A stretch of 64,000 nt of DNA from Spizellomyces punctatus DAOM BR117 (taxonomy: Eukaryota), in assembly GCA_000182565.2 (NCBI GenBank), contig KQ257454.1, one strand, 5' to 3'. The notes under the pieces are model-generated. The model was not told the origin of the DNA. It made no database searches and saw only the letters and a program-made list of their open reading frames with translations. Below, piece by piece: positions 1 through 64,000 of the stretch. The translations under genes were made by a program, and so were the position numbers. Each line of letters starts with the position of its first letter. Positions within the stretch are counted from its first letter, which is position 1.

Positions 1-895
<895 letters not shown>

Positions 896-961
896 TATGC
901 CAAAAGGTGTTGGAATTGCTCAACAGCACCTTTCCACCATTAAGTCCAATCTCAGTTACGG

Positions 962-969
962 TCACGTGA
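962..969. promoter_or_regulatory. E-box TCACGTGA in the bidirectional promoter between NUDT21 and the dipeptidase
   Basis: Palindromic CACGTG in a 168-bp divergent gap; other intergenic copies near 44675, 59104, 59116 and 61590. Confidence 0.4.
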
Positions 970-1063
970 TGAAAGGTGTGACGTTGCCTTCATCAACGAC
1001 CACCATTTGCATTCTTCGTTATCGCCCGTACCTTTTGAGCCTTTCCAGAGCTTTACTTGCTCA

Positions 1064-3095
1064 ATGGACCATACGCTGCAAGGCACGGGACCGTCTAGGT
1101 CCGAAAAAGCTTCTCTTCCCATCGCGTTTACAGATAAGCGTTCGACGTATCCTTATGCGAAGAGACGCCCCACCAGCATCTCATCACCAGCTCGGCTTGC
1201 TGCGCTCCTGACTGCTGCATTAGCGGCCATACTACTACTGCACTGCTATTGGGGACCGGGCGCTGGGGACGCTTCAGGATTCAAGCTCGCGAATGTTGCG
1301 GAGGAAGTACTGCCTTACAACGACTTTTTGGGAAGAGCAAAGCAGATACTCAAGAGGGTGCCGCTCATTGATGGGTACGCAGACGGTGGCAAATGAACGG
1401 AGAAATTGAAAGTTAAATATGGTTTTTGAAGGCACAATGATTTGCCATTTTCCTTACAGGTGAGATATCGAACGCATACGGTGACCTAAGTGGATATTTC
1501 GGAGGAGTGACAAATTATTTGGCAGATGAGGAATGGTGGTCAGATCAATGACCTCAATCTTACAGATCTGGGCTCCCCATACCATACGGGTGCGTTGCGC
1601 TGGAGGTTATGTGCTATTTTGGAAATATTTTTGAGCTGATACGGCTGCTGGTTGTAGACATGAAGCGTTTGAAATCAGGAAGGTGTGTTTTAGGCACGGA
1701 TGCAGCGTCCCTCCGATGTCATTCGTAATGTCTTACAATCATTTTAGAGTCGGGGCCCAGTTCTGGAGCGCATATGTCCCATGCTCTGATTACACAAAGA
1801 AGTCCGACGACGTCAAGTTCACGCTGGTGAGTGTTTCGAGACCTAGCCCCGGTTCCAGGAAGCGTGATCTCACATTTGTGTGTATTAGGAGCAAATTGAT
1901 CTCGTTCATCGTATGGTTGATTATTACCCTGAGGTAGATATGGTGGACACTTAGCCCAACGTCATTGCAATTGTTGAGTCGTGCCATAAATTTCAGACCC
2001 TCGAGTTTGCTCGATCTTCCCACGACATCGCTCGGATCCATAAGCATGGCCGTGTGGCATCGCTTATTGGACTTGAAGGCGGGCATCAGATTGACAACTC
2101 ACTCGGTACACTACGTCAGTACTATGATCTTGGAGTTCGCTACATGACTTTAACGCACACTTGCCATACCGCTTGGTGAGTAGTGCCTATCATGTTGGAG
2201 TACAGATTGCATTTGTTGAGGCACTTCTGAAGGGCCGATTCTTGCACCGGCGAGCCGCTTCATGGTGGATTGACGGATTTTGGGGAGAAAGTTGTCAGAG
2301 AAATGAACAGACTGGGGATGCTGGTGGACATCAGGTATTGGCTAGATTACTCTAGCTTGCGATACGAAACGGATTATAATCACAGTTTATGATTAACCCT
2401 TACCCTGGGTCACAGCCATGTGTCGCACGATACTATGCGGGACGTTCTCCGCGTGACCGCAGCACCCTTGTTCTTCTCCCACAGCTCCGCGTACGAGCTC
2501 TGCAAGATACCGAGAAACGTCGTAAGTTCCGGCCAATCGAGGATTGAATAATTCCATCGTGCCTAATTGTCATGCAACTTTGCTGGCCAGCCCGACGATA
2601 TTTTGCGACAGCTCCCCGAGAAGGATGGTGTCGTAATGGTAAGTGTCACCATAGATTGAGCCACGAGTTCATCATCCGGGTAACACCTATTTACAGATTA
2701 ACTTCTACCCGCGATTCGTGAGTTGTTCAGCGAACTCAACCTTGGAATTGGTTGCTGATCATATATCACACGTCGCTGAGGTGGCTGGGCCCGAACACGT
2801 CGGGCTGGGGAGTGATTTTGACGGGATTGACGTGGTCCCAAAAGGGTTGGAGGATGTGTCAAAGGTATGCCTGGCCATCCAGTCATATATGTCATGATGT
2901 GTAACCATATCTCCGGTCATGCAGTATCCCGATCTGATCGCTGAGCTTTTGCGCCGCGGTTTCTCCGAAAAGGAGGTGGAAGGCATTGTCGGTAAAAACC
3001 TCTTACGAATTTTGGAACGCACTGAGCAAGTTGCCAAAAAGTTGCGAGGCGAGAAGCCTGCTGAAGTGAAACTGCCCGTTAATAAAACTTGTTAG
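1064..3095 (+). CDS. Membrane dipeptidase (peptidase M19) with N-terminal transmembrane anchor
   Basis: [57 protein letters not shown] and GLGSDFDG motifs across many exons; hydrophobic [15 protein letters not shown]. Confidence 0.93.
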
Positions 3096-3459
3096 ATAGC
3101 TTAGAGCTTCACTTTGTAACATTGAATCATGAAAAGAGACACCATTTATTTTTACTGAACTGCTCCCTTCAGAAGATTTTGTACCTTCAAACGGTTTTGG
3201 CAGTTAAGAAAGCGCTAGGCAGAACTTGAGAGTGCCGTTCGGGAAGAGCGGCTTCTGGCGCCCTAGAGTGTTGGCCTTTATCAACGTTTAATCTTGAAAG
3301 TCGGGTGCTCTCGACCGCGCTGCTTCTTGCAAGCGGAAGAAAGGGTTGAAACTCAATTGAACAGTGGCCATTTCCCCTTCCTATATTATTCAATTTTACG
3401 CATACATACAGAAATGGACAGTCTAGAACAAATTCTATTAACCACTACGAAGAAACATA

Positions 3460-4883
3460 TCAACGAATAGCTGCGTTTAGTGCTTGCTCAATATCCGCAA
3501 TCAGGTCTGCGGCATCTTCTACCCCTACCGATAACCGAATCAAACTGTCCGTGACACCTAGAGCCTCTCTAGCTTCAGGTGTCAGCGATGCATGGGTCAT
3601 CACGGCGGGAAGCTCGGCCAGCGACTCTACCCCTCCCAATGACTCGGCCAAAGCAAAGATGCGCAGAGCGGATAGGAATTTATTTGAGGTCTCTAAATCG
3701 CCATCCTTCAGTCGAAAACTGACCATTCCTCCGAAACCCTTTTGTTGTCGCTTCGCAAGCTCGTGCTGTCGGTGACTCGGTAATCCTGGGTATATGACCT
3801 CGCCAACCTTTGGGGAGCTTTCCAGGTATCTTGAAATGGCCAAAGCATTTTCTTCATGGCGTTTCATACCTAGAAGTAACGAACAAATTACTTAACCTAT
3901 TCGCCTCACAGTCGCGCGTAAAACACGAGAACCCATACGCAAATGAAGTGTTTTCAGACCGCGGTTTGCCAAGAAACAATCAAACGCGCTGGGGACTCCT
4001 CCAATGGAATTTTGCAAGAACCTCAATCGATCTGCCAGGCTATCGTCGTTCGTGATAGCCACTCCCATAACAACATCGGAATGCCCGTTGATGTACTTGG
4101 TAACAGAGTGAACCACAATATCCGCTCCCAACTCCAACGGAGTTTGAAAGTAAGGGCTCATGAAAGTGTTATCGACAACGAGGATAACACCAGGTTGTGT
4201 GTGCACAATGTCCGCAACTGCTTGAATATCAACCAGTCGTAAGGTTGGGTTGGCTACGTTGAAAAATACTCGTGAGCTTCTTTTCCAACAGGTTATGTAC
4301 ATGGATTTAAAGGTACGTACTTGGAGTTTCGATCCAGACAACTTTCGTATTTGGCCTTAATGACTGTTTCAATACACTGGGATCGTACAAGTCGACAAAA
4401 TCAACTTCGATGCCATTGTGACTAGCAACCTTGGTGAAGTAACGGAAAGTACCACCGTATGTGTCGTTGACACTAATAACATGGTTTCCGCTGCCCACCA
4501 AATTCAAGACAGTTGCAGTGGTGACCGATCCTGAAGAGAAAGCGAGAGCATGCTTTCCTTTTTCGAGAGCTGCAACAGCAGTTTCGAAAGCGGCACGGGT
4601 GGGATTCCCAGAGCGAGAGTAGTCGTATCCCTTGTGAACACCAGCAGCCGACTGTGCAAACGTAGTGGATAGACTCAGGGCAGGGATGACCGCACCCGTA
4701 ATTGGGTCTATAAGGAGCCTAGTCGTCAACCCTCTGTTGCACTAAATATCACACCAAATTATCTCACATACCTGGGTCCTGGCCTGCATGTACCGCGAGA
4801 GTCCCAAAGCCACCGGCTACGTGGCGAGGTGCTCCGCTGAGGTGAGCGTCTTGCGCTTTGGAAGTGATACCGTTGACTGACAT
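3460..4883 (-). CDS. CYS3: Cystathionine gamma-lyase
   Basis: [31 protein letters not shown] lysine motif [31 protein letters not shown]. Confidence 0.95.
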
Positions 4884-4994
4884 GGAGTTAATAAGATTGA
4901 TGCGATGCAAACAATGGGTCTAAGTTCAAGTTGGTGTACTAGAAGGCGAACTTTAGTCAGCCTTATCGTGAGGGGCTTTTGCTAATGGGTCGAC

Positions 4995-5012
4995 ATTGCT
5001 ATGGCAACAAGC
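4995..5012. promoter_or_regulatory. X-box-like (RFX) palindrome ATTGCTATGGCAAC followed by AAGC
   Basis: 12/14 match to GTTGCCATGGCAAC in the CYS3/focadhesin-like divergent gap. Confidence 0.5.
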
Positions 5013-5074
5013 ACGCAATGGTGCTCATCGATTCGCATCAATTCAAATAACAAATACGCTAGCGGCGAGCGGCG

Positions 5075-8000
5075 ATGGATATACCGGAGCAGCGAAGAAA
5101 GCTACAGTCTGGGCTGCGAAGTGTCCAAAGGTCGGCAATACAGAACATAAGGGATCATCTCAGCCGGTTTCCGAGTGCTCTTTTGAAGAATAATGGTGAT
5201 CTTGTCACTCTTCTCTGGGAGGTGCTTACCCAGGCTGGCACAAACGCTTTTCTCGCCGCCGCCAGCGGAGACGCTGTGGTATACCTTGTACGCAAGGGGA
5301 GCATTGACTGGCGATATGCTATGAACGAGCTTCTAGGCCGCTTGCCCACTGTTCCTGAGCTTGCGCTGCCATTTGTCGTTCGCGCCGTTTCCCAGCTATT
5401 GTTGTTGCATGTCGAAAGTCAGGCAAATCAGGACTACCAGTGCCCTTTCGGACTGAGAGCACGGCGACCTCATCCTTTCGTGAGCATTGTGGAAACCAGA
5501 CCCGAAGGATGGGTGGACGTTCTGCAACAAACTCGTCAGATGCTGAATGTTATGCACAGTGCGACAGACCCACGCCGCACGGCATCGGTATTGCCCAATA
5601 TTATACGCATGCTTGCGCCCTTTGTGCGATACGTATGTGTGAAAACAGCACTTTCGCCACAAGAAGCAGGCCACTATCAGGGTGTTGTACTGGAGATGCT
5701 GTTGAATGCTGCAAAAAACACCAGGGACGCTAGCCAAGTATCTATTGAACTCTTACTTTCCATCTTCGATTCGCTGCCTATTATACCTGGAGATATCAGT
5801 GTAGTGCAAGCTTATCTCCTCGAGGGTTTACTAACGTTGATGAAGGAGGCAAGGAATGCCGAGAAAACGCTGTTTTTGTATCGGCTACTTCAGAACATTC
5901 TTGAGTGTCGTCACCTTGGACGGTCTGTTTCCTGGGAGTTGTCACTGTTACGATTGCTTGTAACCGAAGTCGGAATAGATCTGAGCGAGCAAAATGTGGC
6001 TTGCGTTCTCATTGCCGCACTAGCTTATTGTTTATATGACGTTCCTGAGTACGCTGAGGAAGGCGCTGAGTTAGTGGGGCTAATGTTGCATGTGGTACGG
6101 TCCGTAGAGATTGACGCTGCATCGCTGCAGTGTGTGTTGCGATCAGCTACGTTGCCTCTGCTCCAGACAGCAGCTGAGAGTTCCGACGCACCCACAAGGC
6201 GCAAAGCATTTGATTTGCTAGTGATCCTTGAACGCTCTGTGCTCAGGAAGCAACCTGCTGAGATTGCAGCTCTCCGCAAGGTAGGAATGAGGTGATCAAC
6301 ATCCATCGCTAGTCGACCGCAGTTGCTTATAGGTGTCGGAAATGTAGACCATCGAACTTCCTGCCATGCCAGCAAGTGGATCGTTTGCTGTATTGCTTGC
6401 CGATCTCCGCCTATTGCTCTTGTCATCTACTGACGAAAGCCAAATGGCTCCACCAAAGTTCAAATGTCTCAATGCAAAACTGGGCATTCTATTGTGCACG
6501 TCCTTGGTATTCCATCCAATGGAACAGACTCGAATAGCCGCGCTTTCTGATATCGTTTCGAGTGCGACACCTTTCGCATCATCATCTATGTCGATCCTTC
6601 CATTACTTCTTTACGCCCTAAAAAACGAGACCTCAGCCAAAGTCCAAGTCCACATCGTCTTGAGCGCTCTTCCTGCTCTCGTGGAGACAAATGATGTGTT
6701 TGTAACTGCAGGGGTGTTCCGGGTAGCTCAATCTCTTCTCGGTGACAATCCGGAGAATGCCACTGGAACTCTGGCATCTCTCGGAATCCGGATGATATTG
6801 GAAATTTGGAAGCGACAACCGCGGATTTGGCCTCAATTCAAAGGACATCTTATTGCATATCTTAGACGTAGGAGGTACGGCCGTCCCATGAACTGGTCCA
6901 GCGGTGGACGGTGGATTGATGAGGTGGAAATAGAACTCGCAATGGCGGCATCAATGCGGTAAGTGTTGTTCCATTGTCGGCTGCACGTCATATAGGAATT
7001 AATCAGACCGCATCAGTGACGTCTGTGCTATGAAGGCTGCCGACTGTGGGCAAGATCTGCTCCCACAGCTGTTTTCCTTGCTTCACTCCTCGGATCTACA
7101 CCCTTCGACCATCTCGTATGCGATCCAGTCCATTAACGCCTGTATCGAGGCGGACATAACGGATCCTCGAGCCGGTAATACAGTTGCGAATATACTCTTC
7201 GTGCATTGCAATAATGTTTACTTACATTCCTTGGCAGCTTGGAACGTTTTCATGAATCAGTTCGTTGACAAGCTGGGTGATACTGGTCCGGTGAACGTTC
7301 TTGTTGAGCTTTGCGAGTTCTATCGTCTGGTGGCGGTAAAGGATGAAGGTACGCTGGAGATCAGATTGACAGGGCTATGACGTTGTCGCTGACCTATTGA
7401 CGTGCAATGCTAGCGACTGATACATACATGTTGTTTAAACCCGAAATATTGGAATCGCATCTCTATCCATTCACAAAGCACGCAGCTCAGGATGTTAGGG
7501 AAGCCGCCTTTCGGGCGCTTGCATGCTTTCCTACGCCAGACCTGTTTCCACTCCTCGGGACCCCCCGCGACGTGGTTTCGGCAATCGTCTCACAAGAGGA
7601 ACCACCCTCCACAGCATCTGAGATGTTGGCGAGTCTAATCCGACATGAATGCAAGCATATGCGGCGCGCGGTTTTCAAGGGACTAGCTGCATCTGCGGGA
7701 GCTCGACTTGGCGGTGCGCTTGAAAGTGGTGCGCAGAGTCAGTTGGAAAAGGTTCTTCGAGATGTAACTGCAACTGTTCGTAGCACCTGGGAAGGAGGTC
7801 GCGCTCCAACAGGGTTACGGTCTGGGTTGGCCGGTAAGAGAGCACTTTGAAATTTCTGGATGAGGACCTTAATCATGACTAGACATGTTTCATCGCCTTC
7901 AGCTTTCGCACTGCTAAGTCCACAAAGTGATGATGCCACTCAGCCAATTAGAGTCGGAGCGAGCCTGGAGAAGATGCCTTTCTATCGCAGCCTTGCAGAT

Positions 8001-11000
8001 GCTCTTCGTGATTTATCGCTTGCTGACCACATTGTCTTGCGTATGCAAGCAGTTCCTGCCTGGACCTCGTTCTGGGAGTCATCTCTGCTGTACGTGTATA
8101 AGCAGAAATTGCAAAGAGATCAGGCCGAGACTGGCGTTACTATGGAAGGAGAGCAGGAGAAGCGAATGCGGGTCCAGCAGCTGGAAAGCATAGTTGCTAT
8201 GGCAGCCTCTGATCTTTTGCAGAAACGTTTGAGGAATTCTCGCCTTCCATCCTTGAGTGTCAACATCATTCTGGCTTTCACAGGCAGGTCACCCAATGTT
8301 CCTTTGTCTGTAGCTAAATTAAACCTTTCTTCCCATCAGGACTGGTCCTGGCGGCCTCTAGTCTCGGGTTGGTGGTCGCCCATGAAGAAGCCACCAGGGG
8401 AGTGGACTTATTACTGAAGGAATACACAGTGGATCCTACAGCAGAAAGCACAGATGCCATAGAGTTGTCCGATGCACAAAGAAACGATGATATACAATTT
8501 GCGGTCGCTCTGGCCATGGCTAACATGGTGAAGGTGCTTCCTCCAAATGATGAAAAGCGGACTCGAGCGATTCTTGAACTGCTCGTCCAAGGAGTGAATG
8601 AAGAACAACGGTAGGCGCTGGCGAAAAGACAGCTTTATATCTTCTGAAATTCACTGAGTATGGTCGCTATCGGTAGGGATGGACAAGGGTGGCACCAGTT
8701 TGCGTGCGCATTTGGTCTTCCTATAGCTGCCTTATCAACCATAACATCCTCTCCTTCTGGTGGACGTGAAGAGCTTCGTCGAGCAGCATCATTTATACTC
8801 GACAAGTCTCTCCATGCAAATATCCGACGGAGCGCAATGATGGGCTTCGCGACCATACTCCAGCCCTTGAAGGATGCAAGTGACAATAGCGCTGCGGATG
8901 TGGGTCAAATAGTGAGCGATGCTGTGGATTACTTGGAGAATTCCATATCAATATTCGAGCGTGGCATTGAGACGGAAATGGCACTCGTGGAAGGATCGGC
9001 GTGGATGGCCTCGGCGGCTGTAGCTGCAGGATTCACAAGTCCTGAACAGAGTGACAAAATTGAGGACATTCTACGAGAAGCTCTACAGTATATGGATGGA
9101 AAGGTAGGTGATCGACCTATGATTTTGGCATGGTTCGTTCCGAACGTCTCAAAAGACAAATGCACCAGCGATCGCTCGAAGGTCTATACGCGCATATCCT
9201 GCTTTCCTACACCCGTGTTATCCGAGCCCGACATGCTGCGACTTCACCAGATGCACTGGCTGCACAGCTTTCCGATCTCTCCCAAGTAACAACCAACCAA
9301 TCTGTCTTCACCTCCACCCGCATCGCGAACCTGCTAGCCATTGGCCCACTCTTGGGGATTGAATGGTGCAGCATCTCTTTCGACTCGCATGATCAACACG
9401 ACGTGGTGGCTCTACGTAGAACTATTGATACACTTCGGGCACAAGCTGTAGGGCAAGAATTCAAAGTTGCTCGCATTGCAGGATGGGTTCTGGGAATTCT
9501 TTGTTCGCAAGCCGGTAGCGAAGATGAGATTCGAAGTAGTCTCATGAATGCGGCTGGAGACACATCCCTGAGGACAAGGGATCCCCCCAATTATAGTCGG
9601 TTGCATCAGGGGTCAAGCTTCCTGAGAGCCGCATACGACACTCTTGCTGGAATGAACGGTAATATTTTGTTGATACACATACTCCACATCAGACATGTCA
9701 TTAAGCGCTTTGTTTGGCAGCTTTTAAGGTGACTCGGCAAGGCTTTCATGTCCTTCTCGATGCTTTCATTAATGTGGACATCGATCTTCCCCCTGTTGAT
9801 TGGATGCAACCGTTTTCACATCTTACCGCGTTGGACACTCGTGACCAACTGGAAAATGATGAAGAAGGCTTTGCCGCTGCATGTTATCTGTTGGCGGCCC
9901 GTCAGGCTTCAGCAACCTCAGCCAAGAGCTTTGTGGAGTACTTTGTCACAAAGCTCACAGAGATGGTTGGACGTGACGCGGGGCTATTGCCTTCTTGGGA
10001 GCGTGAAGCTTTGGTTTCGTCGGACGGGATATGTAAGCTCTTGAAGCTCGGAGGGTTGAACGAGAGCGAAGATCGAGTTGCAGGGGGATCAGAGGCTGCC
10101 AGAAGTGGACCCCTGCCCGTGGCGGTTGCATCAAGCAAAGTCCTGGAGATTTTCAAGTTGGCACTGCGCGCTGTGTTCGGAGGCCAGCATGGTACCGGGT
10201 TCACTGATGAGTTGCAGCGTGAGTTTGCATTGTCGGTCGTGCCGTTTCTTTCCACATCTGTGGATCATCAAAGTGGCATGATTAGTGTTCTGCGCAGTGA
10301 TCTAGCCAAACTGGTAATGGGTGCCTATCGGGATCTACCTCCAGATCTTTGTACTCCGAATGAGGTGGCGACTACTCGTGCGCTGGTGACCTGTATATCG
10401 GTCGACATAGAATCGATTGTGGAGCTCATCAATGAACTGCTGCCGGTAGTACCTTATGGTGTGAGCCGAGTTTGGACCCGGAAATCTTTATGGGCTGTTG
10501 GGCGAATCGTAGAAATGACAGCAATGCACGCTTCCAACCGTCCGTGGTTATCAGAGGCGCTGGAGGGGATAAGTGGTCAAAAGGCGGGAGCTGCAAGCTT
10601 GGTGCAGGTCATGCGAGAATCCTTTTCGCAACAGGATGATGCCACTCGCAGCTTTGCTGTTTGCGCAATGCTCACGGCAATACAGCATATAGTACATGCG
10701 AATGAGCGTGAAGAATGGATGCACTGGATGGTGAGGTTACTGGACGTTATGATCATGCAGTGTGCGGCGGCGGCCATGGATAAGACCGCGGGTGTATGTG
10801 ATGCAGTTGAGGTGACGTGGGCGAAAGGACTGGCAGGAATTGTACGTTTGTCATCTGGTGTAGGATTTGACACCAGCGATTCTGAGAAGGCCGAGGACGA
10901 TATATCAGATTTTATAATGAACTTCCATTGCGGAGTATGGGAAGTAATTGAATCCGAAATGATAGCCTCACTCCCGAGCCTTGTCCTTGCAAATACTTTA

Positions 11001-11305
11001 CCAGACTCGCTAAGGAGACAAGTAGGTGCCGCTAATCAACTATCATGGTGGCAAAGTTGACAATAACCGCATGATAAACTTTTCAGATCATCAAACGCCT
11101 CATTCGCCTGTTGGAATGTACTGGGGCCAACTCTACAGTTGAGGGAAAACACCAGGCAAACATGAAAACGGCGGGAATAACGCTTTCACCGCACTGCCGC
11201 GATGAAATACGAGGTGTAGTGCTGCGATTGCGAAACGGTGGCTCTGGGGGCAGTGGAAAAGAGTTGGTGCGGGATGCATGGGCGGAAATCTGGGAAGATG
11301 TATGA
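5075..11305 (+). CDS. Very large ARM/HEAT-repeat protein, probably focadhesin/RST1 (DUF3730) family
   Basis: Chain of long helical leucine-rich exons (roughly 1,800-1,900 aa) joined by short introns; the family call is from recalled similarity only. Confidence 0.55.
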
Positions 11306-11782
11306 GCTAAACATGTGCATAGTACAATGCTCTAATTTTCTATTAATAATGAAAAATGGGACCTGGGTAGAAAATTGATTTTCCGATATACAAGTGTCTT
11401 CTCTTGATATGCCTCCTATGAGTGCGGTGAGTGTTCCTTCAGGTGGTCATCTGCATTTAACATTGAGAAATTTGTTGGATCGACGCTACAATGCGACTGC
11501 TCGGATTGCAACCAAGTTGTATTTACTTGTTCCATTTTGTCGAATGTCCGCAAACGCCTGCTTGCTAAACTCTTATCGTTTTCTGTCCACAATGTTGAGG
11601 TTGCAGTGACTTTTATTACAGTATCAAAAGCTGTCCCAGCTTAGAATGCATTCCATCTTTTCCATGATCGAGATGCTACCAAACTATTTCAAACTCCGAC
11701 CAGACGCGACACGACGGGACACGAATCTGTTTTCTTTTGAGAGTCATAGTTGAATTGTCTAAACTTTTGAGATAGATTCATC

Positions 11783-13448
11783 ATGTTGAGCTCGCCGGCT
11801 CTTCCATCATCTCTTCCACCACTTCCCACTCGCGTTCCTGTTGGCGACGCTGGGCCAAGGGTAGTTACTCCCGACAATGCTACGTCCCAGAACGATGAAG
11901 AGTTTCTTGAGCTTCTAACGGGAGCCGCAAGTGGCGGGGCAATTCCTCTGCCACCAGGAAAAGCACAATCATATATTGCTATATTCGAGGATGCCTTGGA
12001 ACAACTCGCTGTATTGGGAGACATCGGGGGAGGAGGTGACGGTGCTGTGACGGGGAAAGCAGAAACCCGACCGGTGCGTGAATGTGGGTAGATCGGGTAT
12101 CTCTACTTTACGCTTGCAACCAATGTTGTTCCGATCATTACCTTTCGCTTACCTCGTGGGAATACTCTTTTAACAGCTCGGCGATCAAATCACGCGCATT
12201 CTCAAAGACCAAAGGGCGTTAGAAGCACGTTACGAGCAACTTCTCGTTGAGCAAGATAAACTTAAGAAGCTACCGAACAAAACAAAATTTAAAGAGAGTC
12301 AGATTGCCATTTTGGATGTGACAAATGAATTAAAGCAGAGCTCACAAGGTCTGTAGCGGTGCAGACTTGTGTTATTGCGTTACGTTGTCGTGGCCAACCT
12401 AGTTATTACAGTCCTAGCCACAAACCTTAAATCGCATCCCAATGTGGCCAAAAACCTTCTCAAAATACAACAAGAGCGAAGCGCATTACAAACCCTGATC
12501 GGCAGAACCATACGGGAACTGCGTGAACATCGTTTTGATAGTTTGATGAGCACCGTGGAAGAGGAGTATAAGAAACGAAATACATTGCAAGATACCATTG
12601 ATCGGTGAGAATACTATTCCGACTCTCATAAGCGCTCGTCACGTCACCTACCCAATCTCTAATGCCCATAAAGCGAGCGAGACGCTTCTCAGCTGCTTAG
12701 GTCTTTACATAAAGAATTGTCGAACGAGAAGAAGCTTTTGGAAGATGAAACTAATGACAGGAATCAAGTCATTCAGCAACTGAAGGATACCATTCAAGAA
12801 ATAAACATTCTTACCAACTCGGAGCAAAAGTACATCAAAAAGGAAACTAAAGCGCATGAGAATAGTGTACGCCAAAGATGTCAGCATGAAGAAACGAGAC
12901 TGATGGAGGACAAGTCAGTCCTCTCCAAACGACTAGAACAGGAGCAAAGAGCACACGAAAAAATTGTTGACTTTTTGACAAGACAGCGGGAGACCTTGGA
13001 AAGGCAGATTCAGGATTGGATGACTAAATATGAGGAAGATACGGAGGCGAAATCTACGGAAATCGAGACCCTCAAACAGAAAAGAAGTCAAGACCTTGAT
13101 AAATTTGAAGAGCTCTTGGCTGCGTACGAAGAGCTGGAAAAGATCGTGGAAGAAGATCGTGCAAATAAGCAACGGGAGGCGGAAAGACTCAAGATTGAAA
13201 AGCAGCGAGATATGGCAGCAAGAATGGTTCAGCGATGGTGGAGAAGAAGGCTGGAGGCGAAGAAGGTATGCTCTATTGATATAATGCATATGACAACCAC
13301 TCTAATAATTTACAACAATATACAGCAAAGCGCCAAGACCGTCAAGTCAGCTAAAGGGAAAAAGGGTGCAAAGGGGAAGGGCGGAAAGGCGACCGCACCG
13401 GGAACGGCCCAGTCCAAAACGCGGGGGAAAACGCCAACCAAAAAGTAA
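11783..13448 (+). CDS. DRC9: Dynein regulatory complex protein 9 / IQ domain-containing protein G
   Basis: Long coiled coil, IQDWMTKYEEDTE, IQ motif AARMVQRWWRR, Lys/Gly-rich tail KGKKGAKGKGGK. Confidence 0.85.
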
Positions 13449-13484
13449 AGCATAGCGAGCTTCCGCGGGAATAATAGATGGTCC

Positions 13485-14977
13485 TCAAGTACATCTGGAT
13501 ATTTCTTCCACTTTTTGCCCACAGCGGGGACATGGGAACGAGTGATCCGCCATTATACTCGTCCTGATTTGCCATGCAGTCAGTTAAACTCCGATTAACG
13601 ATAATGATGTGACGAGATAAAACTTACTTAATGCAATAATAGCAGTAGACATGTCCACAGTTTGTTCGATAAGGGGTATGTACTACAGTCTTTGGGGCGT
13701 CTTTCGCATGGCAAATCGCACAGATGTGGTCAGGGAGGTCTACAGTCACAGGGCCAGAAATGGCGCGGATAATAGTATTTTTGATGCGCTCTACATTCAC
13801 CAGAGGTACTAGGAAAAGAAGGAACTCCTACTTATATAGTTAGCAAACTGGGTGGGGGACACTGCTCCAGAATGCGGTGCGGCCTCTGGGGCACGTCCTT
13901 ACCGTAAATGCGTGCCAGACGAGTTGTCGATTCATAAACTCAAAGCTCACTTGACGCGCCATCTCCCGCCGAGTATACACTAAACGCATTCGCAGTACTC
14001 GATCCAATAACGATCGATATCTATTATGAGGCAGAGTGAGATCTTCATATACGGTCCCTTGCCAACAGCATCCAATAAATACCTTCCATTGTAGAGGAAA
14101 ACCAGAAAGTTCACTAGAGAAAGCGCCCTGTACACATTTTCCGCCTTCTGGAGATACGTCCACACACGGTTCCGCCAGTCGCGCTATCGAAGCAGCGTTA
14201 CAAAAACTTCACCATCCATTTGGCATAAACATAGAACGCACCTCCGGCTGTGCACTCCATTCATGCGTAGTTGCATGTCTATTTACTCTTATCCAGCCCC
14301 ATCGCCCGCCAATATAAAGCAAGGCATGAGCCATCTTCTGCCATTTACTGAGGGGAGCATCTATTGCGGAAACCTCCACTGCCAGATGGAAAGGGGTCCT
14401 TGGTGAGCGACTACTCATCCATGTAGCTACTCTGCGTACTTACATCTGCCAGAATGCCGTGCTTCATTCCGGTACTTTAGATTTTGCAGCTGAAGGCCAT
14501 AGGAGGCACCCATTGAATAAATAGAGAGATGGCACATCAAATATTGTAGCAGGGCGGTAAACTCGGGCTCATATTTCTCTTTGAGGGTCGGCTGTGCATG
14601 GTCCAAAACAATATAATGGTTATGAAAACGGAGAAACAAATGGTCATGGATTACGGTTTATCTACCTTGAAGAGCGAGAATATAGCAAGGAACTGTTCTT
14701 TTACGACACTGGTCAACTCTGCGTCCAAAAGTTCTGCGTCCAGCTGGCTGACCCGCAGAACATTCAGTGAGGATGGACGATATGCAGCAAGTGCTCTTCT
14801 AGCAGCAGAGACGAAAGTCTGTTCTCGTTCACTTTCTGGAACAATGGTCGAAGTCCCGGAAGCATCCCGGGTTACATTTGGACTTTGTGCCAACTCTGGC
14901 CTCGTCCAAAACTGCGAGGCATCCTCATTTGTTCTACCGCCGGATGAAACTGATGGTCCGTCAGTATCTGTTGGCAT
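13485..14977 (-). CDS. PEX2: Peroxin-2 (RING peroxin)
   Basis: LRVSQLDAELLDAEL, GASYGLQLQNLKY, RQVSFEFMNRQLVWHAFT, RING CAICH...CGHVYCYYCI...FPCPRCG. Confidence 0.93.
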
Positions 14978-15168
14978 TTAGGTGTGCTGGTCTTCAAAGG
15001 CAGATTTGGCCCTACAGTTCACGATCTACTGTGTACGAACTTGCAGTCTTAAATTACTGCCTTGCAGGATGAGTCATACGACAAGTCCCATAAAATCAAA
15101 TCCAACGACTGTTTCCCTTCATTTCATTCCCAAAAGGTCATTAAACTAGGAGACAAAACACACGTAAT

Positions 15169-15828
15169 ATGCTCATCAAAGTAAAGGTACGTTGTCAATT
15201 GGGGTATCGACCGTCGCTCTGTTCTCAGACGCTTGGTAATGTCCACGTTCTAATTCTGTTTTTGCATGGCATCCAGACGTTGACTGGCAAAGAGGTATGG
15301 GCTACAATGAACCAATGAAGACTATCGCCAATCCTGGCGTTTGTACTCTCTGTGTTGGTGATATATGAGAAGTATCTAATTCTATCTCCTTTTGCATATC
15401 AGATTGAAATCGACATCGAGCCAAATGATAAAGTAATACCTTGGTCAATCGCGCCATCGTGTTCGACAGTTTCGATAGTTTGTGACAGCTAATCACACAT
15501 GTGCTTCTTACCAGATTACCAGAATCAAAGAGCGGGTTGAGGAAAAGGAGGGTATACCTCCGGCGCAACAACGGTAGGTCTAATGTGGCCTATATCGGAG
15601 TCCTCACGCAAAGATCCTTACCTGTCATCAATCAGATTGATTTTTGGTGGCAAGCAAATGTAGGTTTTGTAGTCTCTACAGGACGATCATGTCTCCGACA
15701 GAGACCGCCTGAAGGATGATATATGATATCTCTCTCTTAGGGCTGATGAGAAGACCGCTACGGACTACAACATCGAGGCTGGATCGGTACTACATTTGGT
15801 ATTAGCGCTTCGTGGGGGACGGATGTAA
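15169..15828 (+). CDS. NEDD8: NEDD8/Rub1 ubiquitin-like protein (6 small exons, missed by the ORF track)
   Basis: Spliced: [78 protein letters not shown]. Confidence 0.97.
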
Positions 15829-15906
15829 TTTCAAGATTTGGAATAAATTACTACGGTGCGGAAAAGGATAGGCAATATGCCTTTCTTTATTTTGCAATGC
15901 GGTAGA

Positions 15907-18900
15907 TCATATTTGATGGGATATTTGAGCAGCAAGTTCGTGGTTTTGGATTCTTGCCGCGACTTTCGCAAGCCGGTTCCAAAATGATCTATAAGATGAT
16001 GAAATGATTAAGCATAACTGGACGTGGGTCGCTTACCAGCTTCATCTACTTACTGATCGTAACCACCATGTCGATGTCGTTGTATAAAATCTTTCAGCGC
16101 CGCATCAAACGATGCGAGGAATACGGTCCCCTCTGCTATCCAACCAGCGGGTATGCCTTCCGCAATTTTTTCGAGTTTGTCCAAGTCTAGAGGCCCACTT
16201 GAGGCCACCCTGACGATAGGAATCAGCTGTCGATTAAGTAGCTTGTCGATTGCCAGTGATTGGACAGTTGCTCGTGGTAAATATCGCCCCCATTTCAGGA
16301 CCGTCATGAACAGCTGAAGGACGAACGGATAATGAGCTCAGCATGGCACTAACCTGAATTGATAGCCATGGCATTTACCTTGAAAGTTATCCAGAACCAG
16401 TGATTTCGTGATTCAATCATGGCTTCAGTAAGACTTGGTCGTAGACGCGTAACGAAGAAGTTATATCGGTCCACCGTAGCATCGGTAGTCCGGGTTAGCC
16501 GCATTTCTATTGCGCTAACTAGACCCTGCGAATTGAGCAGGATGTGTAAGTTCATGTCTTAACAGCCCTGATATCCTATGAACGTCGGGCACAGGCTATC
16601 TACCTTGAAAGCTTGATCTTCCACATGCACATAATCAAGGCATTGGCCCATAATATTGATCAAGGCATTGGTTTGCTCCTCAGAATTTGGATCATACGTG
16701 TCCACCAAAGCTTTAATGCGTGGGATGACCGCTTTTTCCGCAATCCGTGATAAGAGCTTCGTGTCTGGATCATCCGCATTCATTACATGCGGTGAGGTTA
16801 TGCCATAGTCCATCAGTGTGCGGTGCCACTCCATTGCTTCCAAGACGATAGGTATCTGGAGAAATGACAGGAAGAACTGATGAACATCGCCGTGCTATTT
16901 TGCAATTCAGCCATCAGCCGTCTTACATCCTGCAGACTCTGCGTCAAAAGCTCCCCTCGCACAAACAGCTCGAATATCCCTGGCACACTCAATGATCCGT
17001 AACCATCCTCATAGTCTTTTGGATACTTCCGCTTCCATATTTCAAATCGCTTCTTAATAATAGGCAGTGAGCGAAACTCGTCATCAGTATCGTCAAACAA
17101 ATGCTCCAGCCGTTGTCGCACACGGCCTGCCCAAAGTTCCAGATTAGATAAAGCAGATCCATAACTTGCAGACGATAAAAGTAACAGTGAGGTACCTAGT
17201 CTGGAAGCTAATTCCGCCTCATTGGTAGGCTGCTGTACTTCATCGGTTTCCATTTCCCCAAAAGGCATTTGTCCATTCGTTTCTTGTGGTGGCGCTGGTA
17301 AACTTCAGTGATCACCCTCTCGGGCACAAAATGGATCGATATGTTTGCTTACCCGTCCAGATTGCAAAAGTTGCAAACCAGTCATCCATGACTTTTTCCC
17401 GCTGTTCGAAGATAAGTTTGTTACGGGCTTTGATAATGGAATGATACTCCATTTCAAGGCTTTCGAGTTCTGGGAACTATCCAAATATCTTTCAGCTCCT
17501 TGCGACGGGAAGATAGCTTACAATAACAGTAGCATACCTTGGTATCCAGAAAATCGGCCAGATCCTCGATATACGTTTTGAGATCCTGAAAGTAGGTATA
17601 TCGTTCGGAAGAACCCTTGGTATCCGACTCCAGACTTGCGGTTGCTATAGTCGACTTTTGTGCCTCATGCTTGATTTGCTCAAGCTGACGGATGTGATTC
17701 TCATGGGTTGCTTCCAGATTGCTGAGGGTAGATGCTAAGCGAGAGCACACAGCGCTAACTGAGGGAATTGGTATTGAGGCGGGGACTGGACGGGTGAAAG
17801 GTTAGCCAGTAAAAAGCAGGGACGGTTATGCCCAATATCAGCTCACTCTGTGCAGGTGCTGGTGGGCGCGACTGCGGCTCTGGCTTGGCGTCGTGCACCT
17901 TTGGTTTACGTCCTTTCCGAATCTGCTCCATTTCCCACCGACGGACCTCCTCATCTTCCACATCTTCTTCCTGTCTAGTGAGAAGCTTGAATGAGGAAAT
18001 GGTCGTAGTTCTTCCAGCATCGAAGCGCCATCCTTACGCATGGATAAGGTTCCCTTCCATTTCCTTCTGTCTCCGTTCTTCCTCTTGCTTTACTGCCTCA
18101 CGTCCAAATGTAATACGATCACCCTCGTAGTCTTCAAAAGCCTCCTCTCCTTCGATCTCTTCATCCTCGGTTACCAGCCGCGACTCATGTTTGTAAGACT
18201 GCCCAACCTATCATAGGAGAACAGTTGAGCATCATCCATATGCTGCATACAAGCCTAACAGATTGATACCTCTCGGGAACTAGATAAAGGAATGAAATTG
18301 ACAGAGGATTCTTTGGCTCCACTGATAGCAGCAGCCCTCTTCTGTTCACGCAATTTTCGAGCGGCGTGAATCGTAGCTGCATCTGGGATACTCTCTGCCA
18401 GGGAAAGGGGGGCCAGGTCGTCTGCCAACATATTTGAGGAAGAAAACAGGGAATCGGTCGTGCCAGAAGAAGGTGGGGCTGTTCGCTGGCTCTCCTTCAG
18501 GGCACGCAAACTTTCCGTTGAGTAGTTGCCGTTTGCGAAAGCATCCACTGTGCGCTCGGGAACAAGTTCGCGGTTGACCTTCGCTTTTGTCATTCGACGG
18601 CTAGCTGCTGTTTTCTTTATGGTAAAAGATTCATTTGTGCCCTGCGTCGGCAGTCAATGCATGAATATCGTTCATTGTGAGCACCGTGTTTAAAAAGTAT
18701 TCAGCACCCACCTCGTCGTCTTCGCCAAAGCTCAACGCAACTCCTGTTCCACCTTTTGGCTTTGCTTTCGGCTTTTGAGCACTTTTCCCCTCTTTTTTAA
18801 TGCTATTTGCGATGGCCTTGACCTCTAGCTCCCCACCCGTTTTACCCTCCCTTCCATTGCCGTTACCGTCAAGAGCGACATTGTCACTCCCATCCTCGTC

Positions 18901-18966
18901 CTCATACACCTGTATCTTCTTTCTCAAGTTCTTCGCCTTTGGTTTCCGAAAAGACGCAAAGCTCAT
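15907..18966 (-). CDS. GC-rich sequence DNA-binding factor (PAXBP1/GCFC2/Ntr2-like spliceosome disassembly factor)
   Basis: LSFGEDD, IPDAATIHAARKLRE, WEMEQIRKG, YTYFQDLKTYIEDL, FEIWKRKYPKDYEDGYGSL, EAMEWH. Confidence 0.85.
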
Positions 18967-19028
18967 AGCTCCCACGATCTAGATTACATGAAGATAGCCT
19001 TTGGATTTGACGATGGGTTCATCCCTTG

Positions 19029-19046
19029 GTTGTCACAGCAACAAGC
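19029..19046. promoter_or_regulatory. X-box-like palindrome GTTGTCACAGCAAC followed by AAGC
   Basis: Lies in the roughly 140-bp divergent gap between the GCFC2-like and COX23-like genes. Confidence 0.5.
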
Positions 19047-19105
19047 TCTGTGCGCAGCTCCTCCATGGGTGAGCTATGGTCTTCTGAACTCGTTTGCACT
19101 AGACG

Positions 19106-19495
19106 ATGGGCCAAGCTCCGTCCAACCTGGAGCCCATGGCTTCTTTCTGCCAGGTTGAGGCACTTGCGTCACAAAAATGTATGCAGCAGCATAACTATGA
19201 TAGGTATGTTTGCTAAGGCGTGTGGAACCGACGTAGCTCGCCATTCCTATATTTCCTACGTTCTATTGTTAACTGGAAGTTACTCCCGTTCACAGAGAAG
19301 CATATCGACGGCCGTGCCGGCAGGCTTTTCAAGACTATCGCGACTGTAAGCAACGATGGGTAAGCATTGGAGATTTGTATATCATACGTTTAGAGATATT
19401 ACAGACGAGACTTGGAAGCCACGTTTGACCTTTAAGTTTGCTCCTAGCATGACTTAAAAGCCCAGTTGTTGCGAGATGCTGCCAAGAAGGGGTAG
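19106..19495 (+). CDS. COX23: Twin CX9C mitochondrial IMS protein, COX23/CHCHD7-like (3 exons, missed by the ORF track)
   Basis: Spliced: MGQAPSNLEPMASFCQVEALASQKCMQQHNYDR-EAYRRPCRQAFQDYRDCKQRW-HDLKAQLLRDAAKKG*; last-exon acceptor uncertain. Confidence 0.75.
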
Positions 19496-19733
19496 AACAA
19501 GTGATTCGCCATGATCCTAGCTTCACGATCCAGAGCCGCCGCAGTGGCAATCTGTGCACTGGCCCCGACCATTCATATTAAAGAAACCTTTGCATTTGTA
19601 CTCTTCACTCTGTAATGTATTTATACAACCAAAAATAACAAACTTGGTTCACCTATAAAAAGTATTTACTATGACATCAATAATCTGTAGTTGGAAAATC
19701 GTTAACTTGATGAGCGAAAAATGCCCACATCTA

Positions 19734-21546
19734 CTAATTTCTTCCCTTTCGGGTTCCAAACACTGTCCCAATTACTGAGCTCGCCATGCTGGCCAAGGAC
19801 GTAATAGGTCGCGGGGTATGATCAACGACTTGTCGCGTACACGATTCGAGAGTACTTCGCAGCCGACTGTAAGCCTCTTCACGATGTGCTCGTAGGTCAG
19901 CAATCTATTTGCGCAGACACCACATAATTAATGTGAGGAGCACCAAAGTGAGGGCAGCAGCGCGTCATTACCTCATCTCTCAACCCAGCCATGTCAAGCT
20001 CCCAACAGCGTGTCCGCGTTCGCTCAATCCATTTTGTCCATTCCCAGTCCTGCTTGCGAGGAGTCAGCTGTCCTGAATCTACACCCCTCACTGTTGCGCC
20101 TTGGTATGGTTCGTCCTCATCTCCTTCATCTATCCCAGTTACTCCCCCAAACGCCATTTCTTCTTCAAAGTGCTCCATATCACTAGCTCTGATATCTTCC
20201 AATTGTTCTCTCAGCTCGTCGACTACCCTGCTCTGTCTGGCATACTCGTCTTTCAGCCCTTCTGTTTCCGCCACCTTAGCCTCTAACTCTTTCGCATGAA
20301 CGCTCAGTTCTTCTAGCTCTATTCGTTGCATTGCACAACGACGATCCGATTCTTTCTTTGCAACCAGCAGCTTGGCATTTTCGGTCTCCAGGTCTTTAAC
20401 CCGTCGGCCAAGATCCTGGATAATCTCCTGATCGGTCTGCTCGAGTTCTTTCGTGTCCCGACGAACTTCTGCGTGTTCACGCAATAATCTGCGCCTGTCA
20501 ACTTCGAGTTCTGCAGCGGCCTGAGCCGTTGCCTGCAACTCATTACGAAGTTGATCCAGATCTCGTTCAAAATTCGATACGACGCGCGCATGACCCGCTT
20601 CTGCATCCCGAAGGTCCTGCAGTGTAGCACGTAGCTGGTCTTGTAGACTTGCATTGTTGCGTCGCAAGTTTGATACCGTTTGCCGATGGATTCGCTCCGC
20701 GTCGCGCAGATTCGCTTCCAATACGTCAAGTTGGGCTCTTAGATCCGTATTCGCTCGCTCGAGAGAGTTGACATACTCTAGTGTTCCGATCGACCGTCGA
20801 CGGGATAGGGAAGGTGCTGTAGTACTGGTTGGTGAATCTGAGCTTAAAGATGGTTCGGAAGCAGCGACTAAATCGATGCTCAGCGAGGCTTTTGATCTCC
20901 TTCGCGCTAGGCTTCGAAGAGACCCTCCCCTCAGACTAGCTCTAGATCCATATTGCGGTGCCTGGACATTCAACTGTTGTAGCGATTTTGTTCTATTGAC
21001 CAATTCTTGATATTCTGTCATGAGAGAGTTGTTGGCGGCTACAAGCTGCTGACCGATTTCAGCGGCCAGAGTTAAATCTGGAGCAAAATTATCATCAACG
21101 GCAGCTCATTGTTCTTCGCCGGCACGGCACAGTGTCCCTACCTCTTTCCTTATCTTTGAGCGCTTCCAACGCATCCTTTAGCTTGGTCCGTAGATCCTGT
21201 TCACTCCAAGAATCCACCAGCTCCAGAGGAGCATTGTTGAAAATCAACGCGCTTCGTCGTTTTGATGCTCTCGTTAGCGACCGCATAGACCGCACCTCAT
21301 CGGCAACGGCATTACCAATGGCTGTAAAGCAACAATGTAATCAGCGTCTTCTCCATTTCTACCACCATTGCGATCCCAACCAGAACGACCGGCCTGAGAG
21401 ATGTGATACAGGCTACACTTACTTGTTACTACAAAGTCAGCCTTTTCAACCTCGGGAGACGATGAGGAGGGACTTGTTGGTCCAAACGTTTGCGATAGAT
21501 TAGGGCGATCGCTCAAGTCGAGCGGCGATGGAGGAAGAACTGTCAT
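19734..21546 (-). CDS. Long coiled-coil protein with an N-terminal CC1-box-like motif (HAP1/BICDR/TRAK-like)
   Basis: Spliced KDKER-DLTLAAEIGQQLV followed by about 200 aa of heptad-rich sequence. Confidence 0.7.
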
Positions 21547-22025
21547 GAGCAGGTAGCAAACCCTACAGCGCCAGAGCCTGACGGTCGCAACCCGGTCGAT
21601 ATATGAGGTGAGATAGAGTTGGTTCTTGATATGCTCCCTATGGCTGCCAGATTCTGCTGGCGAATAATTGTTACAGTGCCACTACACTGCCAAAGTTTAG
21701 TCAGTACACACGAGGCAACAGAGCGGAATTAGTGCCTATTGCATACAGGCAAGGTAAGAGCAAATGTGTTTGAGAGGTTCCGTTGTAAATGTAGGTGAAA
21801 CTTGTGCAGATCTCAAATGAGGTGCGACGAAATCCAGCGCTAGCCGAAATGATCACATCATTTGGAATCATTGACACATGTAGTTACCCTAAGGACGCGC
21901 GTGACAGCGCCGCATCCACAACATGACTGGAACTTTCATGCGTTTATTTATCCTTCAATGTTTAATATTGAGATATGTATATTATCATATGGCATCCGGT
22001 AGAATACATGTGACGATAACGACTG

Positions 22026-24131
22026 TCACCGGCTCAACTGTTCCTTTTTCTTCTTTTTCTTTATTTTCGCCCGCTTCTCAGATCCATTACCTTGTTGACT
22101 TGTCGATGCAGCTACATTCTCTTGAACATTAGGTCGAGTGGTCTCCTTCCCGACTGGCACCCGCTTCACTTTCTTCTTCTTCTTTTGCAGTTTCTCGTCA
22201 TCTGAATGCTGAAGTTTCCGCTTTTCCGCTGTCTCAGATCCATGAAGAGCAGTAGCATGTGCCTGATCGAGTTGTATCAGCGCATCTCCGCCACCTTCTT
22301 TTTTCAGCTTTTTTCTTTCAGGGATCCCTTGGGATTGATTCTTCTCGCGCGACGAACTTTTCTTTTTCTTCTTTTTTATCCGTGCCTGCAGATGTTGTAT
22401 ATCTCCTTTCTGATGGCTCTCATCGGGGTTTGACCTTTTAGTCTGTCCACGGGCCGAATCTGCGTGATCTGCTCGCAATGGCTGATGTTCATCCGCTAAC
22501 TCTGCATCCTGTCCTTCGCAAATTTCCTGATCATAGATGTCAATGTCCGGTCTTGCTGCCAAGTCAATAGGACGTGTCCTATCGAATTCCAACTCCCTAT
22601 TCAACTGGTCCTTCGCATTAGCAGCTCCCTCCACTCTGACTTGCAGATCCCGCCTTACTATACTAAAATCTAGGTCCTCTTCTTCGCTATCAAGGGTATC
22701 GGGAAGCAATTCTACTTGATCAATCTTTTCATCATCGCTATCCTCAATGAACTCCTCGGATTTGATGTTAGGTAGGGGCATAAGTGATAACGCGATTCTC
22801 ACAGTCTCAATGAAAGTGTAGCTTTCCAAATCTGGAACTCGCGCTCTTGCTCTAAGCCATCGCTCTTTGAGTTTGCTAGCAGGCCACATCTTCCAATCCT
22901 CACCCTTCAAAGCATCCCAGTCGACTTCAGACTCATCATATGCGCCGTCACAGAGAGCCAGCATTCGGGATAGCAGCTCCCGGTCATCGTTTGTAGTCCA
23001 AACTGGCCGTGGTGTTTCCTCAGACTCGAATTCCGATAAGCTCGCGATATTTTTATACCATTGCCACCGGAGTTGTGAGGCACTTCTGGTTTCGAACTTC
23101 GCGGCAACCAGCGACCACTGGTTGAATTTGAGAGGATCGTCAATACCGTCGCGTTCCATGACTTCTTTGACGATTGTCACCAGCCGTTCGTGCTCCTCTT
23201 TCGTCCAGGTTCTCTCTCGAATATCTTTCGGGCATTTCTCCCAAAACATAATCCGCCGCCAGCGCAACCTACTAGCATTATCACGTAGGCCCATCTCTCG
23301 ATCAATGTCTGCCCATTTCATCCCTCTTAGCACTAGGGCCCTTAGCCTGTCATCTGCTTCTTCAGTCCACTCCATCTTGACCTTTCTAGGCTGACAGTCC
23401 CATGTTGCATTATACGTCCTCTTCAAGTAAACCATCAATTGTGAAAGGGTGCGGTTAATTCGTGCAGCTCTGTGTACTTGAAGCATCCATTTGGTATACC
23501 GCTTATTTGCGTATGGATTTTCTATCGGTGCCCCCTCCGTATCGGTCAATTTGGTGCGCCGGGTAATCAGCAAAGGAAGGTCTTCCTTAGGTATGGCATG
23601 CTCCTCTAAGTATAGGTCGATGGCGTGCTGGATTCTCTCACGTTCTCCGGTAGTGAACGGTCCTTGAGCGTAGGTGTCTGCAAATGTTGCGTGAAGCTGG
23701 TAGTTTTTCTTGTACGTAAATGTGTTAGATGGAGGACGGTCGTCCTCTTCTGGATCAGGTGCACCTTTTCGGGTGCGGAGACTGGCGGCATAAGCCTCTG
23801 AGCGCTCCACCGGTGGTTTGTGATAGTCAGCCGCTCTCGTCGATCTCTTGACTTTCTTTGCCTCTTTTGACTTGTCAGAAGTGCTCCTCTTGCAGTCCAC
23901 AGCTACATGGGATTTCGATTCAAGGACATTTGAATTGTCTTCGGGGCTAAGACTAATTTTTGGGAATGCTTCTGACTCCGTGGCATTTACGGTCAAGGTC
24001 TGTCGGGAAGGAGTTGACTTTGCTGCCCGTCCTCCTTGCTCCCCAATACGCTTCCGTTTCTGTTTTCCCATCGAGCTTGAACAGGCAACTCCATTTTTCC
24101 GCTTCGACTGGGACTTGTTTTCCGTGGTCAT
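22026..24131 (-). CDS. Myb/SANT-repeat DNA-binding protein, Reb1/TTF1/DMTF1-like; single exon
   Basis: GPFTTGE, WTEEADDRL...W, WTKEEHERL...WSLVA...RSASQLRWQW, WTTNDDRELL...EVDWDAL; basic NLS/NoLS-like tail. Confidence 0.8.
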   Translation of the reverse strand: MTTENKSQSKRKNGVACSSSMGKQKRKRIGEQGGRAAKSTPSRQTLTVNATESEAFPKISLSPEDNSNVLESKSHVAVDCKRSTSDKSKEAKKVKRSTRAADYHKPPVERSEAYAASLRTRKGAPDPEEDDRPPSNTFTYKKNYQLHATFADTYAQGPFTTGERERIQHAIDLYLEEHAIPKEDLPLLITRRTKLTDTEGAPIENPYANKRYTKWMLQVHRAARINRTLSQLMVYLKRTYNATWDCQPRKVKMEWTEEADDRLRALVLRGMKWADIDREMGLRDNASRLRWRRIMFWEKCPKDIRERTWTKEEHERLVTIVKEVMERDGIDDPLKFNQWSLVAAKFETRSASQLRWQWYKNIASLSEFESEETPRPVWTTNDDRELLSRMLALCDGAYDESEVDWDALKGEDWKMWPASKLKERWLRARARVPDLESYTFIETVRIALSLMPLPNIKSEEFIEDSDDEKIDQVELLPDTLDSEEEDLDFSIVRRDLQVRVEGAANAKDQLNRELEFDRTRPIDLAARPDIDIYDQEICEGQDAELADEHQPLRADHADSARGQTKRSNPDESHQKGDIQHLQARIKKKKKKSSSREKNQSQGIPERKKLKKEGGGDALIQLDQAHATALHGSETAEKRKLQHSDDEKLQKKKKKVKRVPVGKETTRPNVQENVAASTSQQGNGSEKRAKIKKKKKKEQLSR

Positions 24132-24189
24132 GACTTTCTGCCAATCGAAAATTACGAAACCTGCCTGACTATCAGCAACATCTTGTATT

Positions 24190-24207
24190 GTTGCTATAGC
24201 AACAAGC
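24190..24207. promoter_or_regulatory. Perfect X-box palindrome GTTGCTATAGCAAC followed by AAGC
   Basis: Part of an 18-bp perfect palindrome TTGTTGCTATAGCAACAA in the 145-bp Myb/HADH divergent gap. Confidence 0.6.
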
Positions 24208-24276
24208 AGTGACTAGTCTGCCGATCCTCTCCGATTGTCCTCTACCGTTCCACCCTCCAAATCCTCCCCAAACACC

Positions 24277-25529
24277 ATGGCCTCAATGCTCTCTAGCACC
24301 GCTTACATCGCCGCGAAGGCCTCTCTCCGCACTGCCAATCCGACAAGAATCCTCGCGGCTAGCTACGCCACCTCGGCCAATGTGAAGAAGATCACCGTTA
24401 TCGGGTCGGGCTTGATGGGCGCTGGTGGGTCCACATCCTTGTCTATTACACACATTTGGAGTACTCTATTGTCTAACCGCTTGACAGGTATTGTGCAGGT
24501 GGCTGCCCAGTCCGGATACCACGTGAACATGGTGGATCTGAAAGAGGAGTTTCTTGCGAAGGGTGAAAAAATCATCACATCTTCGCTGAAGCGAGTCGCC
24601 AAAAAGAAGCACGGCGATGATGCAGCTGCTTCAAAGAAGTTTATTGATGAAGTAATGTCCCGTATCAGCCTGTCGACTGATTCTAACAAGGCTGCATCCG
24701 AGTCCGATTTGGTCGTTGAAGCCATTGTTGAGAACATCAAAACGAAACAGGCTCTCTTCAAGGCCCTCGACGAGGCTGCCCCAAAAGACGCTATCTTTGC
24801 CAGCAACACCTCATCTCTTCCTATTGCTGACATTGCTGCCGCGACGAACAGGAAAGACAAATTTGCAGGATTGCACTTCTTCAACCCGGTGCCACAAATG
24901 AAGCTTGTGGAGATCATTCGCATTCCGGAGACTTCTGACGAAGTATTCAACACTCTTAGTGATGTGACCAAAAAGATGGGTAAAGTACCAGTTGCGTGCA
25001 AAGACACTCCCGGGTAAGAAACAAGAGCACATCATGAGTTTTGCAATTCCGGGTGTTCATGAAAAACAACCCCTCTAGATTTATTGTGAACCGTTTATTG
25101 GTGCCGTACATGATGGAATCTTTGCGTCTCGTGGAGCGCGGTGATGCTTCCATGCAAGACGTTGACACTGGAATGAAGCTTGGAGCAGGATACCGTAAGT
25201 TTTGTGTGGGCTGGTACTGTCGGTGCCTCTAGCTAACAAATATCCTATGCAGCGATGGGTCCCTTCGAGTTGATGGACGTAAGTGTGACCCTGCAGTGTT
25301 GTATCGTGGTATGAAAGGTATCTAACGTTTTCCCCAGTATGTCGGCCTCGACACAATCAAGTTTATCACCGATGGTTGGTACAAATCCGGTAAGGGATTG
25401 GTTGGCGACAAGCTTGTTGCACCTTCTCCCCTTTTGGAAAAGCTTGTGAAGGAGGGACATCTTGGTAGGAAGAGCGGAAAGGGCTTCTACACGTACGAAG
25501 GTGTAGGCGCCGATAAGGGAAAGAAATAA
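24277..25529 (+). CDS. HADH: Mitochondrial 3-hydroxyacyl-CoA dehydrogenase
   Basis: Presequence-like N-terminus, [46 protein letters not shown]. Confidence 0.95.
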
Positions 25530-26161
25530 GTTTTAAATCATATGTAATATTTGCTGCAGCGTTACAATTTGCTAATACACGCATCATCCTTGATCATCCT
25601 TGTCCAGTATGTCAATTGTAATACTCCTCTGTAACCCACCCCCGCCAAAAGACAGTTTAGCTGAACGTTTCAAACAGGCTATTTGGTTGGTCAATATAGT
25701 CAAGTACTGGGCACACCACATCCCTGGATGGGCTCCCGCTATTCTGTAGCAAAAGAATTCAATGCAATATCCAATTCATGAAATTTGAAGAAGGCCATGA
25801 AAGGGCTAAGATGTTCCTTACAGAAAACCATTTGAGAGCAAATTATCAATTCCTAGTTCGATGTCAGTCTGTGGATTATGTAAGTGATGAGTAATCACAA
25901 ACTTCAGCTCCACTGATCAACGAGCTGATCTGTCAAGGAGCAAACCGACCTTTGGAATACTGTTGATTTCTGCCGGACGTCCCTTCCACGGTTAAACTGA
26001 AGGTGAATAGCCAGTTGCAGTGCTTAAATTCCCGCATTTTTACTATAGTTATTAACCTGGGTCTTTATTGTGGTGCATTTAATCAGTGTTGCTGCGGAAG
26101 CGCATACTGGAACGAACCCTACGATTGACATAAATATCACATACCGATACTCTCATTCAAA

Positions 26162-28863
26162 ATGCCTGTTGACGTTGGTACGTATTCCTTCGCCTTGTTC
26201 TTACCTGCCTCGTCTGCGTTTGGTTGCTTACGATCGCACTAGCCCCTATCCGTTTGAGCACTTCCTCTGCGGAACCCGACCCTGACACGTTGGAAAGTCA
26301 AGTGCGTCAGCTCAAAAAGGAGCTCAAAGATTGGGAGCATGCATTTGCAAGCAAGGAAGGGAGAAAACCGGAGAAGGCCGATATAACGGCGAACAAGGAC
26401 ATAGGTTGGGAACGAACTCCCCTCGAACAGCTGTGACGGTTGACTAAAAATCCAAATTCTACTAGCGCGACGATACAAGGCGTATATCAAGCTAAAGTCT
26501 TCACTCGAGAGCTCACCTGCGCCGGATGAGAAGACTGAGAAATCGATACCCCGATCTAAATCAAGTAAACAACGTCGGCCGGCCACTCGTGATGATGAGG
26601 CAACAGAGGGTACCGCCAATGAGGAAGATGTTATTCCATTGCCAACCGTTGCAATGCCAAAACCGCCTCCAGTTGCAAAGAAGGTGCCCCGGAATGCGGT
26701 ACGGAAGGCCGCTGGGGCACGAGCTCTTACTAAGCCGAAAAGCAGAGGGGAACCAACCGACGATCCCTTTACCAGAGACGTGACATCGGACGGTGGAGAT
26801 GATTCTGAAGCTGCAGCAGAACAACAATCTCCGAGAGGGTCCACCACTTTGAAAGCAAACTTTTTGGACAAAGAAGCCGTTACGGCCATCGCCACCTCTA
26901 CTTTGGTTTCAGAAGAGCACCTGGACACGAGCTTGAACCCATCGACGGCCATAGCAGCCGAAGCCAGACCGTGGGGGGCAACAGCAGCTCTGCCAGAAAA
27001 TTTCAAATTGAGAAGAAATACAGTCTCAGTAGGACCCATTTCCACTGCAACGCTCTCTGCGGCTGAGAAACGGCCAACATCGCGGCCTGGAACCGCATCT
27101 GGAGAGCGACGTTCGACTTTCAGCGAGGGATCAAGACCAGTGACGAGCGCTGGCGGCATCGGTAGCAATACCGCCAATGCAGGCAGCCTGCAGGATAACT
27201 TTGGATCCACAGAGGCGTCTGAATTTCTGGATTTTATGAATCGACGAAAGGAAATTGAGAAAATTACCTCCACGCAGGTACCTGCGGGAGCCGTTACCGC
27301 TGCCGAAGCCCTCAAAGCCATGCAGCAACGTCCCAACTCACCCAACACTACGTCGCCTATGAAGACGGATCGTGCACGTGCACCCATTGTAACCTCCATT
27401 ACAGTTCAACAGTCCCCCTCCTCCGCGAATGCCAGCAAGTCATCGGCGTCACCCTCCATCCAAGCTAATCCGCCCTCACAGCCTTTGACTGCTGCTCAAC
27501 TCCGAGAACTCGCCAAACCTTACGATCCGACTGATATTGACTTGGAGGACGATACCATCCTAGATACACCTATACACGCCATCGATCACCGTATATCGGC
27601 GTCATCACCAACCAGCCGCCGATCAGATGCGCCCAAACCACCTAAACGACAATCGCTCGCGTTTGTAGCCTCTCCACAACATCGAGCCCAGCAACAGGAT
27701 GTAGACGACGGAGCGGATGAGGAGGAAGAGGAAAATGCTGGAGATATAGTGGCACCTTTGGCCACATCCCCCATGAACCCACAAACGATGTGTGTTGGAG
27801 CCGATGCGATTGGTTCGGCAATGAACCCAAGCCTGACCAACGCGCAGATCTTTTAGTACGTCTGTCATCATTTATTTGGGCTTGACATGTAACCATTTAA
27901 CCTTTCTCTGTGCCTTTTCAGCCGTATCCCGCCAGAATATATCCTCCGCTGCAAACTTTATCGCAAGAAAAATATTCTCGACAAGGCACATCCAACGTTT
28001 TTCCTATATAATCAGGTTGATGACACCTTCCTCCTCGCCGCACGTAAAAGAAAGAAGTCGAAGAGTGTCAATTACGTTATATCCACAAGTCAGGTTGATA
28101 TGAGTAAAGATTCAAAGCACTATGTTGCGAAGTTGAAGTAATTAGCCTCGATTGGGTCTGAGACTTCTGGTAGTGATTTAACCTAGTATTGAATAGGGCA
28201 AACTTCCAACGGACAAACTTCATCCTCTTGGATGCACGATCCTACAATCCTCGCGCATCCAATAAAGGGTTGCGAGAGCTCGCTTGCGTCAGTTATGTAA
28301 GTAGTCTCGCATACCATACATGTATGTATCCTTCTGAGGTAGCTCATTCTCCACCTTTGATTAGAGTAAAACTGTTCTTCCCAGAGAAATGTCCGTGGCT
28401 ATTCCCGCAACCCACATTGAAGAGCTATCGGTAACTCTTTCCAGTCTGAGCTGTCATCATATCACTCGGATGAACTCATACTTGCCAATTAGGAACATTA
28501 CTCAAAGGATATAATGGCAGATGTCAAAACCCAAAACACCAACAAACTACTCTTTCTGCGAAACAAGCCTCCACGGTGGAACGAAGTTACTCAGTCACAT
28601 TGTTTGAATTTTGGCGGACGGGTGACGCAGCCTTCCATCAAAAACTTCCAACTAGTCGGGACGGAGAATGGTATGAGCTATTGTAGTTGTTCAACGCATC
28701 TACTGGTCATCAACATATGTATTCTGCTTTAGAAAACTTTGTCATAATGCAATTTGGACGATGTGGCCCGGACTATTTTACGCTGGATGTGCGATACCCC
28801 ATGACTCCTCTCGACGCATTCGCCGTGGCACTGACCACCTTCGATGCATACGACAATGCATGA
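26162..28863 (+). CDS. Tubby-domain protein with an N-terminal Sld2/RecQL4-N-like helical module
   Basis: C-terminus [29 protein letters not shown]...[22 protein letters not shown]...FTLDVRYPM...[11 protein letters not shown]-terminus [25 protein letters not shown]...[12 protein letters not shown]; all joined in frame by GT-AG introns. Confidence 0.88.
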
Positions 28864-29236
28864 CAAAGTTAATTGTTGCAACATCATCTTACGGTGCCAT
28901 GGGTTGGAGAAAAGTCTTCAGATGACATTGTATACACCCAAAAGTTTGTTCAGTAACGTTTGTATGTAAGATTTTTAAAAGTGTATACTATGTACTGGTT
29001 TACCCATATCTATTAGCCAGCTCAATGCAAGATAATGAGTGGTTCTGGCTGTGCCAGCAGTAATGCATGCACTACTTCAGGTCCATAAAACTAACAAATA
29101 TCATTGAGAACGAGGACAGTTGTTCTGGTTCAGTAAGCGGAACTGCCGCAAGTCGATGAGGTTACCATTAACCTTGCCTCGTTTGCAAGCACGTTCGTGC
29201 ATCTGTGCATCTACCCTCCGTCAATATGCATTGAAT

Positions 29237-29923
29237 GACGTTGTACCCTGCTTTTAATGCTAGCTAGTAGCTTGCTCCGGAGCAAATTATTCCGCGCTCA
29301 ATGTGGTCAGATGCACTGCTATTTAGGGAAATAGCACTAGTTTGGCCCCAAGGAGACGAACGGGAGGATGTCTTCGGAAGAAAGGCTACAATTAACAAGT
29401 GGACGATATTGACTAAACTAATACTGGCTTTAACAGTGATCATATAGTGTGGTAGGGACGGTCTCATCAGCTACTTCTCAGCTATATCTATTTCCTTTTT
29501 ACTGATCACTATCGGTCATTAATGTGCCCACTGTCGGTGANNNNNNNNNNNNNNNNNNNNNNNNNNNNNNNNNNNNNNNNNNNNNNNNNNNNNNNNNNNN
29601 NNNNNNNNNNNNNNNNNNNNNNNNNNNNNNNNNNNNNNNNGACGGATTAGATCAGCGTGTCCAGGAAGGACACGACTTCGATTCGAGGGGGACCTCCTTG
29701 AATGCACGCATATACACATGGGAATTAAGGGGCCGAATAGTCCAGTCGGGACTGTAGTGTGCGTGGTGTGAGCAGCTACCTCCATCTTCGGATTGGAGCT
29801 CTATGATTGTTTCTAAGGGGGAGGGCAGTCATAGGGAGGGCCTCGGCAGGTGAAAGGGGGCCTGCGTTATGTTTTGACCAAATACGAAAGGGGATACATG
29901 ACCTGGTGCTGTAATGTCTTTTT
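29237..29923 (+). ncRNA. Candidate large structured ncRNA A, spanning the assembly gap
   Basis: Many 7-14 bp stems whose G-U pairs work on +, a C(UUCG)G loop, closing helix 29237-29245/29910-29918 followed by T5; no recognisable ORF. Confidence 0.45.
29541..29640. other. Assembly gap (100 N)
   Basis: Run of n characters. Confidence 1.
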
Positions 29924-30495
29924 CAAGCAAGGAGTCTGTACTTCACCAGACAACATTTAAGGTCGGCCCAGTATTATCTCATTGAAAAATCAAATCCTTT
30001 GATAGTTCCCAATTCTCCTTGTGTCGAACTGTGTATTTCTGAACTGGCGCAGACTTCAGAAGCAGAGGATCTGCGCAACTCTCGAACTCCGCTAATCGAC
30101 CTTCCGTGGCTCGCTGGCGGTTTGCCGCATCTGTGACCAGTCAAAGTCGGATAAATAAGTTGAATCGCTTATTGCGAGATCTCTGTCGTCTGACGCAGGA
30201 TGTCAGATGCCCTATTAAATGTCAGTTTCTAGGTGAAGAAAGAAAGCACGCTAGACGATCTCTCACGTTATTCTGTGCCAGATGTGGTGGTCGTTGTTAT
30301 CTAAATCTGACGGGTATCGTTCGTTTCATTATTCTAATCTTATAGCGCAGTCGTAGAACGTCATGTCTGCACACTCTGTAGTTGAGTGGTTAAAAGTGCT
30401 CATTTAGCGATCGGCAGGTCAATAACGTAAGCGGAGACAGTGATACGTCAGCATGCTTTGGTCCACTCATCCAGTGGTCAACCGTCCAATCCGTC

Positions 30496-31583
30496 ATGAC
30501 AGTGCTATACCCACTCGCTATCCTATGTATACTCGTCATTCCCTTATTCATAGCGCTGGTCGCTTACTTGCAGCCTAGGTGGATTATATCGTATGCTTCT
30601 CGCTGTTTTCCGCAGGTGTTATTCTGCTGCGACGATGGAGTTCGTCAAACAATAAATAGTCGCCACGCCGACAAGGTCATTGCCCTGACTATTGATGATT
30701 CCCCGTCTCCGGTGGGTTACTCGAAAGCTTCCGAACAACACCACAGGTGGGAATGGATATTGTAATGTACAATAAAATCGTTTTTTGCAGCTTACAGCGG
30801 CAATTTTGACTCTCCTGCGCCAGCACGATGCTAAGGCGACATTCTGTACGTAGGACCGTTCACTCTTTGCGATGCGCTAACTCATACATGGTATCTTGTT
30901 CTACTACAGTTGTTATTGGTTCATATGTGGAAAAGTTCAATACTCTCACTGGAGAGGGGAGCACATCTGAACTAGAGTCTGGATCGTTTAACGATCTGAT
31001 GACTGCAATAGTGTCCCATGGTTGTGAACTGGGAAATCACCTCATGTTTGATCACGCCAGTGTCAAGCTACCTCCAGCCATCTTTGAAAAACAACTACTT
31101 CAAGTTGATACCCTGCTGCGAAAATACGACAATCTCGCATTATCGCCTCCCAGGCGACGAAAGAGTGTTGCGATAGTCGACAGTACAGTGCCTTCCGGAG
31201 ATCTTCCGTCTATACCATCTCCCACTGCAGATGCGTCGAGAAGTGAGCCGGTTCAGTTAGAAGCACCGGTCAAATATCGATGGTTCAGGCCGGGATCGGG
31301 GTGGTTCAACTCAGCGATGCTAGCTACCGTAGAGAAGCACGGGTATCGGACGGCCTTGGGTTGTGTATATCCACATGATCCACATATTTCCAATGCCCGT
31401 TTAAATGCATGGCATGTGCTCCGTGGGGTGCATCCTGGTGCTATCATCGTACTTCACGATTGCCGGTCATGGACCATTGATACATTGAAGATACTCCTAC
31501 CCGAATTACGCAAGAGAGGATATGCTGTACGAACCCTCACAGAGGTGTACAGATCGAGACAAGTCAACGATGGCTGTATATAG
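30496..31583 (+). CDS. Polysaccharide deacetylase (CE4/NodB homology) with N-terminal membrane anchor
   Basis: IALTIDDSP, ATF-FVIG, ELGNH, WFRPGSG, PGAIIVLHD, ILLPELRKRGY. Confidence 0.9.
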
Positions 31584-31626
31584 TTGGTCAGGTAAATGGA
31601 AATGAAACCGAAAAGGATGTTATCAT

Positions 31627-33224
31627 CTATCGGTTGGTGCAGTCTTGTGACTGGATCCTAGTTTTGGCCGTGCCACTTGGGTATGGAGGATTGGGACCCG
31701 AGGCTGACAGTAGGACAGTGTAGAGGCGCGCACAGCAGATAGATCAACAAGGAATCTGAGGGAATTCAAGTCACCTGTTCATGAGCCTGGTGTCGGTTTA
31801 CAACCATGAAACCTGCTTTGGATGTATCTATTACGTCCGTATCTGTCATGATTCGGTGAACGCGGAAGACTCGTGGTGCTTGTGGGGCTGTGGGAGGGAT
31901 GCTCGGAGGACGCGGCTGAGCGGTGATTGGTCCAAGGACAGGACCTATTCATTGCAATCCATAAGTTCATCGCAGCCTGCAATACGATGAGCATCGAGAG
32001 AACGATACCTGTCTTGGCATGTTGATTTCGATCCAACAAGGAGTCAAGGTCTGCCTTCCGCTCATGCTTTCTCCACTTGTTCTGAAAGGGATAGTTTGCA
32101 GTCAGTTGACTCCAAATTCGACAAATGCTTTTCATTCATCTGCGGTGGTACCTCCAACTTGTCCGAAAAACTCCGCAAGTCTTGAATCGATGGAGGGCTT
32201 AAACCTCTGACACATTCAGCCCTGCATGTCCGCGGTTAGCACAACCATCGCCAGTTAAACAAGGATTTAACCCACTTCGATCGGTGGTCTCTCTCATCAT
32301 CCATGGCTTGCCGTAGCGCTTCCACTTCAGTCAACAGCCTGTCTTTCTCGCTCATGAGCGCACGACTGTTTATCGAATGTTCAGTGTTAATTTGACAGTT
32401 GTCCTGCTGAGACGGGACACCAAAAGACAATCCTACCGAAATTGACTTAAGACATCAGTCGCATCGAGGATGTTCTTAACTTGACCTGTATCCAGGAGTG
32501 CAGGTGTTGATCCAGGTCGCTTTCCCGCACCTTGAAGCGCAAATGGTAATCAGGCCAAAGTTCTGTGGTCTCCGTATGACAAATCGCAACAATACCCGAA
32601 GATATTGGTCGCCGTCTCCTCGATGTCTCTTCCGCATGGATGTAATTTACTACATGGCCAAATACAGTGAGAACGGGAAGGCTTTTAGGAATCAGTTTTC
32701 TTCTACTGCTGAAGCTCAGATAAAAATGCGGGCGAAAGGAGCCGTACCAATCCGGATATCCTGCTCGTTTTCCAGTATTGATTCTTGTGACCGGTGATCG
32801 TCCGCTACCTATCCTGTGTCTCAGCAAATCTGTCCATTCAAAGACACGAGGGAATATAAGGACATACCTCTTTGAAGTTGTCCAACAATAGTCGAATTTT
32901 TTGTATCAAAGCTGAGCGGTGGAAAGTACCAGAGCCGATGCCTCCCTGCACCATGCCTTCGACAAAAGACTTGGGCAAAAGGATTTCAATGGAACTCTAC
33001 ACGAAAGCAGCGTACCGCAAATAATAGTAACTCACCTTGTCAGTCTCTTGCCTGTACTCCTCATGTATCTCCATCAGCATCCTGGCTTCCAACTCCAATT
33101 CCTCAACCTGGCCAACCAAGTGTTCCCCCAGCAACCCTCGTAGTTCATCCCGTTCCTGTGGCGGGGCAGCAACTAATATGGATTCAAGAAGAGAAACAGT
33201 GGGAGTGTATCTTTCAGAGTGCAT
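31627..33224 (-). CDS. CCDC24: CCDC24-like coiled-coil protein
   Basis: SLLESILVAAPPQERDELRGLLGEHLV...ELELEARMLMEI, LIQKIRLLLDN, RALMSEKDRLLTEVEALRQAMDDE; 3' exons uncertain. Confidence 0.6.
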
Positions 33225-33745
33225 GGTTGTGTTTTTCTATTGTAACTTTTATGTTACTAGCAATGCATCTATTTCTGAAATAGAATCCGCGATTACTTAA
33301 GCTGATCGCATAAGCAAGAAGTAGTAAACCCTATCAATGCTACTACGGCTAGACAATTTCATATGGAGCAGTTAAACTATCTACTTCTTGATTAGCTGAG
33401 GTGTAGTTGCTCAATCTAATGTATTGTATTTGACACGGCTGATGTCGTATGAAGACTGGGAGGCCTAGCACGCGATAATCGAACGAAGCGGATTCTTTGA
33501 CACTTCCTGTTAGTCTGAACGACAGCCATTGTCCGAGTTCCGTTAGAGTCTATTTGGCTTTGTGTCCCGCCTTCTGCATCATAAATTGAAACAGATCCCG
33601 TGGATTGAGTCATTTTTGGACCAGAAAGCTGTGAAAGTATGGATTCTGCTGGATTGCATAGGTTTCAGCAGGTATCTGGTGTTTGCCTACCGCTGTCATC
33701 CTGGTAAGTGCGTGGTTCACAATGCCAATGACCTTGTCCAGAGGC

Positions 33746-36700
33746 CTACTTGGTAAAATCTTCGCCATAATCAAAGAAGAGCTCTTTCTCAGCTTCGATC
33801 CGCCGCGCAGCGTATATGCCAACCCTGGAAACGATAGATGAGTGGGAACTGGTTTCAAAAAACAGGAGAAAACTGGAACACTGCACCTACCTAAGTTCGC
33901 CGCTCACCATCTTAACTAATTAGTTTAATCGAATCCGATAGATACCATTAGAACTTTGGCGAATTTAGTTCAACAGTTGAGCTCTCCTCACCAACTGGGA
34001 AGCAATTGGCTTTATCTGGATATTCTCCATGATTGATAAATCGGGTTTTGTTCCCTTTCCGTGAGGCATCCACTAATGGCGCATATTTATCTCCCAAGCT
34101 GAAAAGATAATTTAATTTGGACGCTGCATTGATGGCATCCCGTCTGCGTTTGACCGAACAACGTGGTGAGCTACAGTCAGAATCTGTCCTCAAGTTTGAT
34201 GGCACACCTATTTGATTCTGCAACGGATATCACCTATATATGGGGATGATGAGCACTATAGTACACGGAAAACTTAGATTCTTATACATACCCCTCCCGT
34301 GTATTCAGCAAGCAGCTCCCCTTTCTCCGCTAATATTTAATGCTCGTGAGTCGCATGCTTGAAGCAGGAAGACGTCGCACACCATACCAGGCTCACGTAA
34401 AAATGCTCCACGACCGTGCACCTCGCTGTCGCCAACACATAGATGCTATATTTTATGTGACGTCGCGGTTATCGCAAACTTCGGAGCTTGCAGTGTAGCG
34501 TCAGCAAAGTACCAATACCTTCTTCATATTTCTTTGCATAGCTTGATTATGGCAGGTTAAGGAGGATGTCTTCCGTCCAACAGCCCCACACTCCACTACA
34601 ATCAAGATATAATCTCAGTCTAATAAATGCACTGTTCAATATCACTACTTCGCTGTACCATCTGCACCGCAGGATCTGGGCAATATTTAAGTTAGTTTGT
34701 ATTCATCTTTCTACTAAAGTTCTCGCAGCACACGCACCTACACACATCAGGATCACATTCCCTCTCTTCGTGAACACATCTACAAAACTCCTTCCCGTTC
34801 GCTTGGAGTTTGAAATGACCTTTCACATGCCTGTTTTCCGTTTGGTCCCAGGTGGCTGGAACTTTAATCACTTTAGCACGACACCCCGATACGCAGTCAC
34901 AGCCAGGATATCGATATGGACAGAATTTGGAGCACGCGCATGTTCTCTCGCAAAAGTTCCCCGTTTTCACGCAGCTGCAGTTTTCTGTGCACACAGCGGT
35001 AGCGGGGTTATGTAAGTGATCTTCACAGCTGCAAGGAGCGGTCGGCGTACGCTTCCGAGTGGGAGAATATTCTATAAACAGAAGTATTGGAACAACTAGC
35101 GCGGAAGATAAAACATATTTGAGGACCTTTTTTGGGAACAGCAGGAGGTAGTGCCATGCGGCCAGAGATGGCGAGCCTATCCGCCTCCTTGATCATTTCG
35201 GTCAATGATGAAATTAAGGCCCCTTCGTACATAGCGAGCGCTGTGCAGTCGCCGTTAGTCAAGGCGATGACCATGTAGTAAACCTAAGTATCAACAGGTT
35301 ACATCGGATCAAGGAATGTATACTGCACATCGCAGTGGTATGTGAACTCACGTCTGCACACGACTTATTCGAATATGATATTGATATTCGGCAGTAGTCG
35401 CGTCCAAAGCATCGGTAAGCGACTCCCAGAGTCCTCAATTCATCACTTTTCCAGTCAGCAACACGGGCTGATATCGTGTCCTCACAGATTTCTGTCTCTC
35501 TCTTATATACAGATTTAATCAGGGTTGTCTCACAAGACGTTTCCTCATAAATAAGGGTATGTACCTGAAAATAATAGCAACAGTTTGAGCTGCATGGCGA
35601 AGAGACGCTTTTCGGGACATTGGGTATTTCGATGAAAGGTTTGCGCTGGCGCAACGCTGTAGTGGATACTAGGGCATTGGTAATCCAGTCTCCAAGACCG
35701 ACCGCAGCACACTGACCATCCTTATCGAAAGACATTAGATGTGTCTGACATCCAGCTAACCCACATATTTGACATATGAGATGGAATTCACCATCGAATG
35801 CGGTATGCGAGCGGCGATCTCCATCCGTGCTCAATCTTAAATGCCTGACGAAGATCACCGTCTCACACAGATTAGCACAGCAGGTCGACACAAGACTCAG
35901 AGGAGTGAATCTACCGTTTAAGCAGCTCGACAGCACTCATGCTTCCAATCTTCTGACGGGCAAGTGCTCGAAGAGTTCGGGTTACCTCCAGCTTCGTAGA
36001 AGTGAAGGTGGCCTTTCGTTTGCCATTTGAAAGGTTGGCGAAGAGCTCTTGCAGAACATCCCTCGGAGCGCACGAAGACAAGATATGCTCACTAAACGCA
36101 AGTATCTTTTGGCGCTCTGATGTTCATGCGAGCGTGAGGTTCAGAACCTGCCCCGCAATTCGGGACGGTTGTTGAGTCAGATAATGCAATGGCCCACCCT
36201 TATCATTTTCCATGGACCAGTTTGCCAAGTCCTCTACCCATTCATCGTCTTCTTCTCCTGAGCTCAACAAAGCAGAACGCCGTACGGGGTCATTCGGCTC
36301 CTACAGTTTGAAGAACCATATGTGAACAAACTAGCCAAAGGTGTCCCATAAGATGGCAGCACGGGGTTTCTGTTGTGAGTACCTTTACACTCCGTGCAGT
36401 TGGAATAAATGTGAAAGAGTTCATACGCTCGAACTTTCCTTCCACAACAACAATCGAGCTCCCCGTTGTTGATCCTGCCTCTTTTTTTATCGGAGTGTTT
36501 GACGGCGTCAATTCCCAGGAGGACGGACGGAATCCAGTTGTGTATGCTTTCAAGGCTCGCTTATATACCTTCTATAGAATTCGAATGCAACACGGTAAAC
36601 CGGTGGCTAATGCAATCCGCCAGCCAATGCGACAGATTCCCGAACCTTGCGCTGGTTGGTCAACTCCACATTCCAGCCTTTCTCCCACTTTTGCAGGTCA

Positions 36701-36858
36701 AGTAACAGCTTCTTTTCAACTCTCCTGTCCTCTTCGTCCGAAACCGAACTATCACTCCCGTCAGAATCCTCTGCATGTTTCCTCTTCCTTGCATTATGAG
36801 ACTCTAAATCCCCCGTGTCTGCAAAGGCGTTATCAATCCTGGAACTTTTCCTCGACAT
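33746..36858 (-). CDS. EZH2: Enhancer of zeste / KMT6-like H3K27 methyltransferase (CXC + SET)
   Basis: CXC: CTENCSCVKTGNFCERTCAC...CPYRYPGCDC...ERECDPDVCRC; SET: LAEYTG, VDASRKGNKTRFINH, ANCFP, VGIYAARRI..ELFFDYG. Confidence 0.85.
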
Positions 36859-37198
36859 CACTCCCCCAGAACCATCCCTTGAAGATGCCAGGAGAGGCCA
36901 AGTTGCTCTGTGGCACAGTCATGTAATTGGGCAAGTGCTGCGCACGCAAAGTCACAGAAGGCGGGGGCAGCCAGTGGAGGAACACGTACCGCGATGAGTC
37001 AGCCAGGTGAGCTTCAACTGCCCCACTCTTGCTGTTAAGATATAAACCTCATCCCACCGTTGTCCACCCCGTTAACAAGCTTACAAGCAAGAGACTAGCT
37101 ATCAGCGCTATATTGGTAGCTGCTGCTTTGAGGTCTCGTTTCCTTTGCTCGAAAAATTGGTCCCCCAGATAGCAACTCCTGGGCTTGGGGGATCTGCC

Positions 37199-39826
37199 AT
37201 GGCTACAAACGGCCTTTCTGTTTCCGATGCGGTCGCTCTGGCGCAGCAGCTAGCAGCGACGTCCTTGAGTGATACATTACCTGAAAATCCAGAGGATCAT
37301 GTATCTTTCTTTGGAGAGGAGGTTATTGGAGCAGTTGACGCAAACCTATGTTTGAGAGTATGTCTCAATAGAGTTCCCACGTGAATTGTTTATGAACTGA
37401 CCTGTATCCCTTCCTTGAACAGGACCTTTATTTGAACGCAACAGCAGAAAACATGACAAAGATCATAAACCAGCTGGAAGATCGATTGCGCACTGGCCAA
37501 GGAGAAACGCTGTTCGAGATAGGTCTTGAAGGTAGGAACGAGTCAATTCCTTTTGGTGCACGGTACATCGGCGTTAACTCAGATTATTGTGATATGTAAA
37601 TAGAGGACGGAGGATCTATGAATTTGACACAGAGTGAATTTGATATGTGCTTAGAAACTATTCGACGCGCTGCCGACAAGCTCAACGCCGACGTGACAGT
37701 GATACATCAGCGGAACACGGTAGTATTAACATCCTCTGGGAAAAGCGCGCAAGAAGAAGGGAGGAGCAATGCGGACGCTTCCAAGGACTACTTCTACGCC
37801 CATGCTCTGATTAGACGGCGACCTGGCAAGGTGGAGGACATGACAGAACTGCGTATTTGCGTGGTTGGAAATGTCGATGCTGGAAAATCAACTTTGTTGG
37901 GTGTCTTGACTAAAGACATGCTGGATGACGGTCGCGGAAGAGCTCGCGTCAATCTCTTTCAGCACAAACATGAGATTGAGAGTGGGAGAACTAGCTCTGT
38001 TGGGATGGAAATCATGGGGTTTGATTCCAAAGGGAATGTAATCACTCCCTCAATGCTCGGCAAGGCTAAGCTGACCTGGGATGACATCTGCTTGCATTCG
38101 CCTAAGGTACAGAAGATGGCTTCTGCCACGCAAAGATATTTTCCGTTCGTGAGTCGACTCTAAACTCGAGTTATACAGGTGTTGACTTTCATGGACTTGG
38201 CTGGTCACGAAAAGTACTTGAAAACGACCGTATTTGGGATGACGGGAACCAGTCCAGACTTTGCTATGCTCATGGTACATGATGGAGTGATCGGATGCTC
38301 CTTATCGTGATTTAACCGTGTGCTCTCTTTCGCAGATTGGTTCAAATGCTGGGATAATTGGAATGACGAAAGGTAAAACAATTTTTCAGACAACATATCC
38401 CACGGAGAAGCTGACTTTATACTTGGATAAGAGCATCTCGGTTTAGCATTGGCCCTCAACGTGCCGGTGTTCATCGTCATAACCAAAATCGACATGTGTC
38501 CGAGTAACGTACTGGAGAGCACTATTAGCCAGCTTACTAAAATACTGAAGAGTTCTGGGTGCCGTAAGATTCCCATGTTCATCAACACGGTCGGCGATGT
38601 GCTGGTTACCGCGGGTAATTTCGTCAGCGAACGGTGAGTACGCGCATATTGAGGCCGAATCACCGTACGACCCTAACATTTTCCCAGAATTTGCCCCATT
38701 TTCCAAGTATCCAACGTCACTGGCCAAGGCTTGGATTTGTTGAAGCTCTTCCTGAATGTCATCCATGCAAACGGTATTGGAAAGTATAACCCAGACCAGC
38801 CGGTCGAGTATCAGATCACGGATACATTCAGCGTGCCCGGTGTTGGTACTGTCGTCAGTGGAACTGTCATTAACGGTACGTTTTAAAAGAGCAACACGAA
38901 CACGTACTAGATCCTGACCTTTGTTGCCAAAGGCATCGTGCATGTTGGAGACCAGTTGCTCTTGGGACCCGATGCGAACGGACATTTCATGTCGACAATG
39001 GTGAAGTCAATACACAGGAAGCGCGTCAATGTTCCTGTTGCATTAGCAGGACACAGCGCTTCCTTCGCCTTGAAGAAAGTCAAACGTGCGGGTATTCGGA
39101 AGGGCATGGTGATGCTGAGGTATGATTGCTACCCCTAATATGACATTGACTTAGACAATACTGAATATCCTTATCATCATACGCACGTTGCAGCAAAAAT
39201 GCCGCTGCGAAGGCCGTTTACGAATTTGAGGCGGAAATTCTTGTTTTGTATCACAGTACTACTATCTCGCAGAAGTATCAGGCGATGTTGCATTGTGGAT
39301 GTGTTAGACAAACGGCAAAGATTATTGGAATGGACAAGCAAGTATTACGAACCGGCGACCGTGCGTTTGTGCGATTTCGGTACGTAGGATACCCAAATAG
39401 TCATTGATAACATTTGACACCTTGAATTGATTTCTCATTGCTGTTCAGATTCATTCAGCACCCTGAATATCTCAAGGAGGGAACGCGATTACTGTTCCGT
39501 GAAGGTTGGTGCTAGCACGCTGCTTTAAGACGTTGTACATATACTCAATGCAATTGTCTCTCCCAGGTCGAACGAAAGGAGTTGGAAAGGTCGTCCGATT
39601 ATTCACTGAAGCCGAAGCTCTTAAGCCCAATCCACACCCGCAGGAGGACGTCAACACTGCCCGGAAGAAACCTCCAAATAACCCACCATCAGGATCCTCT
39701 CCATTAGCAATTGAAAAGAAGACATCTCGACGACATCATCATCACGGTGGGGGTCATGGAACCACTAAGGCAGATACCGGCCATCACAGAACGGGAGGAG
39801 GGGCCAGCGTCGCAGTAAAGACGTAA
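37199..39826 (+). CDS. GTPBP1: GTP-binding protein 1/2 (translational GTPase)
   Basis: [55 protein letters not shown]. Confidence 0.93.
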
Positions 39827-39975
39827 CGTCCCTAATGCTCTTCCGCGGTATTGTACGATAGTGCCGTACCACACACGAGGTCGCCGTTCTCGCATTTCTC
39901 TGCTGTGGAAAAGATGTTTTTACTGTAAATGCTTTCATTGTTTTGTGGATGGGTTCATGAGGAGTATATATTTCA

Positions 39976-40012
39976 TTTAATGAGCCAAAGGCATTTTAAT
40001 GAGCCAAAGGCA
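39976..40012. repeat. Short tandem duplication TTTAATGAGCCAAAGGCA x2
   Basis: Two identical 18-mers with period 19 in the GTPBP 3' region. Confidence 0.85.
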
Positions 40013-40299
40013 ATAAGGCAATTAGTCTTTCGAGGAGCATTGTGCACCATAGGAAAATTTAAAAATTACAAGACTTTCGTAAATAATCTTGTCCTGATTA
40101 TCATCCTCAGCCCAACCATAATAACGCCGTTTCTTCATGGTGATAACTGTTGGCTCGTTGCACTTGTTGAAGAAACGATTCTTGAATGGAGCGCGAAGGC
40201 GTATTAACCTGGTCTGTAATCAGGAATTGTTGTGTGAACGTTGTGAATGGAACAGAAGCGCCCGCCCGTAGAGCTCGTCGGATTTGCCATGGTAGCGAT

Positions 40300-40980
40300 A
40301 AATAAAAGAAAGGGAAGACAAGGTGAGTAGCAAGCCAGATACGTTCGACATCAGTGAGCCTCAAACATTGTTAAGGGCAAGCGGGCGATTACGGAACAAC
40401 ACGTATACGACTATCGTACGTGTGAGATGTTCCATAATCGCCCGCTTTCCCCAACTTTCTCATGAATGAGACGACGGTTTGACATCCTGTAGAGAAAGCA
40501 TGCTGGCACGACGCAGGGCTGGCGCTTTGGAGTTGTTTTACCCGCCTGCACTCTGACAAGGTAAAGGTCCAAAACACTGGCCGTGATTTATCGCTGCCCG
40601 GTCTACAAGCTAGGTCAAAACCGCAACCGGATCGGCCTTTGTATGGTTTTGTGCGTCGGCATCCAAAGGATTCCCCCGGGCTATGGATGTAACATCCATC
40701 ATCTCAACGAATCCACCATGTGCAGGATGACTGCCTTGACCTCACCAGGGAATCCGCCCAAGGAGTGGGATGACTTGCTTTGGGAGGTCAAAGCAAGTCA
40801 CCGATACCCTCGCGGCCACCTGCTGGACTGTGAATGTTGTTGCGACAGCAACATCTGACGCGGAAATGGCCAGGTCACCCCATCTGCCAGACCACCCACA
40901 TCCGAAGAGGCTCCTAAGCATCAGGCAAACTCGCCATATTCTTTGTGTTCAATTCAGTACTTACCAGATGAATGGCGATT
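40300..40980 (-). ncRNA. Candidate large structured ncRNA B
   Basis: Perfect 13-bp and 12-bp stems, a roughly 150-nt rod, G-U pairs favouring the minus strand, closing helix 40884-40875/40326-40317 followed by a U-rich tail; no recognisable protein. Confidence 0.6.
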
Positions 40981-41699
40981 GGGAAGATGGGTAGATGAGA
41001 GGTCGCGCAGAAAGAATGACGCGTTCCCAACTAATGTTGCGCGCACCTCTGAGTGCGCCACTATATCATGACTGTGCCCCATCACATGAACGTCACGTTG
41101 CAAAGTGCGCAGCTAGTGCGCGCCATGGGCGCCGCACCCCACCTTAGCCGCGCGATGAATCTAGCAGCGCAAGCAATTAATGAACTAGTTACTTGAAGAC
41201 CTGGCCAAACCCAATTGGTGCAGTCTTTGGGGTTTCAAAGGGCCATGGCAAAGAATTGACGCATATACTTGTAGTGATCTTGTGGATAGCTGAATATTCC
41301 ATAGTTGGTTGCATAACAGTGGGTTGCATGCAATAAATGAAAGACAAAGCTGCGACAAACTCCTCATCCATGCTCCAATCATGGTCGCAATGTCATTATC
41401 GGGGGTATCTGGCCAATGCACTTGCAATGAAGCAGGCAGGGGACCTGCAACCCACCATGCCGTATTTGTTGAAGATACCTCTATCAGCGACAAGTAAAAA
41501 CTGACATCGAGGCAAGCGTCTCGTGGTCCAAGAGCGAATCTTGTCCCGTCCCTTCATCCGAATATTCTGCCCAAGGTGGACGACTGCTAACTTTGACAGG
41601 TTTCTGCAGCTAGTGCCACGGACTGGCCAGGTATGCAATGAGATCCATCGGGTAGAGTAGCATTGCCAAGAACCCTCGAGCTGTCAGCCTGATTGTGCC

Positions 41700-42230
41700 C
41701 TTTCGTATCTACAAAATGTCAAATTTGTGAAGCTTCACATCACAGAGCGTCGGCGTACGTTTGAGATATGAGGCGCGTCGGTTGTCAAAGCTCAAAAGCT
41801 AATGGACTTGGAGTTCACGAGAGTATTGATGTGACGACTTTCGGCCCGAATCATCTATCATCTACCCACTGCCGATCTCCCATATCTAAGGCTAAGTTCA
41901 AGTTTAATTGACGATAAATGATTGATCCAAATCGGGAGCTCTCTGACGCACAAACCATACATGATGTCGAGCAGTGGGAGACTATTGTGAAGTCAGACGA
42001 TGATTCTCTGATTGAGAACCAGACATGGGATTTACCACCTGGAAGATCATACCTGGCGAAAAGGAGTAGCGAATGCCCAAGGAACAGGACCCTTCACCAA
42101 AAGTTAATATCAGCGCGCCGAAACTTCTGCTGCCCAATCCTAGCAAGAGTTTAAGGTTGCCGCGGACATGAGTTTTAAATGACGGCAAAGCGCCGCGTGG
42201 CCAAAACTTTGAAGAATCTCAAACCCAGCT
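41700..42230 (+). mobile_element. Degenerate Ty1/Copia LTR-retrotransposon relic
   Basis: DVEQWETIVKSDDDSLIENQTWDLPPGR resembles the Copia pre-RT motif (W..AM..E..SL..N.TW.L..LP.G); broken CQIC and VH..DV..GP integrase-like traces upstream and a K.R.VAK RT-like trace downstream. Confidence 0.55.
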
Positions 42231-42410
42231 TTCAACTCGAGCTAGATTCCTGCCTCAATCCATCTGCTCGGATCTTACTACATGGTAGAATCAGGAAACA
42301 TAACCATCACTTTTTCTTATTGTCCACATCGCCTCCCCACTGACCCTCCATCCAAACTAATATATACAAAATGCAGATGTTGGTCCAGTAAGGTTTGCCG
42401 ACTAAGCTGC

Positions 42411-44314
42411 TCATTTTTGTTCTTCCTCTTCTTCTAGGCAACCGAGCTGAAGACCTTCCTCCGCAGGAATCCCCAACTCTCTTGCCGTATTATATCTAAC
42501 CAACCATGGGTGCCGCAGGACGTGTTCCAGTGGAAGCCGCTCGTCAGGATTATACCGCAAAAGCTGTGTGAAAAAAAAAATTCAGCTTCTGAATCAAAAC
42601 AAGGATGGAATACAACAGCCGCCTTACGCCTGAGATAAGGTCCTTTGCTTCAGCGCTGACATAATCAGGAATACGCAGGTCCACCTGTGCGATTCGTTTA
42701 TAGGTTGCTCGATAGCTGGTCTGATCCTCAAAAGGAGGTACTCCAACCAGAAACTCGTAACAAAGCACGCCTAAGGACCATAAGTCAACATTCCGACCGT
42801 GATCGCGGCCCTCCACCATCTCTGGAGGCAGATAGTCGAGGGTACCGCACAGTGTCTGCCGTCTATGAGGCAGAATGGGTGAGGATCGGTGGATACGGAG
42901 GAGTCATTATATTTAAGTACACACCTTGTGTTAGGAGCATGAACTGACCACCCAAAATCAGCGATTTTCAATTCTCCTTTCATTCCCAGTAGAAGGTTTT
43001 CTACAAAGCATATCAGCGTGGTGACTCGCATGACTGTAAGGGCAAGTATTATATATAGTACCAGGTTTGATATCACGATGGATAACGTTCTTCTTATGCA
43101 AATATCCTAGTGCATTTGCCATTTGCGCGATGTACTAAGAAGCAAATGGGAGTTTATACAGAGTCCTTCCGCGTGGTAAAAGCTGGGTAGAATATAGACG
43201 AATACCTTTGAAGCCCTTCTTTCCGAGAATCGCCCATATTTGCTCAGCTGCTTATACAGTTCCCCTTTCGCAGCATACTCAAGAATAAGGTACACTCGCT
43301 TAGCATCGTAAAAGTACCCAAAAAGGCGCAAAATGTGCGTGTGCCTGAAAAACGGGTTGCTGCGTAAAAATACTGCGATTCCAGTACGTAGCGTCTCCCC
43401 AAACATACCTGAGATGAGACTGAATCTCAATTTCACGTCTCAGTTGTTTCTCAACTTTTGCGTTGGCGAGCTCACTCTTGAAAAGGATTTTCAAAGCCAC
43501 GACAAAGCCACTACGCTTTTCACGGGCCAGATACACCCGTCCAAATTTCCCTTTCCCAAGGGCCCTGCCAACGTCGAAATCATTCAAGGACCATTTTCGA
43601 CCACTGGGATGAGTACTGCCGTCACTGCTATTTGGGCGATGGAAACTCAGCAAGAGTCAAACAAGGATGTCGCCGCCAAACCTACACTGAAGATGCCTGC
43701 GGATAGATACTCTGGTTTAAAAGGACACTGTTCTGCTTGGACTCTGGAACACGCTCGGGACTTCTCATCTGCACAGTCTCGTTGAACTTGACCATCTTTG
43801 GCGTTGGAGGGGTGGCAACCTTCACTCCTGCAGTAGTGGCTGCTGTGTTTGGGGCAGCATTTTCTTTTTGCGCTTGCGGCGGCCTTTGTGATGTTTGGGG
43901 CGGCTTGGCTCGGACTCCTTTTCCGTCAACCACAGACTGGGTTGCATTCAAGCGATTCGCAGTACTGTATTTAGTGCCAGTCGGTGACCCTGTGGCCGCT
44001 GTCGTTGGGTGTGGTTTGAGATTGGACAAGTTTGATCTCTTCAATGGTGCAATTTCTGTTGTCGGACGACCAGCCATTGCTTGTTTCGTCAAAGGAACAC
44101 GAAGAGGTGCCGCTGACGATTTGGTTAGACCTTGACGGACAACCTGACGCGCGAAAGGGTCAGATGAGAATTTACAGCCGGGTCGGGAAAACAGGCAGCA
44201 ATAGATGGGATATTCTCCAGTATATGTAGCAAAGGGGACACAAGAAACTCCGTAAGGTTATGGCCTTACCTTCGGTGCCGTTTGTTCCTTATCTTTCAGC
44301 GTTGTTGCGCGCAT
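42411..44314 (-). CDS. IPL1: Aurora kinase
   Basis: [66 protein letters not shown]. Confidence 0.95.
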
Positions 44315-44838
44315 TTGAGTCTCAAGCGACCGAATCGAACTTCCGTTGTACGACATCCTCGGCGTCCTTCCCGCAAGTCAGAGAAGGGCGCCTTTCAGTT
44401 CAACCGATAGGGGATTTGATGGGCGGGACTCTTCCTTCAACACGCGTGAAAATCTGGCCAAGAATAACCAGGCGCGATGAGCGAGCTGAGGTCCGTCGAC
44501 TCGCTTGGAGCTGCTTGACGTCAACTAGGGTTGTGGTCCGTCTTCCCGTCCCAAAGTCAGCTGGCACTCGGTCTGTCCTCTGAGCAGCTGAAGTAAGCGT
44601 GTTCTGGATGGGCAGGAGTCGGAGGGCCGTGGGTGGAAGATTGTTCGAAGTGAAGCTGTGTCCGAAAACCTCATCACGTGCATGTCCGAAACAAGCCACG
44701 CAGCGTCATTTCGTTGATTACAAAAGCAAATCGCATCATCGATCATAGAGCGCAATTGCGAGCAGAATATAAAAGAGAGCAGACCTTGATACTTACCCCT
44801 TGTCTTTATCGTCTTTTGCATCGGCTTGCTTCACCAGA

Positions 44839-45898
44839 ATGTCTCAACCAACTACAAAGCTTTACACTGGAGCAGAAATCCCGTTGATTGCCTTTGGCAC
44901 GTACGGAGGTGGTGACGACGCTGCCACATTGGCAGGGGCCACGCGGGCCGCTCTTGACGCTGGCTACCGGCATTTCGATCTTGCAGAAGTTTACGGAAAC
45001 CAGGCCGAGCTCGGCCAAGTATTTTCCAAAGCCATAGTCGATGGTGTTGTGAAGCGATCCGACTTATTCATTACATCAAAGGTGTGGAATACCAAGCACG
45101 ACCCCAAGCATGTGGAGGAGAGCTGCAAGAAAACCTTGAAGGACTTGCAATTGGATTATCTGGATCTGCTGCTAGTCCATTGGCCATTGTCATGGAAGTA
45201 TACTGGAGAGGATTTAAGGGTGGAAGGAAGTAGCTTCCCTCGGGATCAGGATGGTGAGCCATATTATGAATTAAGAACGCTTAGGCGACCGCAGATGTAA
45301 TGCAGTTGTTCTTGTAGGCAACGTAATCACTGCGCCCGTGCCTTTGCACAAGACCTGGGCTGCATTTGAGAATCTCGTTGATGCAGGGCTTGTGAAGCAT
45401 ATTGGAGTATCCAACTTCCCCAGCGTGCTCATTCTGGATCTTCTCACTTACGCTCGCATCCGACCAGCCGTCAACCAAGTTGAGCGACATCCTTACTTGG
45501 CGCAGAACTCACTGTTGCAGTTTGTGAAAGACAACGGCATTCATCTTTCAGCCTACACTCCCCTGGGACGTCCCGGGAAAATCGACAATGTTCACAAAGA
45601 AATCATTAAAGAACCAGTTGTCGAAGCTATTGCAAAAGAGCTAAAGGAACAGTCGGGATTGGACGTTAATACTGGCCATGTTCTGCTGCGCTGGCACATT
45701 GAACGTGACGTCAGTGTCCTACCGAAATCTAGTAACCCGCACAGAATCAAGTCGAACCTCCACATCACGTCCCAGATCCGGTTGACTGAGGAGCAACTGA
45801 AGAGGATTGATAACTTGGATTCTGGGCTGAGATACAATGACTTGGATTTAAAGACGGGAACTGTGCGGCCAGGTGGAAGGACAATTTATGAGATTTAG
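44839..45898 (+). CDS. Aldo-keto reductase
   Basis: GYRHFDLAEVYGN, LFITSKVWN, DYLDLLLVHWP, IGVSNF, NQVERHPY, VLPKS. Confidence 0.95.
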
Positions 45899-46166
45899 TG
45901 TCGAGGGTAGGAATAATCAGTAGATCTACGATGTATTATCCTTGTTACGAACATTGAAAATAACATTCATGTCAAAACTGCATTTCATAACATTTCATAT
46001 GGTTCAGACGCATTTCATTAAGGCCAAAAAGGGTTATAGTGCCTGTCTGGGAGGTCGCGCTCGTCTTTGGAGATCTTTGGAGAGACTGACAGAGTTCTTA
46101 CTCTTGACATCCTGCGGTAGCGATAGTCTTATCAACGGTTGTCTGAGGCAGAGACTGTTGGATGGG

Positions 46167-49076
46167 ATGAGCAGGAGGGGAAGAAGGCTGTCTGTAGAGC
46201 ATGGTGCGGGTGAAGCGGCTTCGGCTGCGGCCGCGCACGAGCGCACACTCAGGCCTCGGCCACAACCAAGGGCCACTGCACTGCGGTCCGGGTATGCTAC
46301 GACACTTCAGATTTCTTTGGCCTCAGAATGCGACCTGGCTGCAACGAATTCTCGCCTTCCTCCGGATTCCATGGTAGAAGCTGAAGAAGCTATATTTCCT
46401 CAGTATGCACGAACTCTCGAAGCAAGTTCCACTTACATACGATGCCGAAACTTTATTCTTGCTCTTTGGCTACGGAATCCGGTGAAATATCTCGAGTACA
46501 CGCGCGTGGCTGAAGTGGCATCTATTCAAGGCCGGCTAGTCAATATATGGAACTCGCCGGTCCTTAGAGATGCTTATGAATTTCTGCAGAGGTACCGATA
46601 TATCAACTTTGGCATTCTGCCTCTTTCTCCCCAGCCATCCTCGAAGCAGAGTCCGCGCATTATCGTTATCGGGGCGGGAATCGCAGGCCTGAGTGCAGCG
46701 CGCGAGCTTTTAAACTTGTATAGACATCATCCAACCGAAGCACAACCGGTGATAACAGTCCTAGAAGGCCGAAAGCGGGTCGGTGGCCGGATTTTTACCT
46801 TACCGCTTCATACCAGAGCCCAAGGGGAAGAACATCCATCTGGTGTAGATCTTGGTAAGCAGCTACCATGTTTAATGCCATAATTTAGCGCGGTTTTGTA
46901 TGGTAGTCTCATCGTCTGGTGACAGCTGCCCAGGTAAGCAGTTGCCTGCTGTTTCTTTTTTCGCAGTGTGGCAGCTGAACAGTGGAATGACATACTTGTA
47001 CCAAATATTTCCAAGATAGTGACTGGGTTTGAAGGTATTGTACGGATGTACTGACTTACAGTAAAGTTTGATTTAACATGTATTTTAAAAAACGACTCTC
47101 CCACCGCAAGACGGGAATCCACTAGATGTCATTATTATGAAGCAGTCACAACTGCCCGTTCACGTATGCGTATAAATGGCCCCTTGGCGGATGCGCATGA
47201 TGTGTTTAAAATCGTTTCAATTCAACCAGTTTCTCTACAATGCGAACGAATGCCAGCTGTATGATTACAATGGTGAAGCTGTGGATCAGCGTGTTGATAT
47301 GAGATGCGAAGAGCTCTTTAACGAGATACTGGAGCAAGGTTGGAACCATGCATGCACATCGTCCGATTGCGTTTTATGTCCCATGGTTGTGACAAGTCTC
47401 AACCCTTTCTACTGGCTTTCTTGACAGCATGTCATACGGTCATGGAAGACGGCAGACGCTACGTCGTCACTGGTCCCCGTGTGCGAACATCCACAAAGAC
47501 ACCGGCCGATATCCCACGGCTACCTTTACCTTCCCTTGGAGAGATGTTTGACTATCATCTCAGCCGACATCCCAAGCGCGTCATGCTTCGACCATTGGAT
47601 TGGCGACTTATCAATTGGCATATTGCGAATCTCGAGTTCGCGAACGCTGCATCCATTGATCAACTTAGCCTATATAACTGGGACCAGGCAAGTCATCTTG
47701 GTCAGAAAATAGGCGGGTGCACTGCCATTCTAAGGACGTGCGATTTAGGATGATGAGGTTCGTAAATAAGCGGCTGCTTTGTGGCGTCTATTGAGACATC
47801 ATACCCTTCGCACCAGCACGGATTTGAAGGAGACCATGCCATGATTCCGGGAGGTAAAACATTCCGCATCCTAGCTATTTCTGCAGGCCCAACTCAAAGA
47901 GTATTTTTATGACCTAAAAGGATACGGACAAGTTCCACACGCATATGCGTTTGGGATGGACTCAGAGCACGCGGTTTTGGATATCAAGTTCGAAAAAACT
48001 GTCGACCTAGTCTCAGTGGACCCTGTCACTGGAGAAGTTACAGTGGAGTGCGCGGATGAAAGCTTGTATCAATGCGATGCGTTGGTACGCACTAGTAGCT
48101 TTCGTTTTACCTTCACACGGTAACAAATACAAGGTTCACAGGTAATGACTGTACCATTAGGGATACTCAAAGTAGGTATGCCGGTGATGTTCAGAGCGAA
48201 ACGCAGGATGGCTCCTCTGATGTCTTGTCAAACAACCATATGCCGTGGTTTCCGCAGAGTAACAGTATCGTCTTCGACCCGCCTCTTCCAGCGTGGAAAC
48301 GGGGTGCCATTGACCGGCTTGGCATGGGGTGGTTCAATAAAGTTATCCTTGTTTTTGAACGCCGCTTCTGGCCGGCAGATATGGATAGCTTTGGCGCGTT
48401 ATCGGAACCTGAAGACCGTTCAGACTCGACCGGCGGCCTTCCGGCATATACGGCGGTTAGAGGACGATTCTTTTTGTTTTGGAACGTCGACGATTTGTCC
48501 TCATGTCCCATGTATCGAATGGCCAATGTCCGTGTGCGGTATCATCATTAGGAATTTATACCCGACAACGCGACTTCCCGTTCTATGCTCTTTCATTGCA
48601 GGGGAAGCGGCCGTCGAGATGGAGGCCGACGATGATGAGACAATAGTTAATAAGGCTATGACCGTCCTTTCGCGTATCTTTCCTTATGAGCATCCCCTTC
48701 CCCCTGTTGTCGAACAAGTTGTGACCCGATGGAGTCGAGATGAGTTCGCTCGAGGCAGCTATTCCTATGTCGCGAATGGTGCCTCAGGTTGGTGTTGTAC
48801 AAGCGGAGAGATCACAATCGTATGCGCTGATAGTCTCATATGTAGGAGACGATTATGACCATCTTGCTAGACCGACGCATGGAAACATTTTTTGGGCGGG
48901 CGAAGCGACATGCCGTCAGCACCCGGCAACCGTCCACGGTAATCTCAACAGCCCATCCATCATATGGATATGTGCTGACCGAATAATATACTTTAGGTGC
49001 ACTTTTATCGGGTATGCGCGTTGCGCAGGAAGTTGGCGACCTGTTCCTAGGCCCTCTCCAAGGCAACTCAATATAG
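46167..49076 (+). CDS. KDM1: Lysine-specific histone demethylase LSD1/KDM1-like (SWIRM + FAD amine oxidase)
   Basis: SWIRM YIRCRNFILALW...FLQRYRYINFG; GAGIAGLSAAREL; WHIANLEFANA; NKVILVF with the catalytic Lys; RGSYSY; AGEATCRQHPATVHGALLSG. Confidence 0.92.
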
Positions 49077-49120
49077 CAAATCACTTCATTATGTACAATT
49101 GAGCATAATCTATATTATCT

Positions 49121-50080
49121 CTATCGGGCTTCAAAGGTTTTGTCTCGCTGCAAAACTGTTCCATGTGTGAGGATACTGTTACACCAAGTGTCATGATATT
49201 GATGCACATACCTGTCTTGTCAAATTTCATTAAAATTGTTGTCCGAAGTGGAAACTGGTCAGTTGCCGTTGAGTGCGCGCTGACTCTGGCCGGCTACAGG
49301 ATAAATAGGTATCAATCGATATCTAAGGCAGCCAGTGGTTCAGTTCAGTTCGTAGCGAGATACTTACGAATCCGCATCCATCCAGCACCGCCTCCACAAC
49401 ACCTCCAATAAAAGCACCACAACTGAGTTGTGACATTTCTCGCGGTACCGCAATGAATTTGGTTATATTTGGCTCATTGTCAGATATCATATCTGTGGGT
49501 TGGTAATTGATACTCAGCACATCCAGACCTTATTGTAATGAGCGGGATGTTGTACTAAAGTTCGACACTCACACTCATCCTCGTTTTCCGTGCCCTTCTC
49601 CAACGCGTCCGCCACCTTGCCGAAAAGAGTTTTCCAAATGGTCGAGTGTATGAAGGACAAGACGTTCAGAAGACGTGTGTCTCGACGGCCGGGCCGCTCT
49701 CTGAAAACGATCAATTCGAGAAACCGAATACCAACACGATATCCAAAGTCGCTCAGTCTGATACAATCGGTGATGAGTCACCATATACATCCGGTAAAGT
49801 CCGCTTGACGACCGCGGCTCGTCGTTTTCATGCCAAGCTTACTTTTTCTCCATGTCCTGAATGCCGCTACTCTTTTTTGTTGCGTAGCTGAGCATTTCGG
49901 CGAAGAGGAAGGCATAGGCCGCCACGCTGACCTATTCGGAAAGGACATTTTGATGAGCCCCAAGTCACATGTGAGGTAAACAGATCTACGTACCTCATTG
50001 GATCTTCCTTTACTGAGGTTTCGTTCAAGAATTGCTGGCCTTCGTAAAGAGGAGGATGGCCGTGCGGTGCTTTGTGACAT
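49121..50080 (-). CDS. TRS31: TRAPP complex subunit Trs31/TRAPPC5
   Basis: IWKTLFGKVADALEKG, ITKFIAVPREMSQLSCGAFIGGVVEAVLDGCGF, ARVSAH. Confidence 0.93.
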
Positions 50081-50255
50081 TTCGACGAGAAAAGGGATGG
50101 AGATCCGTTTCCAGCAAGCTTGAGTAAGGTCAACAGCCTTGCGCGTTCGTAATAAAGCCTAATCCGGAAGTGCGAAAGGGCACTTGGACGCTTACGTGGC
50201 TTTCGTTGGGCAATTCGCAATTTGAGCGACATTTTCCAACATTTTGCAGCCGACG

Positions 50256-50986
50256 ATGCTAGCGTCGTCCGACATGCCTTCCATAACCCCAGCTCATCGA
50301 TCGGACTCTCTCATGACCCTCCTTGACGCTCTTACAGAATACGAGGCGTTACGTACAGAGACGGGACAGACCTTATCAAAAGCCTATATCGACCTTGCCC
50401 AAGCGAAGTACATTTTGGGCCCCGGTCGTCTGGGCGCCGTGGCGTATGACGGGAGGATGAAAGCAGGAAAGGTTGTGTGAGTATCTCACCGTACTGACCA
50501 TCGAGATTCGTTTTGGTAAAGATTGATATGCAGACATACAGACGAGAAGGGCGAAATGTTTCTGATGCGTGGGGTTCTTGATACAAGCACGAGTCTGACT
50601 GATTCAGACGTGAACGTGTCGATGGATAAGGAAGACGGACTACGACGGCGTAGGGCGGGTGGTGTCAAGGAATCAAACGGGACTTCAGACGACGAGAGAG
50701 AAGAGAATCAGGACAGCACAGATGACATGCAAAGCGCAGATCAAAAGAAGCCAAAGCGGCCAACAAATCCTCTAAATTGGTTTGCACCTCTGCCCCCAAC
50801 CTCCCTACGATCTTCCCAGACCCATTTTGAGCAAGGTAAGCGGACCTCGTTAAAGTTGTGTGGCAGAGTTCTGATGCACATGCAACCGTAGTGTTGAGAG
50901 ATCTGATACGGTTAAGTAACGTAGCAAGGAGGGTGGAAGAGTTAAGGGTAAAATGCGAAGCTCAAGGTGTCCATGGTAGACAATGA
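50256..50986 (+). CDS. VMA22: V-ATPase assembly factor Vma22/CCDC115
   Basis: LSKAYIDLAQAKYILG...YDGRMKA, LRRRR, NPLNWFAPLPPTSLRSSQTHF. Confidence 0.85.
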
Positions 50987-51051
50987 AGTCGGAATGTTGG
51001 TCGACTGTACGGTCACTGGCTGACAGTGCAATTTTCATTGAGCCTTTCAGG

Positions 51052-52124
51052 TTACGACTTTTTATCATTATTAGACGGTGGAAATAGTGTTATACTTGGT
51101 CCAAATACGTCCTTTAAGGTTTCACCCGGCTTCAGCCTCCTCACATTCCCTTGCTCGTCAATGTATTCCCCTTGATCTAAGATATCATAATCCCCTAATG
51201 TTCTTGGCGAATTCACCGCCTTTATCCAATCCAGCTCCAAAGAGAAATCCCCCGGTTGCCGCACCAGCGAGAATCCGACAGTTTTAATTTTAGACCGGTC
51301 CATGGTGATTTGACGCTTTTGCACGTATCCATGACTCGTGAGAACAAAGTCTCGAAAAGGTATCTGGATACTTCTTTTAGCAATTGGCCCGCATCACAGC
51401 ACGAAATGCTTGCCACCGTACCATTATGACTTCCCATTCCCCAGGTCGTTGGAAATACAGCCGATGTTGCCAAAGGTATGATGGATAAATACTATCCGTT
51501 TGTAGGTTAACAAACCATTGTCGCGTATCACCTTTCGCTCTTATTGCCAGATATCTGAACAGAGTCGTGTCGTATCTCGGACGATGGAAAAGAGTCAACG
51601 GTCGCTCCTGTTCATCAACTAGGTAAGTTCCCATGACTTTCCAACAAGTAACTGGAAGTCCCCCAATGTACCTTCGACCGCACTCCAGCATATCCACTCC
51701 GATCTATCTTGACTCCAGGAGGAATATCCGTAGATAGTGATCCCCAGAACAAAGCTGTATTCTGAGGGGTGAGTCCCCAATAAGCTTCGGACAGCCCTAC
51801 CAGTTTCCAAGACTATCTTTGAGCCAAGGTGTCAGTATAAGGGATGACTGACGGTCATTCTGACCTCCAATATCTGCATCGGATCCTACAACCCAGTCTT
51901 GCAGATCTTCAACGTTTTGAAACTGAAAAAGGGGCATTTCTTTCCTCCAACTGACATCAAACTTGATTGCTACGGTTGGTATATATGAGCCGTACGTCGC
52001 GATGGACCAAAGGAAGTATAAGTCCGTTACCTGCAACAGTTTCGGCTTTCATATAGTTCCATGATCGCTTGAAATACGAGCTGATCACTCGTAGCCCTTC
52101 AGTCATTCTCCCCCCTGACGCCAT
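51052..52124 (-). CDS. CIA30: Complex I intermediate-associated protein 30 (NDUFAF1)
   Basis: WVVGSDADIGG, YLAIRAKGD, WQHRLY, GFSL...GDFSLELDWIKA. Confidence 0.9.
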
Positions 52125-52422
52125 GGCGTGCTCAAACTGTGAGGGACGTCGATATAAATAGGCGTCGCCGGATCGCCAGAACTCTAAGGATACAATCGTA
52201 TCAAGCTGAGCCCCTCGTCTAGTGCTCTTGTCATTTCCATACCTAGGTATGTACTGCTTTGGAGCTCGGAGATCGGCAAGTAGTCAGTTTTGAGGTTTAA
52301 GCCTGAGGTCCCAAAATGATAGTCATTTGTTGCCATGGCTTTAAGAGTGGCACAGTCCGTGTCACTCGGACTCTGAATGTTGAGAGATCTACCGACGTTC
52401 ACCCTTTGCCTAACCGAAAACC

Positions 52423-55400
52423 ATGCGGCCTTCAACACGACTACGGGCGTTTACAACCGAAGATGGTTTACCGGGCGAGGATTGCCTGTTTGTCAGTAAG
52501 GATGTGTGGGACGAATTGATACGCCAGGGAGCAAGATGTGTCCCTTCTCGTGGTCTGTGACGATGACTGCACTTTCAAAATTTGTGAGCTGGGCCCTGTT
52601 TCTTACAAAGTATCCTTGTAGCCGGGAGTGGGTCGCGGCTTTTGGTGTCTATTACTCTGGACGATAGTATCTCCGCCGGTTACGAAACATACTTTACTAC
52701 AAATCACCAAGGGCAACGGTCGCCCTGTAGTTCATTCCTGTCGTACGTGCGGATATCTTATGCAACCGAGGTGAGAGCCGCCTCAGGTGGGGTTGCCGGT
52801 GGAGCGTGCAGCTGAAAGGTTAGAACGTATTGAATGTCCTATGTTGAAGGTTGAAAAGGCCACTGTGCGAATCCCTCCACAATTTTTCACCCGAAACGAA
52901 CTTCCGGTGCCAGATCCAGATGATGAAGTTGATATCGAATTGCATACCTGTGGGACCGTCGAGCTCAATGAAGTCATATTGGGTGCACTGGATCAAGCTT
53001 CCTACGAAACGGCAACGAAAGGTACCCACATGCGCCGTCCCATAGTTCCCTTTCCCCGCTCGCATTTATGACCCGCACGCTAATGAGTGCTCTTATGCTA
53101 AAGATGGTCGCTCCATTCAAAATCAGTTGATTGTTGACGCCACCTTACTTCGTCAATCCGCTACCTGCAGAATATCGGTCGACGATAATGTCCTTGTTTT
53201 TCGCGTGCTGATGTGCTCGCCGGTCCTACAAGGAACAATCTCAGCAAACTCGCGGGTCATTTTTTCGAGAGCAGAATGGCTCGTCGGTCCTGACCTCAGT
53301 ATGACAGCAGTCAAATCATTGGGCAACGAATCTCTCGTGCCAGATGTCCTTCTTGACGATGCCGGCATAGAGGATGGCCTTCATTTCAGCACAGATGCGG
53401 ATCGTCTAGACGCAGATTTCGTTGACGCAGCACATGAAGAAGAAATTCATGGCAGCAGGGGAAGCTTGAGTAGTGTGGAAGCATTGCCTGTAGTGTTGAG
53501 TCACCGGGTACCTCGGTCGATGGTATATCCCAAACCCGGCGCGCGGGACGACTTGGATATCGGAATTTGGGTTCCATATTCGATTTTGGTTAAGCTCAAA
53601 GTGTTCAGCGGAAGCATGGTAATGAGCTGGGTGTTTTTGATTCTACCAATTCGACCGCCCGCTAAATTCCCCTGCGCTCGATAGGTTTCGGTGCTAAACG
53701 ACCCATCTTCAGCGGAAGGGCGATTGTGCAGAATTTATGGTTGCGATACGCCTTTCGAGCAAAGGTAGATCCCTGCTTTTATCCTGATAGCTCGGCGTTT
53801 CGCTGACGACTTCTTTGCTTAAACCCAATCGAGAAGGGGAGGCTCGCAGTTACCCAACGCCTACATGTCTCCATCATTATATTTCAATATGCAACTCAAT
53901 CCCTCCAAGCCAATACACCTGATGCCGCTCTCCCGGGAACAAATGATGGAAGCAATACCAGTGGCAAGCGAAGTGACGGTGGCGCGTCTCGCCGGTTCTT
54001 TAACAAATGACAAGAGAGTGTTGGATGAGTGCTTGATTCAGCTAAGAAAATGGTTCGAGGACACAGAAAGGGTGGTATGCGAAGGGGATATCATCACCGT
54101 CGTGGTTAATGGTGAGAATTTGTGGAAGCGGTTTCATCCGATCAATGAGATTAAGTTTTTGTGCTGGACTCAGAGGAACAAGCTCGCATGCATGCCCTAT
54201 TCTCGATGGATGATAGTGATGAGATTGTAGAGCATGATCTACAGTAAGAGCCATCGCACCCTTTTTTAAGGAATCATCGTAATGGCTCACGGCTGTGTTG
54301 TGAAGGTGTTTCCCGGCGGCTGCGAGAGCCAACGATCTAGCGTACTTCAAAATCACTCATGTGGCTGTTGATTCATCCATTGACTCGAAGGGAACTTCAA
54401 GATCCATGGGTGTCATGGTAAAAATAGACCCTGCCGTCACAAGGATAACGCAGTCCGGTATCGCGCATGGTCGAGTCCCGCCACGACAACGGAGCTACTT
54501 GGGAGCTGGTCCGTTGGTTACCTTTTTGCAATGCGTTAACCGACTGCACAAAGGGCTGACCGTTTCCATTTCTTTAGGCATTGTACCAACTGCACCGGAG
54601 AAAAGCGCCAGCGATGCATACCGGGAACTTTCAGGACTCATGTCTACATGTCTCCATCCGACGTCCTTGGCATTAGGACTGAATTGCACAGTTCTTCTTC
54701 ATGGTCCTCGAGGAGCGGGCAAACGTACGTTGATATATGCCGTTGCGGAAGATCTAGGAATTCATCTGTTGGAGGTAAGTGGCCGGCTAGTAGAGAGCGA
54801 TAGTGACGAGAGCTCATTCCGTGACCTCCACGTAGGTCAATGCCTACGACATCATCGGTGACACGGATGCCAAAACGGAGTCATTCCTGCAAATTCAATT
54901 TGAGAAGGCTGCTGCCACGGCGCCGTGTGTATTAATTATACGTCACGTCGATGCCCTGGCTAAAAAACCTGGAGCTGCTGCCGCCGAGCCAGGAGACGGT
55001 ATGTGATATGCTTAGGAATTGTACTTTGGTACACATAACGTACTTAATGTCTCATTGTCTTCCGCAGAACCGACTGTGACCAAGGTTCTCTCTGAGTGCT
55101 TGACAATGATTTCGGAGTCTTTTAAAACGTCAGGACACGTAGTGATGGTAGTCGGTACAACTGCTGATTTGGATAAGATTCCTACCGGAATGCAGGCTCT
55201 GTTCAGGCACCATTTGTTATGCGAGGTTGGCTCTATCTCGGAAGAGGATAACAAGTGTCTTTACTGATTCTGCCACTTCCTTTAGAGCCCCTCAGAGGAA
55301 ATGCGATTGCATATATTGACGAATCTAACCAAAGGCATTTCGATGACGCCGGATGTCAGCCTGCCCCTTCTGGCCATGCAAACTGCGGCACTTGTTGCTC

Positions 55401-57293
55401 GTGATCTTGTTGATCTGGTAGCCCGCGCCGGCTACAATGCCCTAGAGCGGGTACTGGGCGCGATGTACGTTCTGTGACGTGCATGTCGTTGTCCACCTCC
55501 ACATACTGACAAGTGGGCACACAGGCAAGCATTAGGGCACAACGTTTCCGAATCAGACGTAGTACATGCGGGCGTAGCGGTAACTTCTGAAGATTTCAGT
55601 AAAGCTCTAGACAAGTCACGAGCAGCCCATTCCGACGCCATAGGCGCGCCGAAGATCCCGAACGTTACCTGGGATGACGTCGGTGGTCTTAGCCACGTCA
55701 AAGACAACATCTATGATACCATTCAGTTGCCACTGGAACATCCTGAACTTTTCGCCAGTGGTATGAAGAAGCGTTCGGGTATCCTTCTATACGGCCCGCC
55801 AGGGACAGGCAAAACCTTGGTGGCTAAGGCGGTTGCTACCAACTTCTCCTTGAACTTCTTGTCCGTAAAAGGGCCCGAGTTACTGAACATGTACATCGGT
55901 GAATCGGAAGCAAACGTGCGCCGTGTTTTTCAAAAAGCTCGTGATGCTCGACCTTGCGTCGTTTTCTTTGATGAGTTGGACAGTGTTGCGCCTAAGCGCG
56001 GGGAAAAGGGGGATTCTGGCGGTGTTATGGACCGAATAGTGAGTCAACTTCTTGCGGAGATTGATGGAATGGGAGGTGGTGCGGACGTATTTGTGATCGG
56101 TGCTACCAATCGGCCAGATTTATTAGATCCTGCTTTGCTACGACCGGGAAGGTGCGTTCCGGATCTGATCGAATGAACTCGTTGCTATCAAGATAGTCTG
56201 CGCTTACACCGTTTATTTCTAGGTTTGACAAACTGCTCTATCTGGGCGTTAGCGAAGACCATGACTCGCAACTGAATATTTTGAAGGCATTGACCCGAAA
56301 GTAGGTGCTCAACACCTTTCCAGGGATGTTTCAGATCCTTACGATACTCTCCTTAACAGGTTCCGCTTACATCCGTCTCTCGACCTGCGCCGCATTGCCG
56401 ATTTGTGTCCATTCCACTACACCGGCGCTGACTTTTATGCTCTGTGCTCAGATGCTATGCTTAAAGCGATTATAAGGACAATCGATAATGTTGACGCCAA
56501 GATTGGTATGCTGTAGCCTCGTGCGTTAGTTCGGTTTGTATTCTGGGAGTCGCTAACAGCAAACTTCTCAGCAACTCTGAATGCGTCAGGTCCACACGAG
56601 CACCATCCTCATCCCATTCCCCCGCCGTATTATCTGGAGAATATGGCGGAGGCTGAAGACACTTTTGTCCAAGTCGAGGAGGTGGATTTCCGTAAAGCTC
56701 TCGAGGAATTGGTGCCTAGTGTGAGTCCTAAAGAGCTGCAACGATACAAAGAGGTTCGAAGCAAGTTCGAAACGGAAGACAAGGAAGACAAGAAGAAAGG
56801 GAAGGGGAAAGCCGTAGCAGATATGGTGCCTAGTGTTGTCGACAGAGCGCAATTGAGTTTCCGCTCAGATGCTGGAAAGAAGATCAATGGCGGATCTTCC
56901 CAGCAGAACGGTCACGAACCAATACCAGTTCCGAACGGACTACCGCCCGTGGAGCACGTAATATCAAATGGACGCTTGAATAATGAACATTCAAAAGCTT
57001 ATTTTGCGGAGGAGGGCAGTGGCAGCAGTGGCACGGACATTGGGAGTAGTGGAAGAGCGGGTGGTGAGCAGGCAGTTAGCGAATCAACCCACCTGAGCGA
57101 TGTGCCGACAGCTCCGGGTGAGCCAACTGCAACGCCTGATACCGCATCAGCCAGGAATAGTGCGGACGAATTAAATACGTCTGCAACCGATCCTTCGCAT
57201 TCAACAGATAGTGCCAGCGCGAGCCCGTTGTCAGCGAAAGCGAAAGGTAAAACGCCAGTTCACAAGACAGGGAAAGGGAAACGGCGGCGATAG
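52423..57293 (+). CDS. PEX6: Peroxisomal AAA ATPase Pex6
   Basis: D1 [29 protein letters not shown]2 [42 protein letters not shown]; start codon uncertain. Confidence 0.92.
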
Positions 57294-57426
57294 TATTTCA
57301 ATCATGGTATATTATTGTAGTGTCCACCTCTTGGTGACGGTGAATATCAATGTAGATAACTATCTATGCATAAATTCAATAGTGGGGATGGTGTGAAAGC
57401 CTCCCTACCCATACTCCGTTCAGCAT

Positions 57427-59013
57427 CTATTTGGACCCTGCTTTCATATTGTCTGGTTTTAAAGGGGATCTACTTGCCATTTCCGCCGCTGCTTTGACGC
57501 CTTTACTCCATTCTCTTTGGACCTGAGCGTCTGGCATGGAAAGTACTAGATATTTCCCATTGACCAAATGGATACAGACAATATCTGGACGAGACGTGCC
57601 GTATCCAGTTCGTGGACGGGTGACCACCGCATGACGAAGGCTGTGAGTCGAAATGGGTGATGAAGACGGTTTTTTCTGTCAGGAATGTCAGTCAGAGGTC
57701 CTTTCAATACATGTAGCAGTGATTCCTCTTTGTACCTGGTAGACCACTTCGCCGTTCCTCCCTCTACATTTCCAAACCTCCCAAACCGCCACCTTCCATC
57801 CATCATCAGGTACCAACTCAATCCAAACTCGCCGCCAGGCAGTCTCCCCAGATGCACCCGCCAGTGGAATCACGCTATTAGATTTCCATGCTTTGGATGA
57901 TAGTAGATTGGAAAGTTTGCTTCGAGATGAGAAAGATGGATCCATGCCTGGTTCCCACTCTTCACGAATTTCGCAGGCAGTTGGTGACGGGTGAAGCGGA
58001 TTCCGGGCGCTAGGATGCTCGTTTGGATGTGGATATGCTATTGGGTTGGAATCTGGAGTGTGGCTGGGAGGACCTGACGGGGGAGGTAATGCTGGGGTGC
58101 CTGGACCATTAGGACCGGGGGCATTGGGGAAGGAATTTGTCACCGCTGATCCAGCAGGGTGTGACTTTTGAGTATGAATACTATGGAGATTGACGTTCTC
58201 GTCAGAAGAACCTGGATACTCCACATCAGATGCAGTGTCGCGGGAGGTTGGAAACATGTCCCGTCGCCCCTTCCGCACATCAGAGTCCTCGATTGAGTTG
58301 CTATGTGAGCTTGATACGTCTGTGCAGTCTGAATAACAGCGACGGTGGGGAGCTGGGCTTGGAAAATTGTCGTACTGCTGATCCGGGATCATTTCCTGCT
58401 CCTGAACGTTCGCGGGAGGCTTGATGCCGGGTACTGTAATGGCATGAAGGACAGCCGATTCTTGATCTTTCATGTTCACCTGACCATTATCAGCAGAGTA
58501 TTGGAAACACTCAAAATTGTACGGTGGTGGAGGCTCCATGTCTGCCAGTGTGGGTTCTGTGGCACACGCGTACGCCTCAGCCGCTTTACCATGTCTGCCA
58601 GAATTGTCGCCTGCTACCCGCAAATCTGCGTCACTAGACGGTGATAGGCGAAGATCAAGGCTACGCTGCCCGTCTGAAACGTTAGATACATTGAAGAAGG
58701 TCCTGCCTTCCACAGGCTGCCCATCATCGTTCTCCTCCGCAAACACTTCAGGCATAGTTGTCGGGACGCTTGGGGCGCGCGAAATGAGGGTCTCCACGTC
58801 CTCAGTTCGTCGTCGTTGCGGAGTTGTGGTTGGTGGATTAAACGATTGCTGCGAGTTTCGCAGAGGTAGTTCCGGGACGATAATGTCACGAAAACTAGAG
58901 GTTTCCTCGATGGATGGTACATTGCCAGCTGCATTTCTGTCATCAGTAGGAAGAGGAGGAACAGGGCGTTTCACTTTCTTTTCATTACGTTGGGGAAGAG
59001 GTGGTGCCTCCAT
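57427..59013 (-). CDS. Pro-rich disordered protein with a C-terminal PH-like domain
   Basis: PPLP motifs; spliced WRRVWIEL...HSLRHAVV...RPDIVCIHL..GKYLVLSMPDAQVQREWSKGV. Confidence 0.65.
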
Positions 59014-59204
59014 AGCGATGATGAGAGTTTGGTGAAAGCAAATACGACAAAGGAAAACGGGCAATAGTCGGAAATAGCCTCTTGGCAGATTAGGTAACAT
59101 GATCACGTGTAAATTCACGTGCCTCCCACCAGAACAAATTCGGCTCCTTCCAACCTTCACAACCACACGCAAGTTGCACGCTGCAACTCCACAGAACATT
59201 CACA

Positions 59205-59815
59205 ATGGCGGCGACACACGAACCTATGCAGGTGAGGTTTCAAAAGCTCCCAATCGAGTGAGCATACTCATGTAAAGAGAGAAGGAAAAGCTCACCTGTT
59301 GACTGGGGGATTCCGTACGACAGATTTCACCGATGCCCACCATCGATCCCGACCTGAACGTCTACGGTATGGTTAAACCTCTGGGAGATGTGGAGTTTGA
59401 GGACAGGGGAACAGGGGAACGTGCTGGAATCCCTGGGGGAGAGCAAAGAATAGATTGAGCTTGCAGATGAGCAAAGTGCTTTACGCACAATAGTGCTCAC
59501 AACTGGTTGTTGAGTCAACCTCTTCGTCCCACTTTTTCTAACCGTTCTGTTGTTCCAGATCGGGCAGCTGTGGTGAAATCGCGTGACGAATTCTTCCGCG
59601 AACAAATGGTCCGTATTCAGGAAGTGACGGTGCTTCGCGACAAGATGCGCTGGTGTTACAGGCGGGAGGGTGTCAACCATTTGCAAAACTGCAGACACCT
59701 GTCTCAACAGTACCTTGACTTGATGAAGGAGATGAGGACCGGATGGATTAAACCATTTAAATTGTCTGGTCCGCCGATACCTGAACGTGTACCCACCGCG
59801 CATGAAGCTGAATGA
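59205..59815 (+). CDS. NDUFB10: NADH:ubiquinone oxidoreductase subunit NDUFB10 (PDSW)
   Basis: REQMVRIQEVTVLRDKMRWCYRREGVNHLQNCRHLSQQYL. Confidence 0.9.
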
Positions 59816-60362
59816 AGGGTTGGAATTAGCAGAAGGCAACATATGGTAAGGTTAACAAGTGAAGATACGCCTCTTCTATGTATACCGAAACACTAAGAAT
59901 ACTGCTTGTAAAATTGCAGGTAGACTTATGTACCTCGTGTATCAACAATAAAGCATATATTCACAAAAATGCGCAATTCGGCTGAGTTGCTAGAGTTTCC
60001 GTCTTGTAGGGCGAGCAAAACGTACGAATCAATGATAAACTTGGAACCCCGCTTCGCATCTACAACCCAAATTCCATTTTTGCATTGCACCCAACCCAGT
60101 TTATGGTGGCCAATTTGATATCTATAGACATGATTGAAATGTAAAGATCCCTCAGACTCGAGTAGGCCAATAATGACTTATGTGCGGCAATATTGTATTG
60201 TTACATCCGGGACATTATAACAGGTTAACTACTGTTGAGTAATTCCCGCCGTCCAGAGATGGGCCTGTCGCACGACGACCCCCCTCCTTCTGTGACCTTC
60301 TACCATCCCTCCCGTATCTCACACTTCAAACATTAACAAGAAAGCCCACCCAGCAACAGCGC

Positions 60363-61358
60363 TTAGTGACCGAGAGTTGAGAGAGTTTGCTTCACAGCGG
60401 TCAGGTCCTTTTGTGCGTTTGTGGCAGCCTGAGCCCGAACACGGAGAAGAGCCTTCTTCTGAAGGTAGTAAGCGTGAGACTTGGTCTTGCGCTTCTGCTC
60501 CAGCTTCTCAACGACGTCCTGGTATTTCCAGCCGAATTCGCTGGAGATGCGCTTGAGAACGGTGAACTTGCGACCGGGAGAGAGACGGAGCACACGGAGG
60601 GCGTCAGGGACGACCAAACGCTTCTGCTTGTCGTACGGGGGAGGGACACCCTCGAAGACCTTCAAGCGCTCAAGGGCAGCAGCACCACGGGCGGTCTTGT
60701 GCGGGACCATACCACGAACGGTGCGCCAGAAGATGCGGGAAGGAGCACGGAAGTGGAAGACACCTCGGGCAGGGTTGACAACGCAACGCTTACGGAGGAA
60801 AGCCATGTACTTCACTAGAAATCACCGAGAGGGGATGAGGTTCTGCCACCACCAAGAAGAATATGCGAAAAAAAAATAGTACGTACACTTGTTGCGGAAG
60901 AAGGGTCCGCTGATGTTGATCTCCTCAGCACGGACAATAATAATCTTCTGGCCGTTGAGCAACTGTTTGGCAACAATCGATGCCAAACGACCGAGCAAGT
61001 GGCCCTTGCCGTCAATAACAACCTCCTATGCAAAAGAAAAACAGCACGCGGTTAATAAGCTAGTTTACGAACATTATCAGCTTCACGGTGTGTCCGGACA
61101 CCCTCCCAGTCTATGAGAACGAAAAGGCGGCCCTCGTCCACAATTTCCACCGTTCGTCCATTTCACAGATCACTACTCCGTCCACAGGTCCGTCAGACCC
61201 TCCAAATGAATTTTCCATTTCTGCTCTCAGACGGTTCTCGACAGTAATAAAAACCGTTCACTCCGAACCCACACTTGCTTCCAACTGCATGAGACCCGAA
61301 AGACCCCCGCTCCCCCTCGATAGTGTTTCTACGCCTGTACCTTCTGGAACGTGGACAT
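60363..61358 (-). CDS. RPL16: 60S ribosomal protein uL13 (L16/L13a)
   Basis: [46 protein letters not shown]; 315-nt first intron. Confidence 0.97.
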
Positions 61359-61682
61359 CTTTCTTCTTTTTTGGGGGGTTAACGTGCCGTATCGAAGATT
61401 TCGAACGACGTGCGTTATCGGGCTTCTCAGAATTAGAAGGGAAGGAAAAGGGAAGGCCTCTTGCTGGACGTTGCCGACAACGACCACGACAAACAAACGA
61501 GGCCCAATGTGGCGCGGCAGCAAGAAAAGTCAGGTGAAATGTGCTGATTGGCTACTTTTATGGCACAGTTTGATTGGTTAAATGAATATCACGTGATTTT
61601 GCTTACGTTTGCATGCAAGAATTAATGATATTATGAAAGTATAAACAAATGAAAAGGTCTCAAGAAAATAAACTATCCACCA

Positions 61683-63220
61683 TTAGAGCAGCTGCTCAAT
61701 CATTCCCCCATCAGAATCAGAATCAGAATCCTCCATCTCCTCAATAACATAGTCCTTTGCATCCACAGACTTTAATCTCTTTGCAACCGGAATCGGCAGA
61801 TTGGTTGACCCTCCATCCTCTTCGTCTCTACATAGCATCTGAACCAATCGTTCGATAGCTTCTTGCACTTTCTCATCTTTTTCCTGTAGATGAAGCTTTT
61901 GTACCACAGGATACACCTTTTTGGCCCGAAGAATCTCACGTCCTTGTCGTGTAGTGGTCAGAAGGAGTAGAATTTCAACAAGGGCAAGTCGTAACTTGGC
62001 ATCCTGCTCACGTTCCTTGTCTGGTTCCAGAAGCTGCAACTCGTCTGGCATTCCTTCCATTTCCTTAAAAATCAAAAATCCATATCAATCACTGCGGGTC
62101 AATTCATCATTCAGCTTCGTCGCACCTCATCTGTATAATCTTCCGGCCCAGATAGAGGAAGAAGGAGATATGGCAACAAATTCAGCTCAGTATCAGTGAG
62201 TAATAGTGCGTGTCCTTCTGGTTCAAAAGCTGTATTCTTGATTGTATGGATGGCGGCACTACGGCGGATACGGTTGGGGTGCTCGGTAAATGGCACCATC
62301 TTACTCAATCGTAACGCTCCGTCAACTCCCGTCCGTCCTCGGAACCATGCCGCTCCGGCTGGTGTCATCGCCACATTTGACAGCACCCCACCAAGGAAAT
62401 GATATTCGGCGTCCGGATTATATCCCTTCCCTGCACCCCTCACAAAGACTTCCAGCAGATTGTCGAGGTAATGGGTTTTTAGTTTGGTGGTGGAGGGATT
62501 AGGTTGTGTGGAAGGAGTTGGGATAGGAGACGTGGATTCCGCTGATGGGCTGGGCGCAGCTGCTGATCGTGAGATATCCGCGACGAGTTTCCGTGCCACA
62601 GAGTTACTTTCGGAAAGATTGTTTAACAACATACAACATAGATCGGCTACTACATTTCGAGGTAACTAGTCAGATATAAAGAAGCACAAAGATAAGTATT
62701 AGTATGAAGACATATTTGGGTGATACGATATGATCTACATACCACAATCAGCAATATCAGGTCATAAAGGAAATCTTCATTGTCCATAACGGAAACAAAG
62801 ACAGGGTCCACGCACAGGTTGATTAAAGCACTGAGTGCATCATGAGCTGCCAGCTAAAAAGAAATCCATGGTGTCAACTTTTGCTTGCGGAACTGAACCA
62901 TAGATCACACCAACCGGCTCTCCCTTGGTCAATGCCATTAGATCCTTTACTACTCGACAGCCATCTTTCTTGAAAAAGGGAAGAAATTCCGGCGTTGTAG
63001 TGAGTCCTGCAATATTCTTTGCTGCTAGTTGCCGCACCTAATATAGGATTGGGTTAAGCTTCGGGAGAAAATTGCTTTCAAAACGGAATTTTGCATACAT
63101 CTGGTCTAGGATCTCTTAGAAAGGAAAAAAGCTATGAACGATATTTACCAACAGGTTAGCAACGCGAAATCGGATGTTCGAAAGCTACATTTTCCATACT
63201 TCGTCTAGTTGTGCCTCCAT
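61683..63220 (-). CDS. HGH1: Hgh1 (eEF2 chaperone, ARM repeats)
   Basis: MLLNNLS, YNPDAEYHFLGGVLSN, PFTEH..IRR, LLPYLLLPLSGPE, LLEPDKERE. Confidence 0.9.
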
Positions 63221-63279
63221 ATCTGCAGCAGCAAGGTGAGGTGGTGAACACACGACAGATTGTCCAAGAAGAGAGGCGA

Positions 63280-63297
63280 GTTGCTGTGGCAACAGGC
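63280..63297. promoter_or_regulatory. X-box-like palindrome GTTGCTGTGGCAAC followed by AGGC
   Basis: Centre of the 137-bp HGH1/FolC-family divergent gap. Confidence 0.55.
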
Positions 63298-63357
63298 GCT
63301 TTCGTAAGCACCCTCAGACGGGAGCAACCCCACAGACTGTCCTTGCCACCACAAAGC

Positions 63358-64000
63358 ATGGTGCCCACATCCATTGAATTGGGTTTGGACCGCATCAACC
63401 GCCTTCTAGCCGCTCTAGACAGCCCTCAAACCAAATTTCCGGTCATACACGTAGCCGGTACCAATGGCAAAGGATCAGTGACTGCATGCATATCAGCAAT
63501 CCTCACGCATGCAGGTTACAGAACTGGCCGCTTCAATTCGCCCCACCTGGTTTCTCCCCTTGATGTAATTCGCATTAATGACCGTATCATAGCCAAAGAT
63601 TTGTATGCGACATGCTACGGGAAAGCATTCAGGGCTGACGAAGAGAATGCAATTGGGGCCAGCTTGTTTGAAATTCAGACAGCGACAGCCTTTTTGGTAT
63701 TTGCGGAGCAACATGTCGATATAGCGATATTGGAAGTTGGGTTGGGTGGGAGATTAGACGCGACCAATGTTTGCTGTAGTCCATTAGTGTGCGTTTTTAC
63801 TGCGATCGGTATGGACCATGTAGATCTCCTTGGGGACACAATCGAAAAGATTGCCGCAGAGAAGGGTGGCATCATCAAACCGGGAGCAATGGTCGTCATT
63901 GGACCACAGGTCGAAGAAGAAGTAACTCCTGTTCTAATACGCATGGCCGCCGCGCACAACTGTCCAGTCCACATTGCTTCTCCTGCCGTTCGCCCATCGG
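63358..64000 (+). CDS. FOL3: Dihydrofolate synthase / folylpolyglutamate synthase (FolC family), truncated by the window end
   Basis: IELGLDRI, VIHVAGTNGKGSV, FNSPHL, EVGLGGRLDATNV, IGMDHVDLLGDTIEKIAAEKGGI. Confidence 0.85.
   Translation, partial: MVPTSIELGLDRINRLLAALDSPQTKFPVIHVAGTNGKGSVTACISAILTHAGYRTGRFNSPHLVSPLDVIRINDRIIAKDLYATCYGKAFRADEENAIGASLFEIQTATAFLVFAEQHVDIAILEVGLGGRLDATNVCCSPLVCVFTAIGMDHVDLLGDTIEKIAAEKGGIIKPGAMVVIGPQVEEEVTPVLIRMAAAHNCPVHIASPAVRPS

Follow-up and report, generated by a model that had tools for sequence, protein, structure and literature searches.

Spliced long non-coding RNAs whose intron is retained or removed inefficiently are a known category of transcript, and fungal microRNA-like precursors and mirtron-like intronic hairpins are precursors of small RNAs. 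Long structured introns with zipper, downstream or long stems are described for S. cerevisiae in PMC12350175 and PMC2536676. Introner-like elements, reported from the Dothideomycetes in PMC3609843, are longer than regular introns, at about twice their length, and have stable predicted structures. PMC8469720 describes (stw)introns of the Hypoxylaceae that are symmetrical, form hairpins and proliferate. A search of the literature on Spizellomyces introns, non-coding RNA, small RNAs and lncRNA found nothing specific to the organism. The present analysis concerns a stretch of 64,000 nucleotides (64 kb, hereafter the window) from the chytrid Spizellomyces punctatus. One exon of a GTPase gene in the window has 100% identity to a protein assigned by NCBI to S. 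punctatus DAOM BR117. The original prediction placed in the window two structured blocks, A on the plus strand and B on the minus strand, and read them as possibly intron-derived RNAs that may form a single family.

Block B corresponds to a 751-nt U2-type GT..AG spliceosomal intron on the minus strand (40214–40964). Five RNA reads with five distinct starts (run X7) cross the minus-strand joint 40965→40213. The donor GTAAGT is at 40964 and the acceptor, ..TTACAG, ends at 40214. On the plus strand the skipped segment runs CT..AC, and the first mate is minus-strand in all five reads. Intron B is a genuine GT-AG intron that the ordinary spliceosome takes out. The proposal that the blocks are excised as introns, with GUAAG as splice donor, thus holds for B, which lies wholly inside the spliced-out sequence and whose GUAAG at 40964 is in use. 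The U-tract proposed as its polypyrimidine tract does not belong to the acceptor in use, which lies ~90 nt beyond, at 40214.

The adjoining gene, encoding a GTPBP1-like GTPase (37199–39826, plus strand), provides a yardstick for local intron length. All ten of its introns measure 54–74 nt, and intron B is more than 10 times as long. Inspected by eye, the last ~50 nt of intron B contain a single YTRAY-like motif, CTGAT at 40223–40219, 6 nt before the AG. The tails of the ten GTPase introns mostly carry CTRAC or TTAAC-like motifs, and these lie farther from the AG than CTGAT does in intron B. Reads with loose ends inside the intron, at 40258–40288, number 19 and 10 and so outnumber the 5 junction reads (X7); splicing of intron B therefore appears inefficient. 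Intron B is U2-type, far exceeds a short norm, and shows long predicted stems and an excess of folding energy over controls; in this it resembles the structured introns of S. cerevisiae as reported in PMC12350175.

Intron B's host is a short, polyadenylated transcript of the minus strand, flanked by a kinase gene and by the 3' end of the GTPase gene, which converges on the host and has a poly(A) site at 40086 (a loose end with 10 reads). The upstream exon (40965–41030) has its 3' end at 40965 fixed by the junction, and its other limit, 41030, is only a guess. Minus-strand depth in this region is 1.91 in 40584–41067 and 0.27 in 41068–41551 (X7). By our own reading of the sequence, the frame across the junction has no ATG from an upstream TAG near 41031 to the junction. 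The downstream exon starts at 40213 and is drawn to 40022, the stop of its sole ORF, a frame of 38 codons with its ATG at 40138; minus-strand depth is 10.7 and 8.9 in its two bins (X7). This frame has no match among database proteins of 34–111 or 112–2000 residues, a weak negative since short ORFs are rarely annotated. The database does contain the annotated GTPase of S. punctatus. No ORF of at least 100 residues occurs in 39827–41184. The host transcript is probably non-coding, and for block B the predicted non-coding host is borne out to this extent. With its two exons, its polyadenylation, its lack of a credible ORF, and reads from both junction and intron, the host resembles spliced lncRNAs with a retained intron. 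It is set apart from them only by the extreme length of the intron for this genome and by the palindromes.

Run X7, the one RNA run that yielded reads, consists of 60-nt reads; ~6% of the run was used, and it cannot show small RNAs or excised introns. Plus-strand depth is 15.8 at the 3' end of the Tub-family gene and 34.4 at that of the GTPase gene, and minus-strand depth is 19 for the minus-strand kinase gene. Because these depths fall on the genes' own strands, we infer that read direction follows the RNA sense. We also infer that the library is 3'-biased, since depth in the body of the GTPase gene is near zero compared with 34.4 at its 3' end. Runs X1 and X3 give low-depth contigs that continue unspliced through the exon–intron boundary, and these are read as DNA; run X8 gave 0 contigs. 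A GTPase exon compared with metagenomes matches 80 loci, the best at 57% protein identity, too distant for introns or spacers to be aligned, and these loci were left aside.

Nowhere in the window is foldability higher than in block B. Folding energies were regressed on composition and ranked in 1268 windows over the 64-kb stretch, and block B takes ranks 1, 4, 5, 6, 7, 13, 14, and 20, or 8 of the top 20. The segment 40300–40990 folds with z = -4.94, matched by 0 of 20 shuffles, and the whole intron with z = -4.01 (205 shuffles). This foldability comes mainly from a few local, near-Watson–Crick inverted repeats, chiefly two hairpins on the minus strand. The larger, a near-perfect 86-nt hairpin (40370–40455), is built from helices of 7 + 20 + 6 + 4 bp. 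It is the top inverted repeat among 7 pairs in 64 kb, with 24-nt arms that are 92% complementary, and its 20 uninterrupted base pairs, including one G-U, make the longest of 106 minus-strand stems. The smaller, of 34 nt (40769–40802), has a 14-bp stem with one G-U and a 6-nt loop, and among the window's uninterrupted minus-strand stems its stem ranks second in length. Both of the longest stems with few G-U pairs in the window lie in B. In all, intron B holds 5 of the 106 stems of at least 10 bp found on the minus strand, and it occupies 1.2% of the window length. Beyond the two big hairpins, the minus-strand window 40401–40700 has z = -1.41 and rank 87 of 1268; this somewhat above-average folding counts against the explanation preferred below.

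The hairpins of intron B pair about equally well on both strands. In four of them, G-U pairs (in the minus-strand RNA) and A-C mismatches (G-U if the plus strand were the RNA) stand at 3:1, 0:2, 0:0, and 1:1, giving 4 G-U and 4 A-C in total and no strand asymmetry. The palindromes therefore look as though they formed at the DNA level. Most likely they are young inverted duplications that would happen to sit in a tolerant, inefficiently spliced intron and that fold without a demonstrated job. With moderate confidence we favor the explanation that B is a real long intron carrying DNA-level hairpins of this kind and that A is an unrelated spacer. Long perfect palindromes are usually unstable, which, together with a compact genome, hints at selection on intron B or a very recent origin. 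Because the genome is compact, neighboring introns are 54–74 nt long, and very few DNA transposons are reported for S. punctatus in PMC5751038, a neutral 751-nt hairpin-laden intron is also somewhat unexpected. If the hairpins did arise as recent inverted duplications, intron evolution has here produced no more than an ordinary curiosity.

A different reading takes intron B, or its unspliced host, as a hairpin-RNA locus. Dicer-like or RNase III enzymes would cut the hairpins into microRNA-like or mirtron-type small RNAs, and delivering these would be the purpose of the non-coding host. The stems of 20 + 6 + 7 bp and 14 bp are almost free of mismatches, and no others in 64 kb are as good; the host lacks credible coding capacity, and the intron is far longer than it needs to be. 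A long near-perfect hairpin in an intron of a low-coding transcript also recalls microRNA-like and mirtron-like precursors and the sisRNAs of PMC7137253. The only near-match in Rfam is to a hairpin-shaped miRNA model, mir-2009, with the 86-nt hairpin; its 29.7 bits fall well below the gathering score of 90, and the identification was rejected. This sub-threshold resemblance sets intron B apart from such precursors, and the lack of G-U versus A-C asymmetry also speaks against selection on the RNA form of the hairpins. PMC5364385 reports that the RNA-dependent RNA polymerase of RNAi is missing from three of four chytrids compared; the fourth, S. punctatus, is implied there, without being stated, to keep it. 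RNAi genes were also sought in one supplementary file of PMC5751038, and the name "Spizellomyces" does not occur in that file; PMC6206976 mentions the assembly only as an entry in a resource table. On this balance, a hairpin-RNA locus is possible, though unlikely. Much the same chance may be given to the broader proposal that a dedicated non-coding host gene has intron B as its functional product, either through small RNAs from its hairpins or as an excised intron that would remain in the cell as a stable, structured RNA. If true, it would be an example, in an early-diverging fungus, of an intron-hosted hairpin-RNA gene. Hairpins that yield small RNAs or stabilize the excised intron would give a handle on RNA-based regulation in the chytrid lineage.

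The combination of great length and a very stable predicted fold is also that described for introner-like elements and the Hypoxylaceae (stw)introns (PMC3609843, PMC8469720). Intron B might accordingly be a mobile or recently proliferated intron, either an introner-like element or a foldback- or MITE-type insertion, with the stable fold as part of the element. Both groups of introns are defined by many near-identical copies. Within the 64-kb window, nothing in B recurs apart from its own inverted repeats. Terminal inverted repeats were considered and rejected: the termini of intron B pair at -10.3 kcal/mol, and 90% of random pairs do as well or better, so that their complementarity is at chance. 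The length of intron B, more than 10 times the norm, also departs from the ~2-fold reported for introner-like elements (PMC3609843), and the few DNA transposons reported for S. punctatus (PMC5751038) do not favor a transposon-type insertion. We consider a mobile origin improbable.

The structure could instead be what makes an over-long intron spliceable, bringing the 5' splice site into the vicinity of the branch point in the manner of a yeast zipper stem. The minimum-energy fold of block B contains the helix AGAUGGGGUGA/UCACCUUGUCU at 40885–40875 / 40326–40316 and an outer helix, 40930–40922 / 40268–40260, of 9 bp with four G-U pairs; together they enclose ~550 nt. If CTGAT at 40223–40219 is the putative branch point, the outer helix would leave a linker of ~74 nt, within the 42–85 nt window reported for yeast zipper stems (PMC12350175). 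The closing helix of block B, at -24.1 kcal/mol, ranks in the best 4% of 3000 random pairs, the helix having been selected post hoc; it also counts against our preferred explanation. However, along the fold the 5' splice site lies 22 steps from the branch-point-like site, compared with a shuffle mean of 10.7 (n = 205), and 92% of the 205 shuffles have a path as short or shorter. End closure is therefore generic, and B shows no advantage in it. The exceptional hairpins form locally and make no bridge between the intron ends. In these respects, local stems and an effective distance no shorter than in shuffles, intron B differs from the structured introns of S. cerevisiae reported in PMC12350175, and its host is a short, apparently non-coding chytrid transcript rather than a ribosomal-protein gene. 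A zipper-like role would be more doubtful still than a mobile origin.

Block A, which the preferred explanation treats as a spacer, lies on the plus strand. Its 5' part (29100–29540) is a transcribed spacer ~240 nt 3' of the Tub-family gene (PF01167), whose last coding ORF ends at 28863. Its 3' part (29641–29935) is mildly structured, judged by fold z, with low plus-strand expression, judged by read depth. Between them are 100 N (29541–29640), a gap or withheld stretch. Since the domain proposed for block A crosses these 100 bases of unread sequence, the block is not fully definable. The 5' part folds with z = -1.62 (6 of 100 shuffles as good) and has a plus-strand depth of 2.45 and no joint, and the 3' part has z = -2.44 (3 of 200 shuffles as good). 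The best window of block A ranks 15 of 1268 and its other plus-strand windows 61–350.

Unlike in B, excision as an intron finds no counterpart in A. The GUAAG at 29133 has no junction reads, and no splice joint occurs in 29100–29950 (X7, at low depth in a library taken to be 3'-biased). Plus-strand depth is 0 in 29936–30419 (X7), where an exon downstream of block A would sit. Three variant sites of block A are paired in the predicted fold; two break their pair, and none is compensated. Block A is a transcribed spacer unrelated to B, weakly structured and split by a gap, and the available reads do not show it as an intron. Two observations are counted against the spacer reading. The plus strand of block A is consistently more foldable than the minus strand, and reads pile up locally to a depth of 10–14 at 29760–29784, with variants at partial frequency.

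The case for a family joining A and B had been made from an architecture said to be common to both: a splice-donor-like GUAAG upstream, a closing helix, arms with a C(UUCG)G loop, and a tail motif before a U-tract. The short motifs are all in place. GTAAG starts at 29133 (+) in A and at 40964 (-) in B; block A has CTTCGG at 29372 and 29786 (+), block B at 40907 (-); and the tails are ACCTGGTGCTGTAATGTCTT at 29901 (+) in A and ATCTGGCTTGCTACTCACCTTGTCTT at 40340 (-) in B. These motifs are mostly as frequent as chance would make them, as the original prediction had itself allowed. The 64-kb window holds 105 GTAAG, and it holds 22 CTTCGG, where 200 Markov simulations lead one to expect 28.7. Loosened forms of the tail pattern are present 3 times, for expectations of 0.94 and 1.3. 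A tight tail pattern occurs twice, against 0.015 expected; having been written from the two sequences themselves, it proves nothing. The closing helix ascribed to both blocks is present in the minimum-energy fold of B, with the standing given above. That of A (-12.2 kcal/mol) is at chance: of 3000 random pairs, 69% do as well or better.

Similarity between the two blocks is likewise at chance. A within-window sequence comparison gives no A–B match. In local alignments, the fraction of 3000 random pairs scoring at least as high is 0.42 for the heads and 0.42 for the tails, and among random pairs it is 0.87 for the A 5' part against B and 0.43 for the A 3' part against B. Nor was a common fold found. 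The consensus for the 3' domains, built on a sequence-based MAFFT alignment rather than with a structural aligner, contains 47 pairs, and its folding term over 330 columns is -6.7 kcal/mol, whereas comparable 290–300-nt stretches folded as single sequences reach -102.9 and -112.1 kcal/mol.

It is therefore very improbable that A and B diverged within a single, so far undescribed class of large, structured ncRNAs derived from introns. In favor of this, four short motifs common to both do exist, transcription of both blocks runs on the strand proposed for them, and each folds better than its shuffles. Set against this are the chance-level similarity and the missing common fold, together with the features of A: a closing helix at chance, neither junction nor downstream exon signal, two of three paired polymorphic sites breaking their pairs, and an architecture that spans 100 unknown bases. 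With a sequence-based alignment and a search confined to the window, neither a significant structural alignment of the blocks nor any further member emerges, an outcome that the original prediction had named as refuting it. The shared architecture of A and B is a sum of chance-frequency motifs and the generic end closure of long RNAs. Large, structured RNAs from introns would be notable as a new class, but the proposal is unsupported by the evidence. What remains is a modestly interesting long structured intron in one spliced, apparently non-coding chytrid transcript.

Known RNA families were also searched for. Rfam 15 at gathering score gives 0 matches in the 64-kb window, and in E-value mode, applied to each block and to each half of A, only sub-threshold, chance-level matches. 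A tRNA/tmRNA scan found none. Box C/D snoRNAs were sought with a simple heuristic (C box RUGAUGA, D box CUGA 50–250 nt downstream, terminal stem of at least 4 bp), which returns 0 candidates on both strands of 39900–41100, 28900–29540, and 29641–30100. Telomerase RNA was rejected as well: on the repeat assumed for this organism, the window contains no 9-mer of (CCCTAA)n. A single 8-mer of (CCCTAA)n is present at 38670, within the GTPase gene.

Block B, a minus-strand stretch (about 40300–40980) proposed as a structured RNA, lies wholly within a spliceosomal intron. The reads of X7, an RNA sequencing run mapped onto the window, include a joint from 40965 to 40213 that skips 751 nt and is covered by five reads with five start places. 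The skipped stretch, 40964–40214, is bounded by CT..AC on the plus strand, which is GT..AG on the minus strand. This joint identifies the GUAAG at 40964, originally described as donor-like, as a used splice donor and places block B in an intron. The U-tract at about 40300–40320 had been suggested as the polypyrimidine tract, but it does not serve the used acceptor, which is located about 90 nt further on. X7 is composed of 60-nt reads, and about 6% of the run was read. Read direction was taken as RNA sense, based on the plus-strand depth at the 3′ ends of the plus-strand Tub-family and GTPase genes (15.8 and 34.4) and the minus-strand depth of 19 for a minus-strand protein-kinase gene. Coverage appears to be 3′-biased, since the body of the GTPase gene has a depth near zero compared with 34.4 at its 3′ end.

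Block B is flanked by the kinase gene on one side and by the plus-strand poly(A) site of the GTPBP1-like GTPase gene (40086, from X7 reads) on the other. The GTPase gene (37199–39826, plus strand) was delineated by threading a 660-residue protein through the DNA and contains ten GT-AG introns of 54–74 nt each. Its exon 37600–38160 is 100% identical to a S. punctatus DAOM BR117 protein of 660 residues, and the next closest proteins, from other chytrids, share at most 69% identity. The 751-nt intron is thus more than 10 times as long as the introns of its neighbor. It behaves like an ordinary U2-type intron and has the splice-site ends and junction reads of one, and an Rfam search places it in no family. 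Two groups of loose-ended X7 reads, 19 and 10 in number, map at 40258–40288 inside the intron, compared with five junction reads. We read them as frequent unspliced RNA, which this library cannot separate from an internal start site. X7 reads are clipped at 40258, and their loose ends, compared by eye, become similar to the genome a few bases on (about 40240–40257), suggesting that the sequenced strain may carry a short substitution cluster in the 3′ part of the intron.

The intron is removed from a short, polyadenylated minus-strand RNA. Minus-strand depth, at 10.7 and 8.9 in the pair of bins at the 3′ end, drops to 1.91 and then 0.27 upstream, which points to a short host transcript starting below about 41070. 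This host is probably non-coding. In the upstream exon, inspection by eye revealed no ATG between the upstream TAG and the junction in the frame that spans the junction. The downstream exon contains a single ORF of 38 codons (40138–40022, minus strand), and no ORF of at least 100 residues is present between 39827 and 41184. The exon 2 frame has no match of any length class in a collection of 5.8 billion proteins that includes the S. punctatus GTPase.

Three further features were observed around the host transcript. In exon 2, an 11-bp stem (10 bp Watson–Crick) formed by TCGTTTCTTCA and TGAAGAAACGG with a 30-nt loop (40127–40178) spans the ATG of the 38-codon ORF. Divergent from the host, the plus strand at 41068–41551 has an X7 depth of 7.21 and no credible ORF; the two transcripts may share a bidirectional promoter. 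Just upstream of exon 1, several GC-rich GCGCAC-type motifs in direct and inverted orientation are visible by eye at 41040–41140 on the minus strand and may constitute a promoter element.

Block B is exceptionally long and rich in hairpins. The region 40300–40990 folds better than its shuffles with a z of −4.94, and the exact intron with a z of −4.01. When 300-nt windows from the two strands (1268 in all) were ranked by folding energy after regression on base composition, those at ranks 1, 4, 5, 6, 7, 13, 14, and 20 lay in 40201–41000. Most of this excess stability is contributed by inverted repeats that pair locally. An 86-nt hairpin (40455–40370, helices of 7, 20, 6, and 4 bp) and a 34-nt hairpin (40802–40769, 14 bp) contain the two longest uninterrupted stems with few G-U pairs on the minus strand of the whole window. 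The hairpins are almost pure Watson–Crick palindromes. Among four hairpins, mismatches that are G-U on the transcribed strand and those that are A-C there (G-U on the other strand) number four each, and this balance gives no sign of strand-specific selection at the RNA level.

We lean, with modest confidence, toward a non-coding host whose inefficiently spliced intron would carry hairpins generated by inverted duplication at the DNA level, probably recently. The main rival, possible if rather unlikely, holds that the hairpins act as small-RNA or dsRNA elements, with the host serving to deliver them. In its favor, PMC5364385 describes an RNAi polymerase as absent from three other chytrids, and thereby implies, rather than states, its retention in S. 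punctatus.

An origin as a mobile intron is improbable. The length and stable fold of block B fit the "long and stable" account of introner-like elements in PMC3609843; however, those elements are about twice the normal length, compared with more than 10 times for block B, and they are defined by their multi-copy status, whereas block B lacks terminal repeats and has no second copy within the window. DNA transposons are also reported to be scarce in S. punctatus (PMC5751038). Block B further resembles the long, structured yeast introns described in PMC12350175, in which zipper stems bridge the intron. That its structure likewise aids splicing is quite improbable because its ends are closed no better than those of shuffled sequences. 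Block B is best regarded as a long structured intron of a spliced, probably non-coding transcript.

Block A (about 29100–29935, plus strand) lies between the plus-strand Tub-family gene (end of the last coding ORF, 28863) and a plus-strand polysaccharide-deacetylase gene recognized by a Pfam match, with a start near 30454 by eye. Its proposed domain covers unknown sequence, since 100 N interrupt the block at 29541–29640. Block A is predicted to fold only slightly more stably than shuffled sequences (z = −2.44, 3 of 200 as good; z = −1.62, 6 of 100 as good). In the foldability scan, its top window comes 15th of 1268 and the rest of its plus-strand windows fall at ranks 61–350; of the 14 bp in its longest stem, 5 are G-U. 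Neither half matches Rfam. Plus-strand transcription is low (X7 bin depths of 2.45 and 1.62), with a local pile-up of depth 10–14 at 29760–29784 against the bin mean of 1.62. The predicted intron origin, which holds for block B, finds no counterpart here: X7 lists no splice joint in block A, and the bin expected to hold a downstream exon (29936–30419) has a plus-strand depth of 0. We conclude that block A is a transcribed spacer, belonging either to a far 3′ extension of the Tub-family transcript or to a separate RNA made at low level. The same bin, just upstream of the deacetylase gene, has a minus-strand depth of 5.46 and no plus-strand reads, a pattern suggestive of an antisense or upstream transcript that is missing from the annotation and ends beside block A.

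The 130-nt stretch 29686–29812, adjoining the 100-N gap, displays four partial-frequency transitions in X7 (T>C in 6 of 10 reads, T>C in 4 of 11, A>G in 3 of 14, and T>C in 4 of 5) and one G insertion. Some reads carry just one of two neighboring changes. Reads drawn from multiple nearly identical copies in the genome, from a mixed population, or from different alleles could account for the mixture; the predominance of U>C makes RNA editing unlikely. Of the four variants in the 3′ part of block A, three fall at paired positions of the predicted fold: two disrupt the pairing, one converts A-U to G-U, and none of the three is compensated.

The original prediction joined blocks A and B as diverged members of one undescribed class of structured, intron-derived non-coding RNA. 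All the short motifs it listed are present at the positions given, but they carry little statistical weight. GTAAG is found at 105 sites in the window, and CTTCGG at 22, where 28.7 would be expected. The tail motif in relaxed form has three occurrences, with about one expected; the motif is unique solely in the form derived from blocks A and B themselves, a circularity that deprives the uniqueness of weight. Local alignments of the heads and tails, the short features shared at the two ends, are equaled by 42% of random segment pairs, and a short-word BLASTN search detected no match between the blocks. The closing helix of block A (−12.2 kcal/mol) is equaled or bettered by 69% of random pairs, and that of block B (−24.1 kcal/mol) is among the best 4%. 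Over 205 shuffles of the intron, the folded path averages 10.7 steps compared with 22 in the real intron, and the shuffled ends are predicted to close more tightly than the real ones. Any long RNA is thus predicted to form a helix that closes off a multi-arm domain. When the 3′ domains of the two blocks were folded jointly, on a sequence-based rather than a structural alignment, the consensus had a folding term of just −6.7 kcal/mol over 330 columns, compared with −102.9 and −112.1 kcal/mol for comparable stretches folded singly. With similarity at chance level, the proposed class is not supported, and membership of both blocks in one such family is extremely improbable.

Across the 64-kb window, ORFs are split, a tRNA scan found no tRNA genes, and Rfam families have 0 matches. 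The second most foldable region outside block B is 35600–36200 (ranks 3, 8, 10, and 19 of 1268; z = −2.66 on the minus strand). X7 reads are essentially absent from it, and its span takes in the start of a minus-strand ORF (35259–35936) that belongs to no Pfam family.

What the first reader, a model, noticed from the sequence alone, without database searches (positions are those of the whole stretch)
40300..40980. Candidate large multi-armed ncRNA B on the minus strand
Seen: a perfect 13-bp stem 40379-91/40435-47 inside an 86-nt hairpin (40370-455); a roughly 150-nt rod 40474-624 of stacked helices (CUUGUAGA/UCUACAGG, GUGUUUUGGA/UCCAAAGCGC, UUUACC/GGUAAA); a perfect 12-bp stem 40771-82/40789-800; helix 40668-79/40745-55; GGCCAUUU/AGGUGGCC; a UUCG-capped arm. 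A long-range helix GAUGGGGUGA (40884-75)/UCACCUUGUC (40326-17) encloses about 570 nt and is followed by a U-rich tail. Mismatches on + are repeatedly A-C, which are G-U on -, indicating the strand. The long arms resemble fungal telomerase RNA, but there is no CUAACCCUAA template; the unpaired ACAAAACCAUACAAA has only template-like 10-nt periodicity. RNase P/MRP, SRP and U3 boxes are not convincing.
Basis: partly seen in the sequence, partly recalled or inferred. Interest (0 to 1): 0.8.

Follow-up and report, generated by a model that had tools for sequence, protein, structure and literature searches.

The report
Hairpin-rich long intron of a non-coding transcript
The strongly folding stretch is real and lies on the minus strand, but RNA reads show it is cut out as an unusually long intron of a small, apparently non-coding transcript, so it is not shown to be a free-standing large RNA such as telomerase RNA.

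Summary
The minus strand of 40300-40980 folds at -260.8 kcal/mol, z -6.6. By GC-corrected folding energy, 40301-40600 (minus) is the most stable of 638 windows. The 24-nt inverted repeat at 40375-40451 is the longest local one in the 64 kb. The 151-nt rod at 40474-40624 is stable only on the minus strand, z -3.3 against +0.1.

Stranded poly(A)-biased RNA reads show a joint from 40965 to 40213 on the minus strand. It skips 751 nt with GT..AG ends and is carried by 5 reads with 5 different starts. Read depth inside the skipped part is 0 to 1.9, against 27-34 in the exon downstream. The whole structured block therefore sits inside a spliceosomal intron (40214-40964) of a short polyadenylated minus-strand transcript that has no convincing ORF.

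No Rfam family matches. There is no TTAGGG-type telomerase template, no tRNA and no second copy in the window.

Three things could not be tested: conservation, genomic copy number and small RNAs. I call it a real structure of modest interest; a stable or diced RNA product from it remains open.

The parts
40214..40964 (-). 751-nt U2-type (GT..AG) spliceosomal intron holding the whole structured block. The 5' splice site is CUG|GUAAGU at 40965/40964. The 3' splice site is UUACAG|ACC at 40214/40213. A CUGAU branch-like motif ends 6 nt before the AG.
   Evidence: table 5: joint 40213->40965, skips 751, ends CT..AC on the + strand, 5 first-mate-on-minus reads with 5 starts, 0 on plus. Sequence.
40965..41013 (-). 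Upstream exon of the spliced minus-strand transcript (at least this much). The minus-strand depth bin 41014-41114 is 0, so the exon is short or another intron follows.
   Evidence: table 2: bin 40913-41013 minus depth 6.65, next bin 0. Joint in table 5.
39903..40213 (-). Terminal exon of the minus-strand poly(A)+ transcript. Its 3' end lies somewhere within 39903-40003. It holds only a 38-aa ORF (40025-40138) with no credible relatives.
   Evidence: table 2: minus depth 8.7, 34.5, 26.8. for translations; the only 2 hits are bacterial Cna_B repeat proteins.
40214..40306 (-). 3' end of the intron, which is also the 5' part of a more abundant unspliced short isoform. Depth falls from 28.2 to 0.26 at about 40288-40306, and 20 reads have a loose end beyond 40288.
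   Evidence: tables 2 and 7.
40370..40455 (-). 86-nt near-perfect hairpin with about 37 bp in four stacked helices and a 3-nt loop. It is miRNA-precursor-like in shape.
   Evidence: I1; 20-bp helix p 0.98, inner helices p 0.87 and 0.86; z -8.1/-8.3; weak mir-2009 shape match at 29.7 bits against a gathering score of 90; longest local inverted repeat in the window.
40474..40624 (-). 151-nt rod of stacked helices that depends on G-U pairs and is stable on the minus strand only.
   Evidence: helices (p 0.67-0.98); z -3.3 on minus (0 of 100 shuffles as good) against +0.1 on plus.
40765..40806 (-). 42-nt hairpin with a 14-bp stem (12 bp perfect) and a 6-nt loop. It competes with an alternative pairing to 40732-40752.
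   Evidence: I5 and I2; p 0.11 in the ensemble; z -8.0/-7.1.
40316..40326 (-). 3' strand of the long-range helix whose partner is 40875-40885. It is followed by a pyrimidine/U-rich tract, 40316-40300.
   Evidence: 11 bp, 3 G-U, p 0.69.
40875..40885 (-). 5' strand of the long-range helix.

Best explanation
The structured block is the body of an unusually long (751 nt) GT-AG spliceosomal intron.

Setting. The window is eukaryotic, probably fungal (inference). A roughly 2.3-kb gap lies between two convergent genes: a + strand GTPase with EF-Tu-like domains, whose poly(A) site is about 40086, and a - strand protein kinase, whose 3' end is about 42250. The gap carries a weakly expressed minus-strand polyadenylated transcript.

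Two RNA forms (shown).
- A minor long form starts upstream of 40965 and is spliced from 40965 to 40213.
- A more abundant short form has a sharp 5' boundary at about 40288-40306 and runs unspliced to the same 3' end.
Neither form has a credible ORF, so I read the transcript as non-coding.

Inferred steps. When the long form is transcribed, the minus-strand precursor folds into three strong local elements: the 86-nt hairpin, the G-U-dependent 151-nt rod and the 42-nt hairpin. The block is then excised as a lariat and, for the most part, degraded.

Origin and function (inference). The near-perfect stems look like young local inverted duplications in weakly constrained non-coding DNA. The most likely functional consequence, if there is one, is that the ~37-bp hairpin is a substrate for an RNase III or Dicer enzyme. 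The structure is not needed to bring the splice sites together.
For: - Splicing: one search shows the joint 40213->40965, skipping 751 nt with GT..AG on minus, in 5 reads with 5 starts, all minus-sense.
- Library sense: the flanks calibrate it. The + GTPase has first-mate-on-plus depth 46-56 against 0.4-8.7 on minus, with a poly(A) loose end at 40086. The - kinase has first-mate-on-minus depth 28-52. The Pfam domains lie on those strands.
- Depth: inside the intron minus depth is 0.26, 0, 0, 0.8, 0.31 and 1.88 and plus depth is 0. The downstream exon has 27-34.
- No coding capacity: spliced and unspliced translations are full of stops. The 38-aa ORF hits only 2 bacterial Cna_B repeat proteins among 1.84 billion representatives.
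- Structure is real and minus-sense.
- No known RNA family: 0 matches at gathering score in 64 kb, and only weak hairpin-shaped or far-sub-threshold matches at E up to 10.
- Single copy within the 64-kb window.
Against: - Only one RNA library was laid, about 6% of it was read, and it is 3'-biased and poly(A)-based. It cannot see a stable non-polyadenylated product, small RNAs or lariats.
- The joint rests on 5 reads, against a depth of about 27-28 in the adjoining bins, so splicing is the minor fate of RNA at this locus. It could be opportunistic splicing of a rare read-through.
- The short form's 5' boundary could be a processing site instead of a transcription start.
- The minus-only stability of the rod and the 27:0 excess of G-U over A-C are what selection on an RNA would give. 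That fits poorly with a purely neutral DNA relic.
- A 186-nt contig of unknown library kind (run X10) covers 40473-40658 at depth 10, almost exactly the rod. If that run is RNA, a discrete stable RNA may exist.
- No comparative data could be obtained, so conservation and covariation are unknown.
Confidence: 0.68

Rival explanations
1. The intron is a primary transcript for small RNAs (a milRNA- or hairpin-siRNA-type precursor). Dicer or another RNase III cuts the ~37-bp hairpin at 40370-40455, and perhaps the rod, out of the precursor or the excised intron. The host transcript would exist mainly to deliver these hairpins.
For: - The hairpin has a stem of 7+20+6+4 bp with few bulges and a 3-nt loop, z -8.
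- Its only Rfam resemblance is to miRNA precursor models: mir-2009 at E 6e-4 and 29.7 bits, far below the gathering score of 90.
- It sits in a spliced non-coding host, as many intronic miRNAs do (established knowledge, recalled).
- It is the longest local inverted repeat in 64 kb.
Against: - No small-RNA data were examined.
- The precursor is very weakly expressed in the one library laid, with depth 0-1.9.
- The Rfam matches score hairpin shape only.
- No target-like similarity was found in the window.
- A near-perfect stem is equally expected from a neutral young palindrome.
Confidence: 0.2
2. It is an independent, stable, non-polyadenylated structured ncRNA of about 570 nt (40884 to 40317, minus), or a smaller one such as the 150-190-nt rod. 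It would be made from its own promoter or released from the intron, and would belong to an undescribed class. The observed splice would then be incidental.
For: - The region is the most stable minus-strand window of 638.
- The rod is stable on the minus strand only, with G-U pairs.
- A long-range helix with p 0.69 encloses the block.
- A contig of unknown kind covers 40473-40658 at depth 10 while its neighbours are absent.
- The library laid cannot detect non-polyadenylated RNA.
Against: - The block is excised by splicing.
- There is no Rfam family.
- There is no TTAGGG-type template: 0 exact matches, and none of the 7 one-mismatch matches in the window lies between 39139 and 48156.
- There is no tRNA-like element.
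- The T-run after the helix is only 4 long.
- The long perfect stems are unlike old structural RNAs (inference).
- The long-range closure is no better than in shuffles.
- The X10 contig is equally explained as a stray DNA fragment.
Confidence: 0.1
3. It is a relic of a mobile or self-copying DNA element, such as a foldback element, a MITE or an introner-like element, which brought its own hairpins and now happens to be spliced. There would be no RNA function.
For: - The intron is long and has an unusually stable predicted structure. Those are the two non-copy-number traits reported for fungal introner-like elements (PMC3609843: abstract and passages read).
- Two of the three hairpins fold equally well on both strands, as DNA palindromes do.
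- Symmetrical, hairpin-forming proliferating introns are reported in Hypoxylaceae (PMC8469720: abstract read).
Against: - There is no second copy in the 64-kb window.
- No terminal inverted repeats span the intron ends, and no target-site duplication was seen at the intron or at the 86-nt hairpin (read by eye).
- The rod is strand-specific.
- Genome-wide copy number could not be tested because no genome is held.
Confidence: 0.2

Closest known systems
Long, highly structured spliceosomal introns of fungi, including introner-like elements (ILEs; PMC3609843, abstract and passages read)
   Same: It has canonical GT..AG ends with branch-like and pyrimidine elements. It is much longer than the neighbouring introns: the gaps between coding ORF pieces of the flanking GTPase are about 60-140 nt at most. 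Its predicted folding energy is significantly lower than that of shuffles.
   Different: ILEs are defined by many near-identical copies in unrelated genes. Here there is no second copy in 64 kb, and the genome could not be searched. The host here is a non-coding transcript, not a protein-coding gene.
Intronic or hairpin precursors of fungal microRNA-like RNAs (milRNAs; literature seen only as search listings)
   Same: An ~86-nt near-perfect hairpin on the transcribed strand of a Pol II-type poly(A)+ non-coding host, with a weak shape match to miRNA precursor models.
   Different: No small RNAs have been shown. Expression of the precursor is very low in the library laid. No target is known.
Protointrons: opportunistic, poorly conserved splicing in non-coding transcripts (PMC6726248, search listing and start of abstract only)
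   Same: It is a minority splicing event in a non-coding transcript, with 5 joint reads against a depth of about 27-28 nearby.
   Different: The splice sites here are near-consensus (GUAAGU, UUACAG), and the intron is very long and structured. Conservation was not tested.
Fungal telomerase RNA
   Same: It lies in a gene-free gap between convergent genes, has long helical arms, and has a spliceosomal 5' splice site nearby. Spliceosomal 3'-end processing of fungal telomerase RNA is recalled, not checked in a paper here.
   Different: There is no template for TTAGGG repeats and no Rfam telomerase match. The block lies downstream of the 5' splice site and is removed with complete splicing.

Membership tests
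U2-type spliceosomal intron | Exon-exon junction reads with GT..AG ends on the transcribed strand | tested here: met
   table 5: joint 40213->40965, CT..AC on + (GT..AG on minus), 5 minus-sense reads with 5 starts.
U2-type spliceosomal intron | Consensus 5' splice site, branch-point motif and pyrimidine tract | tested here: met
   GUAAGU at 40964-40959. CUGAU ends 6 nt before the AG. Looser UUCAC motifs lie 15-33 nt upstream. A pyrimidine tract lies at 40326-40296. Branch-point use itself is not shown.
Fungal telomerase RNA | Template complementary to about 1.5 telomere repeats | tested here: not met
   TAACCCTAA has 0 exact matches. The 7 one-mismatch matches in the window equal the chance expectation (8.5), and none lies between 39139 and 48156. 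The organism's own telomere repeat is not known to me, so an unusual repeat is not excluded.
Fungal telomerase RNA | Match to curated telomerase RNA covariance models | tested here: not met
   no telomerase family at gathering score, or at E up to 10.
RNase P / RNase MRP / SRP / U3 / snoRNAs / snRNAs | Match to the Rfam covariance model of the family | tested here: not met
   0 matches in 64 kb at gathering score; in 39500-41800 at E up to 10 there are three miRNA-shape matches and one weak EBv-sisRNA-2 match, all far below gathering score.
microRNA-like RNA precursor | Stable stem-loop of about 60-100 nt on a transcribed strand | tested here: met
   z -8.1; only minus-sense reads in the region, at low depth.
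microRNA-like RNA precursor | Discrete Dicer-dependent 19-25-nt RNAs from one arm | not testable with these tools
No small-RNA run was examined.
Introner-like element / proliferating intron | Many near-identical copies in unrelated genes | tested here: inconclusive
   There is no second copy in the 64-kb window. No whole genome is held.
Introner-like element / proliferating intron | Longer than regular introns, with lower folding energy | tested here: met
   751 nt, with MFE -274.2 against a shuffle mean of -242.7, sd 8.6.
MITE / foldback transposon | Terminal inverted repeats flanked by a target-site duplication; multi-copy | tested here: inconclusive
   No inverted repeat joins the ends of the block. 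The 86-nt hairpin has 24-28-nt inverted arms but no flanking duplication seen by eye. Copy number in the genome is not testable.

The most novel reading that the evidence does not exclude
The intron of this small non-coding host gene is the real product. After splicing it would yield either a stable, highly structured intronic RNA (the G-U-dependent 151-nt rod, or the whole ~570-nt closed domain) or a cluster of Dicer-made small RNAs from the 37-bp hairpin. The host would then be a fungal counterpart of animal miRNA or snoRNA host genes, carrying an RNA of no described family.
Probability: 0.2. Interest if true: 0.55.

Novelty: new member of a known kind. Interest (0 to 1): 0.3.

Why it matters
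As it stands, this is a useful correction. The strongest predicted RNA structure in the 64-kb window is not a missing housekeeping RNA such as telomerase RNA or RNase P/MRP. It is the inside of a long intron in a lowly expressed non-coding transcript.

It would matter more if the hairpins prove to be processed. Intron-borne small-RNA precursors and stable intronic RNAs are poorly documented in filamentous fungi. A 751-nt structured intron, in a genome whose neighbouring introns are about 60-140 nt at most, also bears on how new long introns arise, for example by introner-like or palindrome-derived routes.

Tried and rejected
- Whole-genome copy number: no genome is held for this window.
- Earlier scan notes: nothing by place, by relatives or by sequence.
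- Synteny-based relatives: 11 metagenome loci encode relatives of the GTPase exon at 38-81% identity. None shares similarity with 39827-42410 beyond two short chance-level matches on one locus (23 nt and 15 nt, E 0.017 and 0.72), and none has the kinase nearby. No alignment or covariation test was therefore possible.
- 'Zipper' idea, that the structure shortens the distance from the 5' splice site to the branch point: the native path length is 22 against a shuffle mean of 12.9, and 53 of 60 shuffles are as short or shorter. Rejected.
- snoRNA host idea: no Rfam snoRNA match. By eye I saw no H/ACA or C/D box arrangement in the right places (recalled consensus, no tool).
- Micropeptide idea: the 38-aa ORF has only 2 hits, both bacterial Cna_B repeat proteins at 38-43% identity over 29 residues. 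I judge these to be chance.
- ORF 41188-41553 (minus, 122 aa) and the kinase C-terminal piece have no Pfam family.
- Viral origin: one 20-mer of the hairpin arm has no exact match in viral contigs. This is a very narrow test.
- Organism name: the exact look-up of three window ORFs returned no names.
This is no evidence either way.
- Contigs of X10, X11 and X13 are short patches of unknown library kind. I do not count them as evidence of transcription.
- Region 35601-36100 (minus), the second most stable window, overlaps coding-like ORFs and has no Rfam match. Not pursued.

Full report
**Setting.** The window has 42-53% GC with no strong skew. No prokaryotic-style genome is held for it. Its genes are broken into short ORF pieces, so I treat it as eukaryotic and probably fungal (inference). 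The finding lies in a gap between two convergent genes. On the + strand, ORF pieces up to 39826 carry EF-Tu domain 2 and 3 signatures of a GTPase. On the - strand, pieces from about 42411 upward carry a protein kinase domain.

**The observation.**
- 40300-40980 folds at -260.8 kcal/mol on the minus strand (z -6.6) and -234.3 on the plus strand (z -5.7). None of 20 shuffles is as good on either strand.
- In a scan of 638 overlapping 300-nt windows, with MFE regressed on GC, 40301-40600 (minus) is the most extreme (z -3.5). Three more windows between 40501 and 41000 are among the ten most stable on that strand.
- Only four local inverted repeats of 14 nt or more exist in the 64 kb. The 24-nt one at 40375-40451 is the longest.
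- The excess stability sits in three local elements (100 shuffles each): the 86-nt hairpin 40370-40455 (z -8.1 minus, -8.3 plus), the 42-nt hairpin 40765-40806 (-8.0, -7.1) and the 151-nt rod 40474-40624 (-3.3 minus, +0.1 plus).
- The flanks 40214-40369 and 40860-40964 are not structured on their own.
So does the excess of G-U pairs: 27 internal G-U and no A-C mismatch in the minus fold, against 10 G-U and 2 C-A in the plus fold.

**What the RNA shows.** One public RNA run with raw reads (X21) and three contig runs were laid on 39600-42600.
- In X21, 912 reads were laid from about 6% of the run, 728 of them at 99% identity or more.
- The flanking genes calibrate the library. The first mate is sense: the + GTPase has depth 46-56 on plus, and the - kinase has 28-52 on minus. 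Coverage is confined to the last 300-400 nt before poly(A) sites, and a poly(A) loose end marks the GTPase 3' end at 40086. It is therefore a 3'-biased poly(A) library.
- On the minus strand a transcript covers about 39903-40306 at depths 8.7, 34.5, 26.8 and 28.2. Depth then falls to 0.26, 0, 0, 0.8, 0.31 and 1.88 across 40307-40912, and returns to 6.65 in 40913-41013.
- The only joint reported in the 3 kb runs from 40965 to 40213. It skips 751 nt with CT..AC on the + strand, which is GT..AG on minus, in 5 minus-sense reads with 5 different starts and none on plus.
- The sequence at the ends is CUG|GUAAGU and UUACAG|ACC.
- The whole structured block therefore lies inside a spliceosomal intron, 40214-40964. 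No plus-sense read falls inside it.

**Two forms of the transcript.** The depth of about 28 in 40214-40306, inside the intron, and the abrupt drop beyond it indicate a more abundant short form. That form has a 5' boundary near 40288-40306, and 20 reads have a loose end beyond 40288. The drop is sharper than the library's own decay, which I judged from the GTPase: it still has 34% of its peak depth at a similar distance from its poly(A) site. The spliced long form is the minority, with 5 joint reads against a depth of about 27-28 in the adjoining bins. Whether the boundary is a transcription start or a cleavage site is not known.

**Coding capacity.** Translations of the spliced and unspliced RNA are interrupted in all frames. 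The first AUG common to both forms opens a 38-aa ORF (40025-40138). Against 1.84 billion representatives it has two hits, both bacterial Cna_B repeat proteins matched over 29 residues. I take these as chance. The transcript is best read as non-coding.

**Known families.**
- Rfam gives 0 matches in the window at gathering score.
- At E up to 10 in 39500-41800 there are four matches. Three are miRNA-precursor shape matches to the 86-nt hairpin (best mir-2009, 29.7 bits against a gathering score of 90). One is a weak match (20 bits, E 9) to EBv-sisRNA-2.
- There is no tRNA-like element.
- The TTAGGG-type telomerase template has no exact match. Its one-mismatch matches (7, with 8.5 expected by chance) all lie outside the region.
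- Telomerase RNA, RNase P/MRP, SRP, U3 and snoRNAs are therefore rejected as far as these models reach.

**Origin and function.**
- No second copy of the intron or its parts exists in the window. The genome could not be searched.
- Metagenome relatives of the GTPase (11 loci, 38-81% identity) share neither the intergenic sequence nor the kinase neighbour. No covariation test was possible.
- The idea that the structure brings the splice sites together fails. The structural path from the 5' splice site to the branch-like motif is 22 steps, against a mean of 12.9 in shuffles, and 53 of 60 shuffles are as short or shorter.
- The near-perfect stems, two of which fold equally well on both strands, look like young local inverted duplications.
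- The G-U-dependent rod looks more like an RNA-level feature.
- Fungal introner-like elements are reported as long introns with stable predicted structures but in many copies (PMC3609843, abstract and passages read). Symmetrical hairpin-forming introns that proliferate are reported in Hypoxylaceae (PMC8469720, abstract read). Membership in either group needs the copy-number test that I could not run.

**Verdict.** The object is the inside of a 751-nt intron of a lowly expressed, poly(A)+, apparently non-coding transcript. It is not shown to be a free-standing large ncRNA. What remains open, at roughly 30% together, is that the intron yields a product: small RNAs from the 37-bp hairpin, or a stable structured intronic RNA. 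The library used could not have seen either.

Noticed in passing
window 41115-41316 (+): A short plus-strand poly(A)-library signal (depth 17-19) with nothing on plus on either side. It diverges from the minus-strand exon at 40965-41013. A TATAT motif at 41062-41066 lies between the two, which suggests a bidirectional promoter for two short non-coding transcripts (sequence; inference).
   Followed up: partly
window 39903-40086: The 3' UTR of the + strand GTPase (poly(A) at about 40086) and the 3' end of the minus-strand transcript overlap by roughly 100-180 nt. The two are a convergent sense-antisense pair.
   Followed up: no
window 39976-40012: A perfect tandem duplication of an 18-nt unit, 19 nt apart, lies inside that overlap (D2).
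   Followed up: no
window 40473-40658: A 186-nt contig from run X10 (library kind unknown, depth 10, 0 differences) covers almost exactly the 151-nt rod plus the A/C-rich stretch 5' of it. Its neighbours are absent from that run. It may be a stray DNA fragment or a hint of a discrete RNA.
   Followed up: no
window 40928-40972: A contig in run X11 matches with 4 differences in 45 nt. It then continues for 103 nt that look related but carry indels. It is possibly the orthologous exon 1 and 5' splice site region of a relative (tables 7 and 8).
   Followed up: no
window 35601-36100 (-): This is the second most stable minus-strand region of the window (z -2.9). It overlaps coding-like ORFs and has no Rfam match.
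   Followed up: partly
window 40245 and 40257: Minority G>C (3 of 28) and A>C (8 of 41) reads on the minus-sense transcript. They are most likely read-tail artefacts, because loose ends nearby run into C-rich letters (tables 3 and 7).
   Followed up: no
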